Of a stretch of DNA of 64,000 nucleotides, positions 1-64,000 are shown in pieces. Position numbers and translations under genes: made by a program. Origin of the DNA: an uncultured Bacteroides sp. (GTDB lineage Bacteria; Bacteroidota; Bacteroidia; G022818785); assembly GCA_964620755.1 (NCBI GenBank), contig CAZUHH010000008.1:191172-255171 (forward strand), in the 5' to 3' direction. The number at the start of each line of letters is the position of its first letter. Positions within the stretch are counted from its first letter, which is position 1. Below the pieces are notes generated by a model. The model did not search any database, had not been told where the DNA came from, and worked only from the letters and a program-made list of their open reading frames with translations.

Positions 1-94
1 TTGAGTCTATTCCTCCACTAACTGCTAATAATATTTTAATATTATTACTTTTAATATTATTCTCATAGAGAAATTTTTCTATTTTTTTTATCAT
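1..94 (-). CDS. PP-loop ATPase N-terminus, probably tRNA(Ile)-lysidine synthetase (TilS); first 31 codons only, gene continues past window start
   Basis: Manual minus-strand translation from ATG at 94..92 gives MIKKIEKFLYENNIKSNNIKILLAVSGGIDS; SGGxDS PP-loop about 25 aa from N-terminus as in TilS. Not in ORF track because truncated by window edge. Confidence 0.45.
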   Translation of the reverse strand, partial: MIKKIEKFLYENNIKSNNIKILLAVSGGIDS

Positions 95-416
95 CTACAT
101 TTATAAATATTATAATAATTTTTTATACTTTATATAAGTGCCTATAGTTTTTTTATTAAATTTAGGCGAATAAATAACTTTTATTTTATTAAAATTATGA
201 TAATTTAATAATTTGTTAATTATCTTAATTAAGAGATTAATTATATATGTAATAATAATACAATCTATTAAAAAAAATATTTTCATAATATCACTTTAAA
301 TGAAGAATATTAATTTAATTATAATATAATATTATTAATAATTTTTGTCAAAAAATATATATGTTTATTTTACATAATAGTATATTTGGTTTATATAAAA
401 AAATAATATCATATTT

Positions 417-881
417 ATGATCACAATATATACTGACGGATCATCTAAAGGTAATCCTGGTCCAGGGGGGTGTGCTGCCATTATTAAATGTGGAAATTCA
501 TATAAAGAAATATCTAAGGGATTTAGAGTAACAACCAATAATAGAATGGAATTATTAGCTATAATTTTTGCATTAGAATATATTAGTTTAATTTTTTACG
601 TTAAAGATATATCTGTATTTTCTGACTCAAAATATGTTGTTAATTCTATACAAAAAGGATGGTTAGATAAATGGATAAAAAATGATTTTAAAAATATTAA
701 AAATAAAGATTTATGGATAAAGATTTACAAATTTATAAAAACATATATGATTAATTTTTATTGGATTAAAGGGCATTCTGATAATATATATAACAATAGA
801 TGTGATTTTTTAGCTAAAAATATAATAAGAAAAGATATTTCTAATATTGATCATTGGTTTGAAAATTATATCAATTATTAA
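417..881 (+). CDS. rnhA: Ribonuclease HI
   Basis: ATG start; N-terminal IYTDGSSKGNPGPGG motif and C-terminal GHSDNIYNNRCDFLAK typical of RNase H; 154 aa. Confidence 0.88.
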   Translation: MITIYTDGSSKGNPGPGGCAAIIKCGNSYKEISKGFRVTTNNRMELLAIIFALEYISLIFYVKDISVFSDSKYVVNSIQKGWLDKWIKNDFKNIKNKDLWIKIYKFIKTYMINFYWIKGHSDNIYNNRCDFLAKNIIRKDISNIDHWFENYINY

Positions 882-892
882 AGTAATATTTT

Positions 893-1687
893 ATGATATT
901 AAATTATATTCATTGGCATCCTAATCCTGTTATCATTGATATGAAATTTATCAAGTTAAGATGGTATGGATTATTATGGATTGTGGCTATATTTATCAGT
1001 AATTATATTATTAGATATAATATTAGTAATTATTTTTTTTATAAAAAAAAATTAATAGATAAACTTGAAATATATTCAGTATTTAGTGCTATTATAGGTG
1101 CAAGATTAGGACACTGTTTATTGTACAATTATGATTATTATATACATAATAAAGTAGAATTTTTATTTATATGGAATGGAGGTTTATCAAGTCATGGAAG
1201 CGCAATAGGATTACTTATAGGACTATATTATTTTGCAATAAAATATAAAATAAAGTATATAGAAATACTTGATTTGATTTCATTAATAGTACCTTTTTTT
1301 TGTTCTATAATTAGAATTGCTAATTTGATTAATTCTGAAATAATAGGAATTCCTACTAAATTACAATATGGATTTATTTTTGATAATATTGATTCAATAC
1401 CTAGACATCCAGTTCAATTATATGAGTCAATTTTATATTTGATATTATTTTTTGTTTTGATACAAAATTATAAAATTAATAAATTAAGAATAGGTGATGG
1501 TTATATTTTTTCTATTTTAATAACATTAATTTTCAGTTTTAGATTTGTAATAGAATTTTTAAAAGAATCAGAATATTTATACTATTTTAGTAGTATAAAA
1601 TTAAATATAGGGCAAATTTTAAGTATTCCATTTATAATATTTGGAGTATTGATATTAATATGTAAAAACTGTAAAAAAAATAATTAA
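893..1687 (+). CDS. lgt: Prolipoprotein diacylglyceryl transferase
   Basis: Multi-pass membrane protein with Lgt signatures WNGGLSSHGSAIGLL and RHPVQLYES. Confidence 0.85.
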   Translation: MILNYIHWHPNPVIIDMKFIKLRWYGLLWIVAIFISNYIIRYNISNYFFYKKKLIDKLEIYSVFSAIIGARLGHCLLYNYDYYIHNKVEFLFIWNGGLSSHGSAIGLLIGLYYFAIKYKIKYIEILDLISLIVPFFCSIIRIANLINSEIIGIPTKLQYGFIFDNIDSIPRHPVQLYESILYLILFFVLIQNYKINKLRIGDGYIFSILITLIFSFRFVIEFLKESEYLYYFSSIKLNIGQILSIPFIIFGVLILICKNCKKNN

Positions 1688-1705
1688 TTTTAAAATTAAA
1701 ATATT

Positions 1706-2512
1706 ATGAATATTATATTTAATTCTTCTATAGGAAAGAAAATAATTGTTGCATTAATGGGATTATTCTTATGTTTATTTTTAATAGTGCATTTAATTGG
1801 CAATCTTAAACTATTTATAAATGATTATGGATTTTCTTTTAATAAATATTCTGCATTTATGTCTAGTAATATAATTATTAAAATTTTTAGTTGGTTGTTA
1901 TATTTAAGTATTATTATTCATGTAACTATGAGTATTTATTTACTAATTAAAAGTAAAAAATCTAGATCAAAGAATTATTATTATATTAATAGAAAAAAAA
2001 ATTCTACTTGGATATCTAATAATATGGCTTTATTAGGCACAATAATATTATTTTTTATAATAGTACATATGTCTAATTTTTGGTGGAAATGTAAATTTGG
2101 ATATATACCTTATATAGAATATATAAAAGATGTTAAAAATAATTCAATTGTATCTTTTAGAGAAATTAATGATTTTGATATCATTAAAGATTATAGTTGT
2201 AATGGATTTTATTTTTATAACAATAAAGGTCAAGTAGTTTATATATATAGAAATTTATATAAAATAGTTGTAGAAACATTTAAAATATCGTGGATAGTTT
2301 TCATTTATATAATATCTATGATAGCTATATCTGCACATTTATTACATGGATTTCAAAGTGCTTTTAGAACTTTAGGTATAAATTTTCAGTATTATGGATA
2401 TATAATAAATATAATTGGTATTGCTATATTTTCTGTTTTAGTTCCACTATTATTTGCAATTATTCCTATTTATTTTTTTATTATAAATAATAATTTATTT
2501 TTTTTAACATGA
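1706..2512 (+). CDS. sdhC: Succinate dehydrogenase cytochrome b subunit
   Basis: Hydrophobic multi-TM protein with conserved His residues; stop overlaps sdhA start (ATGA); position upstream of sdhA-sdhB. Confidence 0.75.
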
Positions 2513-4479
2513 TATTAAATCCCAAAATACCCGAAGGAGATCTTCATTTAAAATGGACAAAATATAAGTCAACCGTTAATTTAATAAGTCCTAATAATAA
2601 AAAATTATATAATATAATTATTATTGGTTCAGGATTAGCTGGATCATCTGCAGCTGCTTCATTAGCAGAATTAGGATATAATGTCAAAATTTTTTGTTAT
2701 CAAGATTCTCCCCGTAGGGCTCATTCTGTTGCTGCTCAAGGTGGAATTAATGCTGCTAAGAATTATCAAAATGATGGAGATAGCATTTATAGATTATTTT
2801 ATGATACAATTAAAGGTGGTGATTACAGATCTAGAGAAGCTAATGTGTATAGATTGTCTGAAATAAGTGGTAGTATTATTGATCAATGTGTAGCACAGGG
2901 TATTCCATTTGCTAGAGAATATAATGGTTTATTAAGCAATAGATCATTTGGAGGAGTACAAGTATCCAGAACATTTTATGCTGCAGGTCAAACTGGGCAA
3001 CAATTATTGTTAGGTGCTTATGGATCTTTAATGCGTCAAGTTAATATGGGAAAAGTATTGTTATACAATAGGCATGAAATGATGGATATTGTTGTGAAAA
3101 ATAATATAGCTATTGGCGTCATAGTAAGAAATCTTGTAAATGGAAGTTTAGAGCGACATTTTGGGCATGCTATTATTTTAGCTTCTGGAGGCTATGGTAA
3201 TGTTTTTTATTTGTCAACAAATGCTATGAATAGTAATGTTACTGCAATTTGGCAAGCATATAAAAAAGGAGCTTTATTTGCTAATCCATGTTATGTTCAA
3301 ATACATCCAACATGTATACCTGTTTCAGGTGATTATCAATCAAAATTAACTTTAATGTCTGAATCATTAAGAAATGATGGTCGAATATGGGTACCTAAAT
3401 GTAAAAATGAAATACGAAATCCAAATGATATTAAAGAAATTGAACGTGATTATTATTTAGAAAGACGTTATCCTACTTTTGGTAATTTAGTGCCACGTGA
3501 TGTTGCTTCGAGAGCTGCAAAAGAAAGGTGTGATTTAGGTTATGGTGTTGGTAATTCTAAAATGGGTGTATATCTTGATTTTAAAGATGCTATTTATCGA
3601 TATGGTAAATTGGAATGCGGAATAGATAATTACACTAATGATTTAATATATAAAATAGGAGAAAAAGTTATTGAAAATAAATATGGTAATTTATTTTCTA
3701 TGTATAAACAAATAACAGGTATTAATCCTTATAAACATCCTATGACTATATATCCAGCTATTCATTACACTATGGGGGGATTATGGGTTGATTATGAATT
3801 AATGACTAATATAAAAGGATTATACGCAATTGGAGAATGCAATTTTTCTGATCATGGTGCAAATAGATTGGGAGCTTCGGCTTTAATGCAAGGCTTAGCA
3901 GATGGTTATTTTATTATATCTAATACATTAGGATCTTATTTATCTAAATATTCAAATAATAATACACAATATGAAATAAATCAATCTTTTAATAATGCTG
4001 AAATATTAGTAAAAAATAATATTGATAAATTATTGAATGTTCAAGGATCTAAGCCGGTTGATTATTTTCATAGAAAATTAGGTAAAATAATGTGGAATCA
4101 GTGTGGTATGTCACGCAATGAAGATAAATTAAAAGATGCAATTGATAAAATAAAATTATTAAAAAAAGAATTTTGGAATTGTGTTTTTATTAATGGAAAT
4201 AGCAAATCATTAAACATAGAATTGGAAAAAGGTATTAGATTAGCTAATTTTTTAGAAATGGGAGAATTGATGTGTATAGATGCATTAAATCGTAATGAAT
4301 CATGTGGTAGTCATTTTAGAGAAGAATATCAAACTAAGGATAATGAAGCCATGAGAGATGATAAAAATTATAGCTATATTGCCAATTGGGAATATTTATC
4401 ACATAATAAAACACATAAATTACATAAAGAAAATTTAATATTTTCTAATATATTACCATCAAAAAGAAGTTATAAATGA
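2509..4479 (+). CDS. sdhA: Succinate dehydrogenase flavoprotein subunit
   Basis: FAD-binding [13 protein letters not shown], covalent-FAD His region [18 protein letters not shown]; 656 aa. Confidence 0.95.
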
Positions 4480-4486
4480 TATTATT

Positions 4487-5236
4487 ATGAATAATAAATT
4501 AAAATTAACATTAAAAGTATGGAGACAAGTAAGTTCAAATCATAAAGGTAAGTTTGAAAATTATACATTAAATGATATATCTCCAGATATGTCATTTTTA
4601 GAAATGTTTGATGTTTTAAATGAAAAACTTATCTATGCTAAAAAGGATCCAATTGCATTTGATCATGATTGTAGAGAAGGAATATGTGGATCTTGTTCTA
4701 TGTTTATAAATGGTAGGCCTCATGGTCCTAAAAATAGTATTACGACATGTCAATTACACATGAGATCTTTTAATTACGGTGATACTATAATTGTAGAACC
4801 ATGGAGATCAAATGCATTTCCTATTATAAAAGATTTAATAGTTGATAGATCTTCCTTTGACAGAATAATAACTAAAGGAGGTTATATATCGTTAAACACA
4901 GGTAATGCTGTAGATGCTAATGAAATTATTATTCCTAAATTAAATGCCGATAAATCTTTAGATGCTGCAGCGTGTATTGGATGTGGTGCTTGTGTAGCTG
5001 CTTGTAAAAATGCCTCTGCAATGTTATTTGTTGGCGCTAAAATATATCAATTCTCTCAATTACCACAAGGAATGCCAGAACAATCTAAAAGAGTTAAATC
5101 TATGATCAAGCAAATGGATAAAGAAGGATTCGGTAGTTGCACTAATACAGGTGCTTGTTCTGCTGAATGTCCTAAAAATATATCTTTAGATGTAATTAGT
5201 AGTTTAAATAAAGAATTAATAAAATCTATATTTTAA
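4487..5236 (+). CDS. sdhB: Succinate dehydrogenase iron-sulfur subunit
   Basis: Three Cys clusters [33 protein letters not shown] for 2Fe-2S/4Fe-4S/3Fe-4S centres. Confidence 0.9.
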
Positions 5237-5241
5237 TAAAA

Positions 5242-6519
5242 TTAAATAATAACTTTATGAAAATCATTATTTAGATATTTTTTAGCAATATATTGTATTT
5301 GAATACTATTAACTGATTGTACGTTATCTATATAATTTTGATAGTAATTTATATATGATTTAATATTTAAAAAATTTTTAAACTTGTCAGATATTGAAAA
5401 TATATTATCGAAACTATTTATAAATTCTCCTAACATATATTGTTTAACCATATTTAATTCTTGTAAATTAACTTTATATTCACATATTTTTTTTATTTCA
5501 GTATCTATAATATCTAATGTTGTTTTAAGATAATTGTTATTAATGCAAGTATATATTATAAAAATAGATCGTTGTGAATATGGATATAAATGTGAACTTA
5601 CATTATAGGTATATCCTTTTTCTTCTCTTAAAATGTTCATTAATCTAGAATTATAATATCCTCCTAAAATAGTATTTATAAATTTTAATATAATATAATC
5701 TGAATCATTTTTAGTAATATCTAGGACTTTACCTATATATATAATAGATTGTGTTTTTTTAATTGTATGTATTTTATATGATCCTGTAGGTTCAGGTTGA
5801 ATTTTTTGAAATTTTTTACTAAAATTATAATATGTATTATTAGGCCATACAAAATCAAAACAATTTTTTAACATGTATAAAATATTATAGTTATTTTTAT
5901 GAGATGATAAGATAATTTTACAATTTTGTGTATTAAATGTTCTTTTATAAATGAATCTAATATTTTGAGGATGTATATTAATAATATCATTAATATCAGG
6001 TACATATCCATATAATGTATTTTTACCAAAAATAATTTTTTTAAATGCATTATTAGCTAAAACTTCATTATTCTTTGAGTTGTATATTAAATTTTGAATA
6101 GTATTAGTTTTATATGTTTCTATCTCATTATGTGAAAATATTGATTCTAATAAAATGGATTTTATAACAGGTAATATATTACCTATAAATTTATTCATTA
6201 CATAAATAGTAATATTAATGTATTCAACACAACTATATACATCGTAAGTAGTTCCATAATAATTTAATAATTCATGTAATGTAAATGAATTATATTTATT
6301 GGTGCCCGATAATATTAAATCATTAAAAGTTAGGTAATTAATAAAGTTTTTATCTAAAAAATGATTATGTGAAAATGTAAAATCTATTCTTGTTATTGTA
6401 TATTGCCCAGTAAAAAAACAAAATAATTCAATATTATTAGATAATTTGTATTTAATTGGAAAATTTAAATTTATATTTTTTATTTTATGGATAAACGGAT
6501 GTTTTAATTTCTTAATCAT
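5242..6519 (-). CDS. Peptidase M16 family protein, probably non-catalytic partner subunit (no HxxEH motif)
   Basis: Length and tandem position with the upstream M16 peptidase; lacks the inverted zinc-binding motif. Confidence 0.55.
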   Translation of the reverse strand: MIKKLKHPFIHKIKNINLNFPIKYKLSNNIELFCFFTGQYTITRIDFTFSHNHFLDKNFINYLTFNDLILSGTNKYNSFTLHELLNYYGTTYDVYSCVEYINITIYVMNKFIGNILPVIKSILLESIFSHNEIETYKTNTIQNLIYNSKNNEVLANNAFKKIIFGKNTLYGYVPDINDIINIHPQNIRFIYKRTFNTQNCKIILSSHKNNYNILYMLKNCFDFVWPNNTYYNFSKKFQKIQPEPTGSYKIHTIKKTQSIIYIGKVLDITKNDSDYIILKFINTILGGYYNSRLMNILREEKGYTYNVSSHLYPYSQRSIFIIYTCINNNYLKTTLDIIDTEIKKICEYKVNLQELNMVKQYMLGEFINSFDNIFSISDKFKNFLNIKSYINYYQNYIDNVQSVNSIQIQYIAKKYLNNDFHKVII

Positions 6520-6529
6520 ATTATAAAAA

Positions 6530-7768
6530 TTATTTTTTAGTATAATATAAAACTGATGAATTGTTTCTTTTAAAAATATTTTTAGCTATCTTTTTTATAT
6601 CATTATTATCTATAAAATCATATTTATTAATATAATCATTATAACTGTTAGCATTTTTGATCATTTCGAATAAAGCTAAATAAAAAGCTTTTTCAGTAAT
6701 ATTTATAAGTGACATTATATAAGTAAATTTTATTTTATTTTTTGCTTTTTGTATTTGGTAAATATTTATACCAAATTCTTTAATTTTTTCCATCTCATTT
6801 ATAATTGCTTTATAAGCCATTTCAATATCTATTCCACTTAAAATTTTACCTTTAATAATAAATAAACCAGATTCTATATTATCTGTTATATATGAATTAA
6901 TTGAAAAAAAAATCTTCTTTTTTATAATTAAATTATTATATAACAAAGAAGAAATATCAGAAGATATAGCATTAGATATTAAATTTAATATATAGTATTC
7001 TTTAGATAGAAATCCATCCATTTGCCATGATTGATATATCACATTATGTGTTATATTTTTTGTTTTTTTACAAAATTTAAATTTATTTTTTGAATCTTTT
7101 ATATTATAATTGATAGTTAATTTATGTTTATTAGCAATTTTTGAAAACCATTTTAATGCTAAATTATATATGTAATTTATATTCACATTACCTATAATAC
7201 TAATAATTGCATTTGAAGGATTATAATATTTATTATAAAATTCTTTTATATCATTAAGTGTTATTGAATTAATATGATCAATATTTTTTCCAATAACACA
7301 CCATTTATATGGATGACTATCATATGATAAATCTTGTAAAATTAATTCTGAATCCCCATATGGATTATTGTAATAATATTCCTTAAATTCTTCTATAACA
7401 ACTCTCTTATGTATTGCAAGTTTTTTATCTGAAAAAACCAAATTATTCATTCTATCAGATTCTAGCCAAAATATTGTTTCTATATTATATATTGGAAATT
7501 TTACATAATAATTTGTGTAATCTTGACTTGTAAAAGCATTGCTATATCCCCCTATTTTGCTAATTATATTATCATAATTGATTATATGTTTTGAACCGCT
7601 AAACATATAATGTTCAAATAGGTGTGCAATTCCCGTTTTGTTGGGATTTTCGTTTTTTGATCCTACTTTATATAGAATATTAAATACACCAACATCATAT
7701 GAATTTGATTCTTTCATTATAATAATTCGTAAATTGTTATAAAGTGTAAATTTATATATATTATTCAT
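6530..7768 (-). CDS. Peptidase M16 family zinc metalloprotease (insulinase/pitrilysin-like)
   Basis: Inverted zinc-binding motif [11 protein letters not shown] (HxxEH) near N-terminus; 412 aa. Confidence 0.8.
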
Positions 7769-7886
7769 ATATTTTATAATTCTGTTATTAAATAAAATTA
7801 ATTTTATATTACTTAATTTTATTCCAAAAATTTATATATTAGTATTAGTTCTATTTAATTATATAAATTTATGTAATATCATTAAA

Positions 7887-9569
7887 ATGCCACATATAAT
7901 CAATAAATATAGTAAAACCATAACACAGAATAAAAATCAGCCAGGAGCTAGAGCTATGTTGTATGCTGCTGGATTAAAAGATGAAGATTTTATTAATCCT
8001 ATTATAGGAATTGTTAGTGCTGGATATGAGGGTAATCCTTGCAACATGCATTTAAATAGTTTAGCAAAATTAGTTAAAAATGGTATGAAATCATCTAAAT
8101 TATTAGGATTAATTTTTAATACAATAGGAGTAAGTGATGGTATATCTATGGGTACATCTGGCATGAGATATTCGTTACCATCAAGAGAAATAATAGCAGA
8201 TTCAATTGAAGTTATTACTAATGCTCAATCTTATGATGGTATTATATCAGTTATGGGTTGTGATAAAAATATGCCAGGATCATTAATTGCAATGGCAAGA
8301 TTAAATAGGCCTAGTATAATGATATATGGAGGCACTATAAAAGCAGGATTATATCAAAATAGAAAATTAGATATTGCATCTGTATTTGAAGCCTTAGGTG
8401 AAAAATTTGCAAATAAAATTGATGATAATACATATAATAATATTATAAAAAATGCGTGTCCTGGACCTGGAGCTTGTGGTGGTATGTATACAGCCAATAC
8501 TATGGCAAGTGCAAGTGAAGCTTTAGGTATGAGTTTACCATATAGTGCTTCTTATTTAGCTATAAGTAATGATAAAAAAACAGAATGTCTTAATGTATCG
8601 CTATATATAAAAAAATTATTAATTAATGATATTAAACCTAGAGATATATTAACTAGAAAAGCTTTTGAAAATGCAGTTACCGTAATTATAGCTCTTGGTG
8701 GTTCAACAAATGCAGTTTTACATATTATTGCTATAGCAAAAGCTGCTAATATTGATTTTACAATTAAAGATTTTCAAAAAATAAGCGATAAAATACCTTA
8801 TTTAGCTGATTTTAGACCCAGTGGAAAATACTTAATGGAAGATATGCATTCTATAGGAGGAATACCATCTTTAATGAAAATGTTAATGAATAAAAATTTA
8901 ATACATGGAGATTGTATGACGGTTACAGGCTGTACAGTAGAAGAAAATTTAAATGAAGTGGAGCCTATTTCAAATAGTCAAAATATTATAAGAAGCTTTG
9001 ATAAGCCTATAAAAAGTAAAGGACATATACAAATTTTATATGGAAATCTTGCTTGTGAAGGTTCTGTTGCTAAAATAACTGGCCATGAAGGTGAATATTT
9101 TTCAGGCAAAGCACAGGTTTTTAACAGTGAAAGTGATATGATTAAAGCTGTGAAGGATAATATTATAAAAAAAGGTTCTGTTATTGTCATTAGATATTGT
9201 GGACCTAAAGGAGGTCCAGGTATGCCTGAAATGCTAAGCGCGACAGCAGCTGTTGTTGGTGCTGGATTAGGAAGAGATGTAGCACTTATAACAGATGGAA
9301 GATTTTCAGGAGGTACTCATGGTTTTGTTGTAGGTCATATAACTCCAGAAGCACAAGATGGAGGTACAATAGCATTGATTAAGGATGGAGATAAAATAAC
9401 AATAGATGTAATTAATAATTTATTAACTGTTGATCTATCTATTGAAGAAATAAATATTAGAAAAAAACATTGGAAAATGCCTCCATTTAAAGTTAAAAAT
9501 GGTATTTTAAAAAAATATATACATAGTGTATCTTCTGCTTCTAAAGGTTGTGTTACTGATATATTTTAA
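7887..9569 (+). CDS. ilvD: Dihydroxy-acid dehydratase
   Basis: [34 protein letters not shown] motifs; 560 aa. Confidence 0.95.
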
Positions 9570-9622
9570 TAATAATAAATATATAATTATATTTAAAATT
9601 ATAAATCTAAATAAATAAATCT

Positions 9623-11314
9623 ATGATTAATGGATCTGAAGCAATTATAGAATCTTTATTGAATGAAAATGTTACCACTATATTTGGATATCCAGGAGGG
9701 GCTATTATGCCGTTATATGATGCCTTATATAAATATAAACATACTATTAATCATATATTAGTACGACATGAACAGGGTGCAGTACATGCTGCTCAAGGTT
9801 ATTATAGAATAACAGGTAATATTGGAATATGTATTGCTACTTCTGGCCCAGGTGCAATAAATCTGTTAACAGGTATTACTGATGCTATGATGGATTCTAC
9901 AGCAATAATATGTATAACTGGTCAAGTTAATTCGAATTTGTTAGGTACAGATGCATTTCAAGAAGCTGATATAATTAGTATGACACATTCAATTACTAAA
10001 TGGAATTATCAAATAGTAGATTGTAATAGTATATCAGATATTATAGCTAAAGCTTTTCATATCGCATCTACAGGTAGGCCAGGTCCAATTTTGATTGATA
10101 TAACTAAAAATGCACAATTAGATAAATTAAATAAGAAGTTTTATTATAGCAAATGCAAGCATATTGATTTTTATTTACCTAAAAAAAAAGTAATTATAAA
10201 ATCTCTTAATAATATTGCTACAATAATTAATAATGCTAAACGTCCATATATATTGGCTGGACATGGTATTATAATTTCTAAAGCGCAAGATATTTTAGAA
10301 AAATTTATTGATAAAACTGACATACCTATAGCTTTAACTTTATTAGGTTTATCTGCTTTTCCTCATGATCATATTAATTATGTTGGTATGTTGGGTATGC
10401 ATGGTAATTATTCAGCTAATAAATTAATTCAGGAAGCAGATTTAATAATAGGTATAGGAATAAGGTTTGATGATAGAGTAACTGGCAATGTAGAATCTTT
10501 TGCTATAAATGCAAAAATTATTCATATTGATATTGATGCTGCTGAAATTAAAAAAATTATAAAAAATACTTATGAATATATAATAGGAGATGCTAATGAA
10601 ATTTTATCATTATTACTATCTTTAGTTGAAAAGCGAAATCACAAAAAATGGCTTAATATGTTTAAAGAATTGGACAATGAAGAAGTTAAACATATTATTA
10701 AAAATGATATTAATCCTATAAGTGGTAATATTAAAATGGGTGAGGTTATTAATTTATTGTCAATTAAAACTAAAGGAAATGCTGTAATAGTTGCAGATGT
10801 AGGTCAACATCAAATGTATGCTGCTAGATATTATAAATATCTTAAAAATAGTAGTTATATTACATCTGGAGGTTTAGGTACAATGGGGTTTGCTTTACCT
10901 GCAGCATTAGGTGTTAAAATAGGAGCACCAAATAAACAAGTGATTGTTATTGTAGGAGATGGAGGTTTTCAAATGACTATGCAAGAGCTAGGTACTATTA
11001 AGCAAAATAATCTTCCAATAAAAATTATTATTTTAAATAATGAATATTTAGGTATGGTAAGACAATGGCAACAATTATTTTTTGACAAGAGATATTCGTA
11101 TGTTGCAATGCAAAATCCTAATTTTGTCAAAATAGCTGAAAGTTTTAATATAAAGGGTAATAAAATCATAAATAGAGAAGATTTAAATAAAGGATTAGAT
11201 GATATGTTAAATTCAAATGATGCATTTTTGTTAGATATTTTAGTTTTAAGAGAATTAAATGTTTTTCCAATGATTCCTAGCGGTGCGTCTGTTTCTGATA
11301 TAAGATTACAATAA
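9623..11314 (+). CDS. ilvB: Acetolactate synthase large subunit
   Basis: ThDP-enzyme motifs GYPGGAIMPLYDAL and GDGGFQMTMQELGT; followed by small subunit. Confidence 0.9.
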   Translation: MINGSEAIIESLLNENVTTIFGYPGGAIMPLYDALYKYKHTINHILVRHEQGAVHAAQGYYRITGNIGICIATSGPGAINLLTGITDAMMDSTAIICITGQVNSNLLGTDAFQEADIISMTHSITKWNYQIVDCNSISDIIAKAFHIASTGRPGPILIDITKNAQLDKLNKKFYYSKCKHIDFYLPKKKVIIKSLNNIATIINNAKRPYILAGHGIIISKAQDILEKFIDKTDIPIALTLLGLSAFPHDHINYVGMLGMHGNYSANKLIQEADLIIGIGIRFDDRVTGNVESFAINAKIIHIDIDAAEIKKIIKNTYEYIIGDANEILSLLLSLVEKRNHKKWLNMFKELDNEEVKHIIKNDINPISGNIKMGEVINLLSIKTKGNAVIVADVGQHQMYAARYYKYLKNSSYITSGGLGTMGFALPAALGVKIGAPNKQVIVIVGDGGFQMTMQELGTIKQNNLPIKIIILNNEYLGMVRQWQQLFFDKRYSYVAMQNPNFVKIAESFNIKGNKIINREDLNKGLDDMLNSNDAFLLDILVLRELNVFPMIPSGASVSDIRLQ

Positions 11315-11324
11315 ATTATTTTTT

Positions 11325-11816
11325 ATGAAAAAACAATGTTATATTATACTTATTTATATTAAAAATGAGCTTGGAGTAATTAATAAGATATTAGGTATTT
11401 TTAATAGAAGAAGAATATTGATTTATAATATTTCTGTAGCACATTATAGCTCTAAAGCTATTTTTAGATTGGCTATCGAAGTTAATACCAATAAAGATAA
11501 AGTAGATACGATAACTAAATATATTAATAATGTCATAGAAGTTATTAAAGCAATTAATTGCCCTAAAGAAGATTTAATATGTAAATCTTCTATTTTATAT
11601 AGATTACCTATAAATAAGATTGATAATTATAATTCAATGATAAATAATTTATATAAAGACAGTAAAATACTATATATAGATAATCAATATTTAATTATTG
11701 AAAAATTGGTTGATAATAATGATATTGATAATATTTTAAATCAAAAAAATAAATTAAATGATATAGAATATCTAAAAATAGAATCTATAGGTTTAGTTAA
11801 AGATTTTTGTAATTGA
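11325..11816 (+). CDS. ilvN: Acetolactate synthase small (regulatory) subunit
   Basis: ACT-like N-terminus (ELGVINKILGIFNRRRI..NISV); sits between ilvB and ilvC. Confidence 0.7.
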   Translation: MKKQCYIILIYIKNELGVINKILGIFNRRRILIYNISVAHYSSKAIFRLAIEVNTNKDKVDTITKYINNVIEVIKAINCPKEDLICKSSILYRLPINKIDNYNSMINNLYKDSKILYIDNQYLIIEKLVDNNDIDNILNQKNKLNDIEYLKIESIGLVKDFCN

Positions 11817-11854
11817 ATATTAATATTTTGTTAACTTTTATAAAAAATATAATT

Positions 11855-12898
11855 ATGGCTAAAATAAATTTTGGAGGTGTTATTGAAGATGTTATAACTC
11901 ATAATGAGTATAGTATGAATCGTGCTGTAAATAATTTAAAAAATGAAGTAATTGCTGTTATAGGATATGGCATTCAAGGTCCTGGCCAAGCATTAAATTT
12001 AAAAGATAATGGATTTAATGTTATTGTAGGGCAAAGAAATAAATCAAAAAGTTGGGATAAAGCAAAAAATGATGGATGGATAGAAAATAAAGATTTATTT
12101 TCTATAGAAGATGCTTTACAAAAAGGTACTATAATTTTTTATTTATTATCTGATGCTGGTCAAATAGAATTATGGAATAAAGTTTATAAATATCTTAATA
12201 AAGATAAGACTTTATATTTTTCTCATGGTTTTGGCATTACATATAAAAAGTATACTGGAATTATTCCTCCTAAGAATGTAGATGTTATTTTAGTGGCTCC
12301 AAAAGGATCCGGCACTAGTTTACGTACTTTATTTTTGAATGGTGAAGGATTAAATGCAAGTTATGCAATATATCAAGATGCTTCTGGTCGTGCTTTAGAA
12401 AAAACACTTTCTCTTGGTATTGGAATAGGATCTTCATGTCTTTTTCCAACTACTTTTGAAAAAGAAGTTTATAGTGATTTGACAGGTGAAAGAGGAACAC
12501 TTTTAGGAGCTATTGCTGGTATATTTGAAGCTCAATATTCTGTTTTACGTAAAAATGGTCATAGCCCTAGTGAAGCTTATAATGAAACTGTAGAAGAATT
12601 TACTCAAAGTTTAATGCCTCTAATTGCTGCAAAAGGTATGAGTTGGATGTATGCTAATTGTTCTACTACAGCCCAAAGAGGTGCTTTCGATTGGAAAGAT
12701 CATTTTAAAAAAGCTACTGAACCTGTATTTAATAATATATATGAAAGTGTTAAAAGTGGTAAAGAAGCTCGTAATGTTATACTTGCTAATAGTAAACCTG
12801 ATTATCGTGAAAAATTGGATATAGAATTACATAATATGGAAAAATCTGAATTATGGCAAACAGGTATACAGTTGCGTAAATTGAGAATAAAATCATAA
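11855..12898 (+). CDS. ilvC: Ketol-acid reductoisomerase
   Basis: NADP-binding VIGYGIQGPGQALNLKDNG; start moved to ATG at 11855 (MAKINFGG), the track start 11813 is TTG overlapping ilvN. Confidence 0.9.
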   Translation: MAKINFGGVIEDVITHNEYSMNRAVNNLKNEVIAVIGYGIQGPGQALNLKDNGFNVIVGQRNKSKSWDKAKNDGWIENKDLFSIEDALQKGTIIFYLLSDAGQIELWNKVYKYLNKDKTLYFSHGFGITYKKYTGIIPPKNVDVILVAPKGSGTSLRTLFLNGEGLNASYAIYQDASGRALEKTLSLGIGIGSSCLFPTTFEKEVYSDLTGERGTLLGAIAGIFEAQYSVLRKNGHSPSEAYNETVEEFTQSLMPLIAAKGMSWMYANCSTTAQRGAFDWKDHFKKATEPVFNNIYESVKSGKEARNVILANSKPDYREKLDIELHNMEKSELWQTGIQLRKLRIKS

Positions 12899-12910
12899 AT
12901 TATACTGTGT

Positions 12911-12970
12911 AAAAGCATTTGTTTACATACTTATTTTTATCTAAAAATAAGTATATAAACAAATGCTTTT
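12911..12970 (+). terminator. Intrinsic terminator-like hairpin: 28-bp stem (27/28 paired), 4-nt loop, followed by TTTTTATT
   Basis: Left arm 12911..12938 aaaagcatttgtttacatacttattttt, loop 12939..12942 atct, right arm 12943..12970 aaaaataagtatataaacaaatgctttt; lies 13 bp after ilvC stop and 19 bp before next ATG. Confidence 0.6.
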
Positions 12971-12988
12971 TATTAGTAAAATGTTTTA

Positions 12989-14497
12989 ATGGTTAAAAAG
13001 TTACAATTAGTTAAAGGTTTTTATAACAATATAATTATTAATGACTTTAATAATGAAATTATATATTTAAAATATTCTCTTAATTTTTTTATTAAATTAA
13101 GCAATAATAAAAAATTGTTAATATTATTAAATACTGATTTATCTATAAATAATATTGAATATTTTAAATATATAATTTATCCTTTAATATCTACTAAAAT
13201 TATTAATAAGATATTTATTGTAAATAATAATTTAATCAAATCTTTCATTTGTAAAGAAAATATTTTTTTTTGCAATACAGTGTCACAGGTATGTGATATG
13301 ACAAAAATTAATTACGATAACAATAATGATATTTTATTGAAAGGTAATGATAAAAATATGATTAAAACTACTAATCATTTTTTTTGTATCAATAATAGCA
13401 ATACAATACTAAATATTAATTTAAATATTATAGAAAATAATTTACAAGTTTATAGAGATATTCTTAATAAGAAAACTAAAATTATGGCTATTGTAAAAGC
13501 ATATTCTTATGGATTTGGAGATATAATAGTCAATATATTACAATATTGCAACATTGATTATATAAGTGTTGCAAATACTTATGAAGGAGTTATTTTAAGA
13601 AAAAATGGCATTATATCCCCCATAATGATTATGAATTTTGATATTAATACATTTGACAGTCTTTTATATTATAATCTAGAACCTTCTATCTATAACTTTA
13701 AAACTTTAAAATTGTTAATATCATTCTTATTAAAAAAGAATATACATGATTTTAAAATACATATTAAATTTAATACTGGTATGAATAGATTAGGATTCGA
13801 TTATAAAGATATTATATTATTAGCAAATATTTTAAATAAATATTCAAATTTAATTATTATAAAATCAATATTTTCACATTTATCATCTAGTAAAAATATA
13901 TCATTTAAAATAATTACACAAAATCAAATTAAATTATTCAGTATAATAAAAAATAAAATGAAATTATACATAAAGTATAATATTTTATTTCATATTGCAA
14001 ATACTACAGCAATTATTAATTACCCCAATGCTCAATTTGATATGGTAAGATTAGGTATAGGATTATATGGTATAGATTATACAAAAAAATTAGATAAAAT
14101 TAAATTTTCAGCTTCTTTACAAACTATTATATCTCAAATTAGATATGTAAAAAAAAATCAAACAATTGGTTATAATTGCAAAGGTACTATAAAAAGAAAT
14201 TCTAAAATAGCTATTGTAAAAATAGGCTATGCAGATGGTTTAAAAACATATTATAATAATAATATAAATTATATGATAGTTAACAATATGAAAGCACCTG
14301 TAATAGGTAATATATGTATGGATATGACTATGTTGGATGTAACAAATATTAAATGTAAAGAACATGATATAGTAACAATATTTGATAATATTGATACACT
14401 TAATTATATAGCAAATATTTTAAATATTAGTCTTTATGAAATATTTACAAATATTTCATCAAGAGTAAATAGAATATATCATTATAGTTATAAATAA
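12989..14497 (+). CDS. alr: Alanine racemase with about 135-aa uncharacterised N-terminal extension
   Basis: PLP-lysine motif IMAIVKAYSYGFG at about aa 166-178 and C-terminal GNICMDMTMLDV; ORF is 502 aa versus about 365 aa for the catalytic domain. Confidence 0.8.
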   Translation: MVKKLQLVKGFYNNIIINDFNNEIIYLKYSLNFFIKLSNNKKLLILLNTDLSINNIEYFKYIIYPLISTKIINKIFIVNNNLIKSFICKENIFFCNTVSQVCDMTKINYDNNNDILLKGNDKNMIKTTNHFFCINNSNTILNINLNIIENNLQVYRDILNKKTKIMAIVKAYSYGFGDIIVNILQYCNIDYISVANTYEGVILRKNGIISPIMIMNFDINTFDSLLYYNLEPSIYNFKTLKLLISFLLKKNIHDFKIHIKFNTGMNRLGFDYKDIILLANILNKYSNLIIIKSIFSHLSSSKNISFKIITQNQIKLFSIIKNKMKLYIKYNILFHIANTTAIINYPNAQFDMVRLGIGLYGIDYTKKLDKIKFSASLQTIISQIRYVKKNQTIGYNCKGTIKRNSKIAIVKIGYADGLKTYYNNNINYMIVNNMKAPVIGNICMDMTMLDVTNIKCKEHDIVTIFDNIDTLNYIANILNISLYEIFTNISSRVNRIYHYSYK

Positions 14498-14506
14498 ATA
14501 TTTATA

Positions 14507-15811
14507 TTATAGAATAATTCTTTTTATTTTCCCTCCTAAAGAATTTATTTTAGTATCTATTGTTTCATAGCCTCTATCAATTTGTTCAATATTTTTAATT
14601 ATACTTTTGCCATTAGAAGACAGAGCTGCTATTAATAATGCTACTCCTGCTCTAATATCAGGTGAAGTCATTTCAATGCCATTTAAATTGTATTTTTTAT
14701 TTATACCTATAACAACTACTCTATGAGGATCACATAATATAATTTTACTACCCATATCTATCAATTTATCTATAAAAAAAAGTCTACTTTCAAACATTTT
14801 TTGATGTATTAATACAGTTCCTTTTGCCTGAATTGCTGTAACTATTATTATACTTATTAAATCAGGTGTTAATCCTGGCCATGGAGAATCATATATATTT
14901 AATATAGAACCATCTATAAAAGATGATATTTTATAGTGTTTATTGCCTAAAATTGTAATATTATTATTATCAATTTCAATAATAATACCTAATTTTCTAA
15001 AAATACTTAATATTATATGTAAGTCATCAATATAAGTATCTTTAATTGTAATTAAAGAATTAGTTACAGCTGCTAGTCCTATAAAACTTCCAATCTCAAT
15101 AATATCAGGTAATATGTAATGACAAGTTCCTGTTAAATAATCTACTCCTCTTATTGTTAAATAATTAGATTTAATACCATATATTTTAGCACCCATATTA
15201 CACAACATTTTACATAATTGTACTATATATGGTTCACAGGCAGCATTGTAAATAATTGTTTCTCCATAAGCTAATACAGCTGCCATTATAATATTAGCTG
15301 TACCTGTAACTGAAATTTCATCTAAAATAAGATAATTACCTATAAGTTTTTCAGAATTAATTTCAAATATATTTTTATAGAAATATATTTTTGCCCCTAA
15401 TTTTTCGAATCCTATTAAATGTATATCAATTTTTCTTCTACCTATTTTATCCCCTCCAGGATTAATGAGTCTTGTAAATTTATATCTTGTTAATAATGGA
15501 CCTGCAATCAATATTGAACCTCTAATCATAGATGAATATTTAATATACTCATCAGTATATAAATAATTTAAATTAATATTATCTGATTTAAAGGAATATG
15601 AATTTGAACTGATATTGTTAATTTTAACTCCTAAATTTTTCAAAATATTAATTAATATTTTGACATCTATAATATTTGGAATATTATGAATTAAAATTTC
15701 ATGATCGGTTAATAACGTAGCTGCTATAACTTGTAAAGCTTCATTTTTAGATCCTTGAGGTGTGATACAACCACTTAAAGTTTGCCCTCCAATAATTTCA
15801 AATCCTTTCAT
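14507..15811 (-). CDS. murA: UDP-N-acetylglucosamine 1-carboxyvinyltransferase
   Basis: N-terminal GGQTLSGCITPQGSKNEALQVIAA; distinguished from AroA (57247..58509) which has LPGSKSESNRTLI. Confidence 0.88.
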   Translation of the reverse strand: MKGFEIIGGQTLSGCITPQGSKNEALQVIAATLLTDHEILIHNIPNIIDVKILINILKNLGVKINNISSNSYSFKSDNINLNYLYTDEYIKYSSMIRGSILIAGPLLTRYKFTRLINPGGDKIGRRKIDIHLIGFEKLGAKIYFYKNIFEINSEKLIGNYLILDEISVTGTANIIMAAVLAYGETIIYNAACEPYIVQLCKMLCNMGAKIYGIKSNYLTIRGVDYLTGTCHYILPDIIEIGSFIGLAAVTNSLITIKDTYIDDLHIILSIFRKLGIIIEIDNNNITILGNKHYKISSFIDGSILNIYDSPWPGLTPDLISIIIVTAIQAKGTVLIHQKMFESRLFFIDKLIDMGSKIILCDPHRVVVIGINKKYNLNGIEMTSPDIRAGVALLIAALSSNGKSIIKNIEQIDRGYETIDTKINSLGGKIKRIIL

Positions 15812-16164
15812 TTAGCAATTGAATAATTACCTCTTTTTATTTTTGCTTTTTTTCCGTATTTATTTTTTATATAAAATATTTTTGATTGTCTAACAATACC
15901 TTTAAAATTTATATCTATCTTTACAATATTAGGAGAATAATAAGGAAATATTCTTTCTATTCCTATATTGTTAGATATTTTACGCACAGTAAAGGTTTTA
16001 TTATATGAGTTACCATTAATTTGTATTACAGTACCTTGAAATATTTGAATTCTTTCTTTGAGTCCTTCTTTTATTTTAAAATGTACAGAAATAGTATCTC
16101 CGGACTTAAAATCATATATTTGATTCTTTTTTAAAGAATCTTTTAAAAAACTTAATATATCCAT
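15808..16164 (-). CDS. rplS: 50S ribosomal protein L19
   Basis: FKSGDTISVHFKIKEG..RIQIFQGTVIQ and FTVRKISNNIGIERIFP match L19; overlaps murA start by 4 bp. Confidence 0.9.
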   Translation of the reverse strand: MDILSFLKDSLKKNQIYDFKSGDTISVHFKIKEGLKERIQIFQGTVIQINGNSYNKTFTVRKISNNIGIERIFPYYSPNIVKIDINFKGIVRQSKIFYIKNKYGKKAKIKRGNYSIAK

Positions 16165-16250
16165 TTTATAATATTATATTGATATTTTATTTATAAAATT
16201 AATAAAAAAAAATTAACTCTTAATAATTTTTCGTATCAAGAAAATTATAT

Positions 16251-17336
16251 TTATATATTATTTTTATTTATAGTGCATATATTGATTAATGAAGCTTCTA
16301 TATGAATATGTTTGTCAAATGATTTATTATAATTAAGATCACATTCATGCATTATTTTAATACTTTTAATTAAAAAATATTTATCTATAATAGATGTTGT
16401 TTTGCTATACTGATCATATAACATTTTAAAATTAATAATATTATTTTTATTAGAATCATATTTTAATATTAATATATTTCTCATATGTGTTAATATATCA
16501 TTTATAAAATATTGATAACTAAGACCTAGTATAATAATATTATTAAATATTTGTAGACTTTTACCAATATCATTATCATGTAAAGATATGATTATATCAA
16601 TAAAATCATTACTCTTAATAATTTTAAATTGATTAATTGAAGTATTATTTGTAATAGAATATATTTTGTCAAATGTAAATAAGGCATCCCTCATAGATCC
16701 ATTAGATCTTCTAGCAATTTCTAATAAAATATCATCGTTATATGCTATTTTTTCTTTTAAAGCAATAAATTTTAAATATTGTATAATTTTTTCATTAGAA
16801 ATATATTTAAATTCAAAAGTTTGGCATCTTGATATAACTGTAGGTATAATTTTATATTTTTCTGTTGTAATAAGAATAAAAATAACATGTTTAGGGGGTT
16901 CTTCTAATGTTTTTAATAAAGCATTGAATGCACTTTGTGACAACATATGAGCTTCATCAATTATATATATATTATATTTTCCAATAGCAGGTTTATATTG
17001 TAATTGACATATAATATTGCGCACATTTTCTACTGAACTATTTGACGCTGCATCTATTTCATTAACATTGGAATAATTTTTAATATAATTACTACAAGAT
17101 AAACATGTATCACAAGATTCAATATATTTGCTAATATTTTGACAATTTACCGTTTTTGCCAATATACGAGCACAGCTAGTTTTACCTACACCTTTACTAC
17201 CATAAAATAATATAGAATGAGGCAATTTATTAAATTTAATAAAATTTTGTAATGTTAATGAAATATCTTCCTGACCTATTATATTATTAAATTTAGTAGG
17301 ACGATATTTTAATGATGATGTTAAATATTCATTCAT
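16251..17336 (-). CDS. dnaX: DNA polymerase III gamma/tau subunit, short form (clamp-loader domains I-III only)
   Basis: Walker A GSKGVGKTSCARILAK, four-Cys zinc module (CDTCLSC), SRC motif ISRCQ, sensor GSMRDAL; only 361 aa. Confidence 0.8.
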   Translation of the reverse strand: MNEYLTSSLKYRPTKFNNIIGQEDISLTLQNFIKFNKLPHSILFYGSKGVGKTSCARILAKTVNCQNISKYIESCDTCLSCSNYIKNYSNVNEIDAASNSSVENVRNIICQLQYKPAIGKYNIYIIDEAHMLSQSAFNALLKTLEEPPKHVIFILITTEKYKIIPTVISRCQTFEFKYISNEKIIQYLKFIALKEKIAYNDDILLEIARRSNGSMRDALFTFDKIYSITNNTSINQFKIIKSNDFIDIIISLHDNDIGKSLQIFNNIIILGLSYQYFINDILTHMRNILILKYDSNKNNIINFKMLYDQYSKTTSIIDKYFLIKSIKIMHECDLNYNKSFDKHIHIEASLINICTINKNNI

Positions 17337-17480
17337 AATTATATTTTATTTTTAACGTAAAAAACAATTTTAATATTTTAAAATGAAATTATATTTTTGG
17401 ATTAAAAAATATTATATTTTATATATAAAACATATATAATTATATTGTTTTTTAAGTTAAATGTTAATACAATATTTAAA

Positions 17481-17915
17481 ATGTATATACAAATAATAAA
17501 TGGACCTAATCTTGGCATTTTAGGTAGAAGAGAAACTGATATATACGGTAATATTTCATTTGAAGAATTTTACAAAGATTTACAAAAACAATACAAAAAT
17601 ATAACAATATATTATTATCAAAATAATTCAGAAGGATTTATTATTGATAAATTATATAAAATAAATCCATCATGTAATGGCATTATTATAAATGCAGGAG
17701 CTTTAACACATACATCTATTGCATTATCAGATGCTATTAAGGCAATTAATATACCAGTAATAGAAGTACATATTTCAAATATTTACAAAAGAGAATTATA
17801 TCGACATAAATCATATATTGCTCCTAATTGTATTGGAAGTATAATTGGATTTGGTTTATATTCTTATAAAATGGGTATTGATTGGTTGATTAATAATTGT
17901 AGTTCTGTAAATTGA
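17481..17915 (+). CDS. aroQ: 3-dehydroquinate dehydratase, type II
   Basis: IQIINGPNLGILGRRE, INAGALTHTSIAL, IEVHISNI; start moved to in-frame ATG at 17481 (track start 17445 is TTG). Confidence 0.85.
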   Translation: MYIQIINGPNLGILGRRETDIYGNISFEEFYKDLQKQYKNITIYYYQNNSEGFIIDKLYKINPSCNGIIINAGALTHTSIALSDAIKAINIPVIEVHISNIYKRELYRHKSYIAPNCIGSIIGFGLYSYKMGIDWLINNCSSVN

Positions 17916-17921
17916 TATTTT

Positions 17922-19916
17922 ATGGGTAATAACAATAATCCTAAGTTAAAAATTTATAAACTATATAATAATATTCAACAGTATAGTTATAATTATTATG
18001 TTTTAGGGGAGTCAACTATTACAGATTATGAATTTGATAATATGATAAATGAATTATATGCATTAGAAACTAAATATCCTCAATATAAAATTGAAAATTC
18101 CCCAACAGATAAGATTTATAATAATGAAAAAAATATTGCGGTTAAACATATAAATCCTATGTTATCACTTTCTAATACGTATTCTGAAAAAGATTTATTA
18201 TTATTTGATCGTAGTATTAGAAAAAAAATTAGTTGGAAATATCAATATGTTTGTGAATTAAAATTAGATGGTATAGCATTATCAATTAGATATGTTAATG
18301 GTAAATTTTATCAAGCTATTACTAGAGGCAATGGATTATATGGAGAGGATATAACATATAATATTAAATATATGGCTGATATTCCTATGAAAATAGATAA
18401 TGTAAGTAATTTTGTAGAAATAAGAGGAGAAATTATTATTTTAAAGAGTGATTTTAATAAAATAAATGAGTATAGAAAAAATAAATCTTTATTACCTTTT
18501 TCTCATGGTAGAAGTTTTATAATAGGTGTAATTAAATTACAGCACTATAATCCTTTATATAAAAAAATATTAAAATACTATGCTTATGATATATATGTTG
18601 ACAATATAAAATTAAATAATCATTTTAATAATATATATATATTAAAAAGCTATAATTTAACTGTTTCAAATGATATAGAGATATGCAATAATATTAATAA
18701 AGTTATAAAATTTATTGCTAAATATAAAGATATAATTAATAAATTAAATTTTCATGTAGATGGTATAGTTATAAAAATTAATCAATATAAAATACAACAA
18801 TATCTAGGTAATACTTCTAAATATCCTAAATGGGCTATAGCATATAAATATCCTCCTAATGAAGTTGAAAGTATTGTTTTAAAGATTGTATATCAGGTTG
18901 GACGTACAGGTTTGATAACTCCAATAGCTAAAATAAAACCTATTAATATTTCAGATACTATTGTTAAAAGTATCAATTTACATAATTATTATGAAATATT
19001 AAGATTAGATATTAGAATCAATGATACTGTTTATATAAAAAAAAGCGGTGAAATAATACCTAAAATTACTGGTGTTAATTTAAATAAACGTTTATCTAAT
19101 GCTATAAAATTTATTTTTTCTATTAATTGTCCATCATGTAATAGTAAATTAATAATATCTAACAATAACAAATCACATTATTGTATTAATACAATATGTG
19201 ATAGTAAGATAATAAATAAAATTGTTCATTTTATTTCTAAAAATGCTATGAATATTGATAATCTTGGCATTAAAAATATTGAATTATTATATAAAAATAA
19301 GATAATTAACAACTATACTGATTTATATTCTTTAAAAAATAAAAAAAATTTAATAATGGCTATTAAGGGATTTAATCATACTATTATTAATAAAATATTA
19401 TACAGTATTGATAAATCTAGAAAACCTAAATTTCAAAATTTTTTGTTTGCACTTGGAATACCTTCTATAGGTATTGAAACATCTATTTTAATATCTAAAG
19501 AATTTAATAATATAAATGAATTAATAAATTATAATTTTAATAAATTACCTAAAATTATGAATATAGGACCTAAAATAGTTCATAATTTACATTTATTTTT
19601 CTCAGATAGGGAAAACAAGATATTGTTAAATAAATTATTAGTAGAAAATATAGAAATACAATATTATAAATCAATTAATAAAAGTAAAAAATTAAATAAT
19701 ATTCATTTTATTATTACTGGAACTTTTAAAAATTATAGTCGTAATGAATTAATAGATTTAATTCATATTAATGGAGGTATAATATGTAAAAATATGTCAT
19801 CTAAATTAAATTATGTTATTGCTGGTAATAATATGGGGCCATCAAAAAAATTAATGGCAGAAAAAATGAATATTAAGATAATATCTGTTAATGAACTATT
19901 AAAAATAATCAATTAA
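17922..19916 (+). CDS. ligA: NAD-dependent DNA ligase
   Basis: Adenylation lysine motif CELKLDG, zinc-finger cysteines (CPSCNSKL), 664 aa. Confidence 0.9.
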   Translation: MGNNNNPKLKIYKLYNNIQQYSYNYYVLGESTITDYEFDNMINELYALETKYPQYKIENSPTDKIYNNEKNIAVKHINPMLSLSNTYSEKDLLLFDRSIRKKISWKYQYVCELKLDGIALSIRYVNGKFYQAITRGNGLYGEDITYNIKYMADIPMKIDNVSNFVEIRGEIIILKSDFNKINEYRKNKSLLPFSHGRSFIIGVIKLQHYNPLYKKILKYYAYDIYVDNIKLNNHFNNIYILKSYNLTVSNDIEICNNINKVIKFIAKYKDIINKLNFHVDGIVIKINQYKIQQYLGNTSKYPKWAIAYKYPPNEVESIVLKIVYQVGRTGLITPIAKIKPINISDTIVKSINLHNYYEILRLDIRINDTVYIKKSGEIIPKITGVNLNKRLSNAIKFIFSINCPSCNSKLIISNNNKSHYCINTICDSKIINKIVHFISKNAMNIDNLGIKNIELLYKNKIINNYTDLYSLKNKKNLIMAIKGFNHTIINKILYSIDKSRKPKFQNFLFALGIPSIGIETSILISKEFNNINELINYNFNKLPKIMNIGPKIVHNLHLFFSDRENKILLNKLLVENIEIQYYKSINKSKKLNNIHFIITGTFKNYSRNELIDLIHINGGIICKNMSSKLNYVIAGNNMGPSKKLMAEKMNIKIISVNELLKIIN

Positions 19917-19919
19917 ATT

Positions 19920-20474
19920 ATGGGTATAATACATAATTTAAGAAATAAAATAGGATATATGCTACTAAATAGTACAATTAACAATTGTAAATATAAACAT
20001 TATTCTATTCCTTTTAAAAATGCAAACAATATAGGTGTTTTATATAATGTCAATAATAGTATTGATTTGTTAGAAATGAATTTATTAATAGAACTATTAT
20101 GTAAGTATAACAAAAACATTTATTTACTATATTATTCTAATAATAAGCAAAAATATATTAAAAATTATAATTATGAGTTTTTATATGTAAATTATTTTAA
20201 TAAAAAAAATATTAATTACATTTTTCATCCTAAATGTAATGTTGTACAATCATTTATTAAAACAGAATTTGATATATTAATTGCTATTTGTTTTTATGCT
20301 TTTTTGCCAATAGATTACATATCAGGATTATCAAAAGCTAAATTTAGAATAGGTTTATATAACAAAATTAATATTAATTATCTTGATTTAATATTTGATT
20401 TAAAAAATGATGATAATATAAATTCTTTTATAATTAATTTAAAAAGATATTTTAATTTAAAAGAAAAAATATGA
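19920..20474 (+). CDS. Hypothetical protein, 184 aa, no recognisable motif
   Basis: ATG 4 bp after ligA stop; stop overlaps dapA start (ATGA), which suggests co-transcription; composition N/I/K/Y-rich. Confidence 0.5.
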   Translation: MGIIHNLRNKIGYMLLNSTINNCKYKHYSIPFKNANNIGVLYNVNNSIDLLEMNLLIELLCKYNKNIYLLYYSNNKQKYIKNYNYEFLYVNYFNKKNINYIFHPKCNVVQSFIKTEFDILIAICFYAFLPIDYISGLSKAKFRIGLYNKININYLDLIFDLKNDDNINSFIINLKRYFNLKEKI

Positions 20475-21352
20475 ATAACTTAATAAGTGGTACTGGTATA
20501 GCAATTATTACACCATTTAAAGAAAATTATAGTATAGATTATATAAGTTTTAGAAAAATCATTGAACATATCTGTAATAGCAACGTAAATTTCATAATAG
20601 TTGCAGGTACTACAGGTGAATCATCTCTTATAAGTGATTATGAAAGATGTAAAATTTTTGATTTTATAGCAAATATTAATAACAACAGACTAAAATTAAT
20701 AGCTTGTATTGGAGGTAATAATACTAAATCAGTTATTAAAATGATTAAAAATTTCCATTTATCAAAATACTATAAAGCTATATTATCAATTAGCCCATAT
20801 TATAACAAACCATCTCAAGATGGTATAATAATACATTATAAAAAAATAGCTGAAGTTTCTAAACTTCCTATCATAATATATAATATTCCTCATAGAACAA
20901 GTATTAATATATTGGTAGAAACAATTATTAAATTATCTGAAATTCCCAATATTATTGGCATTAAGGAATCTAATAGTAATGTAATAAATACATATAATAT
21001 TATTAACAAAACTAATTCAAATTTTTTATTTTTTTCGGGCGATGAAACTTTATCATTATCTGATATGGCATTAGGAGCCAATGGAATAATATCTGTTATA
21101 GGTAATGCATATCCTAATTTAGTATCTGATATGATAAACAAGTGTTTAAAAAACAATTTTATAGATGCGAAAAAAATATATAATAAACTTATGAAGATAA
21201 CATCTTTAATATTTCAAGAAGGTAATCCCTCAGGAATAAAAGAACTAATGTATCATTTAAATTTTTGTACTAATATAGTGAGATTACCTTTAACAAAAGT
21301 CAGCTATGATTTATCAAATAAAATTAAAAAAACAATCAAAAATGATTTTTAA
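20471..21352 (+). CDS. dapA: 4-hydroxy-tetrahydrodipicolinate synthase
   Basis: GTGIAIITPF and IVAGTTGES motifs of the DapA/NAL family; 293 aa. Confidence 0.88.
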   Translation: MNNLISGTGIAIITPFKENYSIDYISFRKIIEHICNSNVNFIIVAGTTGESSLISDYERCKIFDFIANINNNRLKLIACIGGNNTKSVIKMIKNFHLSKYYKAILSISPYYNKPSQDGIIIHYKKIAEVSKLPIIIYNIPHRTSINILVETIIKLSEIPNIIGIKESNSNVINTYNIINKTNSNFLFFSGDETLSLSDMALGANGIISVIGNAYPNLVSDMINKCLKNNFIDAKKIYNKLMKITSLIFQEGNPSGIKELMYHLNFCTNIVRLPLTKVSYDLSNKIKKTIKNDF

Positions 21353-21522
21353 TTGTTTTTTATATTTTGTACTTCTAATCTTATATCTTGAGCTATATTT
21401 TTAAGCATTTGCATGCCTTTTCTTAATCTAGTTCCAGCTGCACCATTACCTTTTTGATAAAATTTTTCAGCATCTTTTTCTAATGAAGTTAATACTTCTT
21501 TAAAATATTCGAATTTTTTCAT
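21349..21522 (-). CDS. Histone H1-like (Hc1-type) nucleoid protein, 57 aa
   Basis: Manual minus-strand translation MKKFEYFKEVLTSLEKDAEKFYQKGNGAAGTRLRKGMQMLKNIAQDIRLEVQNIKNN; GNxAAGTR.RK motif of Bacteroidota histone H1-like proteins; absent from ORF track (below length cut-off). Confidence 0.7.
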   Translation of the reverse strand: MKKFEYFKEVLTSLEKDAEKFYQKGNGAAGTRLRKGMQMLKNIAQDIRLEVQNIKNN

Positions 21523-21659
21523 TTCACATTAAAATAAAATAATCAAAACCCATAGAATAATTATGGATTAATTAAAAATAGATATAAAATATATCATTTA
21601 TTTCTTATATTATAAATATTTTTTTTTGAAAAAAAAATATTTTATATAAAAATATATAC

Positions 21660-22065
21660 ATTAATTGAATTTGTCGCTTTAAAAATAATATTTTAAAGAG
21701 GAAAGTCCGGACAACATAGAGCAATTTGCTTCTTAACGAGAAGGTATTATTAATAATAACAGATAGTGTCACAGAAAATAACCGCCTTTAAAATAAGGTA
21801 AGGGTGAAAATGTAAAGGTAAGAATTTACAATATTATATAGTGATATATAATATGGATAAACCTCAAATGTTGAAAGATTAAATAGTTTCATATTCATTT
21901 TTATCATGAATACAAGTAGCTCAGCTTGTTTTATTATTCATCAAACATTGATAGATAATAAAGTGAAATAGGTGAATCGATTGATTAATTAAGTAATTAA
22001 TTAACTAGATAAATGACAAATATATTCTTTTGAATATACAGAATCCGGCTTATTATATTATATGT
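21660..22065 (+). ncRNA. rnpB: RNase P RNA (bacterial type A); ends approximate (+/- 20 nt)
   Basis: Conserved blocks in order: GGAAAGTCCGGAC (21700..), ACAGAAAATAACCGCC, AATAAGGTAAGGGTGAAAATGTAAAGGTAAGAA, AGCTCAGCTTG, ACAGAATCCGGCTTAT (22038..22053). Confidence 0.78.
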
Positions 22066-23009
22066 ATATAATTTTTATATAAATCTATAATTTTAGATGC
22101 TAAAACATTGCCTATTTTTTTATATGACTCTGCAGTTAATCCAGCAATATGAGAACTTAAAATAATTTTATCAGATTTAATTAATTGTTTATAAAAATTA
22201 CTGTTGTATAATTCTGGAAATTTTTCTATTTCTAATACATCTAAAGCTGCACCAATAATAATACCATTTTTAATAGCTTTTATTAAATCACTTGTTTTGA
22301 CAATATTGCCTCTAGAAGTATTAATAAAATAAATCTTCTTTTTAAAAGAATTAAAATAATCAATATCAATCATATGCTTTGTTTCTGTATTTAAAGGAAT
22401 ATTAATACTAACAATATCTGATTGTTCAAATAAATCTTTTTCAGTTACTAATTTAACACTTTTATATTTTGTAGAAATTTTATATTTATCATATGCAATT
22501 ATATTCATATTAAAAGATGACATTTTATTTGCTAATGAAGATCCATTATGTCCTAAACCGACAATACCTAATGTTTTATTTTCCAATTCTATAGATTGAT
22601 TACTTATTCTATCCCATATACCATTTTTAATTTCATTATTTGACTTAACAATATTCTTTGTTAAACTTAATATCATACCTATTATATGTTCTGCAACTGC
22701 ATTTTTATTTCCTTCTGGTGCATTTATAATTTTAATATTATATTTCATTGCAGTATTTATATCAATATGATCTAATCCTGATCCAGCTCTGGCAATGAAT
22801 TTTAAATTATTACTTTTGGTAATTATTTTATCATCTATTATAAATGAATTACTTCTTAATACTAGACCATCATAATTATCAATTATTTTTAGAATGTTAT
22901 TATAAGATATATTTTTTTTAATATCTGTTTTAATATTAAAATTATTAATTTTTTTTATAAAAATAGAATGTATATCATTAATAATTAATATTTTATTTAA
23001 TATTTTCAT
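22053..23009 (-). CDS. serA: D-isomer-specific 2-hydroxyacid dehydrogenase, probably D-3-phosphoglycerate dehydrogenase (short form)
   Basis: NAD-binding LGIVGLGHNGSS, catalytic-domain blocks NTSRGNIV and SSHIAGLT; start placed at ATG 23009 (track start 23024 is TTG). Confidence 0.65.
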   Translation of the reverse strand: MKILNKILIINDIHSIFIKKINNFNIKTDIKKNISYNNILKIIDNYDGLVLRSNSFIIDDKIITKSNNLKFIARAGSGLDHIDINTAMKYNIKIINAPEGNKNAVAEHIIGMILSLTKNIVKSNNEIKNGIWDRISNQSIELENKTLGIVGLGHNGSSLANKMSSFNMNIIAYDKYKISTKYKSVKLVTEKDLFEQSDIVSINIPLNTETKHMIDIDYFNSFKKKIYFINTSRGNIVKTSDLIKAIKNGIIIGAALDVLEIEKFPELYNSNFYKQLIKSDKIILSSHIAGLTAESYKKIGNVLASKIIDLYKNYIHII

Positions 23010-23039
23010 ATTATAAATATTCAATTTTTTATAAAAATA

Positions 23040-23069
23040 TTGATTTTTTAATAAAAATTAATATTTTTG
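23040..23069 (+). promoter_or_regulatory. Candidate Bacteroidota-type sigma-A promoter for clpP-clpX (TTG, 19-nt spacer, TAnnTTTG)
   Basis: TTG at 23040..23042 and TATTTTTG at 23062..23069, 20 bp upstream of clpP ATG; such motifs occur by chance in AT-rich DNA. Confidence 0.25.
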
Positions 23070-23088
23070 ACAAAAAAACTATCTCATT

Positions 23089-23796
23089 ATGGATAACAAT
23101 AATTACAAAAAAGAATTTTATAATTATGCTTTTAAAGAAAAAAAAATTGATCCTTATATTCTAAATAAATTTACTTCAAATTTAGAAAATATCTTTACAA
23201 TTAATAATATTACACCTTACATTACTGAAGAAAGAAAATTAAATGTAACACAAATAGATGTTTTTTCACGTTTAATGATGGATAGAATTATATTTATAGG
23301 AGAGCCTATTAATAATAATGTAGCAAATATTGTACAGGCACAATTATTATTTTTACAATCTATTGATTACAATGCAGATATATTTATCTATATTAATAGC
23401 CCTGGAGGATCATTATATTCAGGATTAGGTATTTATGACACAATGCAATATGTAAATCCTGATATATCAACAATGTGTATAGGTATTGCCGCTTCTACAG
23501 CTGCCTTATTGTTATGTTCTGGCAAAAAAGGTAAAAGATATTCATTGCAACATTCTCATATGATGTTACATCAACCTAATGCTCAATATTCAGGTCAAGC
23601 TTCTGATATAATAATATCAGCTAATCAAATCATAAAATTAAAAAAAGAAATCTATAATATAATATCAATGCATAGTAATAAAAAATATGAAGAAATAATT
23701 CAATATTTAGAAAGGGATTACTGGATGAATGCTAGTGAAGCAATAGAGTTTGGTATTATAGATGAAATATTAATTAAAAAATCATTAAAAAAATAG
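23089..23796 (+). CDS. clpP: ATP-dependent Clp protease proteolytic subunit
   Basis: INSPGGSLYSGLGIYDTMQ (active-site Ser region) and MLHQP (His region). Confidence 0.9.
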   Translation: MDNNNYKKEFYNYAFKEKKIDPYILNKFTSNLENIFTINNITPYITEERKLNVTQIDVFSRLMMDRIIFIGEPINNNVANIVQAQLLFLQSIDYNADIFIYINSPGGSLYSGLGIYDTMQYVNPDISTMCIGIAASTAALLLCSGKKGKRYSLQHSHMMLHQPNAQYSGQASDIIISANQIIKLKKEIYNIISMHSNKKYEEIIQYLERDYWMNASEAIEFGIIDEILIKKSLKK

Positions 23797-23798
23797 TT

Positions 23799-24983
23799 TT
23801 GAAAAATTATACAATTTTACAATGTTCTTTTTGTGGAATTTATCAAAAAGATAATGTATTTTTGCGCGGAATGTCAGCAAATATATGTAACAAATGTATT
23901 GTTAAGGGTTATAATATGATAAATAATAATCAGCAATTATTTGATGATAACGTAAATCAAAAAATAGATGATTTAAAGCCTATAAATATAAAAAATTATT
24001 TAGATAATTATATTATAGGACAAGATATAGCAAAAAAAAAGATATCAGTTGCAATATACAATCATTACAAAAGATTATATTATGATTCATTATCTGAAAT
24101 TGATAAATCTAATATTATATTAGTTGGATCAACTGGTACAGGGAAAACATTGATTGCTCAAATTATATCTAAAATTTTAAAAGTTCCATTTTGCATTTGT
24201 GATGCAACATCTTTAACTGAGGCAGGATATGTAGGAGATGATGTTGAAAGCATATTATCAAGACTTTTGAATGTTGCTAATAATAATATTCAATTAGCAG
24301 AAAAAGGCATCATATATATTGATGAAATAGATAAAATAGCAAGAAAAAGTTATAATCCTTCTATAACAAGAGATGTTTCTGGAGAAGGAGTGCAACAATC
24401 ATTGTTAAAAATTTTAGAAGGCACTATTGTGCGTATTTCACCCCATGGAGGTAGGAAACACCCAGAACAAGAAATGATATCGATTAATACAAAAAATATA
24501 TTATTTATTTGTGGTGGTTCATTTGAAGGAATAGAAAATATTATTAAAAATAGAATTGTAAAAAATTCTATTGGATATAACACTAATAATAATATAGAAA
24601 AACATGACAATATAATTCAATATATAACTTCTACAGATTTAAAGTCTTTTGGTATTATACCGGAACTTATTGGAAGAATACCCATAATAGCTCATTTGAA
24701 TTCACTTGATAGAATTATGTTAAAAGATATCTTTATTAAGCCTAAAAATGCTATATTTAATCAATATAAAAAGGTTTTTAATTGTGATAATATAAACTTA
24801 GAAATAACAAATAATGCAGTAGATTATATTATTGATGAAGCTTTGAAATTAAATTTAGGAGCACGTGGATTAAAATCTATTTTAGATAAAATTTTAATGG
24901 AATCTATGTTTAACCTTCCTTCTAATAAGAGAAGAAAAAATTTAAAAATAGATACTAAATATATTTTAAAATATAAAAATTAA
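23799..24983 (+). CDS. clpX: ATP-dependent Clp protease ATP-binding subunit ClpX
   Basis: N-terminal zinc finger CSFCGI..CNKC, Walker A GSTGTGKTLIAQ; apparent TTG start 2 bp after clpP stop. Confidence 0.9.
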   Translation: MKNYTILQCSFCGIYQKDNVFLRGMSANICNKCIVKGYNMINNNQQLFDDNVNQKIDDLKPINIKNYLDNYIIGQDIAKKKISVAIYNHYKRLYYDSLSEIDKSNIILVGSTGTGKTLIAQIISKILKVPFCICDATSLTEAGYVGDDVESILSRLLNVANNNIQLAEKGIIYIDEIDKIARKSYNPSITRDVSGEGVQQSLLKILEGTIVRISPHGGRKHPEQEMISINTKNILFICGGSFEGIENIIKNRIVKNSIGYNTNNNIEKHDNIIQYITSTDLKSFGIIPELIGRIPIIAHLNSLDRIMLKDIFIKPKNAIFNQYKKVFNCDNINLEITNNAVDYIIDEALKLNLGARGLKSILDKILMESMFNLPSNKRRKNLKIDTKYILKYKN

Positions 24984-25062
24984 ATTTCAATAGTATTGAC
25001 TATTATACAATTTTTATTTAAATTGTTTTATAATAGCATTAATTTGATTAACAATAATTATT

Positions 25063-25611
25063 ATGTGTAAAGGAATTATTGGTATAGGAAATTATTTTCC
25101 ATACTTTGAAAAAACAGCTTGTGTATCTGTAAATAAAGGTCATGAATTTAAAATGATAAAATCTGAATCTATAAGAGATAATAAAAGATGGACTGTTATG
25201 TTTTGGTGGCCTAAAGATTTTACATTTGTATGTCCTACCGAAATTGCTTCATTTAATGATCATTATCATGATTTTGATGATAGGGATACTAATATTATAG
25301 GAGCATCTACAGATTCTGAATATGTTCATTTAGCATGGAGAAAAAACCACAATGATTTAAAAGACCTACAATTTCCTATGTTATCTGATATTTCAAAATC
25401 ATTATCTGAACAATTAGGTATACTTGATTCAATAGATAAAGTAGCATATAGAGCTACTTTTATAATTGATCCTACAGGAATAATAAGATGGGTTTCGGTA
25501 TATGATTTTAAAGTAGGACGCAGTGTTAAGGAAGTTATACGTGTGTTGGATGCCTTACAAAGTGATGATTTATGTCCATGTAATTGGGAAAAAGGAGATG
25601 CAGTATTATAA
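25063..25611 (+). CDS. ahpC: Peroxiredoxin (AhpC/TSA family, 2-Cys)
   Basis: Peroxidatic Cys motif FTFVCPTEI and C-terminal resolving Cys region LCPCNWEKGD. Confidence 0.85.
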   Translation: MCKGIIGIGNYFPYFEKTACVSVNKGHEFKMIKSESIRDNKRWTVMFWWPKDFTFVCPTEIASFNDHYHDFDDRDTNIIGASTDSEYVHLAWRKNHNDLKDLQFPMLSDISKSLSEQLGILDSIDKVAYRATFIIDPTGIIRWVSVYDFKVGRSVKEVIRVLDALQSDDLCPCNWEKGDAVL

Positions 25612-25642
25612 AATTTGAAATAATTAAAATAAATTAAAACAA

Positions 25643-26221
25643 ATGTTAAACAAAAGTTTAAGCAGATTAAATCATATATTAAATATTGATGATGAATATT
25701 CTAATTGTTCTATTGATATATTAAAAAATACTGAGTATCGTTATCCTAAAGATATTAATATAAGTCTTCAAAACGCTATTGATACAGATAATTTATCAAA
25801 AAAAGAAGCTATTATTATAGCTTATAGTGTTTCTGTATGTAATAATAATACTATATTACAAAATGCTTTTCATAAAATGCTTACAATAAATGGAATATCA
25901 GATGAAGAATGTTCAGAGATTATATCTTGTGTTAGTTTAATGTCTGCTAATAATATTTTATACAGATTTAAGCATTTTGTAGAAGATAAAAATTATAATG
26001 ATATTCCTGTTAATATTAAAATGAATATAATGTTAGATCCTATCTTAGGAAAAGAACTTTTTGAATTAATTTCATTAGTAGTATCATCCGTAAATGGATG
26101 TGAATGTTGTATTCAATCACATGAGAAGTCATTATTAAAATTAGGTACATCTTATAAACGAATATTTGATTCAGTTCGTATTGGATCTATTATTTCAGCA
26201 TTATCTAAGATATATTATTAA
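25643..26221 (+). CDS. ahpD: Alkylhydroperoxidase AhpD-family protein (carboxymuconolactone decarboxylase fold)
   Basis: C-terminal block IKMNIMLDPILGKELFELISLVVSSVNGCECCIQSHEKSL closely matches the AhpD active-site region (CxxxH). Confidence 0.78.
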   Translation: MLNKSLSRLNHILNIDDEYSNCSIDILKNTEYRYPKDINISLQNAIDTDNLSKKEAIIIAYSVSVCNNNTILQNAFHKMLTINGISDEECSEIISCVSLMSANNILYRFKHFVEDKNYNDIPVNIKMNIMLDPILGKELFELISLVVSSVNGCECCIQSHEKSLLKLGTSYKRIFDSVRIGSIISALSKIYY

Positions 26222-26223
26222 TA

Positions 26224-26475
26224 GTGAATTATATTAATGATAAAAAAACTACTTTATTTAAAGTAAAAAAAGCACTTAAAATAATAAGACCTTTTTTAAA
26301 AGAGGATGGTGGTGATGTTGCTATAAATAATTTGACTAAAGATAATGTTTTAATTGTTAAATTACTTGGTAATTGTAAATTATGTCCTATAAATAAGATT
26401 ACTTTGCAAGTGGGTATTAAGGCAATTATTAAAAGAGAGGTTCCTGAAATAATAGGTGTTCGTCTTAAAATTTAA
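26224..26475 (+). CDS. NifU-like Fe-S cluster scaffold domain protein (Nfu-type)
   Basis: EDGGDV..GNCKLCP pattern of NifU C-terminal domain; 83 aa; apparent GTG start. Confidence 0.6.
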   Translation: MNYINDKKTTLFKVKKALKIIRPFLKEDGGDVAINNLTKDNVLIVKLLGNCKLCPINKITLQVGIKAIIKREVPEIIGVRLKI

Positions 26476-27014
26476 AGTTTGGGAAAATTCATTTTGTAAT
26501 TTGTTTTACTATTGCCTTTAATAATGTTGTTTAATTCATTTTTTATAGAATTTATTTGTAATTCATCTTTACATCTATCAACAATAGTTTTTCCTTGTAA
26601 ATGATCATATTCATGTTGAATAACTCTTGATATGAAGCCATTATAATATTTTTCTTTTAAAATAAAATTTTTATCATAGAATTGAATTAATATATGATAA
26701 TATCTTATTATATCAATACTTATATTAGGTATACTGAGACAACTTTCTGGTAATTTATATTTATATCCAAATTTTGATTTTATAATAGGATTAATAAATA
26801 TTTTATCATTGTTATTATCTAAGTTATTAATATCAATAATAAATAATTTAATAGGTAAATTAATTTGAGGTGCAGCTAATCCTATACCTTTAGCATTATA
26901 CATAGTATCAAACATATTATTAATAGTAACTTCAAGATTATTATAGTTTTTGTCGATAATCTTAGTTTTAGAAGTTAAAATTTTATTGCCATATGAAATA
27001 ATAGGTAATATCAT
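26472..27014 (-). CDS. def: Peptide deformylase
   Basis: GIGLAAPQI, metal-binding HEYDHLQG; 180 aa. Confidence 0.9.
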   Translation of the reverse strand: MILPIISYGNKILTSKTKIIDKNYNNLEVTINNMFDTMYNAKGIGLAAPQINLPIKLFIIDINNLDNNNDKIFINPIIKSKFGYKYKLPESCLSIPNISIDIIRYYHILIQFYDKNFILKEKYYNGFISRVIQHEYDHLQGKTIVDRCKDELQINSIKNELNNIIKGNSKTNYKMNFPKL

Positions 27015-27436
27015 TTTGATATAAATTTATAATTTAACCAATCTTGCAAAATAATTGTTGCACTTATTTGATCTATATATTTATCATGATTTGATTTATA
27101 ATATTTTTTTAAGTTTTTCATGTGTTGGGTGGCAATTAATGAGGTGAATTTTTCATCTATAAAATCTATTTTTACATTCTTATATAAAGAATGTAAACTT
27201 TTAATAAATTTATTTAACGAATTTAAAAATAAATTGTTATAGTTTATTTTATTAAAACGTACAGGAATACCTATAATAAAAGTATCTACATGATTATTAT
27301 TAAAATAATTTTTAATAAAATTAAATATATTTTTATTATTTACTGTTTGTAAATTAAATGCTATTATTTTATTTGGATCAGTAACTGCAATTCCAATACG
27401 TTTTAATCCATAATCAAAAGCCATTGCTCTATACAT
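27011..27436 (-). CDS. ruvX: Holliday junction resolvase-like protein RuvX/YqgF
   Basis: N-terminal MAFDYGLKRIGIAVTD; true start may be the second Met at 27424; overlaps def start by 4 bp. Confidence 0.8.
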   Translation of the reverse strand: MYRAMAFDYGLKRIGIAVTDPNKIIAFNLQTVNNKNIFNFIKNYFNNNHVDTFIIGIPVRFNKINYNNLFLNSLNKFIKSLHSLYKNVKIDFIDEKFTSLIATQHMKNLKKYYKSNHDKYIDQISATIILQDWLNYKFISK

Positions 27437-27570
27437 TTTAAATATAATTATTAATCAAAAATTGATATTATAATGTCATTATTAAATAAATAATTATGCG
27501 ATAATATATTTTTTTTAATCTAAAAAAAATATTCTTAATTAAGAAGTTAAAAAAATATATTAAAATAATT

Positions 27571-27996
27571 TTAATATAATAAATCTATTTTTGGATAAAA
27601 AAATGATATTTCTCTTTTTGCAGATTTAATTGAATCTGATCCATGTATAGCGTTATAAATAATAGATGTGCCATATTTGTTTCTTATAGTATTAATATCA
27701 GCTTTTTTAGGATCTGTATTGCCAATAATTTCACGTAAACTATTAACTGCATCCGCCTTTTGTAAAATCATTATTATAATATATGATGATGTCATAAAAT
27801 TAATTAATGATTTAAAAAATAATTTACTTTGATGTTCTTTATAAAATTCTTTTGCTTTTTTTTTACTTAAAATAATATTGTTAATTTTTTTAATATAGAA
27901 ATTGTTTTTTAATATTATATCAATTATAACGCCAGTATAATTATTAATAATGGCATCTGGTTTTATTAATGATAATGTTATTTGTTTCCTTTTCAT
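27571..27996 (-). CDS. ndk: Nucleoside diphosphate kinase
   Basis: LSLIKPDA N-terminus and active-site His region NAIHGSDS; 141 aa. Confidence 0.8.
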   Translation of the reverse strand: MKRKQITLSLIKPDAIINNYTGVIIDIILKNNFYIKKINNIILSKKKAKEFYKEHQSKLFFKSLINFMTSSYIIIMILQKADAVNSLREIIGNTDPKKADINTIRNKYGTSIIYNAIHGSDSIKSAKREISFFYPKIDLLY

Positions 27997-28066
27997 TATT
28001 GAAGTATAATAAATGCTTTAAATTTGATATATTAAATATAATATTAAATTTATCTTTATAAAAAAT

Positions 28067-29077
28067 TTGGAACTAAATATCACTGAAATAAAAAAATTAT
28101 TAAACAAGTTATACATAAATATTATAATAATTACTCATCATAACCCTGATGGCGATGCAATAGGATCATCTTTAGGCCTTTATAATTATTTGATAAAAAA
28201 AAAATATAAAAGAATTAATATTTTATTAACATCTAATTATAGAAATTGTTTTGAATATCTTTTTAATATAGAAAAAATATTATTAGTAAACAATAAATAT
28301 AACATTATTCATAATTTAATTATTAATGCTGATGTAATATTTTTTTTAGATTTTAACAATATTAATAGAATAAAAATAATTAATGAATTAATTATAAAAT
28401 CAAAAGCTGTAAAAATAATTATTGATCATCATACTAATATTAAAATTAAATATGATTTTGCATTTTATGATAATAAAGCATCATCTACATGTGAATTAGT
28501 TTACAAATTAATCAATTATATGAATGATTATCAATTAATAGATAACAATATTGCAACTTGTTTATATACTGGAATATTGACTGATACGAATTCATTTAGG
28601 TTTGTAAATGAAAAATCAGATGTTTTTGCTATTGCTGCTAATTTGATAAAATTAGGGGCTAATAATAAGTTAATATATAATCATATATATTGTTCATATT
28701 CTGATAATATAATTAAATTTTTAGGATATTGCTTGTATAAAAAGTTAAACATTTTTAATAATAAAATATCTATTATGTCTATTTCACTTTTTGAAAGCAT
28801 TCAGTATAGTATTTCTATGAAAGACATATCTTGGATTGTAAATTATCCTCTCTATATTAAAAAAATTCAATTATCTGTATTATTATATGAATTTACAAAA
28901 TGTGATGATATAGTTAAAATATCAATTAGATCTAAAGGTAATATTCATTGTGATGCAATTGCAGCAAAATATTTTAATGGCGGTGGACATCAAAATGCTG
29001 CTGGAGGTATTATATATAATAATATAAATGAATCAGTTAAATATTGTCAAAAAATATTTAATAATATTATATTTTAA
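28067..29077 (+). CDS. nrnA: DHH-family phosphoesterase (NrnA-like oligoribonuclease/pAp phosphatase)
   Basis: DHH motif HHNPDGDAIGS, DHHA1 GGGH near C-terminus; apparent TTG start. Confidence 0.75.
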   Translation: MELNITEIKKLLNKLYINIIIITHHNPDGDAIGSSLGLYNYLIKKKYKRINILLTSNYRNCFEYLFNIEKILLVNNKYNIIHNLIINADVIFFLDFNNINRIKIINELIIKSKAVKIIIDHHTNIKIKYDFAFYDNKASSTCELVYKLINYMNDYQLIDNNIATCLYTGILTDTNSFRFVNEKSDVFAIAANLIKLGANNKLIYNHIYCSYSDNIIKFLGYCLYKKLNIFNNKISIMSISLFESIQYSISMKDISWIVNYPLYIKKIQLSVLLYEFTKCDDIVKISIRSKGNIHCDAIAAKYFNGGGHQNAAGGIIYNNINESVKYCQKIFNNIIF

Positions 29078-29089
29078 TAAAATTTTTAT

Positions 29090-29866
29090 ATGTATAATAT
29101 AGATACTCATACACATATTTATTTATCTAATTTTGATAAAGATATAAAAAATGTAATTTCTAAATCTTTATTAGTTAATAAAAAAATGATAATGCCTAAT
29201 ATCAATATTAACTCAATCAATAGAATGATGAATTTATATTATAAATACAATAATGTATTGCATCCTATGTTAGGATTACATCCTTTATATATTGAAAAAT
29301 CATATAATAAGGATTTAAAATATATAGAAAATGTTTTATTTAATAATATTAATCATATATGGGGGATAGGTGAAATAGGATTAGATAAGCATTATAATAC
29401 ACAATATTATAAATTACAAAAAGATGCTTTTAAAAAACAAATTGCACTTGCTAAAGAATATAATTTACCAATATCTATACATTGTAGAAACAGTTATGAT
29501 GATTTAATACATATATTAAAAGAAGAGCAAAATGGTTTTTTAAAAGGTGTTGTTCATTGTTTTAATAGTAATTATATTAATGCAAATAAAATTGTTGATT
29601 TAGGATTTTACTTAGGTATTGGAGGATTAATTACTTTTAAAAACTGTAATTTGAAAAATATAATAAATAATCATTTTTTAAAAAATATAGTGTTAGAAAC
29701 TGATTCGCCATATTTGTCGCCATGTCCATTGAGAGGCAAACGCAATGAAAGCTATAATATTATTTATATTGCTGATTTTATATCAAAAATATTGAATTTA
29801 TCCATTAATAGCATTAGTAATATTACTAGTCATAATGCTACTATATTATTTAATATTAAAACATAA
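29090..29866 (+). CDS. tatD: TatD-family metal-dependent hydrolase/DNase
   Basis: DTHTHI, GEIGLD, HCRNSYDD, VHCFNSN blocks. Confidence 0.8.
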   Translation: MYNIDTHTHIYLSNFDKDIKNVISKSLLVNKKMIMPNININSINRMMNLYYKYNNVLHPMLGLHPLYIEKSYNKDLKYIENVLFNNINHIWGIGEIGLDKHYNTQYYKLQKDAFKKQIALAKEYNLPISIHCRNSYDDLIHILKEEQNGFLKGVVHCFNSNYINANKIVDLGFYLGIGGLITFKNCNLKNIINNHFLKNIVLETDSPYLSPCPLRGKRNESYNIIYIADFISKILNLSINSISNITSHNATILFNIKT

Positions 29867-29867
29867 A

Positions 29868-31745
29868 ATGATTAATAAATATATTGTTGAAACTGTATTA
29901 AATACATCTAATATTATAGATATAATAAGTGATTTTTGTACTTTAAAAAAACAAGGTAATAATTATTTAGGTTTATGTCCATTTCATATAGAAAATACAC
30001 CTTCATTTAGTGTTAATGAACATAAAAATATATTTAAATGCTTTGGATGTGGCAAAGGAGGCAATGTAGTTGATTTTATAAAATTATACAATAAATGTTC
30101 TTTTAATGAAGCTATAATTTTTTTAGCAAAAAAATATCATATATCATATGAAAATGAAAATGTAAATCATGAAAATACTAATATTGAAAATTTATTATTA
30201 ATAAATAATATTGTTAGTAATTATTATAATAATTTGCTTTTTGATCTATATAAAGAAAATAAAGATATTTTTCATTTTTTAAAAAAACGCTCAATATCTT
30301 TAGAAACAATAAAAAAATTCAATATAGGTTATTGTGATAATAAAATATATAATTTAATTAGTTATTTATTGGATAAAGGATTTGATAAAAAATATATTTT
30401 ACAATTAAATTTTATATCAAAAAATAATAAAAATAGTATTTATAATACTTTTTATAATAGGATAATTTTTCCAATTTATTCTGTATCTGGCAATGTATTA
30501 GGATTTGGCGGACGATTAATATTTGATAATAACAAAGCAAAATATATTAATTCATCAGAATCATTGATTTTTTCAAAAAAAAGTAATTTATATGGTATTT
30601 TCTTTACTAAGAATCATATTCGATTTCATGATAATTGTATAATAGTAGAAGGATATATAGATTTATTATCATTATACCAAAATGGTATTCATAATGTAGT
30701 AGCTACTTTAGGTACAGCTTTAAATGATATACATATAAAAACAATTAAAAATTATACTAAGAATATTACGTTAATTTATGATGGAGATGATGTAGGCTTA
30801 AAAGCTATGTTAAATAATATAGATATGATGTTATCATTAAATATTAATTTATATATTGTAATATTACCAAACAAATATGATCCTGATAATTATATTAGAA
30901 AAATAGGTAAAGAAAAATTTACAGATTTTATTATTAATAATAGAATTAATTTTATAGAATTTAAATATAAATTATTATTAGATAATAATAAAAATGATCC
31001 ATTAAAATATTCAAAAGGATTAAAATCAATTTTTACAAGTATATCATTTATTGATAGTACAGTTAAACAAATGTCATTTATAAAATTTGCAAGTAATCTA
31101 TTGATGATAGATCCTGTTTTAATTACTGATGAAGTTAATCTATTAAAAATTAAAAAACAAAATTCTAATAAAATAATTGATAATTATACTATTGATATTG
31201 AATTATCAAAAGATGATTTTACATACAAAACAAGCATATATGAAAATGAAATTTTTAAGATAATATTATTAAAAGGTAATGATATATTATTAGATAATAT
31301 TAATATTCGTACTTTTGTTACAAATAATATTAAAAATATTGTTTTTAAAAATGAAAATTTTATCTCTTTATTTAAAGAGTTGAAAAAAAAATTTTCAGAT
31401 AATGATATGATAGAAATATCATTTTTTACTAACAATACAAATCAATATGTCAAAAATACTTCCATGTCTATTTTATCAGATAAATATTCTATAAGTAATA
31501 CTATTTATGATAAATCATGTTTAATATCAAAGGATAGCAATATTATATTAAGCTATATCAATCAAATTATATATAGATTACAATTATGTAATATTATATC
31601 ATTAATACAGAATAAATATTATCAACTATTAAATTGTAGCAATGAAAATGAAATTTTAAAATTACAAAAAGATTATTTAAAATTAAGTAATTTAAAAAAT
31701 CAATTAGCTAGTAAATTAGGTATAATTTTTACTAAAACTATCTAA
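29868..31745 (+). CDS. dnaG: DNA primase
   Basis: Zinc-binding domain CPFHIENTPSFSVNEHKNIFKCFGCGKGGN, TOPRIM region VEGYIDLLSL..YDGDDVG; start placed at ATG 29868 (MINKYIVE), 1 nt after tatD stop. Confidence 0.85.
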   Translation: MINKYIVETVLNTSNIIDIISDFCTLKKQGNNYLGLCPFHIENTPSFSVNEHKNIFKCFGCGKGGNVVDFIKLYNKCSFNEAIIFLAKKYHISYENENVNHENTNIENLLLINNIVSNYYNNLLFDLYKENKDIFHFLKKRSISLETIKKFNIGYCDNKIYNLISYLLDKGFDKKYILQLNFISKNNKNSIYNTFYNRIIFPIYSVSGNVLGFGGRLIFDNNKAKYINSSESLIFSKKSNLYGIFFTKNHIRFHDNCIIVEGYIDLLSLYQNGIHNVVATLGTALNDIHIKTIKNYTKNITLIYDGDDVGLKAMLNNIDMMLSLNINLYIVILPNKYDPDNYIRKIGKEKFTDFIINNRINFIEFKYKLLLDNNKNDPLKYSKGLKSIFTSISFIDSTVKQMSFIKFASNLLMIDPVLITDEVNLLKIKKQNSNKIIDNYTIDIELSKDDFTYKTSIYENEIFKIILLKGNDILLDNINIRTFVTNNIKNIVFKNENFISLFKELKKKFSDNDMIEISFFTNNTNQYVKNTSMSILSDKYSISNTIYDKSCLISKDSNIILSYINQIIYRLQLCNIISLIQNKYYQLLNCSNENEILKLQKDYLKLSNLKNQLASKLGIIFTKTI

Positions 31746-31776
31746 TAATTTACTATAGAAAAATAATTATAAAAAT

Positions 31777-33639
31777 ATGTTTCAAAATTATGATATAATT
31801 GTTGTTGGTGCAGGACATGCAGGTTGTGAAGCTGCTTTAGTAAGTGCTAAATTAGGATCTAAAGTTCTTTTAATTACTATGAATATTTCTACTATAGGTC
31901 AAATGTCATGTAATCCTGCAATGGGAGGCATTGCTAAAGGTCAAATTATACGAGAAATAGATGCTTTAGGAGGTGGATCTGGAATTATTGCTGATAAAAC
32001 TACATTACAGTTTAGAATGTTAAATAAATCTAAAGGTCCTGCTATGTGGAGTCCACGTACGCAAAATGATAGAATACATTTTTCTTTGGAATGGAAATAT
32101 TTAATATCAAAATATAAAATTGATATATGGGAAGATAATGTAATTAAATTAATAATTAAAAATGATCAAATTATAGGAGTTTATACATATAATAAAATAT
32201 GTATATATTCTAAATCAGTTATTATAACAAATGGTACATTTTTAAATGGTTTAATTCATATTGGTAATAATAAATTTAATGGTGGTAGATTTGGAGAAAA
32301 ATCATCAATTGGTATTACAGAGCAATTAAAATCTTTAGGCTTTAAAACTGGTAGATTAAAAACTGGTACTTCACCTAGAGTTGATAAACGTACTATTAAT
32401 TATAATGTTTTAATAGAGCAAAAAGGAGATATTAATGTAAGTAAATTTTCATTTAACAAAATTAAATCTCATTTTAAGTCTTTAAGTTGTTATATAGCGT
32501 ATACAAATGAGAAAGTACATAAAATTATTAAAGATAATATTAAAGAATCTTTTATGTATGATAACAATTTAGAATTGAAAGGACCTAGGTATTGTCCTTC
32601 GATAGAAGATAAAATAATAAGATTTAGCGATAAGAAACATCATCAAATATTTATTGAGCCTGATGGATATAACAGTAATGAAGTTTATATTAATGGTTTT
32701 TCAACATCCTTATCAATTAATACACAGATTAAATCTTTACAATTAATTAATGGTTTTGAAAAAGCAAAAATAATAAAACCTGGATATGCTATAGAATATG
32801 ATTATTTTGATCCTACGCAATTATATTTAACTATGGAAAGTAAAAAAATTAAAAATTTATTTATGGCTGGGCAAATAAATGGCACTACAGGATATGAAGA
32901 AGCTGCTTGTCAAGGAATGATAGCTGGAATTAATGCTTATCAAAAAAATAATGATAGAAAAGAATTTATTATAAAAAGATCTGAAGGATATATTGGTGTT
33001 TTAATTGATGATTTAGTTACTAAAGGAACTAAAGAACCATATAGAATGTTTACGTCAAGGGCAGAACATAGATTATTATTAAGACAAGATAATGCTGATA
33101 TAAGACTTTCTTTTAAGGGTCATAAATTAGGATTAATATCCAATTATAGAATAAAAAAAGTTAATAGTAAAATATTAGGATATAATTATATCATTAAATT
33201 TTTAAAAAATACTAAAATGTCTATACAAAATATTAATTCATTAATATCTTTATCTAATAATGGCAAAATATCAAATAATTACATATCGTTATATAACATA
33301 TTACTAAGACCAGAAATTAATATATATGATATAGCAAATTTAAACGTTGAATTAAAAAATATATTATCAAAATATGATAAAGAAACTATACAACAATCGG
33401 AAATTAATATCAAATATGGCCATTATTTAATAAGAGAGCAAATTATGATTGATAAAATTAATTCTATTGAAAACTATACAATAAATCCTAATTTTGAATA
33501 TCAAAAAATATCATCATTATCTAGTGAGGCTAAAGAAAAATTATCTATGATTAAACCTAAAACATTAGGTCAGGCTTCTAGAATTTCAGGTATTTCTGCA
33601 TCTGATATATCAATATTAGCAATAAAATTAAGGAAGTAA
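31777..33639 (+). CDS. mnmG: tRNA uridine 5-carboxymethylaminomethyl modification enzyme MnmG (GidA)
   Basis: FAD-binding YDIIVVGAGHAGCEAA and conserved GidA blocks; 620 aa. Confidence 0.95.
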   Translation: MFQNYDIIVVGAGHAGCEAALVSAKLGSKVLLITMNISTIGQMSCNPAMGGIAKGQIIREIDALGGGSGIIADKTTLQFRMLNKSKGPAMWSPRTQNDRIHFSLEWKYLISKYKIDIWEDNVIKLIIKNDQIIGVYTYNKICIYSKSVIITNGTFLNGLIHIGNNKFNGGRFGEKSSIGITEQLKSLGFKTGRLKTGTSPRVDKRTINYNVLIEQKGDINVSKFSFNKIKSHFKSLSCYIAYTNEKVHKIIKDNIKESFMYDNNLELKGPRYCPSIEDKIIRFSDKKHHQIFIEPDGYNSNEVYINGFSTSLSINTQIKSLQLINGFEKAKIIKPGYAIEYDYFDPTQLYLTMESKKIKNLFMAGQINGTTGYEEAACQGMIAGINAYQKNNDRKEFIIKRSEGYIGVLIDDLVTKGTKEPYRMFTSRAEHRLLLRQDNADIRLSFKGHKLGLISNYRIKKVNSKILGYNYIIKFLKNTKMSIQNINSLISLSNNGKISNNYISLYNILLRPEINIYDIANLNVELKNILSKYDKETIQQSEINIKYGHYLIREQIMIDKINSIENYTINPNFEYQKISSLSSEAKEKLSMIKPKTLGQASRISGISASDISILAIKLRK

Positions 33640-33651
33640 AAATATTATAAT

Positions 33652-34398
33652 ATGAAAGTAATATTAATTGGATATGGAAAAATGGGTAAAATAATAGAAA
33701 ATATTTTACATAAAAGAAATCATACAATAATTACCAAAATTAATAAATTAACACCCTTAAATAAAGTTAAATCATTATTAAAATATTCTGATATTGCAAT
33801 CGATTTTAGTCATTGCGATATAGTAGTTAATAATATATTAACATGTTTTGATTATAATATACCTATAGTTGTTGGTACAACTGGATGGAATAAATATCTT
33901 AATTATATTAAGAAAAAATGTATTGTTGATAAAAAGTCTATTTTATATTCAACTAATTTTAGCTTGGGTTGTAATATTGTGATGTTTATTAATCGTATTA
34001 TTACTAAAATTTTAAATAATTATGATCAGTATAATATTTATATCAATGAAGGTCATCATAAAAATAAGTTTGATAGTCCAAGTGGAACTTCTATTGTAAT
34101 AGCTCATGATATAATAAATAATATTAATAGAAAAAAAAATTTTTATAATAAAATTTTGACAAAAAATTTTTTTTTAAAAAATATAAAAACAAATAAAAAT
34201 AAAATATTAATAAATTCTATTAGAGATAATCATTATATAGGATATCATGAGATTAATTATAAATCTGTTAATGATATTATTACTTTAAAACATAATGTTT
34301 ATAATCGTTATGAATTTGCATATGGAGCTGTAATAAGTGCAGAGTGGTTAATTAATAAGCAAGGTTTTTTTACCATGAAAGATATAATAAAACTATAA
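33652..34398 (+). CDS. dapB: 4-hydroxy-tetrahydrodipicolinate reductase
   Basis: NAD-binding [13 protein letters not shown], catalytic block [14 protein letters not shown]. Confidence 0.85.
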
Positions 34399-35420
34399 TG
34401 TTTTTTTTACATATAAAAAGTACATTTAAATCAGTATTAATAATTTTAATAATTAAATTATTTATTATAGAGTCATATTTTATTCCTACATCTTCTATGA
34501 AAGATTCTTTACTAATTGGAGATTTTATATTAGTTAGTAAGTTTAATTATGGAATTAGAATGCCATATACTCCATTATCATTACCATTTTTTCATAATAA
34601 AATAGAGTTTTTAAATTGCAATTCATATTCTAATAAAATTCAAATTCCATATATACGTTTATTTAATTTTTTTAACATACAACGTAATGATTTATTAGTT
34701 TTTAATTATCCTAATGATCATAATCATCATCAAATTGATAAAAAAGATAATTATATTAAAAGATGTGTAGGAATACCTGGAGATATTATTGAAATTAATA
34801 AATCAATAGTATTGATAAATAATAATATTATTAATTCAAATGAAAAATTGACATATACATATATTGTAGAAACTGATAATGATTTTATATTATATAATTT
34901 TATGATTAAAAATAATATTAAATTTATAAAAATTAAAAATAATAAATATGTTCTTTATTCTATATCTAAAGAAATATTTAATTGTTTGCATAAAATAAGT
35001 AATATATATCAATATATTTATCCAGACGATTTTTTTGAGAAAGATATATTTCCAATTAATTCTTATTATTATTTTAATAGAGATAATTATGGGCCACTAT
35101 ATATTCCTAAAAAAAATGATTATCTATATATAGATAATAATAATATATTATTATATCAGGATATTATTCAAAAATATGAAAATAATAAATTAAAAATACA
35201 AAATAACAGTATATTTATAAATAATATAAAAACAAATTTTTATAAAATAAAAATGAATTATTATTTTGTTTTAGGTGATAATAGACATGATTCTTATGAT
35301 TCTAGATATTGGGGATTTTTACCTGAAAATCATATTATAGGAAAAGCATTTTTAATTTGGATGTCTTATAATATAGATAATAATATTATTAGATGGAATC
35401 GAATATTTAAAATTATTTAA
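34398..35420 (+). CDS. lepB: Signal peptidase I
   Basis: Catalytic Ser region [17 protein letters not shown] and [14 protein letters not shown] box; start overlaps dapB stop by 1 nt. Confidence 0.85.
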
Positions 35421-35467
35421 TAATATTTTATATTTAAATAATAATTATCTTCAAAAATATCATTAAT

Positions 35468-37645
35468 ATGAAAAAAAAAGCTTTAGATTATCATGCATTA
35501 CCATATCCTGGAAAAATATCAGTTATATCATCTAAACCTACTAATACTCAAGAAAATCTTTCATTAGCATATTCTCCTGGTGTTGCAGAGCCTTGTTTAG
35601 AAATAGTTAATAATAAACAAAATATTTACCAGTATACCAATAAAGGTAATTTAGTAGCAGTTATTAGTGATGGAAGTGCAGTGTTAGGATTAGGTAATAT
35701 TGGGCCAGAAGCTTCTAAGCCAGTTATGGAGGGAAAAAGTGTTTTATTTAAAATATTTGCAGATATAGATGTGTTTGATATTGAATTAAAAACCTCTAAT
35801 GTTGAAGATTTTATTAAAACTGTTAAATCATTAGCTCCTACATTTGGAGGTATTAATTTAGAAGATATTAAAGCACCAGAATGTTTTCAAATAGAAAAAA
35901 TATTAAAAAATGAATTAGATATTCCTGTAATGCATGATGATCAGCATGGTACTGCTATTATATCTGGAGCAGCATTAATCAATGCATTGAAATTACAAAG
36001 TAAAAAAATTAACAAAATTAAAATAGTGATATCTGGAGCAGGAGCAGCTGCAATATCTTGTGCTAAAATGTATATTTTATTAGGAGCATGTAAAAAAAAT
36101 ATTTTCATGTTTGATAGCAAAGGTATTATTAATAGTAAAAGAAATGATTTAAATAATATTAAATTAGAATTTGCAACTGATGATTATACAATAAACAATT
36201 TAAAAGACGCTTTAAAAGGCGCAGATTTTTTTGTAGGATTATCAAAAGGAGGTATTTTAGATACAAGTATGTTAAAAGTTATGGCAAAAAATCCTATTGT
36301 GTTTGCAATGGCAAATCCTAATCCAGAAATTGATTATAATTTAGCTATTAAAACTCGTAATGATATTATTATAGCTACAGGTAGATCAGATTTTCCCAAT
36401 CAAGTTAATAATGTTTTAGGTTTTCCATACATTTTTAGAGGAGCTTTAGATGTAAAAGCAACTACTATTAATGATGAAATGAAAGTAGCAGCTGTATATG
36501 CTATTGCAAAACTTGCTAAAAAACCTGTACCATATTATGTAAATAAAGCATATAATAATAATAATATTGTATTTAGTAAAAATTATATCATACCAAAACC
36601 TTTAGATTATAGACTATTAATAAATGTTTCAATAGCAGTAGCTAAACAAGCTATTGTATCAAAAATAGCTAATAATAAAATACATGATTGGCAAAATTAT
36701 GAATGTCAATTAAGAAAAAGATTAAATATACATCATTATTTTATTAATAATATCATTAATAAAATAAAATATAATCCTAAAAAAATCATTTTTTCTAATG
36801 CTGACAATTTTGAAATATTAAAATCAGCTGAATATTTATATGATGAAAAAATAGCAATACCAATTTTACTTGGCAATAAAGAAAAGATATTAGATATTAT
36901 TAAATCCTATAATTTACAATTAAACAATGTTTTAATAACTGACATTAACAATAATAAATTTAATGAAATGATTAAATGTTATTTATTGAAATATTACAGT
37001 GTTAAAAATATATGTTCAAAGGATAATATTAATACTATTTATAAAATGGTAATAAATAATTATGAATATTATGGAAATTTAATGCTTGATATGGGAATAG
37101 GGCAGTCTATTATAAAACCAATTAATAATGATTATTATAACAAATCAGAGCAGTATTTGAATATTTTAAATTATAAGAATAATTTTTATAAAACTGCTAT
37201 AATAAATTGTTTTCTAATAAAAGAAGGAATACGCTTTATATGTGATGTTAATATTAATGATAATCAAGATAATATATTAAGTATTATTGATACAATATAT
37301 AATTATATTAATAGTTTAGGTATAAAACCTAGTATATCAATTATATCATATAAAAACATTGATAAATTACAATCAGTTATTAAATTATTAAAAATTAAAT
37401 ATCCCAATACAGTACTTGATGCATCAATTAATGAAAATAGATATTGTTTTAATAATAAATTTTACAACGTAATAATATCATTAAATTATCATTTAAGTAA
37501 TATTACATATAAATTATTTAATAATATAAACGATAAAAATCATATAGGGCCTATATTAATAGGTTTACAAAAATCAATATACATGTTCAAAAAAGATGCT
37601 TCTATTAATGATATCATTAATACAGCTATATTGTCAATATCATAA
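35468..37645 (+). CDS. maeB: NADP-dependent malic enzyme (malic enzyme domain fused to PTA-like domain)
   Basis: ALDYHALPYPGKIS N-terminus, HDDQHGTAIISGAAL, NAD(P)-binding GAGAAAISCAKM; 725 aa. Confidence 0.85.
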   Translation: MKKKALDYHALPYPGKISVISSKPTNTQENLSLAYSPGVAEPCLEIVNNKQNIYQYTNKGNLVAVISDGSAVLGLGNIGPEASKPVMEGKSVLFKIFADIDVFDIELKTSNVEDFIKTVKSLAPTFGGINLEDIKAPECFQIEKILKNELDIPVMHDDQHGTAIISGAALINALKLQSKKINKIKIVISGAGAAAISCAKMYILLGACKKNIFMFDSKGIINSKRNDLNNIKLEFATDDYTINNLKDALKGADFFVGLSKGGILDTSMLKVMAKNPIVFAMANPNPEIDYNLAIKTRNDIIIATGRSDFPNQVNNVLGFPYIFRGALDVKATTINDEMKVAAVYAIAKLAKKPVPYYVNKAYNNNNIVFSKNYIIPKPLDYRLLINVSIAVAKQAIVSKIANNKIHDWQNYECQLRKRLNIHHYFINNIINKIKYNPKKIIFSNADNFEILKSAEYLYDEKIAIPILLGNKEKILDIIKSYNLQLNNVLITDINNNKFNEMIKCYLLKYYSVKNICSKDNINTIYKMVINNYEYYGNLMLDMGIGQSIIKPINNDYYNKSEQYLNILNYKNNFYKTAIINCFLIKEGIRFICDVNINDNQDNILSIIDTIYNYINSLGIKPSISIISYKNIDKLQSVIKLLKIKYPNTVLDASINENRYCFNNKFYNVIISLNYHLSNITYKLFNNINDKNHIGPILIGLQKSIYMFKKDASINDIINTAILSIS

Positions 37646-37654
37646 AATGTTAAT

Positions 37655-38254
37655 ATGATTTATTCCATTAAAGGTATATTAAAATTAATTGAAAAAAATA
37701 AAATTATTATATCAAATAATAATATTGAATATATACTTATAATTACATTGTACACATATAAAAATATTATAAGTACATATAAAATTAATGACTTTATAAA
37801 AATATATACATATATTAATATTATCAAAGATAAATTTATTAATCTATATGGTTTTATCAATGAATATGAAAAAGAGTTATTTATTGTACTTTTATCGGTA
37901 TCTAAAATAGGACCTAGTACTTGTATATCAATTTTATCAGATATACCTTTTAATGAATTAAAACAACTTATTTTACAAGAAAATGTTAAAAAAATTAGTA
38001 ATATTAAAGGTATAGGTATTAAATCTGCTCAAAGAATAGTAATAGAATTAAAAGAAAAAATAAAAAAAGTTTCACTATATCATGGTAATATAACTATTGA
38101 TAGTTTACCAATTATTGATGAATCTATGAAAGCTCTTATGTCATTAGGTGTTAATAAAAATATAGCTGAAACCGTATTAAAAGATATTGTCAATAAATTT
38201 CCTAACAACAACAATATAGAATTTATTATAAAAGAAGCATTAAAAAAAATATAA
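37655..38254 (+). CDS. ruvA: Holliday junction DNA helicase RuvA
   Basis: N-terminal MIYSIKGIL OB-fold start, helix-hairpin-helix IKGIGIKSAQRIV; 199 aa. Confidence 0.82.
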   Translation: MIYSIKGILKLIEKNKIIISNNNIEYILIITLYTYKNIISTYKINDFIKIYTYINIIKDKFINLYGFINEYEKELFIVLLSVSKIGPSTCISILSDIPFNELKQLILQENVKKISNIKGIGIKSAQRIVIELKEKIKKVSLYHGNITIDSLPIIDESMKALMSLGVNKNIAETVLKDIVNKFPNNNNIEFIIKEALKKI

Positions 38255-38260
38255 AATTAT

Positions 38261-38545
38261 TCATTTGTATTTTTTTAATTGCACAATAAGTGAATCTACA
38301 GCTATGTTAATACCTTCATAAAAATTTTTGCAATATTTTTTAACAAACAAAGTATTGTGAGGTATAACTGCCATTATACCAATGGTATTTCTCTTTTTTA
38401 AACACTGGTCTATTTTGAGATATATTTTACATAAAATAATATTATTATAAAAACATGATATTTTTTTAATCTTTTTTATAGCTGTATTTACAAGATTGCT
38501 ACTTTTATCAAAATTAACACATTGTATAAGAATATTCATAATCAT
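38261..38545 (-). CDS. hpf: Ribosome hibernation promoting factor / RaiA-family protein
   Basis: NIILCKIYLK and INIAVDSLIVQLKKYK align with HPF core (VYVVLKVEK ... AAIDGLIDKLARQLTKHK). Confidence 0.65.
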   Translation of the reverse strand: MIMNILIQCVNFDKSSNLVNTAIKKIKKISCFYNNIILCKIYLKIDQCLKKRNTIGIMAVIPHNTLFVKKYCKNFYEGINIAVDSLIVQLKKYK

Positions 38546-38574
38546 ATATATTTTAATTGTTAAAAATTATCTCA

Positions 38575-38769
38575 TTACATATAATCTTTATCTTTTATTT
38601 TTTGTTTATAAATAGCATTTTTTATAATGTTCCTTCTCTTTGTAGAATTTTTTTCAAATGATTGCCTATTACGTAATTCTTTTAAAATACCTATCTTATC
38701 AAATTTTCTTTTAAATTTTCTAATAGCTCTATCGAAATTATCTCCTTCTTTAATTTCAGTTATTATCAT
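38575..38769 (-). CDS. rpsU: 30S ribosomal protein S21
   Basis: 64 aa basic protein, FDRAIRKFKRK and KRRNIIKNAIYKQK typical of S21. Confidence 0.85.
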   Translation of the reverse strand: MIITEIKEGDNFDRAIRKFKRKFDKIGILKELRNRQSFEKNSTKRRNIIKNAIYKQKIKDKDYM

Positions 38770-38875
38770 GTTAAAGACTGATTTGTAATTTTATATATTA
38801 TTAATATTATAAATTATAGTTATATTATACAATTATTAAGTTAATAAAAAAAATTATAAAATATATAATAATAAT

Positions 38876-40006
38876 ATGAATATTGGAATGATAGGTTATC
38901 CTACATATGGTGGTAGTGGAATAATTGCAAGTGAATTAAGTAATCATTTGGCATTAAAAAATCATACAATACATTTTTTTAGCTATTGTCAACCTGTTAG
39001 ATTAAATATGTATTCTAATAATATTTTTTTTCATAAAATAATTACATTAAAAGAATCAATATTGAAATATAAATTATATGAATCAGAATTAATTAGTACC
39101 GTCATTGATATATATTATAAATATTCATTAGATATATTACATATTCATTATGCAATACCACATGCTTATGTGGGATGTATGATAAAAGATATTTTATTGG
39201 CTAATAAAATTAAATTATTGCTAATAACAACTTTACATGGAACTGATATAACATTAATTCAAAAAAGAAAAATATATATTCCGTTAATAGAATATGCTAT
39301 TAATCACTCAGATGGTCTAACTACAGTTTCCAATTCGTTAAAAGAAGATACATTAAAGTATTTTAATGTAAAAAATAATATTATTACAATACCTAACTTT
39401 ATAGATATTAAAAGATTTAGATATTATGATAATAATATTTTAAAAAATATGATAGCACCTAACAATGAATTTATTATTATCCATGTTTCTAATTTTAGAA
39501 AAGTAAAAAATGCAAAAGATGTTATAATCATATTTTTTAAAATATTACAATGTAAAAATATATGTGCCAAATTAGTATTAATTGGAGAAGGCCCTGAAAT
39601 GAATAATGTTAAAGCTATATGTGAAAAATATAATATAACGGAATATGTATACTTTTTAGGATACCAAAGTATTATTGAAGATTTTTATAATATAAGTGAT
39701 ATATTGTTACTTCCATCGTATTTAGAATCGTTTAGTTTAGTCGCATTAGAGGCTATGTCTTGTGGTGTTCCCGTAATATCATCTAATGCGGGAGGATTAT
39801 CAGAAATTAATATTAATGGCAAAACTGGATTTGTTTCTCCTATTGGGGATATTGAATCTATGTCTAAAAATGCTATATACTTATTGAAAAATATTAATAT
39901 ATTAAAATTATTTAAAAAAAATGCGTGTCATTATGCTAGAAATTTTGATAAAAATAATATTGTTGAATTATATGAAAAATATTATTATAGCTTAATAAAA
40001 AAGTAA
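38876..40006 (+). CDS. bshA: N-acetyl-alpha-D-glucosaminyl L-malate synthase (bacillithiol glycosyltransferase, GT4)
   Basis: N-terminus MNIGMIGYPTYGGSGIIASEL, HYAIPHA, TTLHGTDIT and HVSNFRKVKN align closely with BshA. Confidence 0.78.
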   Translation: MNIGMIGYPTYGGSGIIASELSNHLALKNHTIHFFSYCQPVRLNMYSNNIFFHKIITLKESILKYKLYESELISTVIDIYYKYSLDILHIHYAIPHAYVGCMIKDILLANKIKLLLITTLHGTDITLIQKRKIYIPLIEYAINHSDGLTTVSNSLKEDTLKYFNVKNNIITIPNFIDIKRFRYYDNNILKNMIAPNNEFIIIHVSNFRKVKNAKDVIIIFFKILQCKNICAKLVLIGEGPEMNNVKAICEKYNITEYVYFLGYQSIIEDFYNISDILLLPSYLESFSLVALEAMSCGVPVISSNAGGLSEININGKTGFVSPIGDIESMSKNAIYLLKNINILKLFKKNACHYARNFDKNNIVELYEKYYYSLIKK

Positions 40007-40030
40007 TTATACAATAAAATTTCTTTTATT

Positions 40031-41014
40031 TTAAGATGATAATATATCAACCATAGATAGTAATTCAGATGAATATTCTTTTTTAATATTAATAATATTA
40101 TTTAATTTTATGTTACGTATATTATTGTTATGAATACCTATCATTATATTATATACATTATTTATAACAGAATTAATTGCTGCATAACCCATTCTACTTG
40201 CTATTATTCTATCTATACAAGTAGGTGTTCCTCCTCTTTGTATATGTCCTAAAATTGTTATTTTAGTATCGTAATATGGAAATTCATTATTTATTTTTTG
40301 AGCAATTTCTGAAGTGGTGCCAATTTTATTACCTTCTGCAAGTATAATTATTTTAGAAGATTTATTTTTTCTACTATTTTTTAAACGTTTATATAAATAA
40401 TTGATATTGTCATTGTATTTTGGTAAAATAATAGCTTCTGCTCCAATACTAATTCCACTATTTAAGGCTATATAGCCAGTATTTTTTCCCATTACTTCAA
40501 CTAAAAATAATCTTTCATGCGATTCAGCTGTATCTCTAATTTTGTCTACTGTATTTACTACAGTATTTATAGCTGTATCATAACCGATAGTAAAATCTGT
40601 TCCATATAAATCATTATCTATAGTAGCTGGTATAGCTATAATGGGAAAATTATAAAGATTATAAAATTTATATGCACCATTAAATGTGCCATTTCCTCCT
40701 ATAACTATTAAAATATCTATTTTATTTTTTAATAAATTTTTATATGCTAAATCCATTCCATCTCTATTTTTAAATTTTTCACTTCTTGCAGTTTTTAAAA
40801 TTGTCCCCCCTCTTTGAATAATATTAGCTACTGAATGAGTATTTAACTTACAAAAATCATTTTCTATAAGACCATTATAGCCTCTTTTAATACCTATAAT
40901 ATTCATTTTATAAAAAATTCCTGTTCGTACTATAGATCTAATACATGCATTCATGCCTGGAGCATCTCCACCAGAAGTCAATAATCCTATATTACAAATT
41001 TTATTCATTTTCAA
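40031..41014 (-). CDS. pfkA: ATP-dependent 6-phosphofructokinase
   Basis: GLLTSGGDAPGMNACIRSIVR, GGNGT, catalytic MGKNTGY-region blocks; 327 aa. Confidence 0.9.
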   Translation of the reverse strand: MKMNKICNIGLLTSGGDAPGMNACIRSIVRTGIFYKMNIIGIKRGYNGLIENDFCKLNTHSVANIIQRGGTILKTARSEKFKNRDGMDLAYKNLLKNKIDILIVIGGNGTFNGAYKFYNLYNFPIIAIPATIDNDLYGTDFTIGYDTAINTVVNTVDKIRDTAESHERLFLVEVMGKNTGYIALNSGISIGAEAIILPKYNDNINYLYKRLKNSRKNKSSKIIILAEGNKIGTTSEIAQKINNEFPYYDTKITILGHIQRGGTPTCIDRIIASRMGYAAINSVINNVYNIMIGIHNNNIRNIKLNNIINIKKEYSSELLSMVDILSS

Positions 41015-41207
41015 TTTTATGTTAGTAAATGATAATAATATTATTATATTGATAATATATCAATTAACAAAATAATAGTTTAAAATCCATATAACATATC
41101 TCTATAAATACAGTTTTATTTTGTTCAATAAAAATGACATACTTTTTATTAAAATGTGCTATATTTGACTATAATGATTAAGTTATTAAAATTATGATAA
41201 AATTAAA

Positions 41208-42452
41208 ATGAATAATTTCAATTTAATAGATTCTTTTAAAGAATTTAAAAATGCAAAAAATATAGATAAGTTTTATATGGAAAACTTACTTAAGGATGTT
41301 GTTAAAACTATGTTATTAAATACTTATGGATATGATCATAATTTTGATATAATTTTAAATATAGATAAAGGTGATATAGAAATATGGAGAACTAGAAAAA
41401 TAGTTGATAATTTCAATAATATAAATGATTATTTAGAAATAAATTTATCAAATGCACAAAAAAAAGATACTAAATTATCAATAGGTGATGATTTTATAGA
41501 TGAAATTAATATATCAAATTTTAGTAGAAGATCTATATTGATAGGACATCGTATGTTATTATCTAAGATGCTAGAATTAGAGAAACAAGGTATATATAAT
41601 AAATATAAAAATCGTATTAATGAAATCATTATTGCTGAAGTTGTACAAATATTTCCAAAAGGAGCTATATTGATAGATAATCAAAAAAATGAACTTTTTT
41701 TGCCCAAAAGCGAACAAATACAATTTAATTTTTTAAAAAAAGGAGATATTATTAAATCAATTATTATAAATGTTGATATGCTTAATGGAAATCCTAATAT
41801 AATAGTTTCTCGTACTAATAATTTGTTATTAGCAAAATTACTTGAATTAGAGGTACCTGAAATATTTGATGGTTTAATCAATATAAAAAAAATAGTTAGA
41901 GAACCGGGTGAAAGAGCTAAAATATCAGTTGAATCATATGATGATCGTATTGATCCAGTTGGGGCTTGTGTAGGTATTAAGGGATCTAGAATACATGGTA
42001 TTGTTAAAGAGTTATTTAATGAAAATATTGATATAGTACATTATACTGAAAATAAACAGTTATATATACAGAGAGCATTAAGTCCAGCTAAAATATCTAA
42101 TATTGTTATTAATGATGATAATACAGCTTCTGTTTATCTTAAATCTAATCAAGTTTCATTAGCTATTGGTAAAAATGGGTGCAATATAAGATTGGCTATT
42201 AAATTAACTGGATATCATATTAATATTTATCGTGATTCAATAAGTGATAATGTTAATGAAGAAGATATTTTATTAGAAAAATTAAGTGACAAAATATCGC
42301 CTGATATTATAAAAATTTTTAAATCATTAGATATTATTAGTGCAAAAGATGTATTAAATTGTAATATTTCAGATTTAATAAGAAAAACATCTTTACAGGA
42401 AGATACAATTAGAAACATAATTATAATTTTAAAATCTCAGTTTAACCATTAA
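41208..42452 (+). CDS. nusA: Transcription termination/antitermination factor NusA
   Basis: N-terminal domain, S1 and KH domains (GACVGIKGSRIHGIVKEL, LAIGKNGCNIRLA). Confidence 0.9.
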   Translation: MNNFNLIDSFKEFKNAKNIDKFYMENLLKDVVKTMLLNTYGYDHNFDIILNIDKGDIEIWRTRKIVDNFNNINDYLEINLSNAQKKDTKLSIGDDFIDEINISNFSRRSILIGHRMLLSKMLELEKQGIYNKYKNRINEIIIAEVVQIFPKGAILIDNQKNELFLPKSEQIQFNFLKKGDIIKSIIINVDMLNGNPNIIVSRTNNLLLAKLLELEVPEIFDGLINIKKIVREPGERAKISVESYDDRIDPVGACVGIKGSRIHGIVKELFNENIDIVHYTENKQLYIQRALSPAKISNIVINDDNTASVYLKSNQVSLAIGKNGCNIRLAIKLTGYHINIYRDSISDNVNEEDILLEKLSDKISPDIIKIFKSLDIISAKDVLNCNISDLIRKTSLQEDTIRNIIIILKSQFNH

Positions 42453-42511
42453 ATATAATATTTATTTATTTTTAAAATAAAACATGTATATATATTGAGT
42501 TAAAAAATATT

Positions 42512-44875
42512 ATGTCAAAAAAATATAAATTATTAAAAATTGCAAAAGACTTAAATATAAGTATACTAACAATAGTAAAGTATTTATCTAAATATGGGTA
42601 TAATATAGAACCTAATCCAGTTATTACTATAAATGAAGAATTGTATAATATTGTATTAAAAGAATCCAATATTAATCATACAAAGATTAAAATTAATACA
42701 ATTGAAAACAATAAATTACAGAATAACAATTCTCCGTACAGTCAAAATATTTCATTGCCTAAAATAATTGGAAAAATAGAATTATCTCCTAAAATAAAAT
42801 CTTTTTATAAAAATGATAGTAATTCAAATAAATTAAACATTAATAATTATGATAAAAAATCATTTTCTAAAAAAGATTTTATTAAAAATAATGATGGTGA
42901 TAAAATTAAAAAGAAATATTCTAAATTAAATAAGAATATATCTTATAACAATATTGATAAAAAATCAAACAAAAAAAAAGATACTAATAATATAACTACT
43001 AAAAAGATAAAATATAAATTAAATAATACATTTATATCAAATAAATATGTTATAAAAAGTAAACAGAAAAAAAATAAAAAAAATGATAAACTGAAATCAA
43101 ATAATAAAAATTTAATTATACAAAAAAATAAACCTAATATATTAGAAATAATAGAATTTATAACAGTTAATGAATTGTCTATTATGATGGCAATATCTGT
43201 AAATGATGTTATTAAAGCTTGTATTGAATTTGGAATAATAACTTCTATTAATCAACGTTTAGATAAAGATACTATTTCAATTATAACAGAATATTTTGGC
43301 TTTGAAGTAAAATTTATAAATTCTGATAATGATTTTAATATATATTATGATATAACTAAAGATGATATTAATGATTTGATTTTTCGACATCCTATAGTAA
43401 CGGTAATGGGCCATGTTGATCATGGCAAAACATCATTATTAGATTATATCAGAAATAGTAATATAACATCAAGTGAATATGGAGGAATTACTCAACATAT
43501 AGGAGCTTATGAAGTTAATGTTACTACAAAAAGTAAAATAACCTTTTTAGATACACCTGGGCACGAAGCTTTTACTGCTATGAGAGCAAGAGGTGCTACA
43601 GTAACAGATATAGCTATTATTATTATTGCAGCTAATAGTGAAGTTATGCCTCAAACTATAGAAGCTATAAATCATGCAAAAGCTGCATGTATTCCAATTG
43701 TATTTGCTATTAGTAAAATAGATATTACTGATAATAATGTTAATAAAATTAAAGAACAATTATCTAAAATAGATATCTTAGTTGAAGATTGGGGTGGTCA
43801 ATATCAATTACAAGAAATATCTATTAAAACAGGATATGGTATTAAAAATTTGTTAGAGAAAGTTCTATTAGAAGCTGAAGTTTTAGAACTTAAAACCAAT
43901 CCTAATAAAAATGCATGTGGTATTGTTATTGAGTCAACTTTAAAAAAAGGACTAGGTATAATTACGACAGTTATTGTTCAATATGGAGTTATAAAAGTTA
44001 ATAAATATATATTAGCTGGTCAATATAGTGGACGAATAAAAGCTATTTTTAATGAAAATAATAAGAAAATTACTTGTGCTTATGCTAGTATGCCTATTCA
44101 AATTTTAGGTCTTCAAGGTGCTCCTAATGTAGGTGATAAATTTATAATTATGGATTCAGAGCAAAAAGCTAAAGATATTGCTATTAAAAGACAACAATTA
44201 AATAGAGAATATATTTTAAGAACTAAAAAACATATTACTTTAGATGAAATAGGTAGAAGATTAGCAATAGGCAACTTTAAAGAATTAAATTTTATAATTA
44301 AATGTGATGTTGCTGGTTCTGTTGAAGTACTTGCTGATTCTTTAATAAAATTATCTAATAATCAAATAAAAATAAATATTATACATCAATCAGTTGGTCA
44401 AATATCAGAATCAGATATATTATTAGCATCAGCTTCTAATGCTATCATAGTTGGATTTCAAGTAAGACCATCTATAAAAGCAAAGAAAATATCAGAATTT
44501 AATACAGTAGAAATAAGATTATATGATGTTATATATAAAGCTATAGAAGATGTTAAATTAGCAATTAAAGGATTATTAACTCCAAAAAAATTTGAAAAAA
44601 TTACTGGTAATTTATCTATTAAAGAGATTTTCAAAATAAAAAAGACAGGATTGATAATAGGATGTATAATATCAAATGGTATTATACATAGAAATGATAA
44701 AGTTAGAGTAATAAGAGATGGAATAGTCATACATACTGGTACTATATCTTCTCTTAAACAATTTAAAGAAAATGTACAATCAGTATCAGTAGGACATGAG
44801 TGTGGAATTAAAATTGATAATTTTAATGATCCTAAAATAGGAGATATAATAGAATCATTTAAAATAACAAATTAA
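42512..44875 (+). CDS. infB: Translation initiation factor IF-2
   Basis: G-domain motifs GHVDHGKTSLLD, DTPGHEAF, SKID; Lys/Asn-rich N-terminal linker; 787 aa. Confidence 0.95.
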   Translation: MSKKYKLLKIAKDLNISILTIVKYLSKYGYNIEPNPVITINEELYNIVLKESNINHTKIKINTIENNKLQNNNSPYSQNISLPKIIGKIELSPKIKSFYKNDSNSNKLNINNYDKKSFSKKDFIKNNDGDKIKKKYSKLNKNISYNNIDKKSNKKKDTNNITTKKIKYKLNNTFISNKYVIKSKQKKNKKNDKLKSNNKNLIIQKNKPNILEIIEFITVNELSIMMAISVNDVIKACIEFGIITSINQRLDKDTISIITEYFGFEVKFINSDNDFNIYYDITKDDINDLIFRHPIVTVMGHVDHGKTSLLDYIRNSNITSSEYGGITQHIGAYEVNVTTKSKITFLDTPGHEAFTAMRARGATVTDIAIIIIAANSEVMPQTIEAINHAKAACIPIVFAISKIDITDNNVNKIKEQLSKIDILVEDWGGQYQLQEISIKTGYGIKNLLEKVLLEAEVLELKTNPNKNACGIVIESTLKKGLGIITTVIVQYGVIKVNKYILAGQYSGRIKAIFNENNKKITCAYASMPIQILGLQGAPNVGDKFIIMDSEQKAKDIAIKRQQLNREYILRTKKHITLDEIGRRLAIGNFKELNFIIKCDVAGSVEVLADSLIKLSNNQIKINIIHQSVGQISESDILLASASNAIIVGFQVRPSIKAKKISEFNTVEIRLYDVIYKAIEDVKLAIKGLLTPKKFEKITGNLSIKEIFKIKKTGLIIGCIISNGIIHRNDKVRVIRDGIVIHTGTISSLKQFKENVQSVSVGHECGIKIDNFNDPKIGDIIESFKITN

Positions 44876-45519
44876 GGAGATAATATTTTCATAGTCCATT
44901 TTGTTTTTTTTATATAGATGATTCTTTTATGTAATCTATTAGGTCTTCCTTGCCAAAATTCTATTGAATATGGCTTTATGAGATATCCACCCCAATATTT
45001 AGGGCATTCTATTTTATAATTAATTTTATTAAATAATTTTTTCCATTTAAGGTCTAACTTATCAATAGACTTGATATATTTACTTTGATGAGATATTATT
45101 GTGCTAATAATATTACTTTTAGGTCTTGATAAAAAATAATTATTTGAATTTCTATAAGACGTTTTGCTAACAATACCCTTAATTCTAATTTGTTTTTCTA
45201 ATATAGGCCAAAATAATGTTGCTGAAACATTATTATTGTTATTTATATCTTTACCCTTTTTACTATTATAATTAGTGTAAAATACAAATCCTCTATTAGA
45301 AAAATGCCTTAATAAAACAACTCTAGCATCAGGTTGATTATTATAATCTATAGTAGATAATATCATAGCATTTAAATCTACAATTTTACAACTTGATGCA
45401 ATTTGTATCCATATAGCAAATTCTTTAAAAGGATTTTTATCAAGATTTTTTCTATAATAATTTTTATTATCATAATCTCTATGTATGTTATATAATTTCA
45501 TTTTATTAGCAATTTTCAT
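44872..45519 (-). CDS. pdxH: Pyridoxamine 5'-phosphate oxidase
   Basis: RVVLLRHFSNRGFVFYTNYNSKKG and FWQGRPNRLHKR blocks; convergent 4-bp overlap with infB. Confidence 0.85.
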   Translation of the reverse strand: MKIANKMKLYNIHRDYDNKNYYRKNLDKNPFKEFAIWIQIASSCKIVDLNAMILSTIDYNNQPDARVVLLRHFSNRGFVFYTNYNSKKGKDINNNNNVSATLFWPILEKQIRIKGIVSKTSYRNSNNYFLSRPKSNIISTIISHQSKYIKSIDKLDLKWKKLFNKINYKIECPKYWGGYLIKPYSIEFWQGRPNRLHKRIIYIKKTKWTMKILSP

Positions 45520-45598
45520 GTAAATTATATAAAATATTAACTGTATTTTTTGTTATTTTAATATAATTTAACAATAAATCAAATAAAATAGAAATAAT

Positions 45599-47464
45599 TT
45601 GAAAAATAGATCAATTTTTATTGGTAAAATATTTATATCAGAAAATAAATCTTTTATTATTTATCATAATAAAATTTTTAATATAAAAAATCATTTTACG
45701 CTTTTAAATAGAGATATTATTAAAGCTTTTATATATTTCAATAAAAAAGTCAAAATTATTAAAATCATTAAAAGACAAAAAAATAAATTTACTGGAATAG
45801 TTAAAATGATAAATAATAAAATATTTTTTATTCCAGACGATAAAATTTTTAATAATAAAATTATCATTAAACATATTAATTATATAGATAAAATATTAAA
45901 TAAAAAATTATTAGTATCTATTAACTCTCATTATATAAAGAATAATTATATTTTAGGCAAAATTATTAAAATAATAGGCAATATAGGCTCATATGATACT
46001 GATATAGCAACATTAATTGAAAATAATGGTTTTAATATGTCATTTAATGCTAAAACACTTAATGAAGCTAATAGTATAACAAAATTTATTCCATCATCTG
46101 AATTAAAATCAAGATTAGATTTAAGAAATACTTTAACTTTTACTATTGATGGTGAAGATTCTAAAGATTATGATGATGCATTTTCATTTAAAAAAATAAA
46201 TAATAATTTATATGAAATAGGCGTTCATATCGCTGATGTAACATATTACGTTAAGGAAAATTCTAATATTGATAAAGAAGCATTTAATAGAGGTAATTCT
46301 GTATATTTAGTAGACAGAGTTATACCGATGTTACCTGAAATTTTATCTAATGATATTTGTTCTTTAAAAGAAAAAGAAGAAAGATTATGTTTTTCTATGA
46401 TTTTACATATGGATATAAATGCTAAAATTCATTATAAATGGATTGGAAAAACTATCATTAGATCTGATAAAAAATTTACATATGATTCAATACAAAATAT
46501 ATTAGATGGTAAAAATAAAATTTATGTTGATGAATTAAATATTCTCAATAAAATATCTAGTATATTGGATGATAAAAAATATCAAAGTGGAGTCATAAAA
46601 TTTAATAATAATGATATAAAAATTATATTAGATTCTTATAATAAACCTATAAAAATTAATATAATTAAACATAAACAATCACATATTTTAGTAGAAAATT
46701 TTATGCTATTAGTAAATAAAGAAATAGCTTTGTTTATGAGAAAAGAAAAATTATTTATATATAGGCATCATGATACACCTAATAAAAGAGATATTAATAA
46801 TATAGTAAAAATTGCTAATAAATTAGGTTATAATATAAATATTAATTCTTTTAAAGAAACAAATTATTTATATAATTTTCTATTAAATAATACAAATAAT
46901 ATAAATGATAAAAGATTATTGTATAATATAATATTAAATTCTATGCCTAAAGCTATTTATACAACAAGAAAAAAAAGTCATTATGGGCTATCTTTTAAAT
47001 ATTATACTCATTTTACTTCTCCTATAAGAAGATATAGTGATATTATTGTACACAGATTATTATACAATTATATATTGAATAATAATAAATTATATGATAA
47101 AAAATATTATGAAGACAAATGTAAACATATATCAATGCAAGAGTGTAATTCTATTAAAATTGAAAGATTATCATTGCAATATAAAATGGCTGAATTTATG
47201 TATCAATATATTAATTATTCATTTGACGGATTTATTACCGGTATTAATTTTTATGCTATGTATGTACAAATAATTGATAATAAATGTGAAGGTATTATAT
47301 CTCTAAGAGATATTAATGACGATATATATATATATAACAAATTTTTATTTTATGTTAAAGGTAAAAATAATAAAAAAATATATAGATTGGGAGATAGTAT
47401 AAAAGTTAAAGTTTTTGACGTAAATTTGAATAAATATCAGGTATATTTTAAAATAATAAATTGA
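45599..47464 (+). CDS. rnr: Ribonuclease R / RNB-family 3'-5' exoribonuclease
   Basis: RNB-domain motif DGEDSKDYDDAFS and C-terminal S1-like region; apparent TTG start. Confidence 0.82.
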   Translation: MKNRSIFIGKIFISENKSFIIYHNKIFNIKNHFTLLNRDIIKAFIYFNKKVKIIKIIKRQKNKFTGIVKMINNKIFFIPDDKIFNNKIIIKHINYIDKILNKKLLVSINSHYIKNNYILGKIIKIIGNIGSYDTDIATLIENNGFNMSFNAKTLNEANSITKFIPSSELKSRLDLRNTLTFTIDGEDSKDYDDAFSFKKINNNLYEIGVHIADVTYYVKENSNIDKEAFNRGNSVYLVDRVIPMLPEILSNDICSLKEKEERLCFSMILHMDINAKIHYKWIGKTIIRSDKKFTYDSIQNILDGKNKIYVDELNILNKISSILDDKKYQSGVIKFNNNDIKIILDSYNKPIKINIIKHKQSHILVENFMLLVNKEIALFMRKEKLFIYRHHDTPNKRDINNIVKIANKLGYNININSFKETNYLYNFLLNNTNNINDKRLLYNIILNSMPKAIYTTRKKSHYGLSFKYYTHFTSPIRRYSDIIVHRLLYNYILNNNKLYDKKYYEDKCKHISMQECNSIKIERLSLQYKMAEFMYQYINYSFDGFITGINFYAMYVQIIDNKCEGIISLRDINDDIYIYNKFLFYVKGKNNKKIYRLGDSIKVKVFDVNLNKYQVYFKIIN

Positions 47465-47476
47465 AATTTTAGCTAT

Positions 47477-47561
47477 GCGGATGTGGCGAAATAAGGTATA
47501 CGCATTAGATTTAGGATCTAACGCTTTTAATAGCATAAGGGTTCGAGTCCCTTCATCCGCA
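47477..47561 (+). tRNA. tRNA-Leu (anticodon UAG), type II with long variable arm
   Basis: Acceptor stem GCGGATG/CATCCGC, D-loop with GG, anticodon stem TTAGA/TCTAA, loop TTTAGGA (anticodon TAG, G37), T-arm AAGGG-TTCGAGT-CCCTT, discriminator A; CCA not encoded. Confidence 0.85.
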
Positions 47562-47583
47562 TTTTTATGAATAAATATTAAGT

Positions 47584-48852
47584 ATGAAATTTAAAATAGA
47601 AAATATAGATAATTTACATTTAGTTATTAATATTGAAATTAATAAAGGTGATTATTATAAACAAACTATAAAATCTTTAATTAATTATAGTAAAAATAAT
47701 AATATATCAGGTTTTAGAAATGGTTTTGTTCCAATTGAATATTTAATGAAATTATATGGAAAAAATATAATAAAAAATGAAATAAATAGAATCAGTAACG
47801 ATTTAATTATTGATTATATACATAAAAATAAAATAAAAATTATAGGTAATCCTATTTTAGATAGTGATTTAAATCAATATAAATGGAATTTTAATGATAT
47901 TTTTAATTTACAATATCATTTAGGAATTATACCACATATAGCTATTACAAAACATTCTAAGTATGAATTAAATCATTATAATGTTATATTAGATGATAAT
48001 TCTATTGACAAATATATTGAACATTTGAAAATTCAAGATAATAAAAAAGATAAAATTGAAAGTGTTACTGTAAGTTCATTAATAGAATTAGAAATATATC
48101 AAGATAATGATTATAAAATTGTCAATACAATTTACTATAATGATATAGAAAATGAAATTGTTAAAAAAGCTTTTTTAAATAAAAAAGTAGGGGATATAAT
48201 AAAATTTAATATAAATGATATTTTTATTAGTTTCAAAAAAGAAAAAATATGTGCTCTTCTAAAGATAAAATTTAATAACGTTAATTTAATTGAAGGTATT
48301 TTTCTTTTTAAGATAAAAAATATTTTTAATATAAATGATATAACAATAAATGATAATTTTTATAACAAATTATTTATGGCGTATCAAGTTAATACCAAAC
48401 ATAATTTAAAAATTAAAATAAAGAATTTTTTGTTTAAAAATTTGATTTTATATTCAAATAATAAATTACTATATGATTTTTACAGTTTTATTATTTTAAA
48501 TTCCAAATTTAATTTATCCTATAGTTTTATTAAAAAAATGTTAATTATTAATAAATCTTATAATAATTCAAATAATAAGCTATTAAAGAATAAAATTTAT
48601 GATATTATTCATAAAATGTCAATTAATATAATAAGAGAACATATTATCCAATTTTATAATATAAAATTGGATAAAAATAGCTTTGATGATTATATTATAA
48701 AAAATAATATTGATATTAATATGTATAAAAATGACATGTTACAAAATATTTATAACAGTATTATAGATGAAAAGATTATTTTTTACATTTATAAATATAA
48801 TAATGTAAAAAATATTAACATAAAATATCAGGATTTTATAAAAATTTTATAA
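47584..48852 (+). CDS. tig: Trigger factor
   Basis: N-terminal ribosome-binding signature GFRNGFVP and overall length/architecture; 422 aa. Confidence 0.78.
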   Translation: MKFKIENIDNLHLVINIEINKGDYYKQTIKSLINYSKNNNISGFRNGFVPIEYLMKLYGKNIIKNEINRISNDLIIDYIHKNKIKIIGNPILDSDLNQYKWNFNDIFNLQYHLGIIPHIAITKHSKYELNHYNVILDDNSIDKYIEHLKIQDNKKDKIESVTVSSLIELEIYQDNDYKIVNTIYYNDIENEIVKKAFLNKKVGDIIKFNINDIFISFKKEKICALLKIKFNNVNLIEGIFLFKIKNIFNINDITINDNFYNKLFMAYQVNTKHNLKIKIKNFLFKNLILYSNNKLLYDFYSFIILNSKFNLSYSFIKKMLIINKSYNNSNNKLLKNKIYDIIHKMSINIIREHIIQFYNIKLDKNSFDDYIIKNNIDINMYKNDMLQNIYNSIIDEKIIFYIYKYNNVKNINIKYQDFIKIL

Positions 48853-48889
48853 TAAAAAAATAATTTTGAATAATATTGATGATATAAAT

Positions 48890-49297
48890 ATGCAATATGC
48901 ATTTAATGAAGCATTACATGCTTATATTATAGGTGAAGTTCCAATAGGAGCAATTGTTGTTGATAAAAAAAATACAATAATAGGCAAAGGATATAATATG
49001 ATTGAAAGATTAAAAGATCCTTCTGCCCATGCTGAAATACAAGCTATGACAGCTGCATGTAATTATTTAGGAAATAAATATTTGAGTAATTGTGTATTAT
49101 ATGTAACTTTAGAGCCTTGTAATATGTGCTTAGAAGCATCATATTTATTTATGATTAAAAGAATAGTATGTGGTAGTAAAAATTATCATAAAAAATCTAT
49201 TTATAATAATCTTAAATTAGATTATTGCGATCATAAGAATAAATATTCTCATTTTTTAAAAAATTTTTTTCAAAATAGAAGAAAATTAAAATTTTAA
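48890..49297 (+). CDS. tadA: tRNA-specific adenosine deaminase
   Basis: Zinc-binding HAEIQAM and LEPCNMC motifs; start placed at ATG 48890 (MQYAFNEAL), track start 48866 is TTG. Confidence 0.85.
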   Translation: MQYAFNEALHAYIIGEVPIGAIVVDKKNTIIGKGYNMIERLKDPSAHAEIQAMTAACNYLGNKYLSNCVLYVTLEPCNMCLEASYLFMIKRIVCGSKNYHKKSIYNNLKLDYCDHKNKYSHFLKNFFQNRRKLKF

Positions 49298-49385
49298 TGT
49301 TATTTTATTTTAAATAAAATAATTATATTCATTATATTGATGTAATAATATTTATAATTTTTAACTAAAAAAATATTAATAAACT

Positions 49386-50003
49386 ATGTCTTTTATATTG
49401 CAAGCACTTCCTTATGATAGTAGTGCATTAGAACCTTATATTGATAAAACTACTATGGAATTACATTATGGTAAACATCATAATACTTATGTTGCTAATT
49501 TAAATAAAGCAATTGAAAATAATCATAATGCTAATAGTCATTGTATAGAAGATATTATATGCGATATTTCTAAATATAATTTAGCTATAAGAAATAATGC
49601 AGGAGGACATTACAATCATTCATTTTTTTGGGATACATTAACAGCTTTTAAAGAACAAAATAATTTGTCAGGTAACTTGAGAGATTCTATAGTGTCTACA
49701 TTTGGATCTTTTGATAATTTTAAAAATGAATTTTCAAAAAAAGCTCTTCAATTATTTGGATCAGGATGGATATGGCTTATTGTACAAAATAATCAATTAA
49801 AATTATGTACAACTCCTAATCAAGATAATCCTATGATGGATATTGCAATAGAAAAAGGCAATCCAATTATTGGATTAGATTTATGGGAGCATGCTTATTA
49901 TTTAAAGTATAATAATAGAAGAATAGATTATATTAATGCTTTTTATAATATTATTAATTGGGAAAAAGGATTAGAAAGATTTAATAAATATATAAACAAT
50001 TGA
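49386..50003 (+). CDS. sodA: Superoxide dismutase (Fe/Mn family)
   Basis: LPYDSSALEPYID, HYGKHHNTYV, FGSGWIWL, DLWEHAYY; metal specificity not determinable from sequence. Confidence 0.9.
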   Translation: MSFILQALPYDSSALEPYIDKTTMELHYGKHHNTYVANLNKAIENNHNANSHCIEDIICDISKYNLAIRNNAGGHYNHSFFWDTLTAFKEQNNLSGNLRDSIVSTFGSFDNFKNEFSKKALQLFGSGWIWLIVQNNQLKLCTTPNQDNPMMDIAIEKGNPIIGLDLWEHAYYLKYNNRRIDYINAFYNIINWEKGLERFNKYINN

Positions 50004-50004
50004 T

Positions 50005-50751
50005 TTATTCTTTGTCTAAATAAATATTTATTGGAGTGCCAAATAATACTTTATCATTTATGGGCTTAAATGATGATTTTTGTTTATATATAATTGCATT
50101 ATTTTTATCATTTACTTTTTTAGTATAAGTAATTAATCCTATAGTTAAATTTTTATCTATTATTATTTTAATAGCTTCTGCTAAAGTTAATCCCTTTAAA
50201 TTAGGAATTTCTACTGTATTATTTCCTAAACCATTGCCAAAATATAAATCTATAGTGTTTTTTATATAAATAGGTTTGTTAAAATTAATAATACTATTTT
50301 CGTGTTTTGCATATAGTAATATATCTTTTTGATTGGATTGTATATATACAATTTTCCTTATATTAATATTATATTGAGATAATATGTTAATAACATCTCT
50401 TTTTGTCATATTGCATAATTCGGGTATTATAACATATAATGGTTTAGGAGCAGTTACATTGACATATATTTGTCTTTTATTTTTAATATCACTATATGGT
50501 AATGGATATTGATTAATAATAATGTTTTCAGGTTTATTATCAACAAATGTATATCCTATTTTTAATTTTATATTGTCTTTTATTGATTTATCAACATTAA
50601 ATATATTAATTCCGATTAAATTAGGTGTCTTTATAAAATTATTATATCTAGTATAATAATATAAAAATGACGAAATTTGCATGTATGTAATTAAAAATAA
50701 AAAAATAATTGCTATTGTATATTTTATAATATTGAAAATATATTTAATCAT
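50005..50751 (-). CDS. PASTA domain-containing membrane protein
   Basis: N-terminal TM helix followed by repeated PASTA-like modules (e.g. IEIPNLKGLTLAEAIKIIIDKNLTIG); divergent from ddl. Confidence 0.65.
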   Translation of the reverse strand: MIKYIFNIIKYTIAIIFLFLITYMQISSFLYYYTRYNNFIKTPNLIGINIFNVDKSIKDNIKLKIGYTFVDNKPENIIINQYPLPYSDIKNKRQIYVNVTAPKPLYVIIPELCNMTKRDVINILSQYNINIRKIVYIQSNQKDILLYAKHENSIINFNKPIYIKNTIDLYFGNGLGNNTVEIPNLKGLTLAEAIKIIIDKNLTIGLITYTKKVNDKNNAIIYKQKSSFKPINDKVLFGTPINIYLDKE

Positions 50752-50819
50752 ATTATATTATAATAATTTTATTTTTCAATTTTATAAAAAACATTCTATT
50801 TAAAATTAATATTAGTAAT

Positions 50820-51824
50820 ATGAAATATAAAATAGCTCTTGTTGTAGGAGGTTATACTAAAGAATATAATATATCTATTCAAGATATAGATTATATAATA
50901 TCTAATTTTGATAAAAATTTATATGAAGTTTATGTAATTTTTATTGAAAAAAATTATTGGTATTATATTAATAGGTTAGATAATACAAAAATTATAGTTA
51001 ATAAAAATGATTTTTCATTAAATATTAATAATATTATTATCAAATTTGATTTGGCATTTATAAATATGCATGGATCACCAGGAGAAGATGGAAAATTAAA
51101 AGGTTATTTTGATATGATTAATATACCTTATACGAGTTCTAATTATATTACATCTGCAATTTGTATGAATAAAAGAATATCAAAACTTTTAATAAAAAAA
51201 TCTACAATATTAAATATTAATGTACCTAAATTTATTTATGTCAATAATTTAAATAGAATGATAAATATAGATTATATTAGTAATTATATTAAATTTCCAT
51301 TTTTTGTTAAAGCTAATAATTTAGGTTCTAGTATTGGAGTATTTAAGGTATATAATCTTAATCAATATATATTGTCATTGAATGCTATTTTTCAAGAAGA
51401 TAATGAAATGATAATAGAAGAATATATAAAAGGTAAAGAATTTAGTATAAGTGTTTTTAAATATAAAAATGATGTAATTGTATTGCCTATTACAGAAATT
51501 ATTCATAATAGTGATTTTTTTGATTATGAAGCAAAATATAATGATTTTTCAAATAAAAACATTATTTTATCAAATATTAATGGACATAATTTTAATAATA
51601 TTATTAAAGTATCTAAAGATATATATAATTTCTTTAATTGTAGTGGTATTATACGTTTGGACTTTATTAAGGAAATAGCTACTAATAAATGGTTTTTTTT
51701 AGAAATTAATATAATACCTGCTATAAATAGAAATAGCATTTCATCAATACATATTAGAAATAGCACATATAGTATGCAAGATTTTTATAATATTTTAATA
51801 AATGAAGCATTAAATAAAATATGA
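50820..51824 (+). CDS. ddl: D-alanine--D-alanine ligase
   Basis: N-terminal IALVVGGYTKEYNISI and ATP-grasp blocks (FFVKANNLGSSIGV, IIRLDFI); 334 aa. Confidence 0.85.
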   Translation: MKYKIALVVGGYTKEYNISIQDIDYIISNFDKNLYEVYVIFIEKNYWYYINRLDNTKIIVNKNDFSLNINNIIIKFDLAFINMHGSPGEDGKLKGYFDMINIPYTSSNYITSAICMNKRISKLLIKKSTILNINVPKFIYVNNLNRMINIDYISNYIKFPFFVKANNLGSSIGVFKVYNLNQYILSLNAIFQEDNEMIIEEYIKGKEFSISVFKYKNDVIVLPITEIIHNSDFFDYEAKYNDFSNKNIILSNINGHNFNNIIKVSKDIYNFFNCSGIIRLDFIKEIATNKWFFLEINIIPAINRNSISSIHIRNSTYSMQDFYNILINEALNKI

Positions 51825-51871
51825 TCTATTTATCGAAATAATTTTTATTAAAAATTCTTTTAATATATAAA

Positions 51872-54800
51872 ATGATTAAAAAATATAAAGAATATAAATA
51901 TTTAGATATTCAAAATAATGAAACTAATATTTTACAATTTTGGAAAGAAAATTCAATTTTTTGTAAAAGCATATACAATAAAACTAAAAATAGTAGAATT
52001 TTTTCTTTTTTAGATGGACCACCTTCCATAAATGGATTACCTGGTATACATCACGTAGTTTCTCGTGTATATAAAGATATATTCTGTCGTTATAAAACCA
52101 TGCAAGGATATATAGTTTATAGAAAAGCAGGTTGGGATTCTCATGGACTACCTGTAGAATTAAAAATTGAAAAAGAATTAAAAATTAATAAATACGATAT
52201 ACCAGATAAAATATCTATTGCTGAATATTGTAATAAATGTTATAACGATGTTATAAGTAATATTAAATTTTGGAAAGATTTAACTGTTAAAATGGGATAC
52301 TGGATTGATATTGAAAATTCGTATAATACTTGTAATAACAGTTATATAGAAAGTGTATGGAATATTATTAAAATATTATTTAATAAAAAACTTATTTACA
52401 AAGGTTATAAAATACAGCCATATTCCCCTTGTGCAGGCACAGGATTAAGTTTTCATGAATTAAATCAATTAGGATCTTACAAAGTTATTAAAGATACTAG
52501 TTTGGTTGTAAAATTTAAAATTATTTTTAATGAAAAATATAAAAATATCTTTATAGATGTACAAGAAAATATTTATCTTTTAGTCTGGACTACTACTCCT
52601 TGGACTTTACCCGCTAATTCTGCTATAGCAATTAATAAATATATTAAATATGTTAAAATACAATTATTTGATAAAATAAATAAAAATTATATCAGTGTAA
52701 TTTTATCTAAAAATCAAATATACAATTACTTTAATGCTAATGATCAATGTGATATAATGCCTGATTATTATAATGATATTAATTCAAAAAACTGGAAAAT
52801 AATATGTGAATATGATGGATATTTATTATTAAATTTAAAATATGAACAATTAATGCCATACATATATAATGATTATTTATTAAATAATGCATTTTATATT
52901 TTACATGGAAATTTTGTAAATGATAATACAGGTACAGGTATAGTTCATATAGCACCTATGTTTGGAATAGATGATTATAAATTATGTATTGATAATAATA
53001 TTCCAATGGTTGGTGTAAAACAAAATAATAATAAATATATAAAACCTATAGTTGATTTAAAGGGACGATTTATAAAAGAAATACAAGATTTTGCTGGTCA
53101 ATATGTTAGATCTGAATACAGTAATGATAATGCAGCTTGCTCTAATATAATTAATAAATTATGTATTGATAATAAAATATTTACTATTATTGAATATGAG
53201 CACTTATATCCTCATTGTTGGCGTACAGATAAACCAATTTTATATTATCCAATGGAATCATGGTTTATTAAAACAACTGCAATGAAAGATAAAATTATGC
53301 AATTAAGTCAAAAAATAAATTGGATTCCTAAACAAGTTGGACAAAAAAGATTTTATGATTGGCTTAATAACATAGTTGATTGGAATTTTTCAAGATCAAG
53401 ATTTTGGGGCACACCATTACCTATTTGGCAAGATATAGATAATCAAAATATAATTTGTATAGGTTCTGTTAATGAATTAAAAAAAGAGTTAGAATATTCA
53501 ATAAATGCTAATATATTAAAAGAAAAAGATATTAAAATTAATAAATCATTCCTTGATAAGATTAATAATAATAACTTTAATTTACATAAACCATATGTAG
53601 ACAATATAATATTAATAAAAAATAATAAAAAGTTGTATAGAGAAAATGATGTCGTAGATGTTTGGTTAGATTCTGGATGTGCTCCATATGGACAAATTCA
53701 TTATCCTTTTGAAAATAATACAATATTTAAAAAAACTTTTCCAGTTGATTTTATTTCGGAAGGAATAGATCAAACTAGAGGATGGTTTTTTACATTACAT
53801 GTTATTTCAGTTATGATAAATGAATCTATTGCATTTAAAAATGTTATACCCCATGGGCTTGTATTAGATAAATATGGCAATAAAATGTCAAAAAAATATG
53901 GTAATAGTTTAAATCCTTTTAACATTATTAATGAATATGGTGCTGATATATTGAGATGGTATATTATTAGTAATAGTCTTTCAAGTGATAATATTAAATT
54001 TGACTTGTTAGAATTAAAAAAAATAAGAAATAAATTTTTTGGAACATTACATAACATTTATTCTTTTTTTGCATTATATGCTAATATAGATAATTTTATT
54101 GATGATAAATTTACATTTAACATAATAGATAGTCCTATAATTGATAAATGGATTATAAGTGAACTTAATTTATTAATAAAAAATGTTACAAATTATATGA
54201 ATAAATATGACAGTTATAAAACTGTTCACATTATTAATAATTTTGTAATTCAATTATTAAGTAATTGGTATGTTCGTATTTGTAGAAGAAGATTTTGGAA
54301 AAGTGAATATACAAAAGATAAAATATCAGCATATAAAACATTGTATATGTGTTTATATAATATATCTCTTTTATTAGCACCTATAATACCTTTTTATAGT
54401 GAAATTATATATAAAGATTTAATAGCAATCAACCCTTATTTATTTAAACTATCTGTACATCTTAACAATTTTCCTTGCTTTGATAAAAACCTGATAAACT
54501 TAAACTTAAATAGAAATATGAGATTTGCTAAAGATATTGTTTCTATAGTATTATCATTAAGAAAAAAAGCTAATATCAATGTAAAAACTCCATTGCAAAC
54601 AATAATGATATTACCTAAATATAATAAATATAAATCATATATAGATAGTGTAAAAGATATAATATTATTTGAAACTAATGTTAAAACAATAAAATTTGTT
54701 AATTATAACAATAAAATTTTCGTAAAAAAAGCTAAACCTAAATACAAAGTAATAGGTCCTATTTTTGGTAAAAAAGTAAAATATATAATTAATATAATTG

Positions 54801-55258
54801 ATAAATTAACTAATTCAGAGATTACAAAATTAGAAATTAAAAAATTTATAAATATTATTTATAATAATAAAAATATTAAAATATTATATGAATATGTTGA
54901 TATTGTTTACAATAATACAAATGATTGGAATATAGGATTTTCTGATAATTTTGCAATTGCATTAGATATTAATTTAAATACTCAATTAAAAGAAGAAGGA
55001 CTTTTACGAGATTTGATAAGTAAAATTCAATTATTACGTAAAAAACATAAACTTAAAATTACAGATAGAATTAGTATAAAAATTGCAAATTATGATTTTT
55101 TTTATAATATTATTAATAAAAACTATAATTATATATGTAATGAATTATTATGTGATAAATTATTATTATGTAATAAAGATCAATTAATTGATTTAACTGA
55201 TGAAGTATTAATTAATAATATTAATATTTTAATACAAATTAATCATATACTAAAATGA
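51872..55258 (+). CDS. ileS: Isoleucyl-tRNA synthetase (long, type 2)
   Basis: Class I motifs: HIGH-like PGIHHVVSR, KMSKS as KMSKKYGN; editing domain; 1128 aa. Confidence 0.95.
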   Translation: MIKKYKEYKYLDIQNNETNILQFWKENSIFCKSIYNKTKNSRIFSFLDGPPSINGLPGIHHVVSRVYKDIFCRYKTMQGYIVYRKAGWDSHGLPVELKIEKELKINKYDIPDKISIAEYCNKCYNDVISNIKFWKDLTVKMGYWIDIENSYNTCNNSYIESVWNIIKILFNKKLIYKGYKIQPYSPCAGTGLSFHELNQLGSYKVIKDTSLVVKFKIIFNEKYKNIFIDVQENIYLLVWTTTPWTLPANSAIAINKYIKYVKIQLFDKINKNYISVILSKNQIYNYFNANDQCDIMPDYYNDINSKNWKIICEYDGYLLLNLKYEQLMPYIYNDYLLNNAFYILHGNFVNDNTGTGIVHIAPMFGIDDYKLCIDNNIPMVGVKQNNNKYIKPIVDLKGRFIKEIQDFAGQYVRSEYSNDNAACSNIINKLCIDNKIFTIIEYEHLYPHCWRTDKPILYYPMESWFIKTTAMKDKIMQLSQKINWIPKQVGQKRFYDWLNNIVDWNFSRSRFWGTPLPIWQDIDNQNIICIGSVNELKKELEYSINANILKEKDIKINKSFLDKINNNNFNLHKPYVDNIILIKNNKKLYRENDVVDVWLDSGCAPYGQIHYPFENNTIFKKTFPVDFISEGIDQTRGWFFTLHVISVMINESIAFKNVIPHGLVLDKYGNKMSKKYGNSLNPFNIINEYGADILRWYIISNSLSSDNIKFDLLELKKIRNKFFGTLHNIYSFFALYANIDNFIDDKFTFNIIDSPIIDKWIISELNLLIKNVTNYMNKYDSYKTVHIINNFVIQLLSNWYVRICRRRFWKSEYTKDKISAYKTLYMCLYNISLLLAPIIPFYSEIIYKDLIAINPYLFKLSVHLNNFPCFDKNLINLNLNRNMRFAKDIVSIVLSLRKKANINVKTPLQTIMILPKYNKYKSYIDSVKDIILFETNVKTIKFVNYNNKIFVKKAKPKYKVIGPIFGKKVKYIINIIDKLTNSEITKLEIKKFINIIYNNKNIKILYEYVDIVYNNTNDWNIGFSDNFAIALDINLNTQLKEEGLLRDLISKIQLLRKKHKLKITDRISIKIANYDFFYNIINKNYNYICNELLCDKLLLCNKDQLIDLTDEVLINNINILIQINHILK

Positions 55259-55644
55259 GAAATATAGCAACAACTAACTATTCTCAAGCAGAATTAAATG
55301 AATTTAAAGTTATTATTAAAAATAAAATATCAATAGCTAAAAAAGAATTATATAATCTCATTAATTCATTAAATAATTTTAATAACAATGGTACTGAAGA
55401 TACTGCTAGTTCTTTAAAAAATCTCGAAGATTGTGCATATACATTAGAAAAAGAACAAATTAGTCAATTAGCTGTTAGACAACGTAAGTTTATATATAAT
55501 TTAGAAGCAGCTTTAATTAGAATTGAAAATAAGACTTATGGTATTTGTAGATTAACAGGCAAATTGATTCCTAAAGATAGATTAAAAATTGTTCCACATG
55601 CTACATTATGTATAGAAGCTAAAAATCAATTTAAAATTAGCTAA
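55255..55644 (+). CDS. DksA/TraR-family C4-type zinc-finger protein
   Basis: C-terminal CRLTGKLIPKDRLKIVPHATLCIEAK; overlaps ileS stop by 4 bp. Confidence 0.7.
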   Translation: MRNIATTNYSQAELNEFKVIIKNKISIAKKELYNLINSLNNFNNNGTEDTASSLKNLEDCAYTLEKEQISQLAVRQRKFIYNLEAALIRIENKTYGICRLTGKLIPKDRLKIVPHATLCIEAKNQFKIS

Positions 55645-55645
55645 T

Positions 55646-56140
55646 TTGAAATTTAAAACATTTTTTTTGATTTTATTAATAATTATTTTTTTGGATCAAA
55701 TAAGTAAACATTTTTTTAGGTGGTATGTTATTGAAAATAGTGAAATTAATTTATTAAATAATCACCTAATAATATGTTTCATTGAAAATGATGGTATGGC
55801 TTTTGGATTAAAATTACCATTTAACAATCAAAAAATTATATTACTTATTATAAGAATAGTTATAATAATTAGTATAATGATAAATATTATACTATATAAT
55901 TATAACAAAGAAGTTATATATGGTTTTCTATTTATTATATCTGGAGGTATAAGCAATATAATAGATGTTGTTTTTAATGGTATAATATATAATTATGCTC
56001 CTATTATGAAAGGCAATGTTACAGATATAATTTATTTTCCTTTTATAGAAAATATTTGCGTATTAAATACAGTTTTTAATATTGCAGATATTTTTATTTT
56101 CATTGGTGTAATAATAGTTTTTATATATTTTAAATATTAA
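55646..56140 (+). CDS. lspA: Lipoprotein signal peptidase (signal peptidase II)
   Basis: LDQISKHF N-terminus, [19 protein letters not shown]; apparent TTG start 1 nt after preceding stop. Confidence 0.8.
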
Positions 56141-57231
56141 AAATTATTGATATTAACATTTCTATTATATAAAAAATGATCAGCTATAACTAAATAAGCC
56201 ATCGATTCTACAATAGGAACTGCTCTTGGTAATACACAAGGATCATGCCTACCTTTACCAATGATATTTATTATTTTTTTATCATTATCTAATGATACTT
56301 GTTTTTTCATAATAGTTGCAATTGGTTTGAAAGCTACATTAAAAAATATATCTTCACCATTAGATATACCTCCTTGAATACCACCTGAATTATTGGTTTT
56401 AGTTTTTATATTATTATTATTATCTAATTCAAATAAGTCATTATGTTCAGAACCTTTCATATATGTTCCAGCAAATCCAGATCCGTATTCAAAACCATGA
56501 ACTGCGTTTATACTTAACATAGCTTTTCCTAAATCTGCGTGCAATTTATCAAAAACAGGATCACCTATTCCTAATGGACAATTTTTAATAATACAAGTTA
56601 TAACTCCTCCTATTGTATCTCCCTTATCTTTAATATTTTCAATAAAATTTATCATTAATTTTGATGTTTTTATATCAGGGCATCTTATAATACTATTATC
56701 TATTGTTGTAAGATTTAATTCATCAATATTTTTATCTATAGATATAGGTCCTACTCTGCTAACAAATGCTTTAATATCAATTTTAGAAATAGATTGCATA
56801 AAACACCTAGCAATAGTTCCACCTACAACTCTAGCTATTGTTTCCCTAGCAGACGATCTACCTCCACCCCTATAATCTCTTAATCCATATTTAATATCAT
56901 AAGTGTAATCAGCATGTGAAGGACGAAATGATTTTTTTATATGTTCATAATCATATGATCGGTGATCTTTATTATAAATTATCATAGCTATAGGAGTACC
57001 AATACTTTTTCCGTTAAAAATTCCTGATAATATTTCAATATTATCATTTTCATTTCTTTGAGTAGTGATATGTGATTGACCTGGTTTTCTTCTATTTAAT
57101 TCTTTTTGAATTAATTCAATATCTATATTGACACCAGCAGGACAACCATCTAAAATTAGCCCAACTCCTTTACCATGAGATTCTCCAAAAGTATTTATTA
57201 CAAATATTTTACCAAAAGAATTACTTGCCAT
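56137..57231 (-). CDS. aroC: Chorismate synthase
   Basis: N-terminal [19 protein letters not shown] and conserved GGRSSARET block. Confidence 0.9.
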
Positions 57232-57246
57232 TTTTATTTAATTATT

Positions 57247-58509
57247 TTAGTTATGGAATTTGATACCAAATCCTAATTTATTCATATCATTCCAAAATGT
57301 AGGATATGATTTTTCTATAACATTACTATTTTTTATTGTTATTGAACCATATAAAATAGATACAGCTGCAAATGATAAAGCCATTCTATGATCATTATAA
57401 GTTTCAATTAATAAATCATTTTTATTAATGAATCTATTATTAGTTATCAATTGCCAATTATTATTTTCTTCATTAAATTCAACATTTATTTTACTGAGTT
57501 CTCTTTTTAATGCTAATATTCTATTTGTTTCTTTAATTTTTAAACTTTGTAATCCTGTTAATGTTAAATTATGTTTTATGCATGAAAAATATACAATTAA
57601 ACCCTGAACTATGTCTGGATATTGAGTACAATCAATATAAGAAGTATTATCACTTATATAATTATTAACACTAGTTTTTATATATGCTCCACCATTATTA
57701 AATTGGGTAACAATACCAAATTTATTCATTATATTTTTGATATAACTATCACCTTGTCTACTGGTTGATTTCAATTTATCAATAAATAAAGAATTAGATT
57801 TAAATTTATTTACTAATCCTAAAATGAAATACCAATATGATGCACTACTCCAATCAGATTCTATATCAATATTTTTAGATTTATAACTTTGATTTTGTAT
57901 AATAATAATATTATCATTCCATAAATATTTTATACCAAAGTGTTGCATAATATCAAGAGTCATTTTAATATATGGTTTTGATATTATTTTACCATTTATA
58001 TTAATTTTTAATCCCTTAGGTAAAATAGGAGCTATCATTAAAATAGATGATATATATTGACTACTTATATCGCCATTAATTTGTATTTCATTGCTATTAT
58101 TTAATATTTTACCATTTATTAATAATGGAGGATATCCCTTTTTATTTAAATAATGTATATCAGCTCCTAAATTAATTAATGCATCTACTAATAATTTGAT
58201 AGGCCTTTCATGCATTCTTTGATCACCTTTAAGTATCCATTTACCAGCAGTAATTGCACAATATGAAGTTAAAAATCTCATTGCGGTTCCACAAGATTCT
58301 ATATCTATTTCATATTCTTTATTTAGATTAATATTTTTTAATGATCTTGTTAAAATTTTTGTATCATTAGAAAATGATATATTATTTATATTAAACTTTT
58401 TAGAACATAAATTTTGGATAATAAGAGTTCTATTACTTTCACTTTTAGATCCAGGTAAACTAATAGCACCATTTAATTGATTATTATTATATTGTATTGT
58501 TACGTTCAT
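57247..58509 (-). CDS. aroA: 3-phosphoshikimate 1-carboxyvinyltransferase (EPSP synthase)
   Basis: LPGSKSESNRTLI N-terminal motif, 420 aa, adjacent to aroC. Confidence 0.88.
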   Translation of the reverse strand: MNVTIQYNNNQLNGAISLPGSKSESNRTLIIQNLCSKKFNINNISFSNDTKILTRSLKNINLNKEYEIDIESCGTAMRFLTSYCAITAGKWILKGDQRMHERPIKLLVDALINLGADIHYLNKKGYPPLLINGKILNNSNEIQINGDISSQYISSILMIAPILPKGLKININGKIISKPYIKMTLDIMQHFGIKYLWNDNIIIIQNQSYKSKNIDIESDWSSASYWYFILGLVNKFKSNSLFIDKLKSTSRQGDSYIKNIMNKFGIVTQFNNGGAYIKTSVNNYISDNTSYIDCTQYPDIVQGLIVYFSCIKHNLTLTGLQSLKIKETNRILALKRELSKINVEFNEENNNWQLITNNRFINKNDLLIETYNDHRMALSFAAVSILYGSITIKNSNVIEKSYPTFWNDMNKLGFGIKFHN

Positions 58510-58584
58510 ATAAATTAAATTATATTATTATAATAATGTTTTTATATTTATCAAGCAAATAAATATTTTTTGAAAAATTAAATT

Positions 58585-59076
58585 ATGATAACTTCGTTAA
58601 GTAAAAGAAAAAAAATCATTAAAACAAAACCTTTAACATGGTTGGAAAAAATATATATACCTGTTATTATTAAAGGGTTAATAATAACTATAAAACATTT
58701 TTTTCATAAAAAAATAACTATACAATATCCAGAAATAAAAAGAATTTTTTCTAAAAATTTTAGAGGAATGCATTCTTTGAAAAGAGATAGTATGGGTCGT
58801 GAGAGATGTACTGCATGTGGATTATGTGCTTTATCATGTCCTGCAGAAGCTATTACTATGATAGCCAAAGAAAGAAAAAATAATGAAAAACATTTATATA
58901 GAAAAGAAAAATATGCTTTTTCATATGAAATTAATATGTTACGTTGCATTTTTTGTGGTTTTTGTGAAGAAGCTTGCCCTGAAAAAGCTATTTTTTTAGA
59001 TAAAGATATTCCTATGCCTGATATTAATAGAGAAAATTTTATTTTTAAAAAAGAAAAATTATTAGAAAAAATATAA
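58585..59076 (+). CDS. nuoI: NADH-quinone oxidoreductase subunit I
   Basis: Two 4Fe-4S ferredoxin motifs CTACGLCALSCP and CIFCGFCEEACP. Confidence 0.9.
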   Translation: MITSLSKRKKIIKTKPLTWLEKIYIPVIIKGLIITIKHFFHKKITIQYPEIKRIFSKNFRGMHSLKRDSMGRERCTACGLCALSCPAEAITMIAKERKNNEKHLYRKEKYAFSYEINMLRCIFCGFCEEACPEKAIFLDKDIPMPDINRENFIFKKEKLLEKI

Positions 59077-59091
59077 TTATTAATGTAAAAA

Positions 59092-59589
59092 ATGAATATT
59101 TTATTTTATATATTAGGTTTTATTACTATTGCTTGTAGTTTACTTGTTATTTTATCTAAACATCCAATAAATAGTATAATATTTCTTATTATTACTTATT
59201 TATCTATAACTTGTCATTATATAATTTTAAATGCTGAATTTATAGCAATAGCTAATGTTATTGTTTATGCGGGAGCAATTATGATTTTATTTTTATTTGT
59301 TTTAATGTTTATTAATCTAAATATTTTAGATTATTATAATAATAATAGCCTATATAAAAGATTTTTTATATCATTAATTGGAATTATAAGCTTTATAGTA
59401 ATTATTATTTTTTTTATAAATCCCTGTTTCTATACAAAACATCCTATAATAAAAAATTATTCATTAGGATCAGTTAAAGACTTGGGTTTAATTTTATTTA
59501 AAGATTTTATTTTTCCCTTTGAATTAACGACAATAATATTTTTTACTACTATAATAGGGATATTAATTTTAACAAAATTTGACAATTAA
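59092..59589 (+). CDS. nuoJ: NADH-quinone oxidoreductase subunit J
   Basis: Hydrophobic 165-aa protein with NuoJ-like VIVYAGAIMILFLFV block; position between nuoI and nuoK. Confidence 0.8.
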   Translation: MNILFYILGFITIACSLLVILSKHPINSIIFLIITYLSITCHYIILNAEFIAIANVIVYAGAIMILFLFVLMFINLNILDYYNNNSLYKRFFISLIGIISFIVIIIFFINPCFYTKHPIIKNYSLGSVKDLGLILFKDFIFPFELTTIIFFTTIIGILILTKFDN

Positions 59590-59593
59590 TTAT

Positions 59594-59896
59594 ATGGAAG
59601 ATTTTTATATAAATTACTACATATTATTATCTATAATAGTTTTTATTATAGGATTGATAGGTGTTTTAATAAGAAAAAATATAATAATAATTTTAATGTC
59701 TATTGAAATAATGATTAATGCTGTAAACTTATTATTAATAACTTTTTCATATATTTGGAATAATTTTGAAGGTCAAGTGTTTGTATTATTCACAATGTTT
59801 ATAGCAGCAATAGAAATAGCAATCGGATTATCAATTGTTGTTGCAATACATAAAAAGCAAAATAATATTATAATTCAAAAGACTAAATATATTTAG
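59594..59896 (+). CDS. nuoK: NADH-quinone oxidoreductase subunit K
   Basis: MSIEIMINAVNL block; start placed at ATG 59594 (track start 59579 is TTG overlapping nuoJ). Confidence 0.85.
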   Translation: MEDFYINYYILLSIIVFIIGLIGVLIRKNIIIILMSIEIMINAVNLLLITFSYIWNNFEGQVFVLFTMFIAAIEIAIGLSIVVAIHKKQNNIIIQKTKYI

Positions 59897-59914
59897 TAGT
59901 ATAATTTTTTTAAA

Positions 59915-61831
59915 ATGCAATCATATATTAATACGGAATCCGTTGTATGGATTATTCCAATGTTGCCATTGTTAAATTTTTTTTTAATTAATTTTTTTTT
60001 AAAAAAAAATAGTATTGTATCGGCATATTTAACTAATATATTTATATTTTTGTCTTTAATATTTACCATTATATTATCATATAAAATAATATGCTATAAA
60101 ACAATAATTGAAATTAAATATTTTAATTGGATTATTATTGATAAAATAATAATTCCATTAGCTTTTTATGTAGACAATATTAGTTGTATATGGCTATTAA
60201 TAATTAATATAATAAGTTTTTTTATAGTTTTATACTCAATAGAGTATATGAAAAATGATACACATATAAATAAATTTTTTTCTTATATCAGTTTATTTAT
60301 ATTTTTCATGAATATTATGATATTAAGTAATAATTATATTTTATTATTTTTAGGTTGGGAAGGTGTTGGATTAATATCTTATTTGCTAATAGGATTCTGG
60401 AATAATAATCAATATTATAATAAATTAGCAAATAAGATATTTTTAATAAATAAAATAGGTGACATTTGTTTATTGATATCCATAATTTTGATCATACATT
60501 CTACAAATATTATTTCATTAATTGATATAAAACACTTTAATATCAGTACTATAAATCATATATATATATATATTATAACTATAGGTATATCTATAGCGGC
60601 TTTAATTAAAGGTTCGCAATTTCCTTTTCATCATTGGCTTCCTAAAGCCATGATTGGCCCTACACCTGTATCTGGATTAATACATTCAGCTACTATGGTA
60701 ACAGGAGGATTATATTTAATTATCAGATCATTATCTTTTTATCATTATTGTCCATTAATAATGAAAATAATATCTATATCAAGTATTATTACAATTATTA
60801 TATCATCATTCTATGCTTTAATTGAAAATGAATTGAAAAAAATTTTGGCTTATTCTACAATAAGTCATTTAGGGTATATGTTTTTAAGTATTAGCATTAA
60901 TAATATTAGTGGTTGTATTTATCATATGATTACTCATGCTTTTTTTAAGTCTTTATTATTTATTTCTGTTGGTAACATCATGATAAAATCCAATCATAAT
61001 GGAAATATAAAAAAGTATAATTTTTCAAAACAAAAAATATTTTTTGAATATATTATGATACTAATTGGTAGTGCTAATATAATTGGTATTCCTCCTTTTG
61101 GAGGATTTTTTTCTAAAGAAAATATTTTAATAAGTGTTTTAAATGATAATATCATATTAGGATTTATAAATATTTTTGGAGTTTTTTTGACAGGTTTATA
61201 TATATATAGAATGTTATACTATGTTTTTTGGAATGTTAATAAGATAAAATATAAAAAAAATACATTAATATTATTTAGTACTTATTTACCAATAACAGTA
61301 TTGGCTTGTATATCATCATTAATTGGTATTATTAATATTATTCCTGTTTTTAATCATAAAATTTCTTTTTTAAATATTATTTTACAGGAATTTCAAATTA
61401 ATAACTATCATTATAATATTAAAAATAATTTATTACATCAGTATAATATTATATTAATAATGTTAATATTTTTAGTTGAAATTTTATCTATTTATATTGG
61501 ATACAGATTTTTTTTTAAAAAAAAATTTTTTAATGTTCAAATAACATTATACAATAGATTTTATAATAAATACACTATTTATATAATTACTGTATACAAT
61601 AAAATTACATATGCTATATACCATAACCTATATATAATATTACAGTTTATTGAAAATAAAATTGTTAATATTACATCATTATTAAATAAAATTTTTAATA
61701 TAATCCATAAAATAATTATAAAAATTCAAACAAGAAATATTGATGAATATATAATATATATAATAATTGGTATTATAAGCATAATTTTACTTTTTTTATT
61801 GTATATTCCATTTAAAAATAATTATTTCTAA
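59915..61831 (+). CDS. nuoL: NADH-quinone oxidoreductase subunit L
   Basis: HWLPKAMIGPTPVSGLIHSATMVTGG antiporter-like motif; 638 aa. Confidence 0.9.
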   Translation: MQSYINTESVVWIIPMLPLLNFFLINFFLKKNSIVSAYLTNIFIFLSLIFTIILSYKIICYKTIIEIKYFNWIIIDKIIIPLAFYVDNISCIWLLIINIISFFIVLYSIEYMKNDTHINKFFSYISLFIFFMNIMILSNNYILLFLGWEGVGLISYLLIGFWNNNQYYNKLANKIFLINKIGDICLLISIILIIHSTNIISLIDIKHFNISTINHIYIYIITIGISIAALIKGSQFPFHHWLPKAMIGPTPVSGLIHSATMVTGGLYLIIRSLSFYHYCPLIMKIISISSIITIIISSFYALIENELKKILAYSTISHLGYMFLSISINNISGCIYHMITHAFFKSLLFISVGNIMIKSNHNGNIKKYNFSKQKIFFEYIMILIGSANIIGIPPFGGFFSKENILISVLNDNIILGFINIFGVFLTGLYIYRMLYYVFWNVNKIKYKKNTLILFSTYLPITVLACISSLIGIINIIPVFNHKISFLNIILQEFQINNYHYNIKNNLLHQYNIILIMLIFLVEILSIYIGYRFFFKKKFFNVQITLYNRFYNKYTIYIITVYNKITYAIYHNLYIILQFIENKIVNITSLLNKIFNIIHKIIIKIQTRNIDEYIIYIIIGIISIILLFLLYIPFKNNYF

Positions 61832-61832
61832 T

Positions 61833-63233
61833 ATGATTAGTTTGCTATTATTATTATTGATTCCTATTGTAGGAAGTTTAATTATTATTATTTGTTCAAA
61901 AAAATATAGTAAACTTATTATATTATTAACTTCTATAATAGAATTTTTACAGGTATTATATATTATTAAACAAATTAAAATCATTAATGATTTTAATTTG
62001 TTTAATAATATAGGCATTGATGGTATTAGTGCTTGCATGATATTAATGTCCGTTTCGTTATTTTTATTAATTATAATTTCAACATATAAATTTGATAATT
62101 ATAATAAAATAATATACTCAGGGTCTCTTTTTTCATTATGTGGCATAATAGGAGTTTATTTGTCTTTAAATGCTTTTTTATTTTATTTATTTTGGGAATT
62201 ATCTTTATTACCAATATATATTATTTTATTAAGTATTGCTAAAAAATATCATCATGATAATATCATAAAAAATTTTTTAAGATATAGTATGCTATCTAGC
62301 ATTACTATGATAACTATTATTTTATATATATATAGCCAATTAGATACTAAGTCATTTATTATCAGTGAATTATATTCATTTAAATATAATTTAAATAGCC
62401 AAATATTAATTTTTATTGCTTTTTTTATAAGTTTTGCAATAAAAATTCCTTTATTTCCATTTCACAAATGGCAACCTGAATTATATAATATATCACCTAG
62501 CATAATATCAATGTTACTAGCTGCTATAATGTCTAAAATGGGTGTATATGGAATAATAAGATTTATATTACCAATTAATAATGAATTAATTACTCAATAT
62601 TCAATATATATTATAATATTTATAATATTAGGGATGATATATGCATCTATTATGGCTTGCTATCAAAATAATATTAAAATTATGATTGGATATTCTTCTA
62701 TAGCTCATAGTAGTTTATTAATAATTAGTATATTTACCAAAAATATTATTGCTGTTCAAGGGGCAATATTACAAATGTTCAATCATGGATTAATAATTAT
62801 AGGATTATTTATGATAGTTAATATTGTATCATGTGCTTATAAAACTACATATATAAATAAGTTTAGTGGTATAATTGAAAAGTATCCATTATTAGAATTA
62901 TTTATATTAAGTGTTATATTAAGCAGTGTTGCATTTCCTTGCACAGGCAGTTTTATTAGTGAGATTATAATATTTTATAGTATTATAAATTATAATATTT
63001 GCATCGGTATATTAGTAAGTATTATAGTTATATTAACAACTATATATATGATGAATTTATATAAAAGTATGTTAGGTATTAATTCAGTAAAAATTAATGG
63101 TAATTATAAAATTAAAACAAGCGAAATAATAGCAATATTAACAACAATTGTATTAATATTTTTAATGAATGTTTTATCAAGATATATTATGAATTTGTCA
63201 TACTATTCATTATCAATTTTATTAAATTACTAG
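61833..63233 (+). CDS. nuoM: NADH-quinone oxidoreductase subunit M
   Basis: PFHKWQPELYNISPSIISMLLAAIMSKMGVYG block; 466 aa. Confidence 0.88.
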   Translation: MISLLLLLLIPIVGSLIIIICSKKYSKLIILLTSIIEFLQVLYIIKQIKIINDFNLFNNIGIDGISACMILMSVSLFLLIIISTYKFDNYNKIIYSGSLFSLCGIIGVYLSLNAFLFYLFWELSLLPIYIILLSIAKKYHHDNIIKNFLRYSMLSSITMITIILYIYSQLDTKSFIISELYSFKYNLNSQILIFIAFFISFAIKIPLFPFHKWQPELYNISPSIISMLLAAIMSKMGVYGIIRFILPINNELITQYSIYIIIFIILGMIYASIMACYQNNIKIMIGYSSIAHSSLLIISIFTKNIIAVQGAILQMFNHGLIIIGLFMIVNIVSCAYKTTYINKFSGIIEKYPLLELFILSVILSSVAFPCTGSFISEIIIFYSIINYNICIGILVSIIVILTTIYMMNLYKSMLGINSVKINGNYKIKTSEIIAILTTIVLIFLMNVLSRYIMNLSYYSLSILLNY

Positions 63234-63248
63234 ATATTTTCAATTTTA

Positions 63249-64000
63249 ATGTATTTACTAATTAGTCTATTTATAACAGCAATATTAATATTATATATTA
63301 ATATATATGATAAGAAACAATTATTAATAATCAATATATTACTATATATTAGTATAATAACATCTATTATTTACTTAATAAATATTTGGAACTTAAATAA
63401 AAATTATTTTAATAATATGATATTTTTAAATAATAAAAATATAGTTTTAAATATTATTATGTTATTTACTTTAATATTATTATTACCTATAATAACTTAT
63501 TATATTAAATATAATAATTATACACATGCTAAAGATATATATCCTTTATTGCTATTTGCATTATTAGGTGGGTTTTTAATGACTTGTTTTAACAATTTAA
63601 TAATCCTATTTATAGGACTAGAATTAATTTCAATTAATTTTTATATATTAATTGCTATAAATCCATATAGTTATAATAACATTAATGAATCTTTAAAATA
63701 TTTTATTTTAAGTTCTATTATGACATGTTTTTTATTATTTGGCATAGCTTTTATATATGGCTCTACAGGAAGCCTAAATATAGATAATATTGTTATTCAT
63801 AACAAAATGCAAATGATTGGTATAATTATGATTATAAGTGTTATTATGTTTAAATTAGCGTTATTTCCATTTTATATATGGTTGCCAGATATATATTATG
63901 TTACTCCGTCAATTGTTGTATTATATATGGCTACTATTGGTAAAATTGCATTTATGTCTTCTTTAATAAAATTACTTAGTATTAATCATATTATGATTAA
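63249..64000 (+). CDS. nuoN: NADH-quinone oxidoreductase subunit N (5' part; continues past window end)
   Basis: Manual translation from ATG 63249 (MYLLISLFITAIL...) includes GLELISINFYILIA and LFPFYIWLPDIYYVTPSIVV; no stop before window end. Confidence 0.8.
   Translation, partial: MYLLISLFITAILILYINIYDKKQLLIINILLYISIITSIIYLINIWNLNKNYFNNMIFLNNKNIVLNIIMLFTLILLLPIITYYIKYNNYTHAKDIYPLLLFALLGGFLMTCFNNLIILFIGLELISINFYILIAINPYSYNNINESLKYFILSSIMTCFLLFGIAFIYGSTGSLNIDNIVIHNKMQMIGIIMIISVIMFKLALFPFYIWLPDIYYVTPSIVVLYMATIGKIAFMSSLIKLLSINHIMI

Follow-up and report, generated by a model that had tools for sequence, protein, structure and literature searches.

A long A/U-stemmed, terminator-like hairpin between ilvC and alr in a reduced, AT-rich genome

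Structure and setting of the ilvC-alr hairpin

What is the role of an exceptionally long hairpin that lies between the branched-chain amino-acid genes and alr in a very AT-rich genome? The original prediction for this junction described a near-perfect hairpin with a 28-bp stem, one mismatch, a 4-nt loop and a following T-run. It proposed that the structure may insulate ilvDBNC from the genes downstream, may act as an RNA stability or processing element, or may be a copy of a dispersed palindromic repeat.

The window, i.e. the whole 64-kb stretch of DNA that was analysed, had a GC content of 20.8%, consistent with the roughly 20% claimed beforehand. It encodes sdh, nuo and clpPX genes, the shikimate, lysine and branched-chain amino-acid pathways, nusA and RNase R. 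Its genes are packed as tightly as in a host-restricted bacterium, and the genome is tiny, AT-rich and symbiont-like. Two small minus-strand ORFs, at 38261-38545 (94 aa) and 38575-38769 (64 aa), fill an apparent gap of 620 nt that separates the ORF at 37655-38254 from that at 38876-40006; by eye, the 64-aa ORF looks like ribosomal protein S21.

Pfam assignments placed ilvD, ilvB, ilvN and ilvC upstream of the hairpin and an alanine racemase gene downstream, in agreement with the predicted setting. The genes and the parts of the hairpin were located as follows.

7887-9569, + strand: ilvD (Pfam)
9623-11314, + strand: ilvB (Pfam)
11325-11816, + strand: ilvN (Pfam)
11813 or 11855 to 12898, + strand: ilvC (Pfam)
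7887-12898, + strand: putative ilvDBNC transcription unit, closed by the hairpin (genes by Pfam)
12911-12970, + strand: core hairpin, with 29-nt arms, 28 paired positions, a loop of 2-4 nt and a core fold of -26.5 kcal/mol
12911-12939, + strand: left arm, AAAAGCATTTGTTTACATACTTATTTTTA, opening with an A-run (12911-12914) followed by GC (12915-12916)
12942-12970, + strand: right arm, TAAAAATAAGTATATAAACAAATGCTTTT, in which A12955, opposite C12926, is the sole mismatch
12967-12974, + strand: T-run, TTTTTATT, directly after the G-C pairs of the stem base; candidate terminator U-tract
12989-14497, + strand: alr, alanine racemase of 502 aa (Pfam), a shortened MurF-Alr fusion

In the database, the ilvC protein has 347 aa, which points to the ATG at 11855 as the start of this gene. 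Downstream of alr, the genes aroA, rplS and dnaX are on the opposite strand (Pfam). aroA is convergent with alr and ends 9 nt past it, beside a 15-bp hairpin at 14431-14464 that lies within the last 70 nt of alr and has no T-run on either strand. The alr ORF starts at approximately residue 327 of the bifunctional MurF-Alr protein of about 820 aa that is typical of free-living Bacteroidota, so that all that is left of MurF is a C-terminal remnant. The 90-nt ilvC-alr spacer was also considered as a murF remnant. However, when full-length fusions were compared with 12700-13400 by tblastn, they aligned only from approximately residue 327, inside alr, and nothing credible was found in the spacer.

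The ilvC stop codon TAA (12896-12898, preceded by AAA TCA) is followed by ATTATACTGTGT and then by the hairpin, which leaves a gap of 12 nt between stop and stem. The hairpin reads AAAAGCATTTGTTTACATACTTATTTTTA-TC-TAAAAATAAGTATATAAACAAATGCTTTT. On its 3' side it is followed by TATTAGTAAAATGTTTTA and then by the alr ATG at 12989, with a gap of 18 nt between stem and ATG. The right arm differs from the reverse complement of the left arm at one position, and the arms are therefore complementary at 28 of 29 positions. The mismatched C12926 and A12955 form a C.A opposition in the + strand RNA and a G.U pair in the - strand RNA. RNAfold drew 15 and 12 pairs on the two sides of a 1x1 internal loop, closed by the 4-nt loop AUCU. 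The number of pairs in the stem thus varies between 27 and 28 with the drawing of the loop, and in these terms the structure matches the one originally described. Its outer four pairs are formed by the A-run and the T-run, since the first four T of TTTTTATT can pair with the A-run at 12911-12914.

The G-C content of the stem was low (4 of 28 pairs, 14%). The only adjacent G-C pairs, 12915-16 with 12965-66, are located at the base of the stem, right before TTTTTATT. On the - strand the tail of the hairpin is TTTTACACAG, which is weaker than the tail on the + strand: only four T, which are the T-run of the stem itself, lie between the G-C pairs and ACACAG. The hairpin therefore has a terminator-like polarity on the + strand.

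The fold of the core 60-mer as RNA gave -26.5 kcal/mol, of which -22.2 kcal/mol is obtained when the stem is counted from the G-C pairs inward. Within a 101-nt context the free energy was -32.1 kcal/mol (z = -7.8), and none of 200 shuffled sequences folded as well. The - strand folded slightly better (-33.8 kcal/mol), the mismatch being a G.U pair there. When both strands of the 64 kb were folded in sliding segments of 70 nt, the hairpin site was the extreme, with -31.8 kcal/mol compared to a mean of -6.3 (SD 3.1), a distance of approximately 8 SD. When the whole 64 kb was shuffled 20 times with dinucleotides preserved, hairpins that were allowed up to one mismatch reached a maximum of 13-16 pairs, versus the 28 observed. 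A chance origin of the ilvC-alr hairpin is therefore excluded.

A counterpart in CP063811 and the origin of the stem

Relatives were sought by protein searches with alr, ilvC and nuoM and by a genome scan with ilvC. Besides the source genome itself, a contig of 294,096 bp, the sole close relative found in public data was CP063811.1, a genome of 489,825 bp labelled 'Bacteroides sp. cpbc052018', whose ilvC and alr are 77-78% and 47% identical to those of the window, respectively. The remaining matches were free-living Bacteroidota with identities of at most 73%, and the two next-best ilvC matches (P0122 and P0125) are free-living Bacteroidota in which the gene context differs. For ilvC and nuoM, the closest homologues from free-living bacteria belong to Sphingobacteriales and Cytophagales (Anseongella, Solitalea, Olivibacter, Dyadobacter and Pedobacter). 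From these homologues, the 294 kb genome that contains the window and CP063811 may represent a reduced lineage outside the well-known insect symbionts of the Flavobacteriales.

The gene order of the window is the same in CP063811 over at least 21 kb (sdhAB-M16-M16-ilvDBNC-alr-aroA-rplS-dnaX-...-clpPX). The alr of CP063811 has the same truncation (505 aa), which indicates that the loss of murF is older than the split of the two genomes.

The hairpin was sought in this relative, and one of unrelated sequence was found at the same place between ilvC and alr. In CP063811 the ilvC stop is at L001 5075-5077 and the alr ATG at 5142, and the hairpin between them reads AATATTATGATCTATA-TT-TATAGATCATAATATT, followed by TTATAGTATTTT. 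Its stem is a perfect 15 bp closed by a loop of 4 nt; in the extended form, 19 of 20 positions pair. The free energy is -14 to -17 kcal/mol, with z = -3.9. The arms of the two hairpins share no alignable sequence. The spacings in the two genomes were as follows.

Window: ilvC stop to stem, 12 nt; stem to alr ATG, 18 nt
CP063811: ilvC stop to stem, 11 nt; stem to alr ATG, about 19 nt

Among 12 orthologous junctions compared, ilvC-alr alone had a strong hairpin in the window as well as in CP063811. Five further hairpins of 15-20 pairs, mostly within genes, lie in the 21.5 kb of CP063811 that are syntenic with the window, and from these we roughly estimated a chance of 1-5% for one of them to land in the ilvC-alr spacer. 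The coincidence in position is thus suggestive, though not conclusive. An ancestral terminator after ilvC was also looked for in 20 loci of free-living Bacteroidota, and no consistent hairpin was seen there. Therefore, the element is specific to the reduced lineage, or at least was not anciently fixed.

Several DNA-level explanations bear on the same comparison, namely a cruciform, a palindromic site for a dimeric protein, or a dispersed REP- or MITE-like copy. AT-rich perfect palindromes extrude readily under supercoiling, and the hairpin 60-mer also folds well as DNA (-22 kcal/mol). Nevertheless, copies of the arm were lacking wherever they were searched for. With up to three mismatches, only the two arms themselves matched in the 64-kb window; the long hairpins listed for the 21.5 kb of CP063811 included none with the arm sequence; and neither the exact arm pattern in metagenome contigs nor blastn of the arm against plasmids gave a match. 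The lack of a second copy in the window leaves a dispersed palindromic repeat of the REP, BIME or MITE type unsupported, and with the metagenome contigs and plasmids also negative, we rejected this part of the original prediction. The parts that proposed an insulator or terminator, or a stability or processing element, stood: they fit the sense strand, the position, the stem base with its U-run, and the counterpart in CP063811. The lack of conserved hairpin sequence between the two genomes argues against a protein recognition site. A replication origin or terminus at the hairpin was rejected as well, since the cumulative GC skew, apart from local dips, increases over most of the window and has no sustained reversal at this site. 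We consider a DNA-level element highly improbable.

Known RNA families were also searched. Rfam 15 at gathering thresholds called only RNase P RNA and tRNA-Leu in the window, both elsewhere. A permissive Rfam scan of 12700-13200 returned only sub-threshold models of eukaryotic pre-miRNAs, the best with 35 bits against a threshold of 81. Matches of this kind are what any long A/U hairpin would give, and a known RNA family was therefore rejected for the hairpin.

The length and the near-perfection of the stem call for an explanation of their own. The length probably reflects the base composition, since a genome of 21% GC needs many A-U pairs for stability. The near-perfection probably arose by template switching during replication, which converts imperfect inverted repeats into perfect ones. 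Such correction, by which perfect inverted repeats are generated and maintained, has been described in Proteobacteria, E. coli among them (PMC5941160; PMC7202029).

Other inverted repeats of striking perfection were present in both genomes. In the window, nuoM contains a perfect 54-bp palindrome, YIIKQIKIINDFNLFNNI, at 61959-62012 (27+27, no spacer), which is in frame and covers codons 43-60. It corresponds to a variable loop that immediately precedes the conserved GIDGIS motif and in which the homologues are 12 residues longer. The palindrome looks like a recent template-switch event, but may be an assembly artefact. In CP063811, ligA contains a perfect 20-bp hairpin (L081 16497-16539), and two adjacent 17-bp hairpins (L081 17474-17511 and 17522-17561) lie in the 3'-terminal part of the DUF6913 gene, immediately ahead of dapA. 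These ligA and DUF6913 hairpins are well above the shuffle expectation (maximum 11-15 pairs) and have no counterpart in the window. Together, the nuoM palindrome and the in-gene hairpins of CP063811 suggest that template switching creates or perfects inverted repeats in these genomes.

Since long near-perfect hairpins occur inside genes of both genomes, a purely mutational origin of the ilvC-alr hairpin is possible. Under this main rival explanation, a template switch copied one arm within a dispensable spacer, and the product has no role and is either young or repeatedly re-corrected. The in-frame palindrome of nuoM, the 17-20 bp hairpins of ligA and DUF6913 that are found in CP063811 and not in the window, and the published record of template switching cited above all speak for it. 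The single mismatch would also fit a mutation from G to A in the right arm, and AT-biased genomes favour changes in this direction. However, the two genomes, whose spacers are otherwise randomised, have unrelated hairpins at the same spacing from the flanking codons and in the same spacer of 64-90 nt, and the hairpin has the polarity of a terminator, with its A-run, G-C pairs at the stem base and U-run on the sense strand. A neutral by-product would account for the origin of the hairpin, and to that extent it is compatible with a terminator, but it would not account for the presence of a hairpin at this junction in both lineages. We regard it as rather unlikely as the whole explanation, and we infer instead that the perfection of the hairpin is mutational in origin and its persistence at the ilvC-alr junction selective.

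Transcription of ilvDBNC and alr

The -7 promoter motif of the Bacteroidetes is TAnnTTTG (PMC7366714). Exact matches were present 27-55 nt upstream of six genes of the window (rnhA, aroQ, clpP, a DHH-family gene, nusA and tRNA-Leu), at the following positions.

381, 17392, 23062, 28019, 41160, 47421: TAnnTTTG

Four of the six genes head operons at divergent junctions. The total of TAnnTTTG over all upstream windows was close to chance, and only this divergent-junction subset stands out. A Bacteroidetes-type promoter thus appears to be retained in the reduced genome, and the motif may mark operon starts.

No exact TAnnTTTG was found in the 240 nt before the alr ATG (12750-12988), and the 18 nt from the stem to this ATG cannot hold a promoter. 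A promoter of alr's own was considered from the only matches found, which have one mismatch (TAnnTTTA), coincide in both genomes with the apex of the hairpin and do not have the conserved G; it was not adopted. alr appears, from this arrangement, to depend on transcription that passes through the hairpin.

At the other end of the cluster, a conserved block was found upstream of ilvD.

7827-7847, + strand: 21-nt block, AAAATTTATATATTAGTATTA, identical in CP063811 (L081 4867-4887), 40-60 nt upstream of ilvD

The spacer around AAAATTTATATATTAGTATTA has otherwise diverged between the two genomes. The block includes TATATTAG, a one-mismatch version of the Bacteroidetes -7 motif, and is a probable ilv promoter or control site, which would make it the 5' boundary of the ilvDBNC unit. 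Judged from the two sequences, ilvDBNC is flanked by a 5' element conserved in sequence and a 3' element conserved in structure.

The features of the 3' element were compared with those of intrinsic terminators. A stem-loop begins on the sense (+) strand 12 nt past the ilvC TAA, its stability is well above the background, and a hairpin is kept at the orthologous position in the one relative, CP063811. The T-run TTTTTATT supplies a U-tract, although this feature discriminates weakly because the background is T-rich. On the other hand, intrinsic terminators have short (about 5-14 bp), G-C-rich stems, and this one has 27-28 pairs with four G-C. Hence the original prediction was right that the stem far exceeds the usual terminator length, by more than twofold, and the usual G-C-richness is also lacking; a consensus terminator scan, which requires at least three G-C pairs, did not call the hairpin. 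The stability of the stem far exceeds what termination requires, and this counts against a terminator. Moreover, a comparable hairpin is missing from the majority of operon ends and convergent gene pairs of the window, which indicates that the genome does not generally rely on such elements.

One weaker hairpin of the same design (A-run, stem, T-run) was found elsewhere in the window.

21327-21361: second hairpin, AAAAAACAATCAAAAAT-G-ATTTTTAATTGTTTTTT followed by ATATTTTG, 16 bp, -10.8 kcal/mol, z = -3.2

It overlaps the stop codon of dapA, at the end of the aroQ-ligA-DUF6913-dapA string and ahead of the RNase P RNA gene. CP063811 has no counterpart of this hairpin at the orthologous place.

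Taken together, the ilvC-alr hairpin is most likely an intrinsic-terminator-like 3' element with an atypically long A/U stem. Our preferred reading, to which we assign a probability of about 0.6, is that it terminates or attenuates ilvDBNC transcription and protects the 3' end of the mRNA, with some transcription leaking into alr. Once the polymerase has passed the ilvC stop, the nascent RNA would fold into a 24-bp stem whose base is closed by the two G-C pairs; the A-run/U-run pairs would lengthen the stem to 28 bp, and UUUUUAUU would directly follow. NusA is known elsewhere to aid hairpin-dependent termination, and a NusA homologue and RNase R are both encoded in the window. A ribosome on the stop codon 12 nt before the stem should not need to melt it, given the ribosomal footprint. 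Transcripts that end at the hairpin would carry a very stable 3' stem, which would slow down 3'-to-5' exonucleases. Since alr starts 18 nt downstream without a recognisable promoter, termination is probably incomplete. Read-through would then express alr, and the hairpin would set a ratio of high ilv to low alr expression.

A processing site of the RNase III type would divide the same transcript differently, by a cut in the stem of at least 24 bp that detaches a stable ilvDBNC mRNA from that of alr and makes their half-lives independent. The inter-cistronic stems of phage T7 early mRNA and the 3' inverted repeats of chloroplast mRNAs are processing analogues. Two helical turns are generally taken as the minimum substrate of RNase III, and the stem exceeds this length; for a requirement of about 20 continuous bp or more, it offers 15 and 12 pairs around one 1x1 mismatch. 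It also lies between co-oriented genes, the second of which has no promoter motif, and the spacing is the same in CP063811, although the stem there has only 15-19 bp and is shorter than a good substrate. However, no rnc was found among the 56 ORFs of the 64-kb window, which covers about a quarter of the genome, and processing has no need of a U-run and a G-C stem base. A site of this type is accordingly quite unlikely. A related proposal holds that the stem is kept long and perfect for use as double-stranded RNA, which an RNase III-type enzyme would cut into duplexes of about 22 nt, thereby separating the ilv and alr messages. The enzyme would be the bacterium's own or, more speculatively, the Dicer of a host after leakage of the RNA. 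We consider this proposal very unlikely.

The hairpin may also act in translation. When folded, the stem would leave approximately 30 nt of single strand between the two genes, and ribosomes that finish ilvC could re-initiate on alr across this bridge. The phylum Bacteroidota makes little use of Shine-Dalgarno sequences. The distances conserved in both genomes (11-12 nt from stop to stem and 18-19 nt from stem to ATG) agree with such coupling, as does the missing promoter motif before alr. Nevertheless, the proposal is wholly inferential, a compact terminator predicts the same spacing, and coupling and read-through look alike at the level of the sequence. We hold translational coupling to be extremely doubtful.

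If the hairpin works as a leaky terminator and 3' protector, it would be one of the few transcriptional punctuation marks that survive in a 294 kb genome stripped of most regulation. Together with AAAATTTATATATTAGTATTA, it would mark off the branched-chain amino-acid operon as a separate and probably highly expressed unit; ilvDBNC is probably what such a symbiont contributes to nutrition. A lower expression of the cell-wall gene alr right behind the operon would be explained as well. In extremely AT-rich genomes, terminator-like hairpins may gain stability by length rather than by G-C pairs, and template switching may preserve their perfection. The current understanding of termination is unchanged by this locus, and the value of the element lies mainly in annotation and transcript mapping in a little-known lineage.

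Comparison with known systems

In its perfection, the hairpin resembles the products of quasipalindrome correction (PMC5941160; PMC7202029), in which perfect repeats arise without selection on each pair; the nuoM palindrome looks alike. Quasipalindrome correction is, however, a mutational mechanism without a function, and it leaves the hairpin at the junction in both genomes unexplained.

With intrinsic terminators the hairpin shares its place on the sense strand a few nucleotides past the last stop of an operon, a 4-nt loop, G-C pairs at the stem base, a U-run and a mirroring A-run. It differs from them in a stem of 24-28 bp, compared to about 5-14 bp, and in a G-C content of 14%, where their stems are mostly G-C. 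In addition, the next gene here is only 18 nt away on the same strand and has no promoter motif, so that alr would be silent if termination were complete.

The 3' inverted repeats of chloroplast mRNAs are mainly signals for 3'-end processing and stabilisation and are poor terminators. The ilvC-alr hairpin is like these stem-loops in having a long A/U-rich stem at the 3' end of an mRNA, and the chloroplast genome is likewise derived from an endosymbiont; by analogy, a similar action would fit read-through into alr. This likeness is an analogy of mechanism only; the processing enzymes and RNA-binding proteins concerned are known for chloroplasts and not from this window.

Finally, Buchnera offers a comparison in another reduced, AT-rich and host-restricted genome, although the phylum here is Bacteroidota and its promoter system is different. 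The terminators of Buchnera are weaker than those of E. coli (PMC3091783), whereas the ilvC-alr hairpin is far more stable than either. Nevertheless, Buchnera terminators persist at orthologous positions without conservation of their primary sequence (PMC3164680), and the ilvC-alr hairpin is like them in that its position is kept and its sequence is not.

What the first reader, a model, noticed from the sequence alone, without database searches (positions are those of the whole stretch)
12989..13393. Alanine racemase ORF carries an unexplained ~135-aa N-terminal extension
The Alr catalytic domain (PLP-lysine motif IMAIVKAYSYGFG, C-terminal GNICMDMTMLDV) needs about 365 aa, but the ORF is 502 aa and opens right after the ilvC terminator hairpin. 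The first ~135 aa are N/I/K-rich with no motif I recognise. In many Bacteroidota Alr is the C-terminal half of a MurF-Alr fusion, so this could be a decayed remnant of that fusion, a lineage-specific domain, or untranslated sequence if the real start is an internal Met (in-frame ATG at 13358 or 13484).
Basis: partly seen in the sequence, partly recalled or inferred. Interest (0 to 1): 0.5.

Follow-up and report, generated by a model that had tools for sequence, protein, structure and literature searches.

The report
Leftover MurF domain on alanine racemase
The extra 135 amino acids at the front of this symbiont's alanine racemase are the worn-down last domain of a cell-wall ligase (MurF) that is fused to the racemase in free-living relatives; this is an ordinary case of gene erosion, though the same leftover domain has been kept several times independently.

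Summary
ORF 12989..14497 (+) encodes 502 aa. The Alr domains cover aa 143-497, and aa 1-135 have no Pfam hit.

The extension is explained. It is homologous to domain 3 (the C-terminal domain) of MurF, as found in the ~820-aa MurF-Alr fusion of Bacteroidota:
- NCBIfam NF008897 aligns aa 4-499 to model positions 321-821.
- The extension alone scores E=1.8e-6 against that model.
- It scores 33 bits against a profile built only from free-living fusions; the best of 1000 shuffles scores 10 bits.

MurF domains 1-2 are gone, with no remnant in the window.

The frame is kept open (chance about 2e-7). A syntenic relative with a 490-kb genome has the same truncation and no alternative start codon before the PLP-lysine region. 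The extension is therefore very probably translated.

The polar residues that are invariant in the fusions are lost, while the hydrophobic core is kept. The extension cannot be a ligase. It is most likely a structural vestige attached to a working Alr; ddl and murA are also in the window.

At least six other ~500-aa short forms exist in unrelated Bacteroidota, each nearest to a different long form. Loss of domains 1-2 with retention of domain 3 is therefore recurrent.

Modest interest: a new variant of a known fusion.

The parts
12911..12970 (+). Long AT-rich hairpin in the ilvC-alr spacer. It is a likely transcription terminator or RNA-processing structure and ends 19 nt before the alr ATG.
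   Evidence: -31.7 kcal/mol, z = -8.4, and 0 of 200 shuffles fold as well; the consensus terminator scan does not call it, because it has fewer than 3 G-C pairs.
12989..12991 (+). ATG start codon of the short-form alr. It lies two codons upstream of the position of the Met in the 'PVEMRLQLK' linker between MurF domains 2 and 3, which is invariant in all 92 aligned long forms.
   Evidence: The syntenic relative P0002 starts at the same alignment column.
12989..13393 (+). Vestigial MurF (Mur ligase) C-terminal domain, aa 1-135. The alternating strand-helix fold pattern is retained, but the conserved polar residues are lost.
   Evidence: - NF008897 model positions 321-466, E=1.8e-6 for the extension alone.
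- 33.1 bits against an HMM built from free-living fusions only, against a maximum of 10.4 bits for 1000 shuffles.
- The family profile hits E. coli MurF 1gg4 residues 324-448, E=7.7e-9.
- AF2 pLDDT is about 80-90, and the best Foldseek hits are Mur ligase C-terminal domains.
- 12 of 26 columns conserved in the fusions are kept, against 92 of 111 in the Alr part.
13394..13414 (+). Junction between the two parts, aa 136-142. It corresponds to 'KVHETVLEINL' of the long forms, and the canonical Alr N-terminus begins here.
   Evidence: (TIGR00492 starts at aa 140).
13415..14074 (+). Alanine racemase N-terminal PLP-binding barrel, aa 143-362. The PLP lysine K170 is at codon 13496-13498.
   Evidence: PF01168, E=5e-41. 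K170, Y174, R267 and other family-invariant residues are kept.
14114..14479 (+). Alanine racemase C-terminal beta domain, aa 376-497, including Y395 and the C443-M444-D445 motif.
   Evidence: PF00842, E=2.9e-32. Invariant columns are listed. The whole-protein model matches solved Alr structures with TMt 0.83-0.90.
13358..13360 (+). In-frame ATG at codon 124. It is the only plausible alternative start, giving an Alr with a 13-19-aa leader.
   Evidence: There is no equivalent start codon in the relative P0002.
11813..12898 (+). ilvC, the upstream neighbour. It occupies the place where MurF domains 1-2 would lie in a full-length fusion gene.
   Evidence: TIGR00465, 311 bits. L001 has the same ilvD-ilvB-ilvN-ilvC-alr order.
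14507..15811 (-). murA, the convergent downstream neighbour. It catalyses the first committed step of peptidoglycan precursor synthesis.
   Evidence: TIGR01072, 424 bits, above the cut-off of 392.7.
50820..51824 (+). ddl (D-Ala-D-Ala ligase), the consumer of the racemase product. Its presence shows that the D-alanine branch is retained.
   Evidence: PF07478 and PF01820. NF002527, 243 bits, E=3.4e-72, which is below that model's curated cut-off of 310.

Best explanation
The gene descends from the ~820-aa murF-alr fusion gene that is standard in free-living Bacteroidota, including Flavobacterium.

How it arose:
- In an ancestor shared with the 490-kb symbiont genome CP063811.1, the 5' ~960 bp were deleted. 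These encoded MurF domain 1 (UDP-MurNAc-tripeptide binding) and domain 2 (the ATP-binding P-loop).
- Translation now starts at the linker between MurF domains 2 and 3.

What is made: MurF domain 3 (aa 1-135) joined to a complete alanine racemase (aa ~137-502).

What each part does:
- The racemase part is intact. It supplies D-Ala to Ddl, which is encoded in the same window.
- The domain-3 remnant cannot ligate anything. It has no nucleotide- or UDP-sugar-binding domains and has lost the polar residues that are invariant in the fusions.
- It is nevertheless translated and held under weak purifying selection. The most likely reason is that it folds as a unit packed against the racemase, so its removal or disruption would harm Alr folding, stability or expression.

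Shown: the homology, the position of the truncation, the open frame, the relaxed but non-zero conservation, and the recurrence in other lineages.

Inferred: translation from 12989, the non-catalytic structural role, and the presence of a separate canonical murF elsewhere in the genome.
For: Homology of the extension:
- NF008897 aligns aa 4-499 to model positions 321-821. The extension alone gives E=1.8e-6.
- ~820-aa fusions align over 99% of the query at about 40% identity.
- An HMM built from 92 free-living C-domains scores the extension at 33.1 bits and that of P0002 at 27.5 bits. The best of 1000 composition-matched shuffles scores 10.4 bits.
- The family profile hits MurF structures 1gg4 (residues 324-448), 3zm5, 2am1 and 4cvk.
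- The N-terminal half of the fusions is MurF: 1gg4 residues 24-447, E=4.6e-31.
- The AF2 model of the extension has the Mur ligase C-terminal fold.

Truncation at the domain boundary, with nothing left upstream:
- Alignment A1 places the start at the domain 2/3 linker.
- tblastn with the N-terminal halves of the fusions finds nothing in the window with E below 1.

Translation of the extension:
- An open frame of this length has a chance of about 2e-7.
- P0002 shares the synteny and the start column, and has no other start codon before codon 167.
- The window and P0002 extensions are 34% identical, z = 11 against shuffles.

Relaxed constraint and loss of function-related residues:
- 12 of 26 conserved columns are kept in the extension, against 92 of 111 in the Alr part.
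- The linker Arg, Y20, D23, Q37, S48, G79, R121 and E126 are lost. L7, I17, L27, L31, I115, L116, D19, K118 and G119 are kept.

The racemase is functional and needed:
- TIGR00492 scores 242.8 bits against a cut-off of 168.
- ddl and murA are in the window.

Recurrence:
- Six further ~500-aa short forms exist. Each one's Alr part is nearest to a different long form at 50-66% identity, but only 36-47% identical to the other short forms.
- Two were checked on their contigs. Both have unrelated upstream genes and no MurF remnant.
- The full-length AF2 model has pTM 0.88, which implies a fixed arrangement of the domains.
Against: - There is no direct evidence of translation or of protein stability.
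- G+C in the extension is flat across codon positions (0.156/0.141/0.133). This looks more like unconstrained sequence than like the Alr part (0.233/0.228/0.094).
- In-frame ATGs at codons 104 and 124 could give a shorter product in this genome.
- Pfam PF02875 does not detect the extension, and single-sequence tblastn does not either. Only profiles do.
- The AF2 models rest on alignments dominated by long forms. They show what the family folds into, not that this degraded sequence still folds.
- The structural-dependence idea is an inference from recurrence and was not tested.
- Whether a separate murF exists in this genome could not be checked, because only 64 kb of about 294 kb is available.
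Confidence: 0.8

Rival explanations
1. The start is mis-called. Translation begins at ATG 13358 (codon 124), and bases 12989-13357 are an untranslated, decaying pseudogene remnant of murF.
For: - G+C is flat across codon positions in the extension.
- In-frame ATGs occur at codons 104 and 124.
- The conserved polar residues are lost.
- The canonical Alr begins near aa 137-140.
Against: - There are no stops in 135 codons where about 0.108 stops per codon are expected (P about 2e-7). The other frames carry 4-32 stops.
- The relative P0002 keeps the same open extension and has no ATG/GTG/TTG between codons 6 and 167. There the extension must be translated for Alr to be complete.
- Profile homology survives well above shuffles in both genomes.
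- Independent short forms in other lineages begin at the same boundary, directly after unrelated upstream genes.
Confidence: 0.07
2. The retained domain 3 has a function of its own. It could bind D-Ala-D-Ala or D-Ala to regulate the racemase, or dock Alr onto MurF, Ddl or other cell-wall enzymes. On this view it is selected for that role rather than as a passive scaffold.
For: - Retention of exactly this domain is recurrent and independent in at least six lineages, including a genome of about 294 kb under extreme reduction.
- In Mur ligases, domain 3 is the module that binds the incoming amino acid or dipeptide (established knowledge; the match to MurF structures is).
- The AF2 model gives a confident fixed orientation relative to Alr, pTM 0.88.
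Against: - The residues that are 100% conserved in the long forms are the ones lost. Y20 and R121 are gone in all 8 short forms, and S48 and E126 in 7 of 8.
- The extensions of different short forms are only 10-25% identical to each other, which argues against a shared binding site.
- The conservation that remains is mostly in the hydrophobic core.
Confidence: 0.12
3. MurF is split. Domains 1-2 are encoded elsewhere in the genome and reassemble in trans with the domain 3-Alr protein to give an active MurF.
For: ddl is retained, so some MurF activity is presumably needed. Only 64 kb of the genome could be examined.
Against: - No sequence resembling MurF domains 1-2 occurs in the window, within +/-10 kb in L001, or on the contigs L082 and L083.
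- The linker Arg and the KGAR arginine, both invariant in the fusions, are replaced.
- The same losses in all short forms point to a relaxed ligase constraint.
Confidence: 0.03
4. The extension is a lineage-specific new domain or low-complexity filler unrelated to MurF. The profile match would then be a composition artefact.
For: The sequence is rich in N, I and K. There is no Pfam hit, no single-sequence BLAST hit, and the word-indexed search with the extension alone returned nothing.
Against: - Composition-matched shuffles reach at most 10.4 bits, against 33.1 bits observed.
- The alignment is collinear over the whole domain, with the same secondary-structure order.
- Less degraded short forms bridge the gap, scoring 43-87 bits against the same HMM.
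Confidence: 0.01

Closest known systems
[quoted passage not shown]
   Same: The whole 502-aa protein is collinear with model positions 321-821, that is MurF domain 3 plus Alr. It is about 40% identical to many members.
   Different: - It lacks positions 1-320, which hold MurF domain 1 and the ATP-binding central domain with the GITGSNGKT P-loop.
- It scores 447.8 bits against a curated cut-off of 804.
- 14 of the 26 conserved residues of domain 3 are replaced.
C-terminal domain (domain 3) of MurF, Pfam PF02875 Mur_ligase_C; for example E. coli MurF, PDB 1gg4, residues ~318-452
   Same: - The order of strands and helices is the same.
- The family profile aligns to 1gg4 residues 324-448.
- The top Foldseek hits of the model are Mur ligase C-terminal domains: 3mvn, 4cvk, MurC and MurE.
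- D19 corresponds to the conserved Asp of the DDSYNAN motif.
   Different: - It stands without domains 1-2.
- PF02875 itself gives no hit.
- 'DSYN' has become 'D-FN' and 'KGAR/KGSR' has become 'KGND'.
- The linker Arg is a Lys.
Stand-alone alanine racemase (TIGR00492; for example PDB 4y2w, 4lus, 1sft)
   Same: - aa ~140-497 match the model from end to end, at 242.8 bits against a cut-off of 168.
- The PLP lysine, the catalytic Tyr and the CMD motif are present.
- The model superposes on solved Alr structures at TMt 0.83-0.90.
   Different: It carries a 135-aa N-terminal domain that stand-alone enzymes do not have.
Other short-form Alr proteins of Bacteroidota MAGs, annotated simply as 'alanine racemase' (P0002 = UOF94270.1, P0187 = HAN78838.1, and P0188, P0231, P0242, P0252, P0256)
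   Same: - They have the same architecture: a degraded MurF domain 3 plus Alr, 496-508 aa.
- They begin at or within 7 residues of the same linker Met.
- They show the same loss of Y20 and R121.
   Different: - Apart from P0002, they arose separately. Their nearest relatives are different long forms, and the two whose contigs were checked (P0188, P0256) have different upstream genes.
- The two checked contigs have 31% and 41% G+C.
- Most of their extensions are less degraded, at 23-87 bits against 33 bits here.
Mur-ligase-fold proteins kept for non-catalytic roles, for example the MurE-like subunit of the plastid RNA polymerase complex
   Same: A Mur ligase fold is retained after its ligase role is lost. 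Chains 8qma_O, 8w9z_N and 8ras_Q appear among the Foldseek hits. That they are non-catalytic is my own knowledge and was not tested here.
   Different: There is no evidence for a new partner or role here. Only one domain is retained.

Membership tests
Alanine racemase (TIGR00492; Pfam PF01168 + PF00842) | Full-length match above the curated cut-off to the alr equivalog model and to both Pfam domains | tested here: met
   TIGR00492 scores 242.8 bits against a cut-off of 168, covering aa 140-497. PF01168 gives E=5e-41 and PF00842 gives E=2.9e-32.
Alanine racemase (TIGR00492; Pfam PF01168 + PF00842) | PLP-binding lysine, second catalytic base (Tyr), and conserved Arg and CMD motif residues | tested here: met
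   K170, Y174, R267, H335, R354, Y395 and C443-M444-D445 fall in columns that are invariant across 94 sequences. 92 of 111 highly conserved Alr columns are kept.
Alanine racemase (TIGR00492; Pfam PF01168 + PF00842) | Homodimeric enzyme with racemase activity | not testable with these tools
   This needs expression and an enzyme assay. The model superposes on solved Alr monomers.
Bifunctional MurF/Alr (NCBIfam NF008897) | Score above the curated cut-off over the whole 822-position model | tested here: not met
   The score is 447.8 bits against a cut-off of 804. Only model positions 321-821 are covered.
Bifunctional MurF/Alr (NCBIfam NF008897) | MurF domains 1-2 with the ATP-binding P-loop (GITGSNGKT) and the central-domain motifs | tested here: not met
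   They are absent from the ORF. No remnant is found anywhere in the window by tblastn.
Bifunctional MurF/Alr (NCBIfam NF008897) | MurF domain 3 directly joined to the Alr N-terminus | tested here: met
   The alignment is collinear through the junction. The extension scores 33.1 bits against the free-living domain-3 HMM.
MurF / Mur ligase family | Three-domain architecture with the nucleotide-binding central domain (PF08245) | tested here: not met
   The ORF has no PF08245 or PF01225 hit. The homologous long forms carry PF08245.
MurF / Mur ligase family | Residues of the linker and domain 3 that are invariant in Mur ligases: the Arg of the GR/MR linker and the Asp of the DDSYNAN-type motif | tested here: inconclusive
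   The Asp is kept (D19). The Arg is replaced by Lys (K4). The adjacent Y20, S48, R121 and E126, which are invariant in the fusions, are replaced. That these positions correspond to the classic Mur ligase invariants rests on the alignment with 1gg4 and on published Mur ligase alignments recalled from memory.
MurF / Mur ligase family | Mur ligase C-terminal fold (Rossmann-like beta-alpha domain) | tested here: met
   The extension-only AF2 model has pLDDT 84.8. The best Foldseek PDB hits are 3mvn (Mpl C-terminal domain, E=1e-4, TMq 0.64), 4cvk (MurF), MurC, MurE and FPGS. Caveat: the model is driven by an alignment made mostly of long forms.

The most novel reading that the evidence does not exclude
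MurF domain 3 is an autonomous module that the racemase needs, for example as a D-Ala-D-Ala or D-Ala sensor, or as a docking site that ties Alr to the cell-wall precursor machinery. A further possibility is that the fully conserved Met at the domain 2/3 linker of the long-form genes is a natural internal start. In that case ordinary Bacteroidota would already make a short 'domain 3-Alr' isoform, and the repeated truncations would merely fix it.
Probability: 0.15. Interest if true: 0.55.

Novelty: new variant of a known kind. Interest (0 to 1): 0.3.

Why it matters
- For annotation: these ~500-aa proteins are labelled plain 'alanine racemase'. Their extra domain is invisible to Pfam, so they look anomalous. 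They should be described as truncated MurF-Alr fusions.
- For biology: no paper on the Bacteroidota MurF-Alr fusion was found in the searched library. Its MurF half can evidently be lost repeatedly while alr is kept, and ddl as well in this window. This suggests that the half is a dispensable paralogue of a separate MurF.
- The last MurF domain survives every time, even in a genome of about 294 kb. That points to structural or functional coupling between this domain and the racemase, which could be tested with simple deletion constructs.
- It is a small, clean example of how multidomain proteins erode in reduced genomes. It does not change any major picture.

Tried and rejected
- Pfam on the extension alone gave nothing, only a zf-P11 hit at E=0.28.
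- Single-sequence tblastn with free-living C-domains against the window did not recover 12989-13393 even at E below 10. The homology is visible only to profiles.
- The word-indexed protein search with a two-sequence alignment of the extensions returned no hit at all, not even the query proteins. That was one wasted search, probably because of low-complexity filtering.
- The exact-sequence contig look-up for P0001 failed, and the genome-contig scan did not return the source genome. The organism is therefore not named, and the rest of its ~294-kb genome could not be checked for murF.
- The sigma-70 promoter scan is uninformative at 20% G+C: 17 sites found against 12 expected.
- Foldseek with the whole-protein model returned only racemases. 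A separate model of the extension was needed.
- Literature searches for the MurF-Alr fusion and for the accessions CP063811 and GCA_022818785 found nothing relevant.
- ~529-543-aa hits (P0081, P0171, P0177, P0202), P0063 (520 aa) and P0211 (503 aa) were considered as further short forms. I rejected them as probable contig-edge fragments of long forms. P0081 is a near-identical fragment of the 811-aa P0071; the others keep intact motifs, most lie on very short contigs, and P0202's cluster includes an 829-aa member.
- dN/dS between the window and L001 was not attempted, because at 53% and 34% amino-acid identity the synonymous sites are saturated.
- A search of the +/-6-kb flanks of 80 free-living loci for a second, canonical murF found none. 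This says nothing about the rest of those genomes.
Full report
**1. The observation**

The window has about 20% G+C throughout. ORF 12989..14497 (+) encodes 502 aa. An in-frame TAA at 12977-12979 makes ATG 12989 the first possible start.

Pfam finds Ala_racemase_N at aa 143-362 and Ala_racemase_C at aa 376-497, and nothing credible in aa 1-142. The alr equivalog TIGR00492 begins at aa 140 and scores 242.8 bits against a cut-off of 168. The quoted motifs and the in-frame ATGs at 13358 and 13484 are present, together with a further ATG at 13298.

The 90-nt spacer after ilvC folds into a very stable hairpin. The main stem is 12911-12970, at -31.7 kcal/mol and z = -8.4.

**2. What the extension is**

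NCBIfam NF008897 is the 822-position model of the Bacteroidota bifunctional MurF/alanine racemase. It aligns aa 4-499 of the ORF to model positions 321-821. The extension alone (aa 1-145) hits positions 321-466 of that model with E=1.8e-6, and hits no other model.

In a search of 5.8 billion proteins, the best homologues other than the protein itself and one relative are ~810-830-aa fusions. They are about 40% identical over 99% of the query. The genome scan and the exhaustive representative search give the same picture.

The N-terminal half of such a fusion is a genuine MurF: E. coli MurF 1gg4 residues 24-447 match with E=4.6e-31. It carries an intact P-loop, GITGSNGKT. In the alignment the window ORF begins at the linker 'PVEMRLQLKEG'. 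This linker opens MurF domain 3, the Mur ligase C-terminal domain.

To exclude a composition artefact, I built an HMM from the domain-3 columns of 92 free-living fusions only.
- The window extension scores 33.1 bits.
- The extension of its relative P0002 scores 27.5 bits.
- The best of 1000 composition-matched shuffles scores 10.4 bits.

A profile of this domain hits MurF crystal structures at their C-terminal domains: 1gg4 residues 324-448 with E=7.7e-9, and also 3zm5, 2am1 and 4cvk.

AlphaFold2 gives the whole protein pLDDT 89.5 and pTM 0.88. The extension has pLDDT of about 67-87 by 10-residue block (mostly 80 or above) and an alternating strand-helix pattern. A model of the extension alone (pLDDT 84.8) finds Mur ligase C-terminal domains as its best PDB matches: 3mvn, 4cvk, MurC, MurE and FPGS. 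These models lean on alignments dominated by long forms. They confirm the family's fold rather than prove that this degraded copy still folds.

The homology is invisible to Pfam PF02875 and to single-sequence tblastn.

**3. What was lost**

MurF domains 1 and 2, about 320 aa, are absent. tblastn with eleven N-terminal halves of fusions finds nothing in the 64-kb window with E below 1. ilvC and its hairpin now sit where that coding sequence would be.

**4. Is the extension translated and constrained?**

The extension is 14% G+C. At that composition a codon is a stop with probability 0.108, so 135 open codons have a chance of about 2e-7. None of 200,000 shuffles stayed open, and the other five frames carry 4-32 stops.

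The closest relative is P0002 (505 aa, UOF94270.1), on the 490-kb record CP063811.1.
- It has the same ilvD-ilvB-ilvN-ilvC-alr-murA-rplS order and begins at the same alignment column.
- Its gene has no ATG, GTG or TTG between codons 6 and 167. There the extension must be translated if the racemase is to include its PLP-lysine region.
- The two extensions are 34% identical (Alr parts 53%). Their global alignment score is 11 standard deviations above shuffles.

The constraint is nevertheless clearly relaxed.
- Identity to free-living fusions is 20-27% in the extension against 44-48% in the Alr part. Free-living pairs show 48% against 59%.
- Of 26 columns that are at least 90% conserved among the fusions, the window keeps 12. 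In the Alr part it keeps 92 of 111.
- The losses are the polar invariants: the linker Met-Arg, Y20, D23, Q37, S48, G79, R121 and E126.
- The survivors are mostly core hydrophobic residues (L7, I17, L27, L31, L47, I115, L116), plus N13, D19, T97, K118 and G119.
- G+C is flat across codon positions in the extension.

In this genome a second product starting at ATG 13358 (codon 124) cannot be excluded. A start at 13484 would leave only four residues before K170 and is not viable.

**5. Context**

The window also encodes murA, convergent with alr and immediately downstream. It encodes ddl at 50820..51824, as well as lgt and lspA. The D-alanine branch and the first step of peptidoglycan precursor synthesis are thus retained, which fits a working racemase.

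No Mur ligase gene lies in the window. The rest of the ~294-kb genome, whose size is known from the exact-match contig, could not be reached.

**6. The same truncation elsewhere**

The exhaustive search returned further ~500-aa proteins: P0187, P0188, P0231, P0242, P0252 and P0256.
- Their sequences begin at the same linker. Four of the eight short forms begin exactly at the Met that is 100% conserved in the long forms. The others begin within seven residues upstream of it.
- Their domain-3 motifs are degraded.
- Two were inspected on their contigs. P0256 (L082, 41% G+C) starts 7 nt after an unrelated gene. P0188 (L083, 31% G+C) follows the end of a P-type-ATPase-like gene. Neither upstream region resembles MurF.
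- The Alr part of each short form is closest to a different long form. P0188 is 65% identical to ~815-aa long forms (813-817 aa), one of them named to a 'Flavob…' taxon (name cut off in the listing). P0187 and P0242 are about 55% identical to P0285. P0256 is 56% identical to P0225. The short forms are only 36-47% identical to one another.
- Apart from the window/P0002 pair, which I count as one event on the basis of shared synteny, these are therefore independent truncations.
- All eight short forms have lost Y20 and R121, and seven of eight have lost S48 and E126. They keep 81-99 of 111 conserved Alr columns.

Other 503-543-aa hits look like contig-edge fragments of long forms and were set aside. 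Free-living Flavobacterium species carry the 814-aa long form, so the short form is the derived state.

**7. Most likely mechanism**

A 5' deletion removed MurF domains 1-2. Initiation moved to the domain 2/3 linker, where a conserved Met codon offers a ready start. The product is a functional racemase carrying a catalytically dead MurF domain 3.

The ligase-related residues became free to drift. The fold is retained, most plausibly because domain 3 is packed against Alr and an unfolded or partly deleted N-terminus would harm the enzyme. This last step is an inference from three observations:
- retention of exactly this domain in independent lineages;
- the pattern of core conservation;
- the confident relative placement of the domains in the model (pTM 0.88).

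Repeated loss of the MurF half alongside a retained alr, and in this window also ddl, further suggests that the fusion's MurF half is a dispensable paralogue of a separate MurF. This was not tested.

**8. Rivals**

- An internal start with an untranslated remnant is unlikely, at about 0.07. The open frame, the absence of any alternative start in P0002 and the retained homology all argue against it.
- An autonomous ligand-binding or docking role for domain 3, at about 0.12, is not excluded. It is weakened by the loss of the most conserved polar residues in every short form and by the low similarity among the short-form extensions.
- A split MurF (about 0.03) and an unrelated new domain (about 0.01) have essentially no support.

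**9. Comparison with what is known, and novelty**

The protein works like, and is a member of, the alanine racemase family; every feature that could be tested here is met.

It descends from the NF008897 fusion family but fails that family's defining features: the full-length score, and domains 1-2 with the P-loop. It should not be filed as bifunctional. It is not a MurF.

No paper describing the fusion or its truncated derivatives was found in the searchable library. Databases call the short forms simply 'alanine racemase'. I rate it a new variant of a known kind.

**10. Verdict**

Interest is modest (0.3). It is an annotation clarification and a tidy case of domain erosion. The one open question of some interest is why MurF domain 3 is always kept.

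Noticed in passing
window 12903-12978: A very stable, almost purely A/T hairpin lies between ilvC and alr. It has a main stem of 27 pairs interrupted by one unpaired base on each side (15 + 12), free energy -31.7 kcal/mol and z = -8.4. The consensus terminator scan cannot see it because the stem has too few G-C pairs. The syntenic spacer in L001 (9934-10000) also contains a palindrome, ATATTATGATCTATA/TATAGATCATAATAT.
   Followed up: partly
long-form fusions, alignment A3 columns 369-370 (equivalent to window aa 3-4): The Met-Arg of the MurF domain 2/3 linker ('PVEMRLQLK') is 100% conserved in 92 fusions, whereas canonical MurF has Gly-Arg at this position. Four independent short forms start exactly at this Met. 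It might be a natural internal start codon in the long-form genes.
   Followed up: partly
L001 15011-17046, compared with window 17922..19916: In the 490-kb relative, ligA is called as two overlapping ORFs of 173 aa and 506 aa. In the window it is one intact 664-aa gene. This could be a frameshift, a pseudogene or a sequencing error in the relative.
   Followed up: no
window 11325..11816: The small subunit of acetolactate synthase (ilvN) scores below both curated cut-offs: NF008864 at 58.7 bits against 119, and TIGR00119 at 50.7 against 56.9. Its partners ilvB, ilvC and ilvD score well. The regulatory subunit is strongly degraded.
   Followed up: no
window 50005..50751 (-), next to ddl at 50820..51824: A 248-aa protein has PASTA repeats but no kinase or transpeptidase domain. 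It matches only the PASTA part of PknB-type kinases, and it is transcribed divergently from ddl.
   Followed up: no
window 11813..12898: The ilvC ORF as listed starts at a TTG that overlaps the ilvN stop. The ilvC model aligns only from residue 42. The ATG at codon 15 (MAKINFGG, about 11855) is a more likely start.
   Followed up: no
window 12989-13393 compared with 13415-14494: G+C by codon position is flat in the extension (0.156/0.141/0.133). The Alr part shows the usual gradient (0.233/0.228/0.094), and ilvD, ilvB and ilvC reach 0.39-0.41 at the first position. The extension is close to the compositional floor of this genome.
   Followed up: yes
window 19920..20474: A 184-aa ORF between ligA and dapA has no NCBIfam hit. 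The gene at the same place in L001 (17030-17572) carries DUF6913.
   Followed up: no
window 21658-22069 and 47477-47561: An RNase P RNA (class A, 161 bits) and a single tRNA are the only Rfam matches in the 64 kb.
   Followed up: no
window, whole: The gene order sdhCAB, two M16 peptidases, ilvDBNC, alr, murA, rplS, dnaX, aroQ, ligA, dapA is shared with the 490-kb genome CP063811.1, which is labelled 'MAG: Bacteroides sp.'. Together with about 20% G+C and a source contig of about 294 kb, this points to a strongly reduced Bacteroidota endosymbiont. Its name could not be established with these tools.
   Followed up: partly

Follow-up and report, generated by a model that had tools for sequence, protein, structure and literature searches.

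A DUF6913 protein gene between ligA and dapA in a reduced Bacteroidota genome

The closest described relatives of the gene reported here are collected in Pfam as family DUF6913 (PF21857). Literature searches on DUF6913, on PF21857 and on CP063811, the accession of the nearest related locus, found no paper mentioning any of the three. The Porphyromonas gingivalis essential unknown gene PGN_0298 was considered as a possible link and set aside as unrelated to DUF6913, since it concerns isoprenyl transferase. At the level of fold the nearest described proteins are the GT9 enzymes, among them the heptosyltransferases WaaC and WaaF and the Veillonella protein 3tov, which have two domains, a donor-binding domain being one part of the architecture, with the active site in an interdomain cleft. 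A GT9-like fold is also found in PnsB1 (7wff_a), a non-enzymatic structural subunit of chloroplast NDH. The N-terminal domain of the DHH phosphoesterases (the NrnA-like proteins 4py9 and 3w5w, and RecJ-like proteins) was a third system for comparison. GT-B glycosyltransferases can also be split between two proteins, as in the pairing of Alg14 with Alg13.

The DNA analysed, referred to as the window, is a stretch of 64,000 nucleotides from contig CAZUHH010000008.1 of an uncultured Bacteroides sp. The ORF list and the Pfam match place a DUF6913 coding sequence at 19920..20474 on the plus strand, where an intact frame runs from an ATG at 19920 through 184 codons to a TGA at 20472-20474. It lies in a co-directional run, aroQ-ligA-DUF6913-dapA, in which the genes are separated by spacers of 6 nt and 3 nt and then by a 4-nt overlap. 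The first gene of the run, aroQ (17445..17915, plus strand), encodes a type II dehydroquinase and matches Pfam DHquinase_II with an E value of 1.4e-50. The upstream neighbor, ligA (17922..19916, plus strand), encodes an NAD-dependent DNA ligase that aligned by tblastn to genes of two related loci, L001 and L002, carrying the Pfam DNA_ligase_aden, OB, HHH and BRCT domains. The TAA of ligA occupies 19914-19916 and the spacer, ATT, 19917..19919 on the same strand, and the DUF6913 ATG begins at the fourth base past the ligA stop. The downstream neighbor, dapA (20471..21352, plus strand), encodes 4-hydroxy-tetrahydrodipicolinate synthase (DHDPS), and its product aligned by tblastn to Pfam DHDPS genes in the same two loci. 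Both the sequence and the ORF list put the dapA ATG at 20471-20473, within an ATGA at 20471..20474 (plus strand) that also holds the DUF6913 TGA. A convergent gene for an Hc1 histone-like protein (21349..21522, minus strand; Pfam Hc1, E value 5.3e-23) closes the cluster with a 4-nt overlap at the dapA stop. Co-transcription and translational coupling with the neighbors, which the original prediction had proposed, are probable given the 3-nt spacer and the ATGA overlap with dapA. A scan for promoters and terminators was uninformative in this AT-rich DNA, giving 54 hits against 61 expected.

The G+C content of the DUF6913 ORF is 15.3%, and that of the window 20.8%. Mononucleotide shuffling of the ORF, repeated 20,000 times, never gave a sequence without in-frame stops, and over the interval 11-38 stops occur in each of the other five frames; the ORF is therefore genuine and not a frame left open by chance. 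The ORF list of the window contains no competing ORF of at least 50 amino acids overlapping it in another frame, and no Rfam family was found at the ORF. Family members align with the window protein from residue 1, in support of the ATG at 19920 as the start.

The window protein matched Pfam DUF6913 with an E value of 1.8e-22 and a score of 80.4 bits, compared with a gathering cut-off of 27 bits, and the match covers residues 9-179 of the protein and positions 2-164 of the 166 in the profile. Ten conserved family residues (A35, G39, P104, F112, D118, S138, A140, G145, D156 and Y177) are all kept; their columns are 85-100% conserved in a diverse alignment of 65 sequences, and P104, F112, G145, D156 and Y177 are invariant in an alignment of 88 sequences. 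Judged from its sequence, the protein is almost certainly a full-length, divergent and AT-biased member of the family. It resembles the free-living members in its length of about 180 amino acids, its full-length match and its placement between ligA and dapA, but it is more divergent (80 bits, whereas matches elsewhere reach E values of about 4e-41), shares 20-34% identity with free-living homologues and has a composition strongly biased towards Asn, Lys, Ile and Tyr. In both symbiont proteins, that of the window and that of its closest relative, D43 is replaced by N and D122 by A or S at positions that are commonly acidic in free-living members, and these replacements could mean a relaxed function.

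All 88 aligned members match DUF6913 alone in Pfam, with no other family convincingly matched by any of them. HMMER, run exhaustively over 1.84 billion representatives, with family members counted at 50% identity, recovered 1,367 DUF6913 representatives at E<=1e-3, of which 474 reached E<=1e-10. The library matches are mostly 150-220 amino acids long, with a few shorter fragments, and each has a single matched stretch. Profile searches added about 300 further members, all PF21857 and, save for one JGI label, all named "hypothetical" or "DUF6913 domain-containing". Several other searches returned little: a word-indexed search for homologues of the protein alone recovered itself and one relative only, NCBIfam gave no match to the window protein, PDB sequences yielded nothing better than chance-level matches (E >= 0.5) whether the query was the protein or the family profile, and a contig scan with a two-sequence alignment found no locus, the loci being recovered with the 88-sequence alignment. 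A protein identical to that of the window is already in NCBI, on a contig of 294,096 bp. The description of the ORF as uncharacterised in the original prediction thus holds for its function, but the ORF is not unclassified, and its homology is to a family that is itself uncharacterised. Gene and family are both already in public databases, nothing here is new in kind, and the appropriate annotation is "DUF6913 domain-containing protein".

Wherever the sources of DUF6913 proteins are named they are free-living or environmental Bacteroidota. A homology search with a symbiont-weighted profile recovered no protein assigned to a named insect symbiont (Blattabacterium or Karelsulcia, for example). 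Among 80 fetched loci, 79 are from Bacteroidota and the other is a metagenome-assembled genome labeled "Candidatus Woesearchaeota archaeon KatS3mg002" (BPGB01000009.1), which carries a bacteroidotal ligA-DUF6913-dapA arrangement; its archaeal label is most likely an error of binning or labeling. Some members are longer, at about 215 amino acids (P0043, P0067, P0103, P0124, P0138 and P0145), and contain some 35 extra residues, rich in Lys and Glu, inserted after the last strand and ahead of the C-terminal helix. Domain fusions sought in the longer members were not found, this charged insertion being all that sets them apart.

The closest relative of the window protein is 58% identical and is encoded in CP063811.1 (L001), a sequence of 489,825 bp designated "MAG: Bacteroides sp.". 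The locus there reads aroQ-ligA-DUF6913-dapA-Hc1, the last gene again on the minus strand, and the genes flanking it on either side correspond to those of the window. Protein identity between the window and this relative is 52-54% for ligA, 55% for holB, 58% for clpX, 61% for dapA and 66% for clpP, a range within which DUF6913 falls. The nonsynonymous divergence (dN) of DUF6913 is 0.28, and that of both dapA and clpX is 0.29. Its dN/dS, 0.55, lies below 1 but is the top value among nine neighboring genes (0.17-0.42 in the neighbors). We largely discount this ratio, since with 92% A+T at third positions dS is compressed and unreliable. Taken together, the sequence comparisons indicate that the gene is selectively maintained and retained under constraint. 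The retention assumed in the original prediction is supported by this intact orthologue, and the possibility raised with it, that the interval is a decaying spacer, can be rejected, since the orthologue is both intact and collinear and housekeeping genes have diverged equally. A stop-free frame, a full-length Pfam match and an intact orthologue in a 490-kb genome also bear out the earlier view of the ORF as a real gene.

The ligA gene of this relative is itself divided (L001:3982-6017) into an ORF of 173 amino acids (3982-4503) and one of 506 amino acids (4497-6017), to which the window LigA aligns in two pieces by tblastn. This ligA is frameshifted, either by incipient pseudogenisation or by an assembly error. 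The window ligA is intact and encodes 664 amino acids. Loss of ligA has been reported in small-genome scale-insect symbionts (bioRxiv 10.1101/2025.10.31.685726).

In order to compare gene order, 80 loci from different GTDB species were used, with ligA and dapA located by tblastn and the neighboring ORFs clustered. An intact DUF6913 ORF was present in all 80, with a median length of 189 amino acids. Immediately upstream on the same strand was ligA in 47 of the loci; immediately downstream on the same strand was dapA in 38 and, in 35, a GlmU-like sugar nucleotidyltransferase gene (NTP_transf_4 with hexapeptide repeats). Both ligA and dapA adjoined DUF6913 in 12 loci; in the tblastn table three loci (L032, L074 and L078) showed neither of the two genes. 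The junctions are tight: the median gap between ligA and DUF6913 is 10 nt, with overlap in 17 of 51 junctions, and that between DUF6913 and dapA is -17 nt, with overlap in 33 of 43, start codons being approximate. The GlmU-like product is 394 amino acids long, as in L004:6773-7957, and its gene, often followed by lon, marks one large clade in which it replaces dapA after ligA-DUF6913.

On a Neighbor Joining tree of the DUF6913 proteins the classes of gene context were clade-specific, with 33 loci of the order ligA-DUF6913-GlmU-like, 27 of DUF6913-dapA and 12 of ligA-DUF6913-dapA. The proteins of the window and of its closest relative grouped with Flavobacteriales loci that have the full ligA-DUF6913-dapA order. 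That order is found in the free-living flavobacteria L002, L087 and L088; free-living flavobacteria with this order carry T9SS-type genes, and L088 has overlapping junctions and a convergent Hc1 gene, like the window and its 490-kb relative. Clade-specific contexts and the occurrence of the same order in free-living members lead us to regard the arrangement as old and as broken only a few times, and the DUF6913 gene, with its tight placement between ligA and dapA, as inherited from free-living flavobacterial ancestors. The close packing is accordingly older than the symbiosis and not a product of genome compaction, since free-living flavobacteria have the same order and overlapping junctions. 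Nor is the gene an orphan or specific to symbiosis, a relevance that the original prediction had allowed for, given the 1,367 representatives and the free-living or environmental Bacteroidota among their named sources, and we find nothing in these results that is particular to a symbiotic life. The gene order speaks for long-standing co-expression and is weak evidence for a specific functional partner. Adjacency to dapA or to the GlmU-like gene may be historical, because the context classes are clade-specific and a few rearrangements explain them; in phylogenetic terms the evidence from gene order has little depth.

Models of two family members were used to examine the fold. The AlphaFold2 model of the window protein, built with the 88-sequence alignment, had a pLDDT of 85.9 and a pTM of 0.86, and an independent model of the free-living homologue P0167 had values of 90.1 and 0.88. 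In both, a long N-terminal helix is followed by one alpha/beta domain of six strands and five helices. The basic helix covers codons 2-22 in the window protein (19923..19985, plus strand; pLDDT 84-91) and residues 2-20 in P0167, and the Rossmann-like core of six strands and five helices covers codons 37-178 (20028..20453, plus strand). In a set of 65 family members the median net charge of the helix is +5, and its hydrophobic moment is low (0.12). The median pI of the family is 9.3, and the most hydropathic 19-residue stretch of its members has a median value that falls far short of a transmembrane segment. Two Asp, a Ser, a Tyr and a Pro are among the conserved residues, which make up no recognisable cofactor or catalytic motif, in agreement with the original prediction, which had noted no catalytic motif.

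GT9 enzymes were the best structural matches for both models, with scores of 11.8 and 10.4 to WaaC and of 10.5 and 9.5 to WaaF; PnsB1 scored 11.1 and 9.5. The predicted fold is thus Rossmann-like and comes closest to half of a GT-B (GT9) enzyme. Of the two kinds of search proposed with the original prediction, the profile search succeeded in finding the full-length Pfam family, but the structure search with Foldseek against the PDB gave no match at E<=1e-3, the best TM-score being 0.59, to 3tov. No DUF6913 member among 88 matched Pfam Glyco_transf_9 at E<=10, and comparison by hhalign of the family profile with full-length WaaC (a query sequence identical to PDB 2gt1) gave a probability of 0.1%. 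Against alignments of three GT9 sequences, the C-terminal domain gave 0.4% and the N-terminal domain a non-significant 1.35%, with an E value of 0.038 in a one-profile comparison. This last alignment is collinear over 128 columns, pairing DUF6913 37-175 with WaaC 2-153 and FDILIDL with YDAVIDAQ. We found no GT9 genes in the 88 fetched loci or in the window.

By its predicted fold DUF6913 may correspond to a single Rossmann-like half of a GT-B protein; it differs from GT9 in having one domain, not two, with no donor-binding domain, no interdomain active-site cleft and none of the conserved catalytic Asp loop. Membership of GT9 was rejected, there being neither family sequence similarity nor the two-domain architecture. 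The match to PnsB1 is likewise at the level of fold; PnsB1, with 341 residues, is about twice as long as DUF6913, belongs to another lineage and complex, and has no sequence relationship to it. As for the DHH phosphoesterases, none of 88 DUF6913 members matched Pfam DHH or DHHA1, and in the alignments the His-containing DHH motif has no counterpart among the conserved columns. The window genome encodes an NrnA-type protein elsewhere, at 28067..29077.

The explanation that we consider fairly probable is that DUF6913 is an inherited housekeeping protein with a Rossmann-like binding domain and a leaning towards the cell envelope. The protein would be a small, basic, cytoplasmic alpha/beta domain behind a strongly cationic N-terminal helix, and it would most likely bind a phosphorylated or nucleotide-type ligand, or dock on a partner enzyme or an anionic surface. 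On the predicted structure such a binding module seems more likely than an autonomous enzyme, and we hold this view at about even odds. By itself it is unlikely to be a glycosyltransferase, because it has only one GT-B domain and no conserved catalytic constellation. Phylum-wide distribution and survival in genomes of 294 kb and 490 kb point to a general housekeeping role and not to one specific to symbiosis, as does a protein divergence equal to that of ligA, holB, dapA and clpX.

A place in cell-envelope precursor metabolism (the supply of peptidoglycan or glycoconjugates) is offered more tentatively. This leaning rests on the best structural neighbors, which are glycoconjugate enzymes; on the alternative downstream genes, dapA (supply of meso-DAP) and the GlmU-like gene, which feed murein and glycan precursor pools; on the SIS and PGM/PMM genes that lie downstream of DUF6913 in the flavobacterial locus L087; and on the retention by the reduced genome of alr, ddl, murA, a PASTA protein, lgt, lspA and GT4. 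A role with nucleic acids would be equally consistent with the basic charge and with the 4-nt overlap that DUF6913 often has with ligA.

DUF6913 is an unknown, probably an important one, that is conserved across a phylum. Its gene has outlasted an extreme reduction of the genome, has diverged at the pace of housekeeping genes and lies in a ligA-DUF6913-dapA cluster kept across the Bacteroidota, and the protein is a fair candidate for a function that is genetically essential and specific to the Bacteroidota. A stronger form of this proposal would make it an essential half-GT-B-like module restricted to the Bacteroidota and an obligatory partner in a core process, either as the acceptor- or membrane-binding subunit of a split glycosyltransferase or of a complex for precursor supply in envelope synthesis, or as a dedicated cofactor of LigA. 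We think this unlikely; if true, it would explain both the survival of the gene in a 294-kb genome and the operon position held across the phylum.

Similarly unlikely, in our estimate, though the chief rival to the reading we prefer, is that DUF6913 is a factor associated with LigA, present at about 1:1 with it, and either binding DNA or LigA during replication or repair or handling NAD or NMN. The 4-nt overlap with ligA and the basic charge are what such a factor might be expected to show, but in 27 loci, mostly labeled Bacteroidales, ligA is not adjacent while DUF6913 and dapA stay joined. No fusion of DUF6913 to a DNA-binding or ligase module was seen, and DUF6913 has no glycine-rich or other dinucleotide-binding motif. 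Nor is LigA known to depend on an accessory protein in other bacteria, which counts against this reading.

Rather improbable is a split GT-B glycosyltransferase in which DUF6913 would supply the N-terminal, acceptor-binding or membrane-associating half and a separately encoded protein the other. GT9 was the best structural match for two independent models, the only collinear profile alignment was that to the N-terminal domain of GT9, and the cationic helix could contact a membrane. That alignment is non-significant, however, and in the 80 loci no partner of the C-domain type was seen repeatedly up to three genes away from DUF6913. DUF6913 conserves no counterpart of the catalytic Asp/Gly-Asp loop found after strand 1 in GT9, and the lack of any GT9 gene in the fetched loci and the window also weighs against such a pairing.

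We are slightly more doubtful still of a missing or auxiliary step in DAP or lysine synthesis, co-translated with DapA and, in a nutrient-provisioning symbiont, serving lysine supply. The mostly overlapping junctions with a dapA gene directly downstream would suit it, as would the window genome, in which dapA and dapB are retained and genes of amino acid synthesis (ilvBNCD, aroA, aroC, aroQ) are abundant, but the GlmU-like gene takes the place of dapA in nearly as many loci, Pfam, NCBIfam and PDB sequence searches found no similarity to the enzyme families of the DAP pathway, and DUF6913 has no cofactor-binding motif. A non-functional remnant, persisting by chance or decaying in a reduced genome, is very improbable, since the lowest G+C of the neighborhood, the top dN/dS among its genes and the replacement of some residues common in free-living members are set against a frame that no shuffle reproduced and that contrasts with the many stops in other frames, a full-length Pfam match with every near-invariant residue kept, and an intact collinear orthologue among equally diverged housekeeping genes. 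The housekeeping protein with a Rossmann-like binding domain remains the reading that we prefer.

Several other genes of the window deserve mention. The genome, of about 294 kb, keeps a set of envelope genes: a stand-alone PASTA protein (50005-50751, minus strand), ddl (50820-51824, plus strand), lgt (893-1687, plus strand), lspA (55646-56140, plus strand) and a GT4 glycosyltransferase (38876..40006, plus strand). It also keeps a second gene of the EPSP_synthase family (57247-58509, minus strand), probably murA. The alanine racemase ORF (12989-14497, plus strand) is 502 amino acids long, and its Ala_racemase domains begin at residue 143; the first 142 residues have no Pfam match even at E<=1. 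The long form is also present in the 490-kb relative, at 505 amino acids, and the N-terminal part may be what is left of a fused domain (MurF, for instance) or else a novel extension.

An ORF of 268 amino acids at 1706-2512 (plus strand) shares its last 4 nt with the gene for the succinate dehydrogenase flavoprotein (2509-4479), which is followed by the gene for the iron-sulfur subunit at 4487-5236. This ORF, the second unknown of the window, had no Pfam match and may encode a highly divergent membrane (cytochrome b) subunit. The RNase P RNA (Rfam RF00010, 161 bits) lies at 21658-22069 on the plus strand and has 17 nt in common with the 5' end of a serA-like 2-hydroxyacid dehydrogenase ORF (22053-23024, minus strand). 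The latter is listed from a TTG start, and its real start is probably further downstream.

Follow-up and report, generated by a model that had tools for sequence, protein, structure and literature searches.

A studied relative of the protein considered here is Hc1 (HctA) of Chlamydia trachomatis, an 18 kDa, histone H1-like DNA-binding protein; its expression in E. coli is toxic and leads to condensation of the nucleoid. According to PMC2848022, dimerisation of chlamydial Hc1 is mediated by the N-terminal domain, while DNA binding is assigned to the Lys-rich C-terminus (the C-terminal region is given the same role in PMC3469542). Nucleoid condensation and the resemblance of HctA to eukaryotic H1 are also assigned there to the Lys/Ala-rich tail (PMC2848022), and HctA is described as a developmentally regulated protein that is controlled by the sRNA IhtA (PMC3469542). 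Free-living Bacteroidota encode much shorter proteins that are labelled 'histone H1' in databases. A search of the literature returned no experimental study of this short Bacteroidota form, and no mention of Hc1 was found there for Sulcia, Blattabacterium, Uzinura or Walczuchella. Since the short form is devoid of the sole part of Hc1 for which the consulted sources report DNA binding, the name of this widespread family promises more than is known about it.

The locus described here lies in a window of 64 kb (the whole stretch of DNA that was analysed), which originates from a nutrient-provisioning, highly reduced genome with a GC content of ~21%. Its features are the following:

17922..20474, plus strand: ligA and the DUF6913 gene together (LigA match, PF21857), with the same order and orientation in relatives
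17922-19916, plus strand: ligA, one intact ORF of 664 aa
19920-20474, plus strand: DUF6913 gene (PF21857, E=1.8e-22)
20471..21352, plus strand: dapA, 4-hydroxy-tetrahydrodipicolinate synthase (TIGR00674, 280.6 bits against a cut-off of 206)
21349..21352, no strand: tail-to-tail overlap of hc1 and dapA, 4 nt, read from the sequence
21349..21522, minus strand: hc1 coding sequence, ATG start, TAA stop, 57 codons plus stop (ORF and Pfam PF07432 match)
21523..21657, minus strand: divergent intergenic region between hc1 and rnpB, 135 nt, putative hc1 promoter and leader
21658..22069, plus strand: rnpB, class A RNase P RNA (RF00010, 161 bits)

An earlier note on this DNA had quoted a 57-codon minus-strand ORF and had assigned it to the histone H1-like (Hc1) proteins. 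The frame is present at 21349-21522 (-) and encodes the same 57 residues, MKKFEYFKEVLTSLEKDAEKFYQKGNGAAGTRLRKGMQMLKNIAQDIRLEVQNIKNN, as given in the ORF listing of the window; the computed properties of the product are a mass of 6.7 kDa, a pI of 9.75 and a net charge of ~+4.5. The family assignment is borne out by an HMM search, in which Pfam PF07432 (Hc1) aligns over its full length (protein residues 1-57 on profile positions 1-57/57) with 81.1 bits and E=5.3e-23, against a gathering cut-off of 23.5 bits. Its small size, below the usual 60-aa cut-off, is a plausible reason for the absence of the gene from the ORF track, and its recovery is a correct rescue of a sub-60-codon gene of the type that size-filtered ORF lists drop. 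Further real genes of the window have fewer than 100 codons and could be missed by such a filter, namely rpsU (S21, 64 aa; 38575-38769, -), a gene resembling ribosome-hibernation factors (PF02482, 94 aa; 38261-38545, -) and a NifU-like gene (83 aa; 26224-26475, +).

The window hc1 belongs to a catalogued family, of which it is an ordinary member, and its product is already present in public protein collections. The exact sequence (P0001) is held in an NCBI-derived collection, on a 294,096-bp contig, with PF07432 precomputed. A word-indexed search of 5.8 billion proteins returned 36 relatives of 57-73 aa with 61-70% identity, all of which carry PF07432, and an exhaustive HMMER search of 1.84 billion cluster representatives (50% identity clustering, E<=0.001) yielded 640 Hc1-family clusters. 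Two relatives, one from a Bacteroidota bacterium and one from Persicobacter psychrovividus, bear the NCBI name 'histone H1'. The relatives found in a scan of GTDB representatives belong to free-living or MAG Bacteroidota with at most 73% identity, neither the source genome of the window nor the sister genome described below being among them, and none of the ten most AT-biased family representatives comes from a named symbiont. In an alignment of 21 family sequences, 17 columns are invariant (K8, D17, F21, Y22, N26, A28, A29, G30, T31, R32, L33, R34, K35, Q38, K41, Q45 and R48), and every one of them is present in the window protein. The GNxAAGTRxRK core to which the earlier note had drawn attention is thereby the invariant motif of the short Bacteroidota proteins labelled 'histone H1'. 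With the window Hc1 as query, a PHROGs search gave no match, no match to the globular domain of the eukaryotic linker histones H1/H5 was found in sequence or fold, and no HU/IHF match was obtained in Pfam.

The window protein shares with chlamydial Hc1 the N-terminal domain with its GNxAA..R.R core, whereas HctA continues for ~70 further residues of Lys/Ala-rich tail. Judged by sequence, the N-terminal domain is all of chlamydial Hc1 that it matches; it stops at residue 57 (..NIKNN), 2 residues past the last conserved position. The NCBIfam HctA equivalog NF051889 reaches only 14.7 bits (E=0.035, model positions 9-52/121) against a cut-off of 100 bits, so the window protein, which also has no tail, is not an HctA orthologue. 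A BLASTP comparison with an approximate HctA sequence, which is indicative only, places window residues 23-50 on HctA 25-52 with 43% identity. Given that the tail to which DNA binding is reported to map is missing, the window Hc1 cannot act exactly like chlamydial Hc1/HctA. Absence of a tail is common in the family, as 91 of the 130 closest motif-bearing representatives (~70%) end no more than 10 residues after the domain, and ~6 of the 130 have tails of the AKKAAPAAAKK type. The tailed proteins, exemplified by P0296, P0427, P0370 and P0404, possess the same N-terminal hairpin domain and motif as the tail-less window protein and append tails of 17-36 aa to it. The Hc1 family is modular.

At its 3' end, hc1 faces dapA. 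The earlier claim that the two stop codons overlap proved accurate: the genes are convergent, the hc1 stop occupies 21349-21351 (-) and the dapA TAA stop 21350-21352, hence the stop codons share 2 nt (21350-21351) within the 4-nt overlap of the genes. This arrangement leaves no room for a terminator; a scan of 21200-21750 for terminator-like sites, which is uninformative in AT-rich DNA, found none. On this side the gene is flanked by dapA, the DUF6913 gene, ligA, aroQ and dnaX, while on the other side it is followed by rnpB, a serA-like dehydrogenase gene, clpP, clpX and ahpC/ahpD. The 135-nt region between hc1 and rnpB contains the AT-rich blocks TATTTATAATAT and TTTAATTAAT..ATAATT, which are common to the aligned sister genome described below. 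A scan for the sigma-70 consensus near hc1 detected 6 sites where 5.3 are expected, i.e. chance level, and a promoter role of this region is speculative. The ORFs at 21605-21772 (-) (55 aa, 80 nt from hc1) and 21788-21907 (-) inside rnpB are spurious. rnpB and the serA-like gene (22053-23024, -) share 17 nt, where the 3' end of the former meets the stop of the latter.

To place this arrangement in a wider context, hc1 regions from 80 Bacteroidota genomes were compared. In 25 of the 80 loci dapA is convergent with hc1 and lies directly downstream of it; 18 of these loci also have ligA and 7 the DUF6913 gene, with the order and orientation seen in the window. The dapA-convergent loci belong mostly to Sphingobacteriales and Cytophagales, including Mucilaginibacter, Pedobacter, Arcticibacter, Cyclobacteriaceae, Ohtaekwangia and others. 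The recurrence of the ligA-DUF6913-dapA block opposite hc1 in many Bacteroidota shows that the block is old and that hc1 was inherited vertically. In the window, the stop codon of the DUF6913 gene overlaps the start codon of dapA (ATGA). The gene occupies the place between ligA and dapA there, as it does in free-living Bacteroidota and in the sister genome (58% identity); that a 294-kb genome has kept a gene of uncharacterised function is noteworthy. In contrast, rnpB adjoins hc1 in none of 18 free-living loci and is shared in this position by the sister reduced genome only, therefore this adjacency is not ancestral.

The short proteins of free-living Bacteroidota closely resemble the window Hc1: they are 57-60 aa long, tail-less, begin with MKKFE... 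and keep the invariant residues, with 61-73% identity. Examples are MBI1768187.1 (P0013, from a groundwater Bacteroidetes MAG), WP_332921584.1 (P0414, Persicobacter psychrovividus) and the Mucilaginibacter/Pedobacter loci L001-L007, and in short-form free-living loci hc1 is likewise convergent with dapA and downstream of ligA-DUF6913. The window copy differs from them in its AT bias (GC3 0.10), in having rnpB as its upstream neighbour and in the 4-nt overlap with dapA; in free-living relatives a distance of ~70-130 nt lies between the hc1 match and the point where the dapA alignment stops. Among the sampled loci Hc1, DapA and LigA lean slightly towards Sphingobacteriales, and ClpX homologues are ~55% identical to those of assorted Bacteroidota.

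The DapA closest to that of the window (61% identity) is encoded on CP063811.1 (GCA_022818785.1, 'MAG: Bacteroides sp.', 489,825 bp, ~21% GC), of which 20 kb are collinear with window positions 10-31 kb. The two genomes form a collinear ~21%-GC pair that had no close relatives in the searches, as the identity of their ClpX and DapA to all other sequences is 45-59%. Bostrichicola was considered as the lineage and rejected, because it is reported to lack shikimate genes (PMC10284843), whereas aroQ and aroA are both present in the window. The sister hc1 (L081:10879-11064, -; coordinates with this prefix refer to the sister locus) encodes 61 aa and scores 79.4 bits against PF07432. Its product is 78.6% identical to the window Hc1 and has the same flanking genes on both sides, including rnpB (L081:11154-11542), but it carries four extra C-terminal residues (..HANQNK), and the gene is separated from dapA by 2 nt where the window has an overlap. 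The sister ligA (L081:7427-9462) appears in the ORF calls as a pair of overlapping frames (173 and 506 aa), which a frameshift, pseudogenisation or an error in the assembly could explain.

Of the 23 proteins that are collinear between the window and CP063811.1, Hc1 shows the highest conservation, its 78.6% identity standing against a median of 58.3% and being followed by IlvC (77.6%) and AhpC (74.3%). The nucleotide differences in hc1 amount to 9/3/20 at codon positions 1/2/3, and dN/dS is ~0.14 (Nei-Gojobori). These values indicate strong purifying selection, under which hc1 is kept in at least two reduced AT-rich genomes (294 kb and 490 kb). The earlier note had spoken of the retention of a dedicated nucleoid protein in a tiny genome; the retention holds, given the sister copy and its place at the top of the 23 proteins, whereas the words 'dedicated nucleoid protein' derive from the family name only.

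Two rival explanations of the ORF can be dealt with first. In the first place, the frame could be open by chance, given the AT-rich DNA, or the conserved stretch could be non-coding, for example a 3' region of dapA. Mononucleotide shuffles of the 64-kb window yield ~7 ATG ORFs with a length of 57 aa or more, so that at 21% GC the length of the ORF alone proves little, and the spurious ORF at 21605-21772 (-) in rnpB also looks 'conserved' in the sister genome, which means that nucleotide conservation alone proves nothing. This explanation is nevertheless refuted by the profile match across the full model (E=5.3e-23) and the codon-level pattern, namely substitutions concentrated at third codon positions and a GC gradient typical of coding sequence (GC1/GC2/GC3 of 0.38/0.24/0.10), which together identify hc1 as a real gene; with 640 family clusters in public data besides, its probability is negligible. 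The other explanation, a decaying remnant that lost its tail in the course of genome erosion, might be suggested by the extreme reduction of the genome (294 kb, ~21% GC), by the collapse of intergenic space to a 4-nt overlap with dapA and by the existence of longer, tailed family members. However, free-living relatives share the tail-less architecture of 57-60 aa, so nothing has been truncated, and hc1 is the most conserved gene of the block between the two reduced genomes, with dN/dS of ~0.14 and all invariant residues intact. Decay is thereby effectively refuted and may be regarded as very improbable. Hence hc1 is probably a real, constrained, tail-less gene of the Hc1 family.

What the product does is less certain. 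No solved structure was found for the Hc1 family, but according to an AlphaFold2 monomer model built from the family alignment (mean pLDDT 96), the window Hc1 is predicted to fold as an antiparallel two-helix hairpin, which is encoded as follows:

21451..21519, minus strand: predicted helix 1, residues 2-24 (AlphaFold2 model)
21418..21450, minus strand: turn and invariant basic motif, residues 25-35, GNGAAGTRLRK (alignment of 21 family members)
21355..21444, minus strand: predicted helix 2, residues 27-56 (AlphaFold2 model)

Helix 1 is roughly charge-balanced and contributes the hydrophobic residues F4, F7, L11, L14, F21 and Y22, with D17, F21 and Y22 among its conserved positions. In the model, the G-N pair makes the hairpin turn and AAGTRLRK opens helix 2, which carries most of the net charge of +4.5 and has a basic face composed of R32, R34, K35, K41, R48 and K55. 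Beyond the motif, Q38, K41, Q45 and R48 are invariant in this helix. Fold searches with the model retrieved generic helical hairpins only, therefore the structure gives no pointer to nucleic-acid binding. The predicted amphipathic hairpin is compatible with dimerisation.

A possible mechanism can be outlined on this basis. Two Hc1 hairpins may pair by their hydrophobic faces to form a four-helix bundle, a proposal that draws on the reported dimerisation of the N-terminal domain of chlamydial Hc1. On such a dimer, the invariant basic ridge of helix 2 (T31-R32-L33-R34-K35, K41 and R48) would be exposed twice, and this bivalent basic surface could bind the nucleic-acid backbone with little sequence specificity. 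In that case Hc1 would serve as a small and abundant protein of the nucleoid-associated or bridging type. Binding of the nucleic-acid backbone with low specificity, in a nucleoid-associated or bridging role, is the reading that we prefer, although we would put it at an even chance at best. A nucleoid role is plausible for the window Hc1; it is inferred from the family, and it is much less certain than the identity of the gene. Within the 64-kb window, no HU-like ORF was found in the intergenic gaps.

The main competitor accepts hc1 as real and constrained, but takes the stand-alone N-domain to be a dimeric protein-protein or RNA/ribosome-binding module, for instance one that regulates, or serves as an adaptor for, RNA polymerase, the ribosome or mRNA, in which case 'histone H1-like' would be a misnomer inherited from the chlamydial tail. 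The division of labour reported for the chlamydial protein favours this possibility, as DNA binding is placed in the C-terminal tail and dimerisation in the N-terminus, and the tail is absent from the window protein as well as from 91 of the 130 closest representatives. An interaction of Hc1 with RNA and repression of translation in vitro have also been reported, reportedly by Pedersen et al. 1994, going by the title of that paper. In addition, the fold is that of a generic oligomerising hairpin, and the extreme conservation of Hc1 would be no less expected of a protein with a specific macromolecular partner than of a non-specific DNA binder. On the other hand, the invariant residues are mostly basic and of a surface type (R32, R34, K35, K41 and R48), which, like the pI of 9.75, is typical of polyanion binders, and in relatives such as P0296, P0427, P0370 and others the domain is fused to Lys/Ala-rich, H1-like tails, i.e. 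it is found in a nucleic-acid-binding setting. Furthermore, the gene context suggests no candidate partner, the conserved neighbours being dapA, the DUF6913 gene and ligA. On balance, a partner-binding module of this kind appears rather unlikely, and backbone binding with low specificity remains our preferred reading.

Whichever macromolecule the protein contacts, a 294-kb genome keeps very few genes outside metabolism and translation, yet hc1 survives in it, and its retention together with its rank as the most conserved of the 23 proteins argues for a core cellular role. A bolder and somewhat doubtful proposal is that the tail-less hairpin is no histone-like compactor but a near-essential factor of Bacteroidota, either the main chromosome-bridging protein, working in a new dimeric basic-hairpin mode, or a partner of RNA, the ribosome or RNA polymerase. 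If this were true, its importance would have been exposed by its place among the most constrained genes that are kept in genomes of <0.5 Mb.

A few further observations concern the family and the two genomes. Two family members, P0298 and P0358, have apparent signal-peptide or lipoprotein-like N-termini, and P0298 contains two tandem Hc1 domains; unless they are artefacts of gene calling, such N-termini sit oddly with a purely nucleoid role. In the sister genome, dciA (L081:16879-17160; a 93-aa DciA, PF05258, of the replicative-helicase operator family) lies between ruvX and ndk, while the corresponding gap in the window (27437-27570) measures 134 bp, and dciA appears to have been lost from the smaller genome. 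Finally, ~140 residues precede the Pfam racemase domains (from residue 143 onwards) in the alanine racemase ORF of the window (12989-14497, +), and the same arrangement is found in the sister genome, the protein of which is 47% identical.
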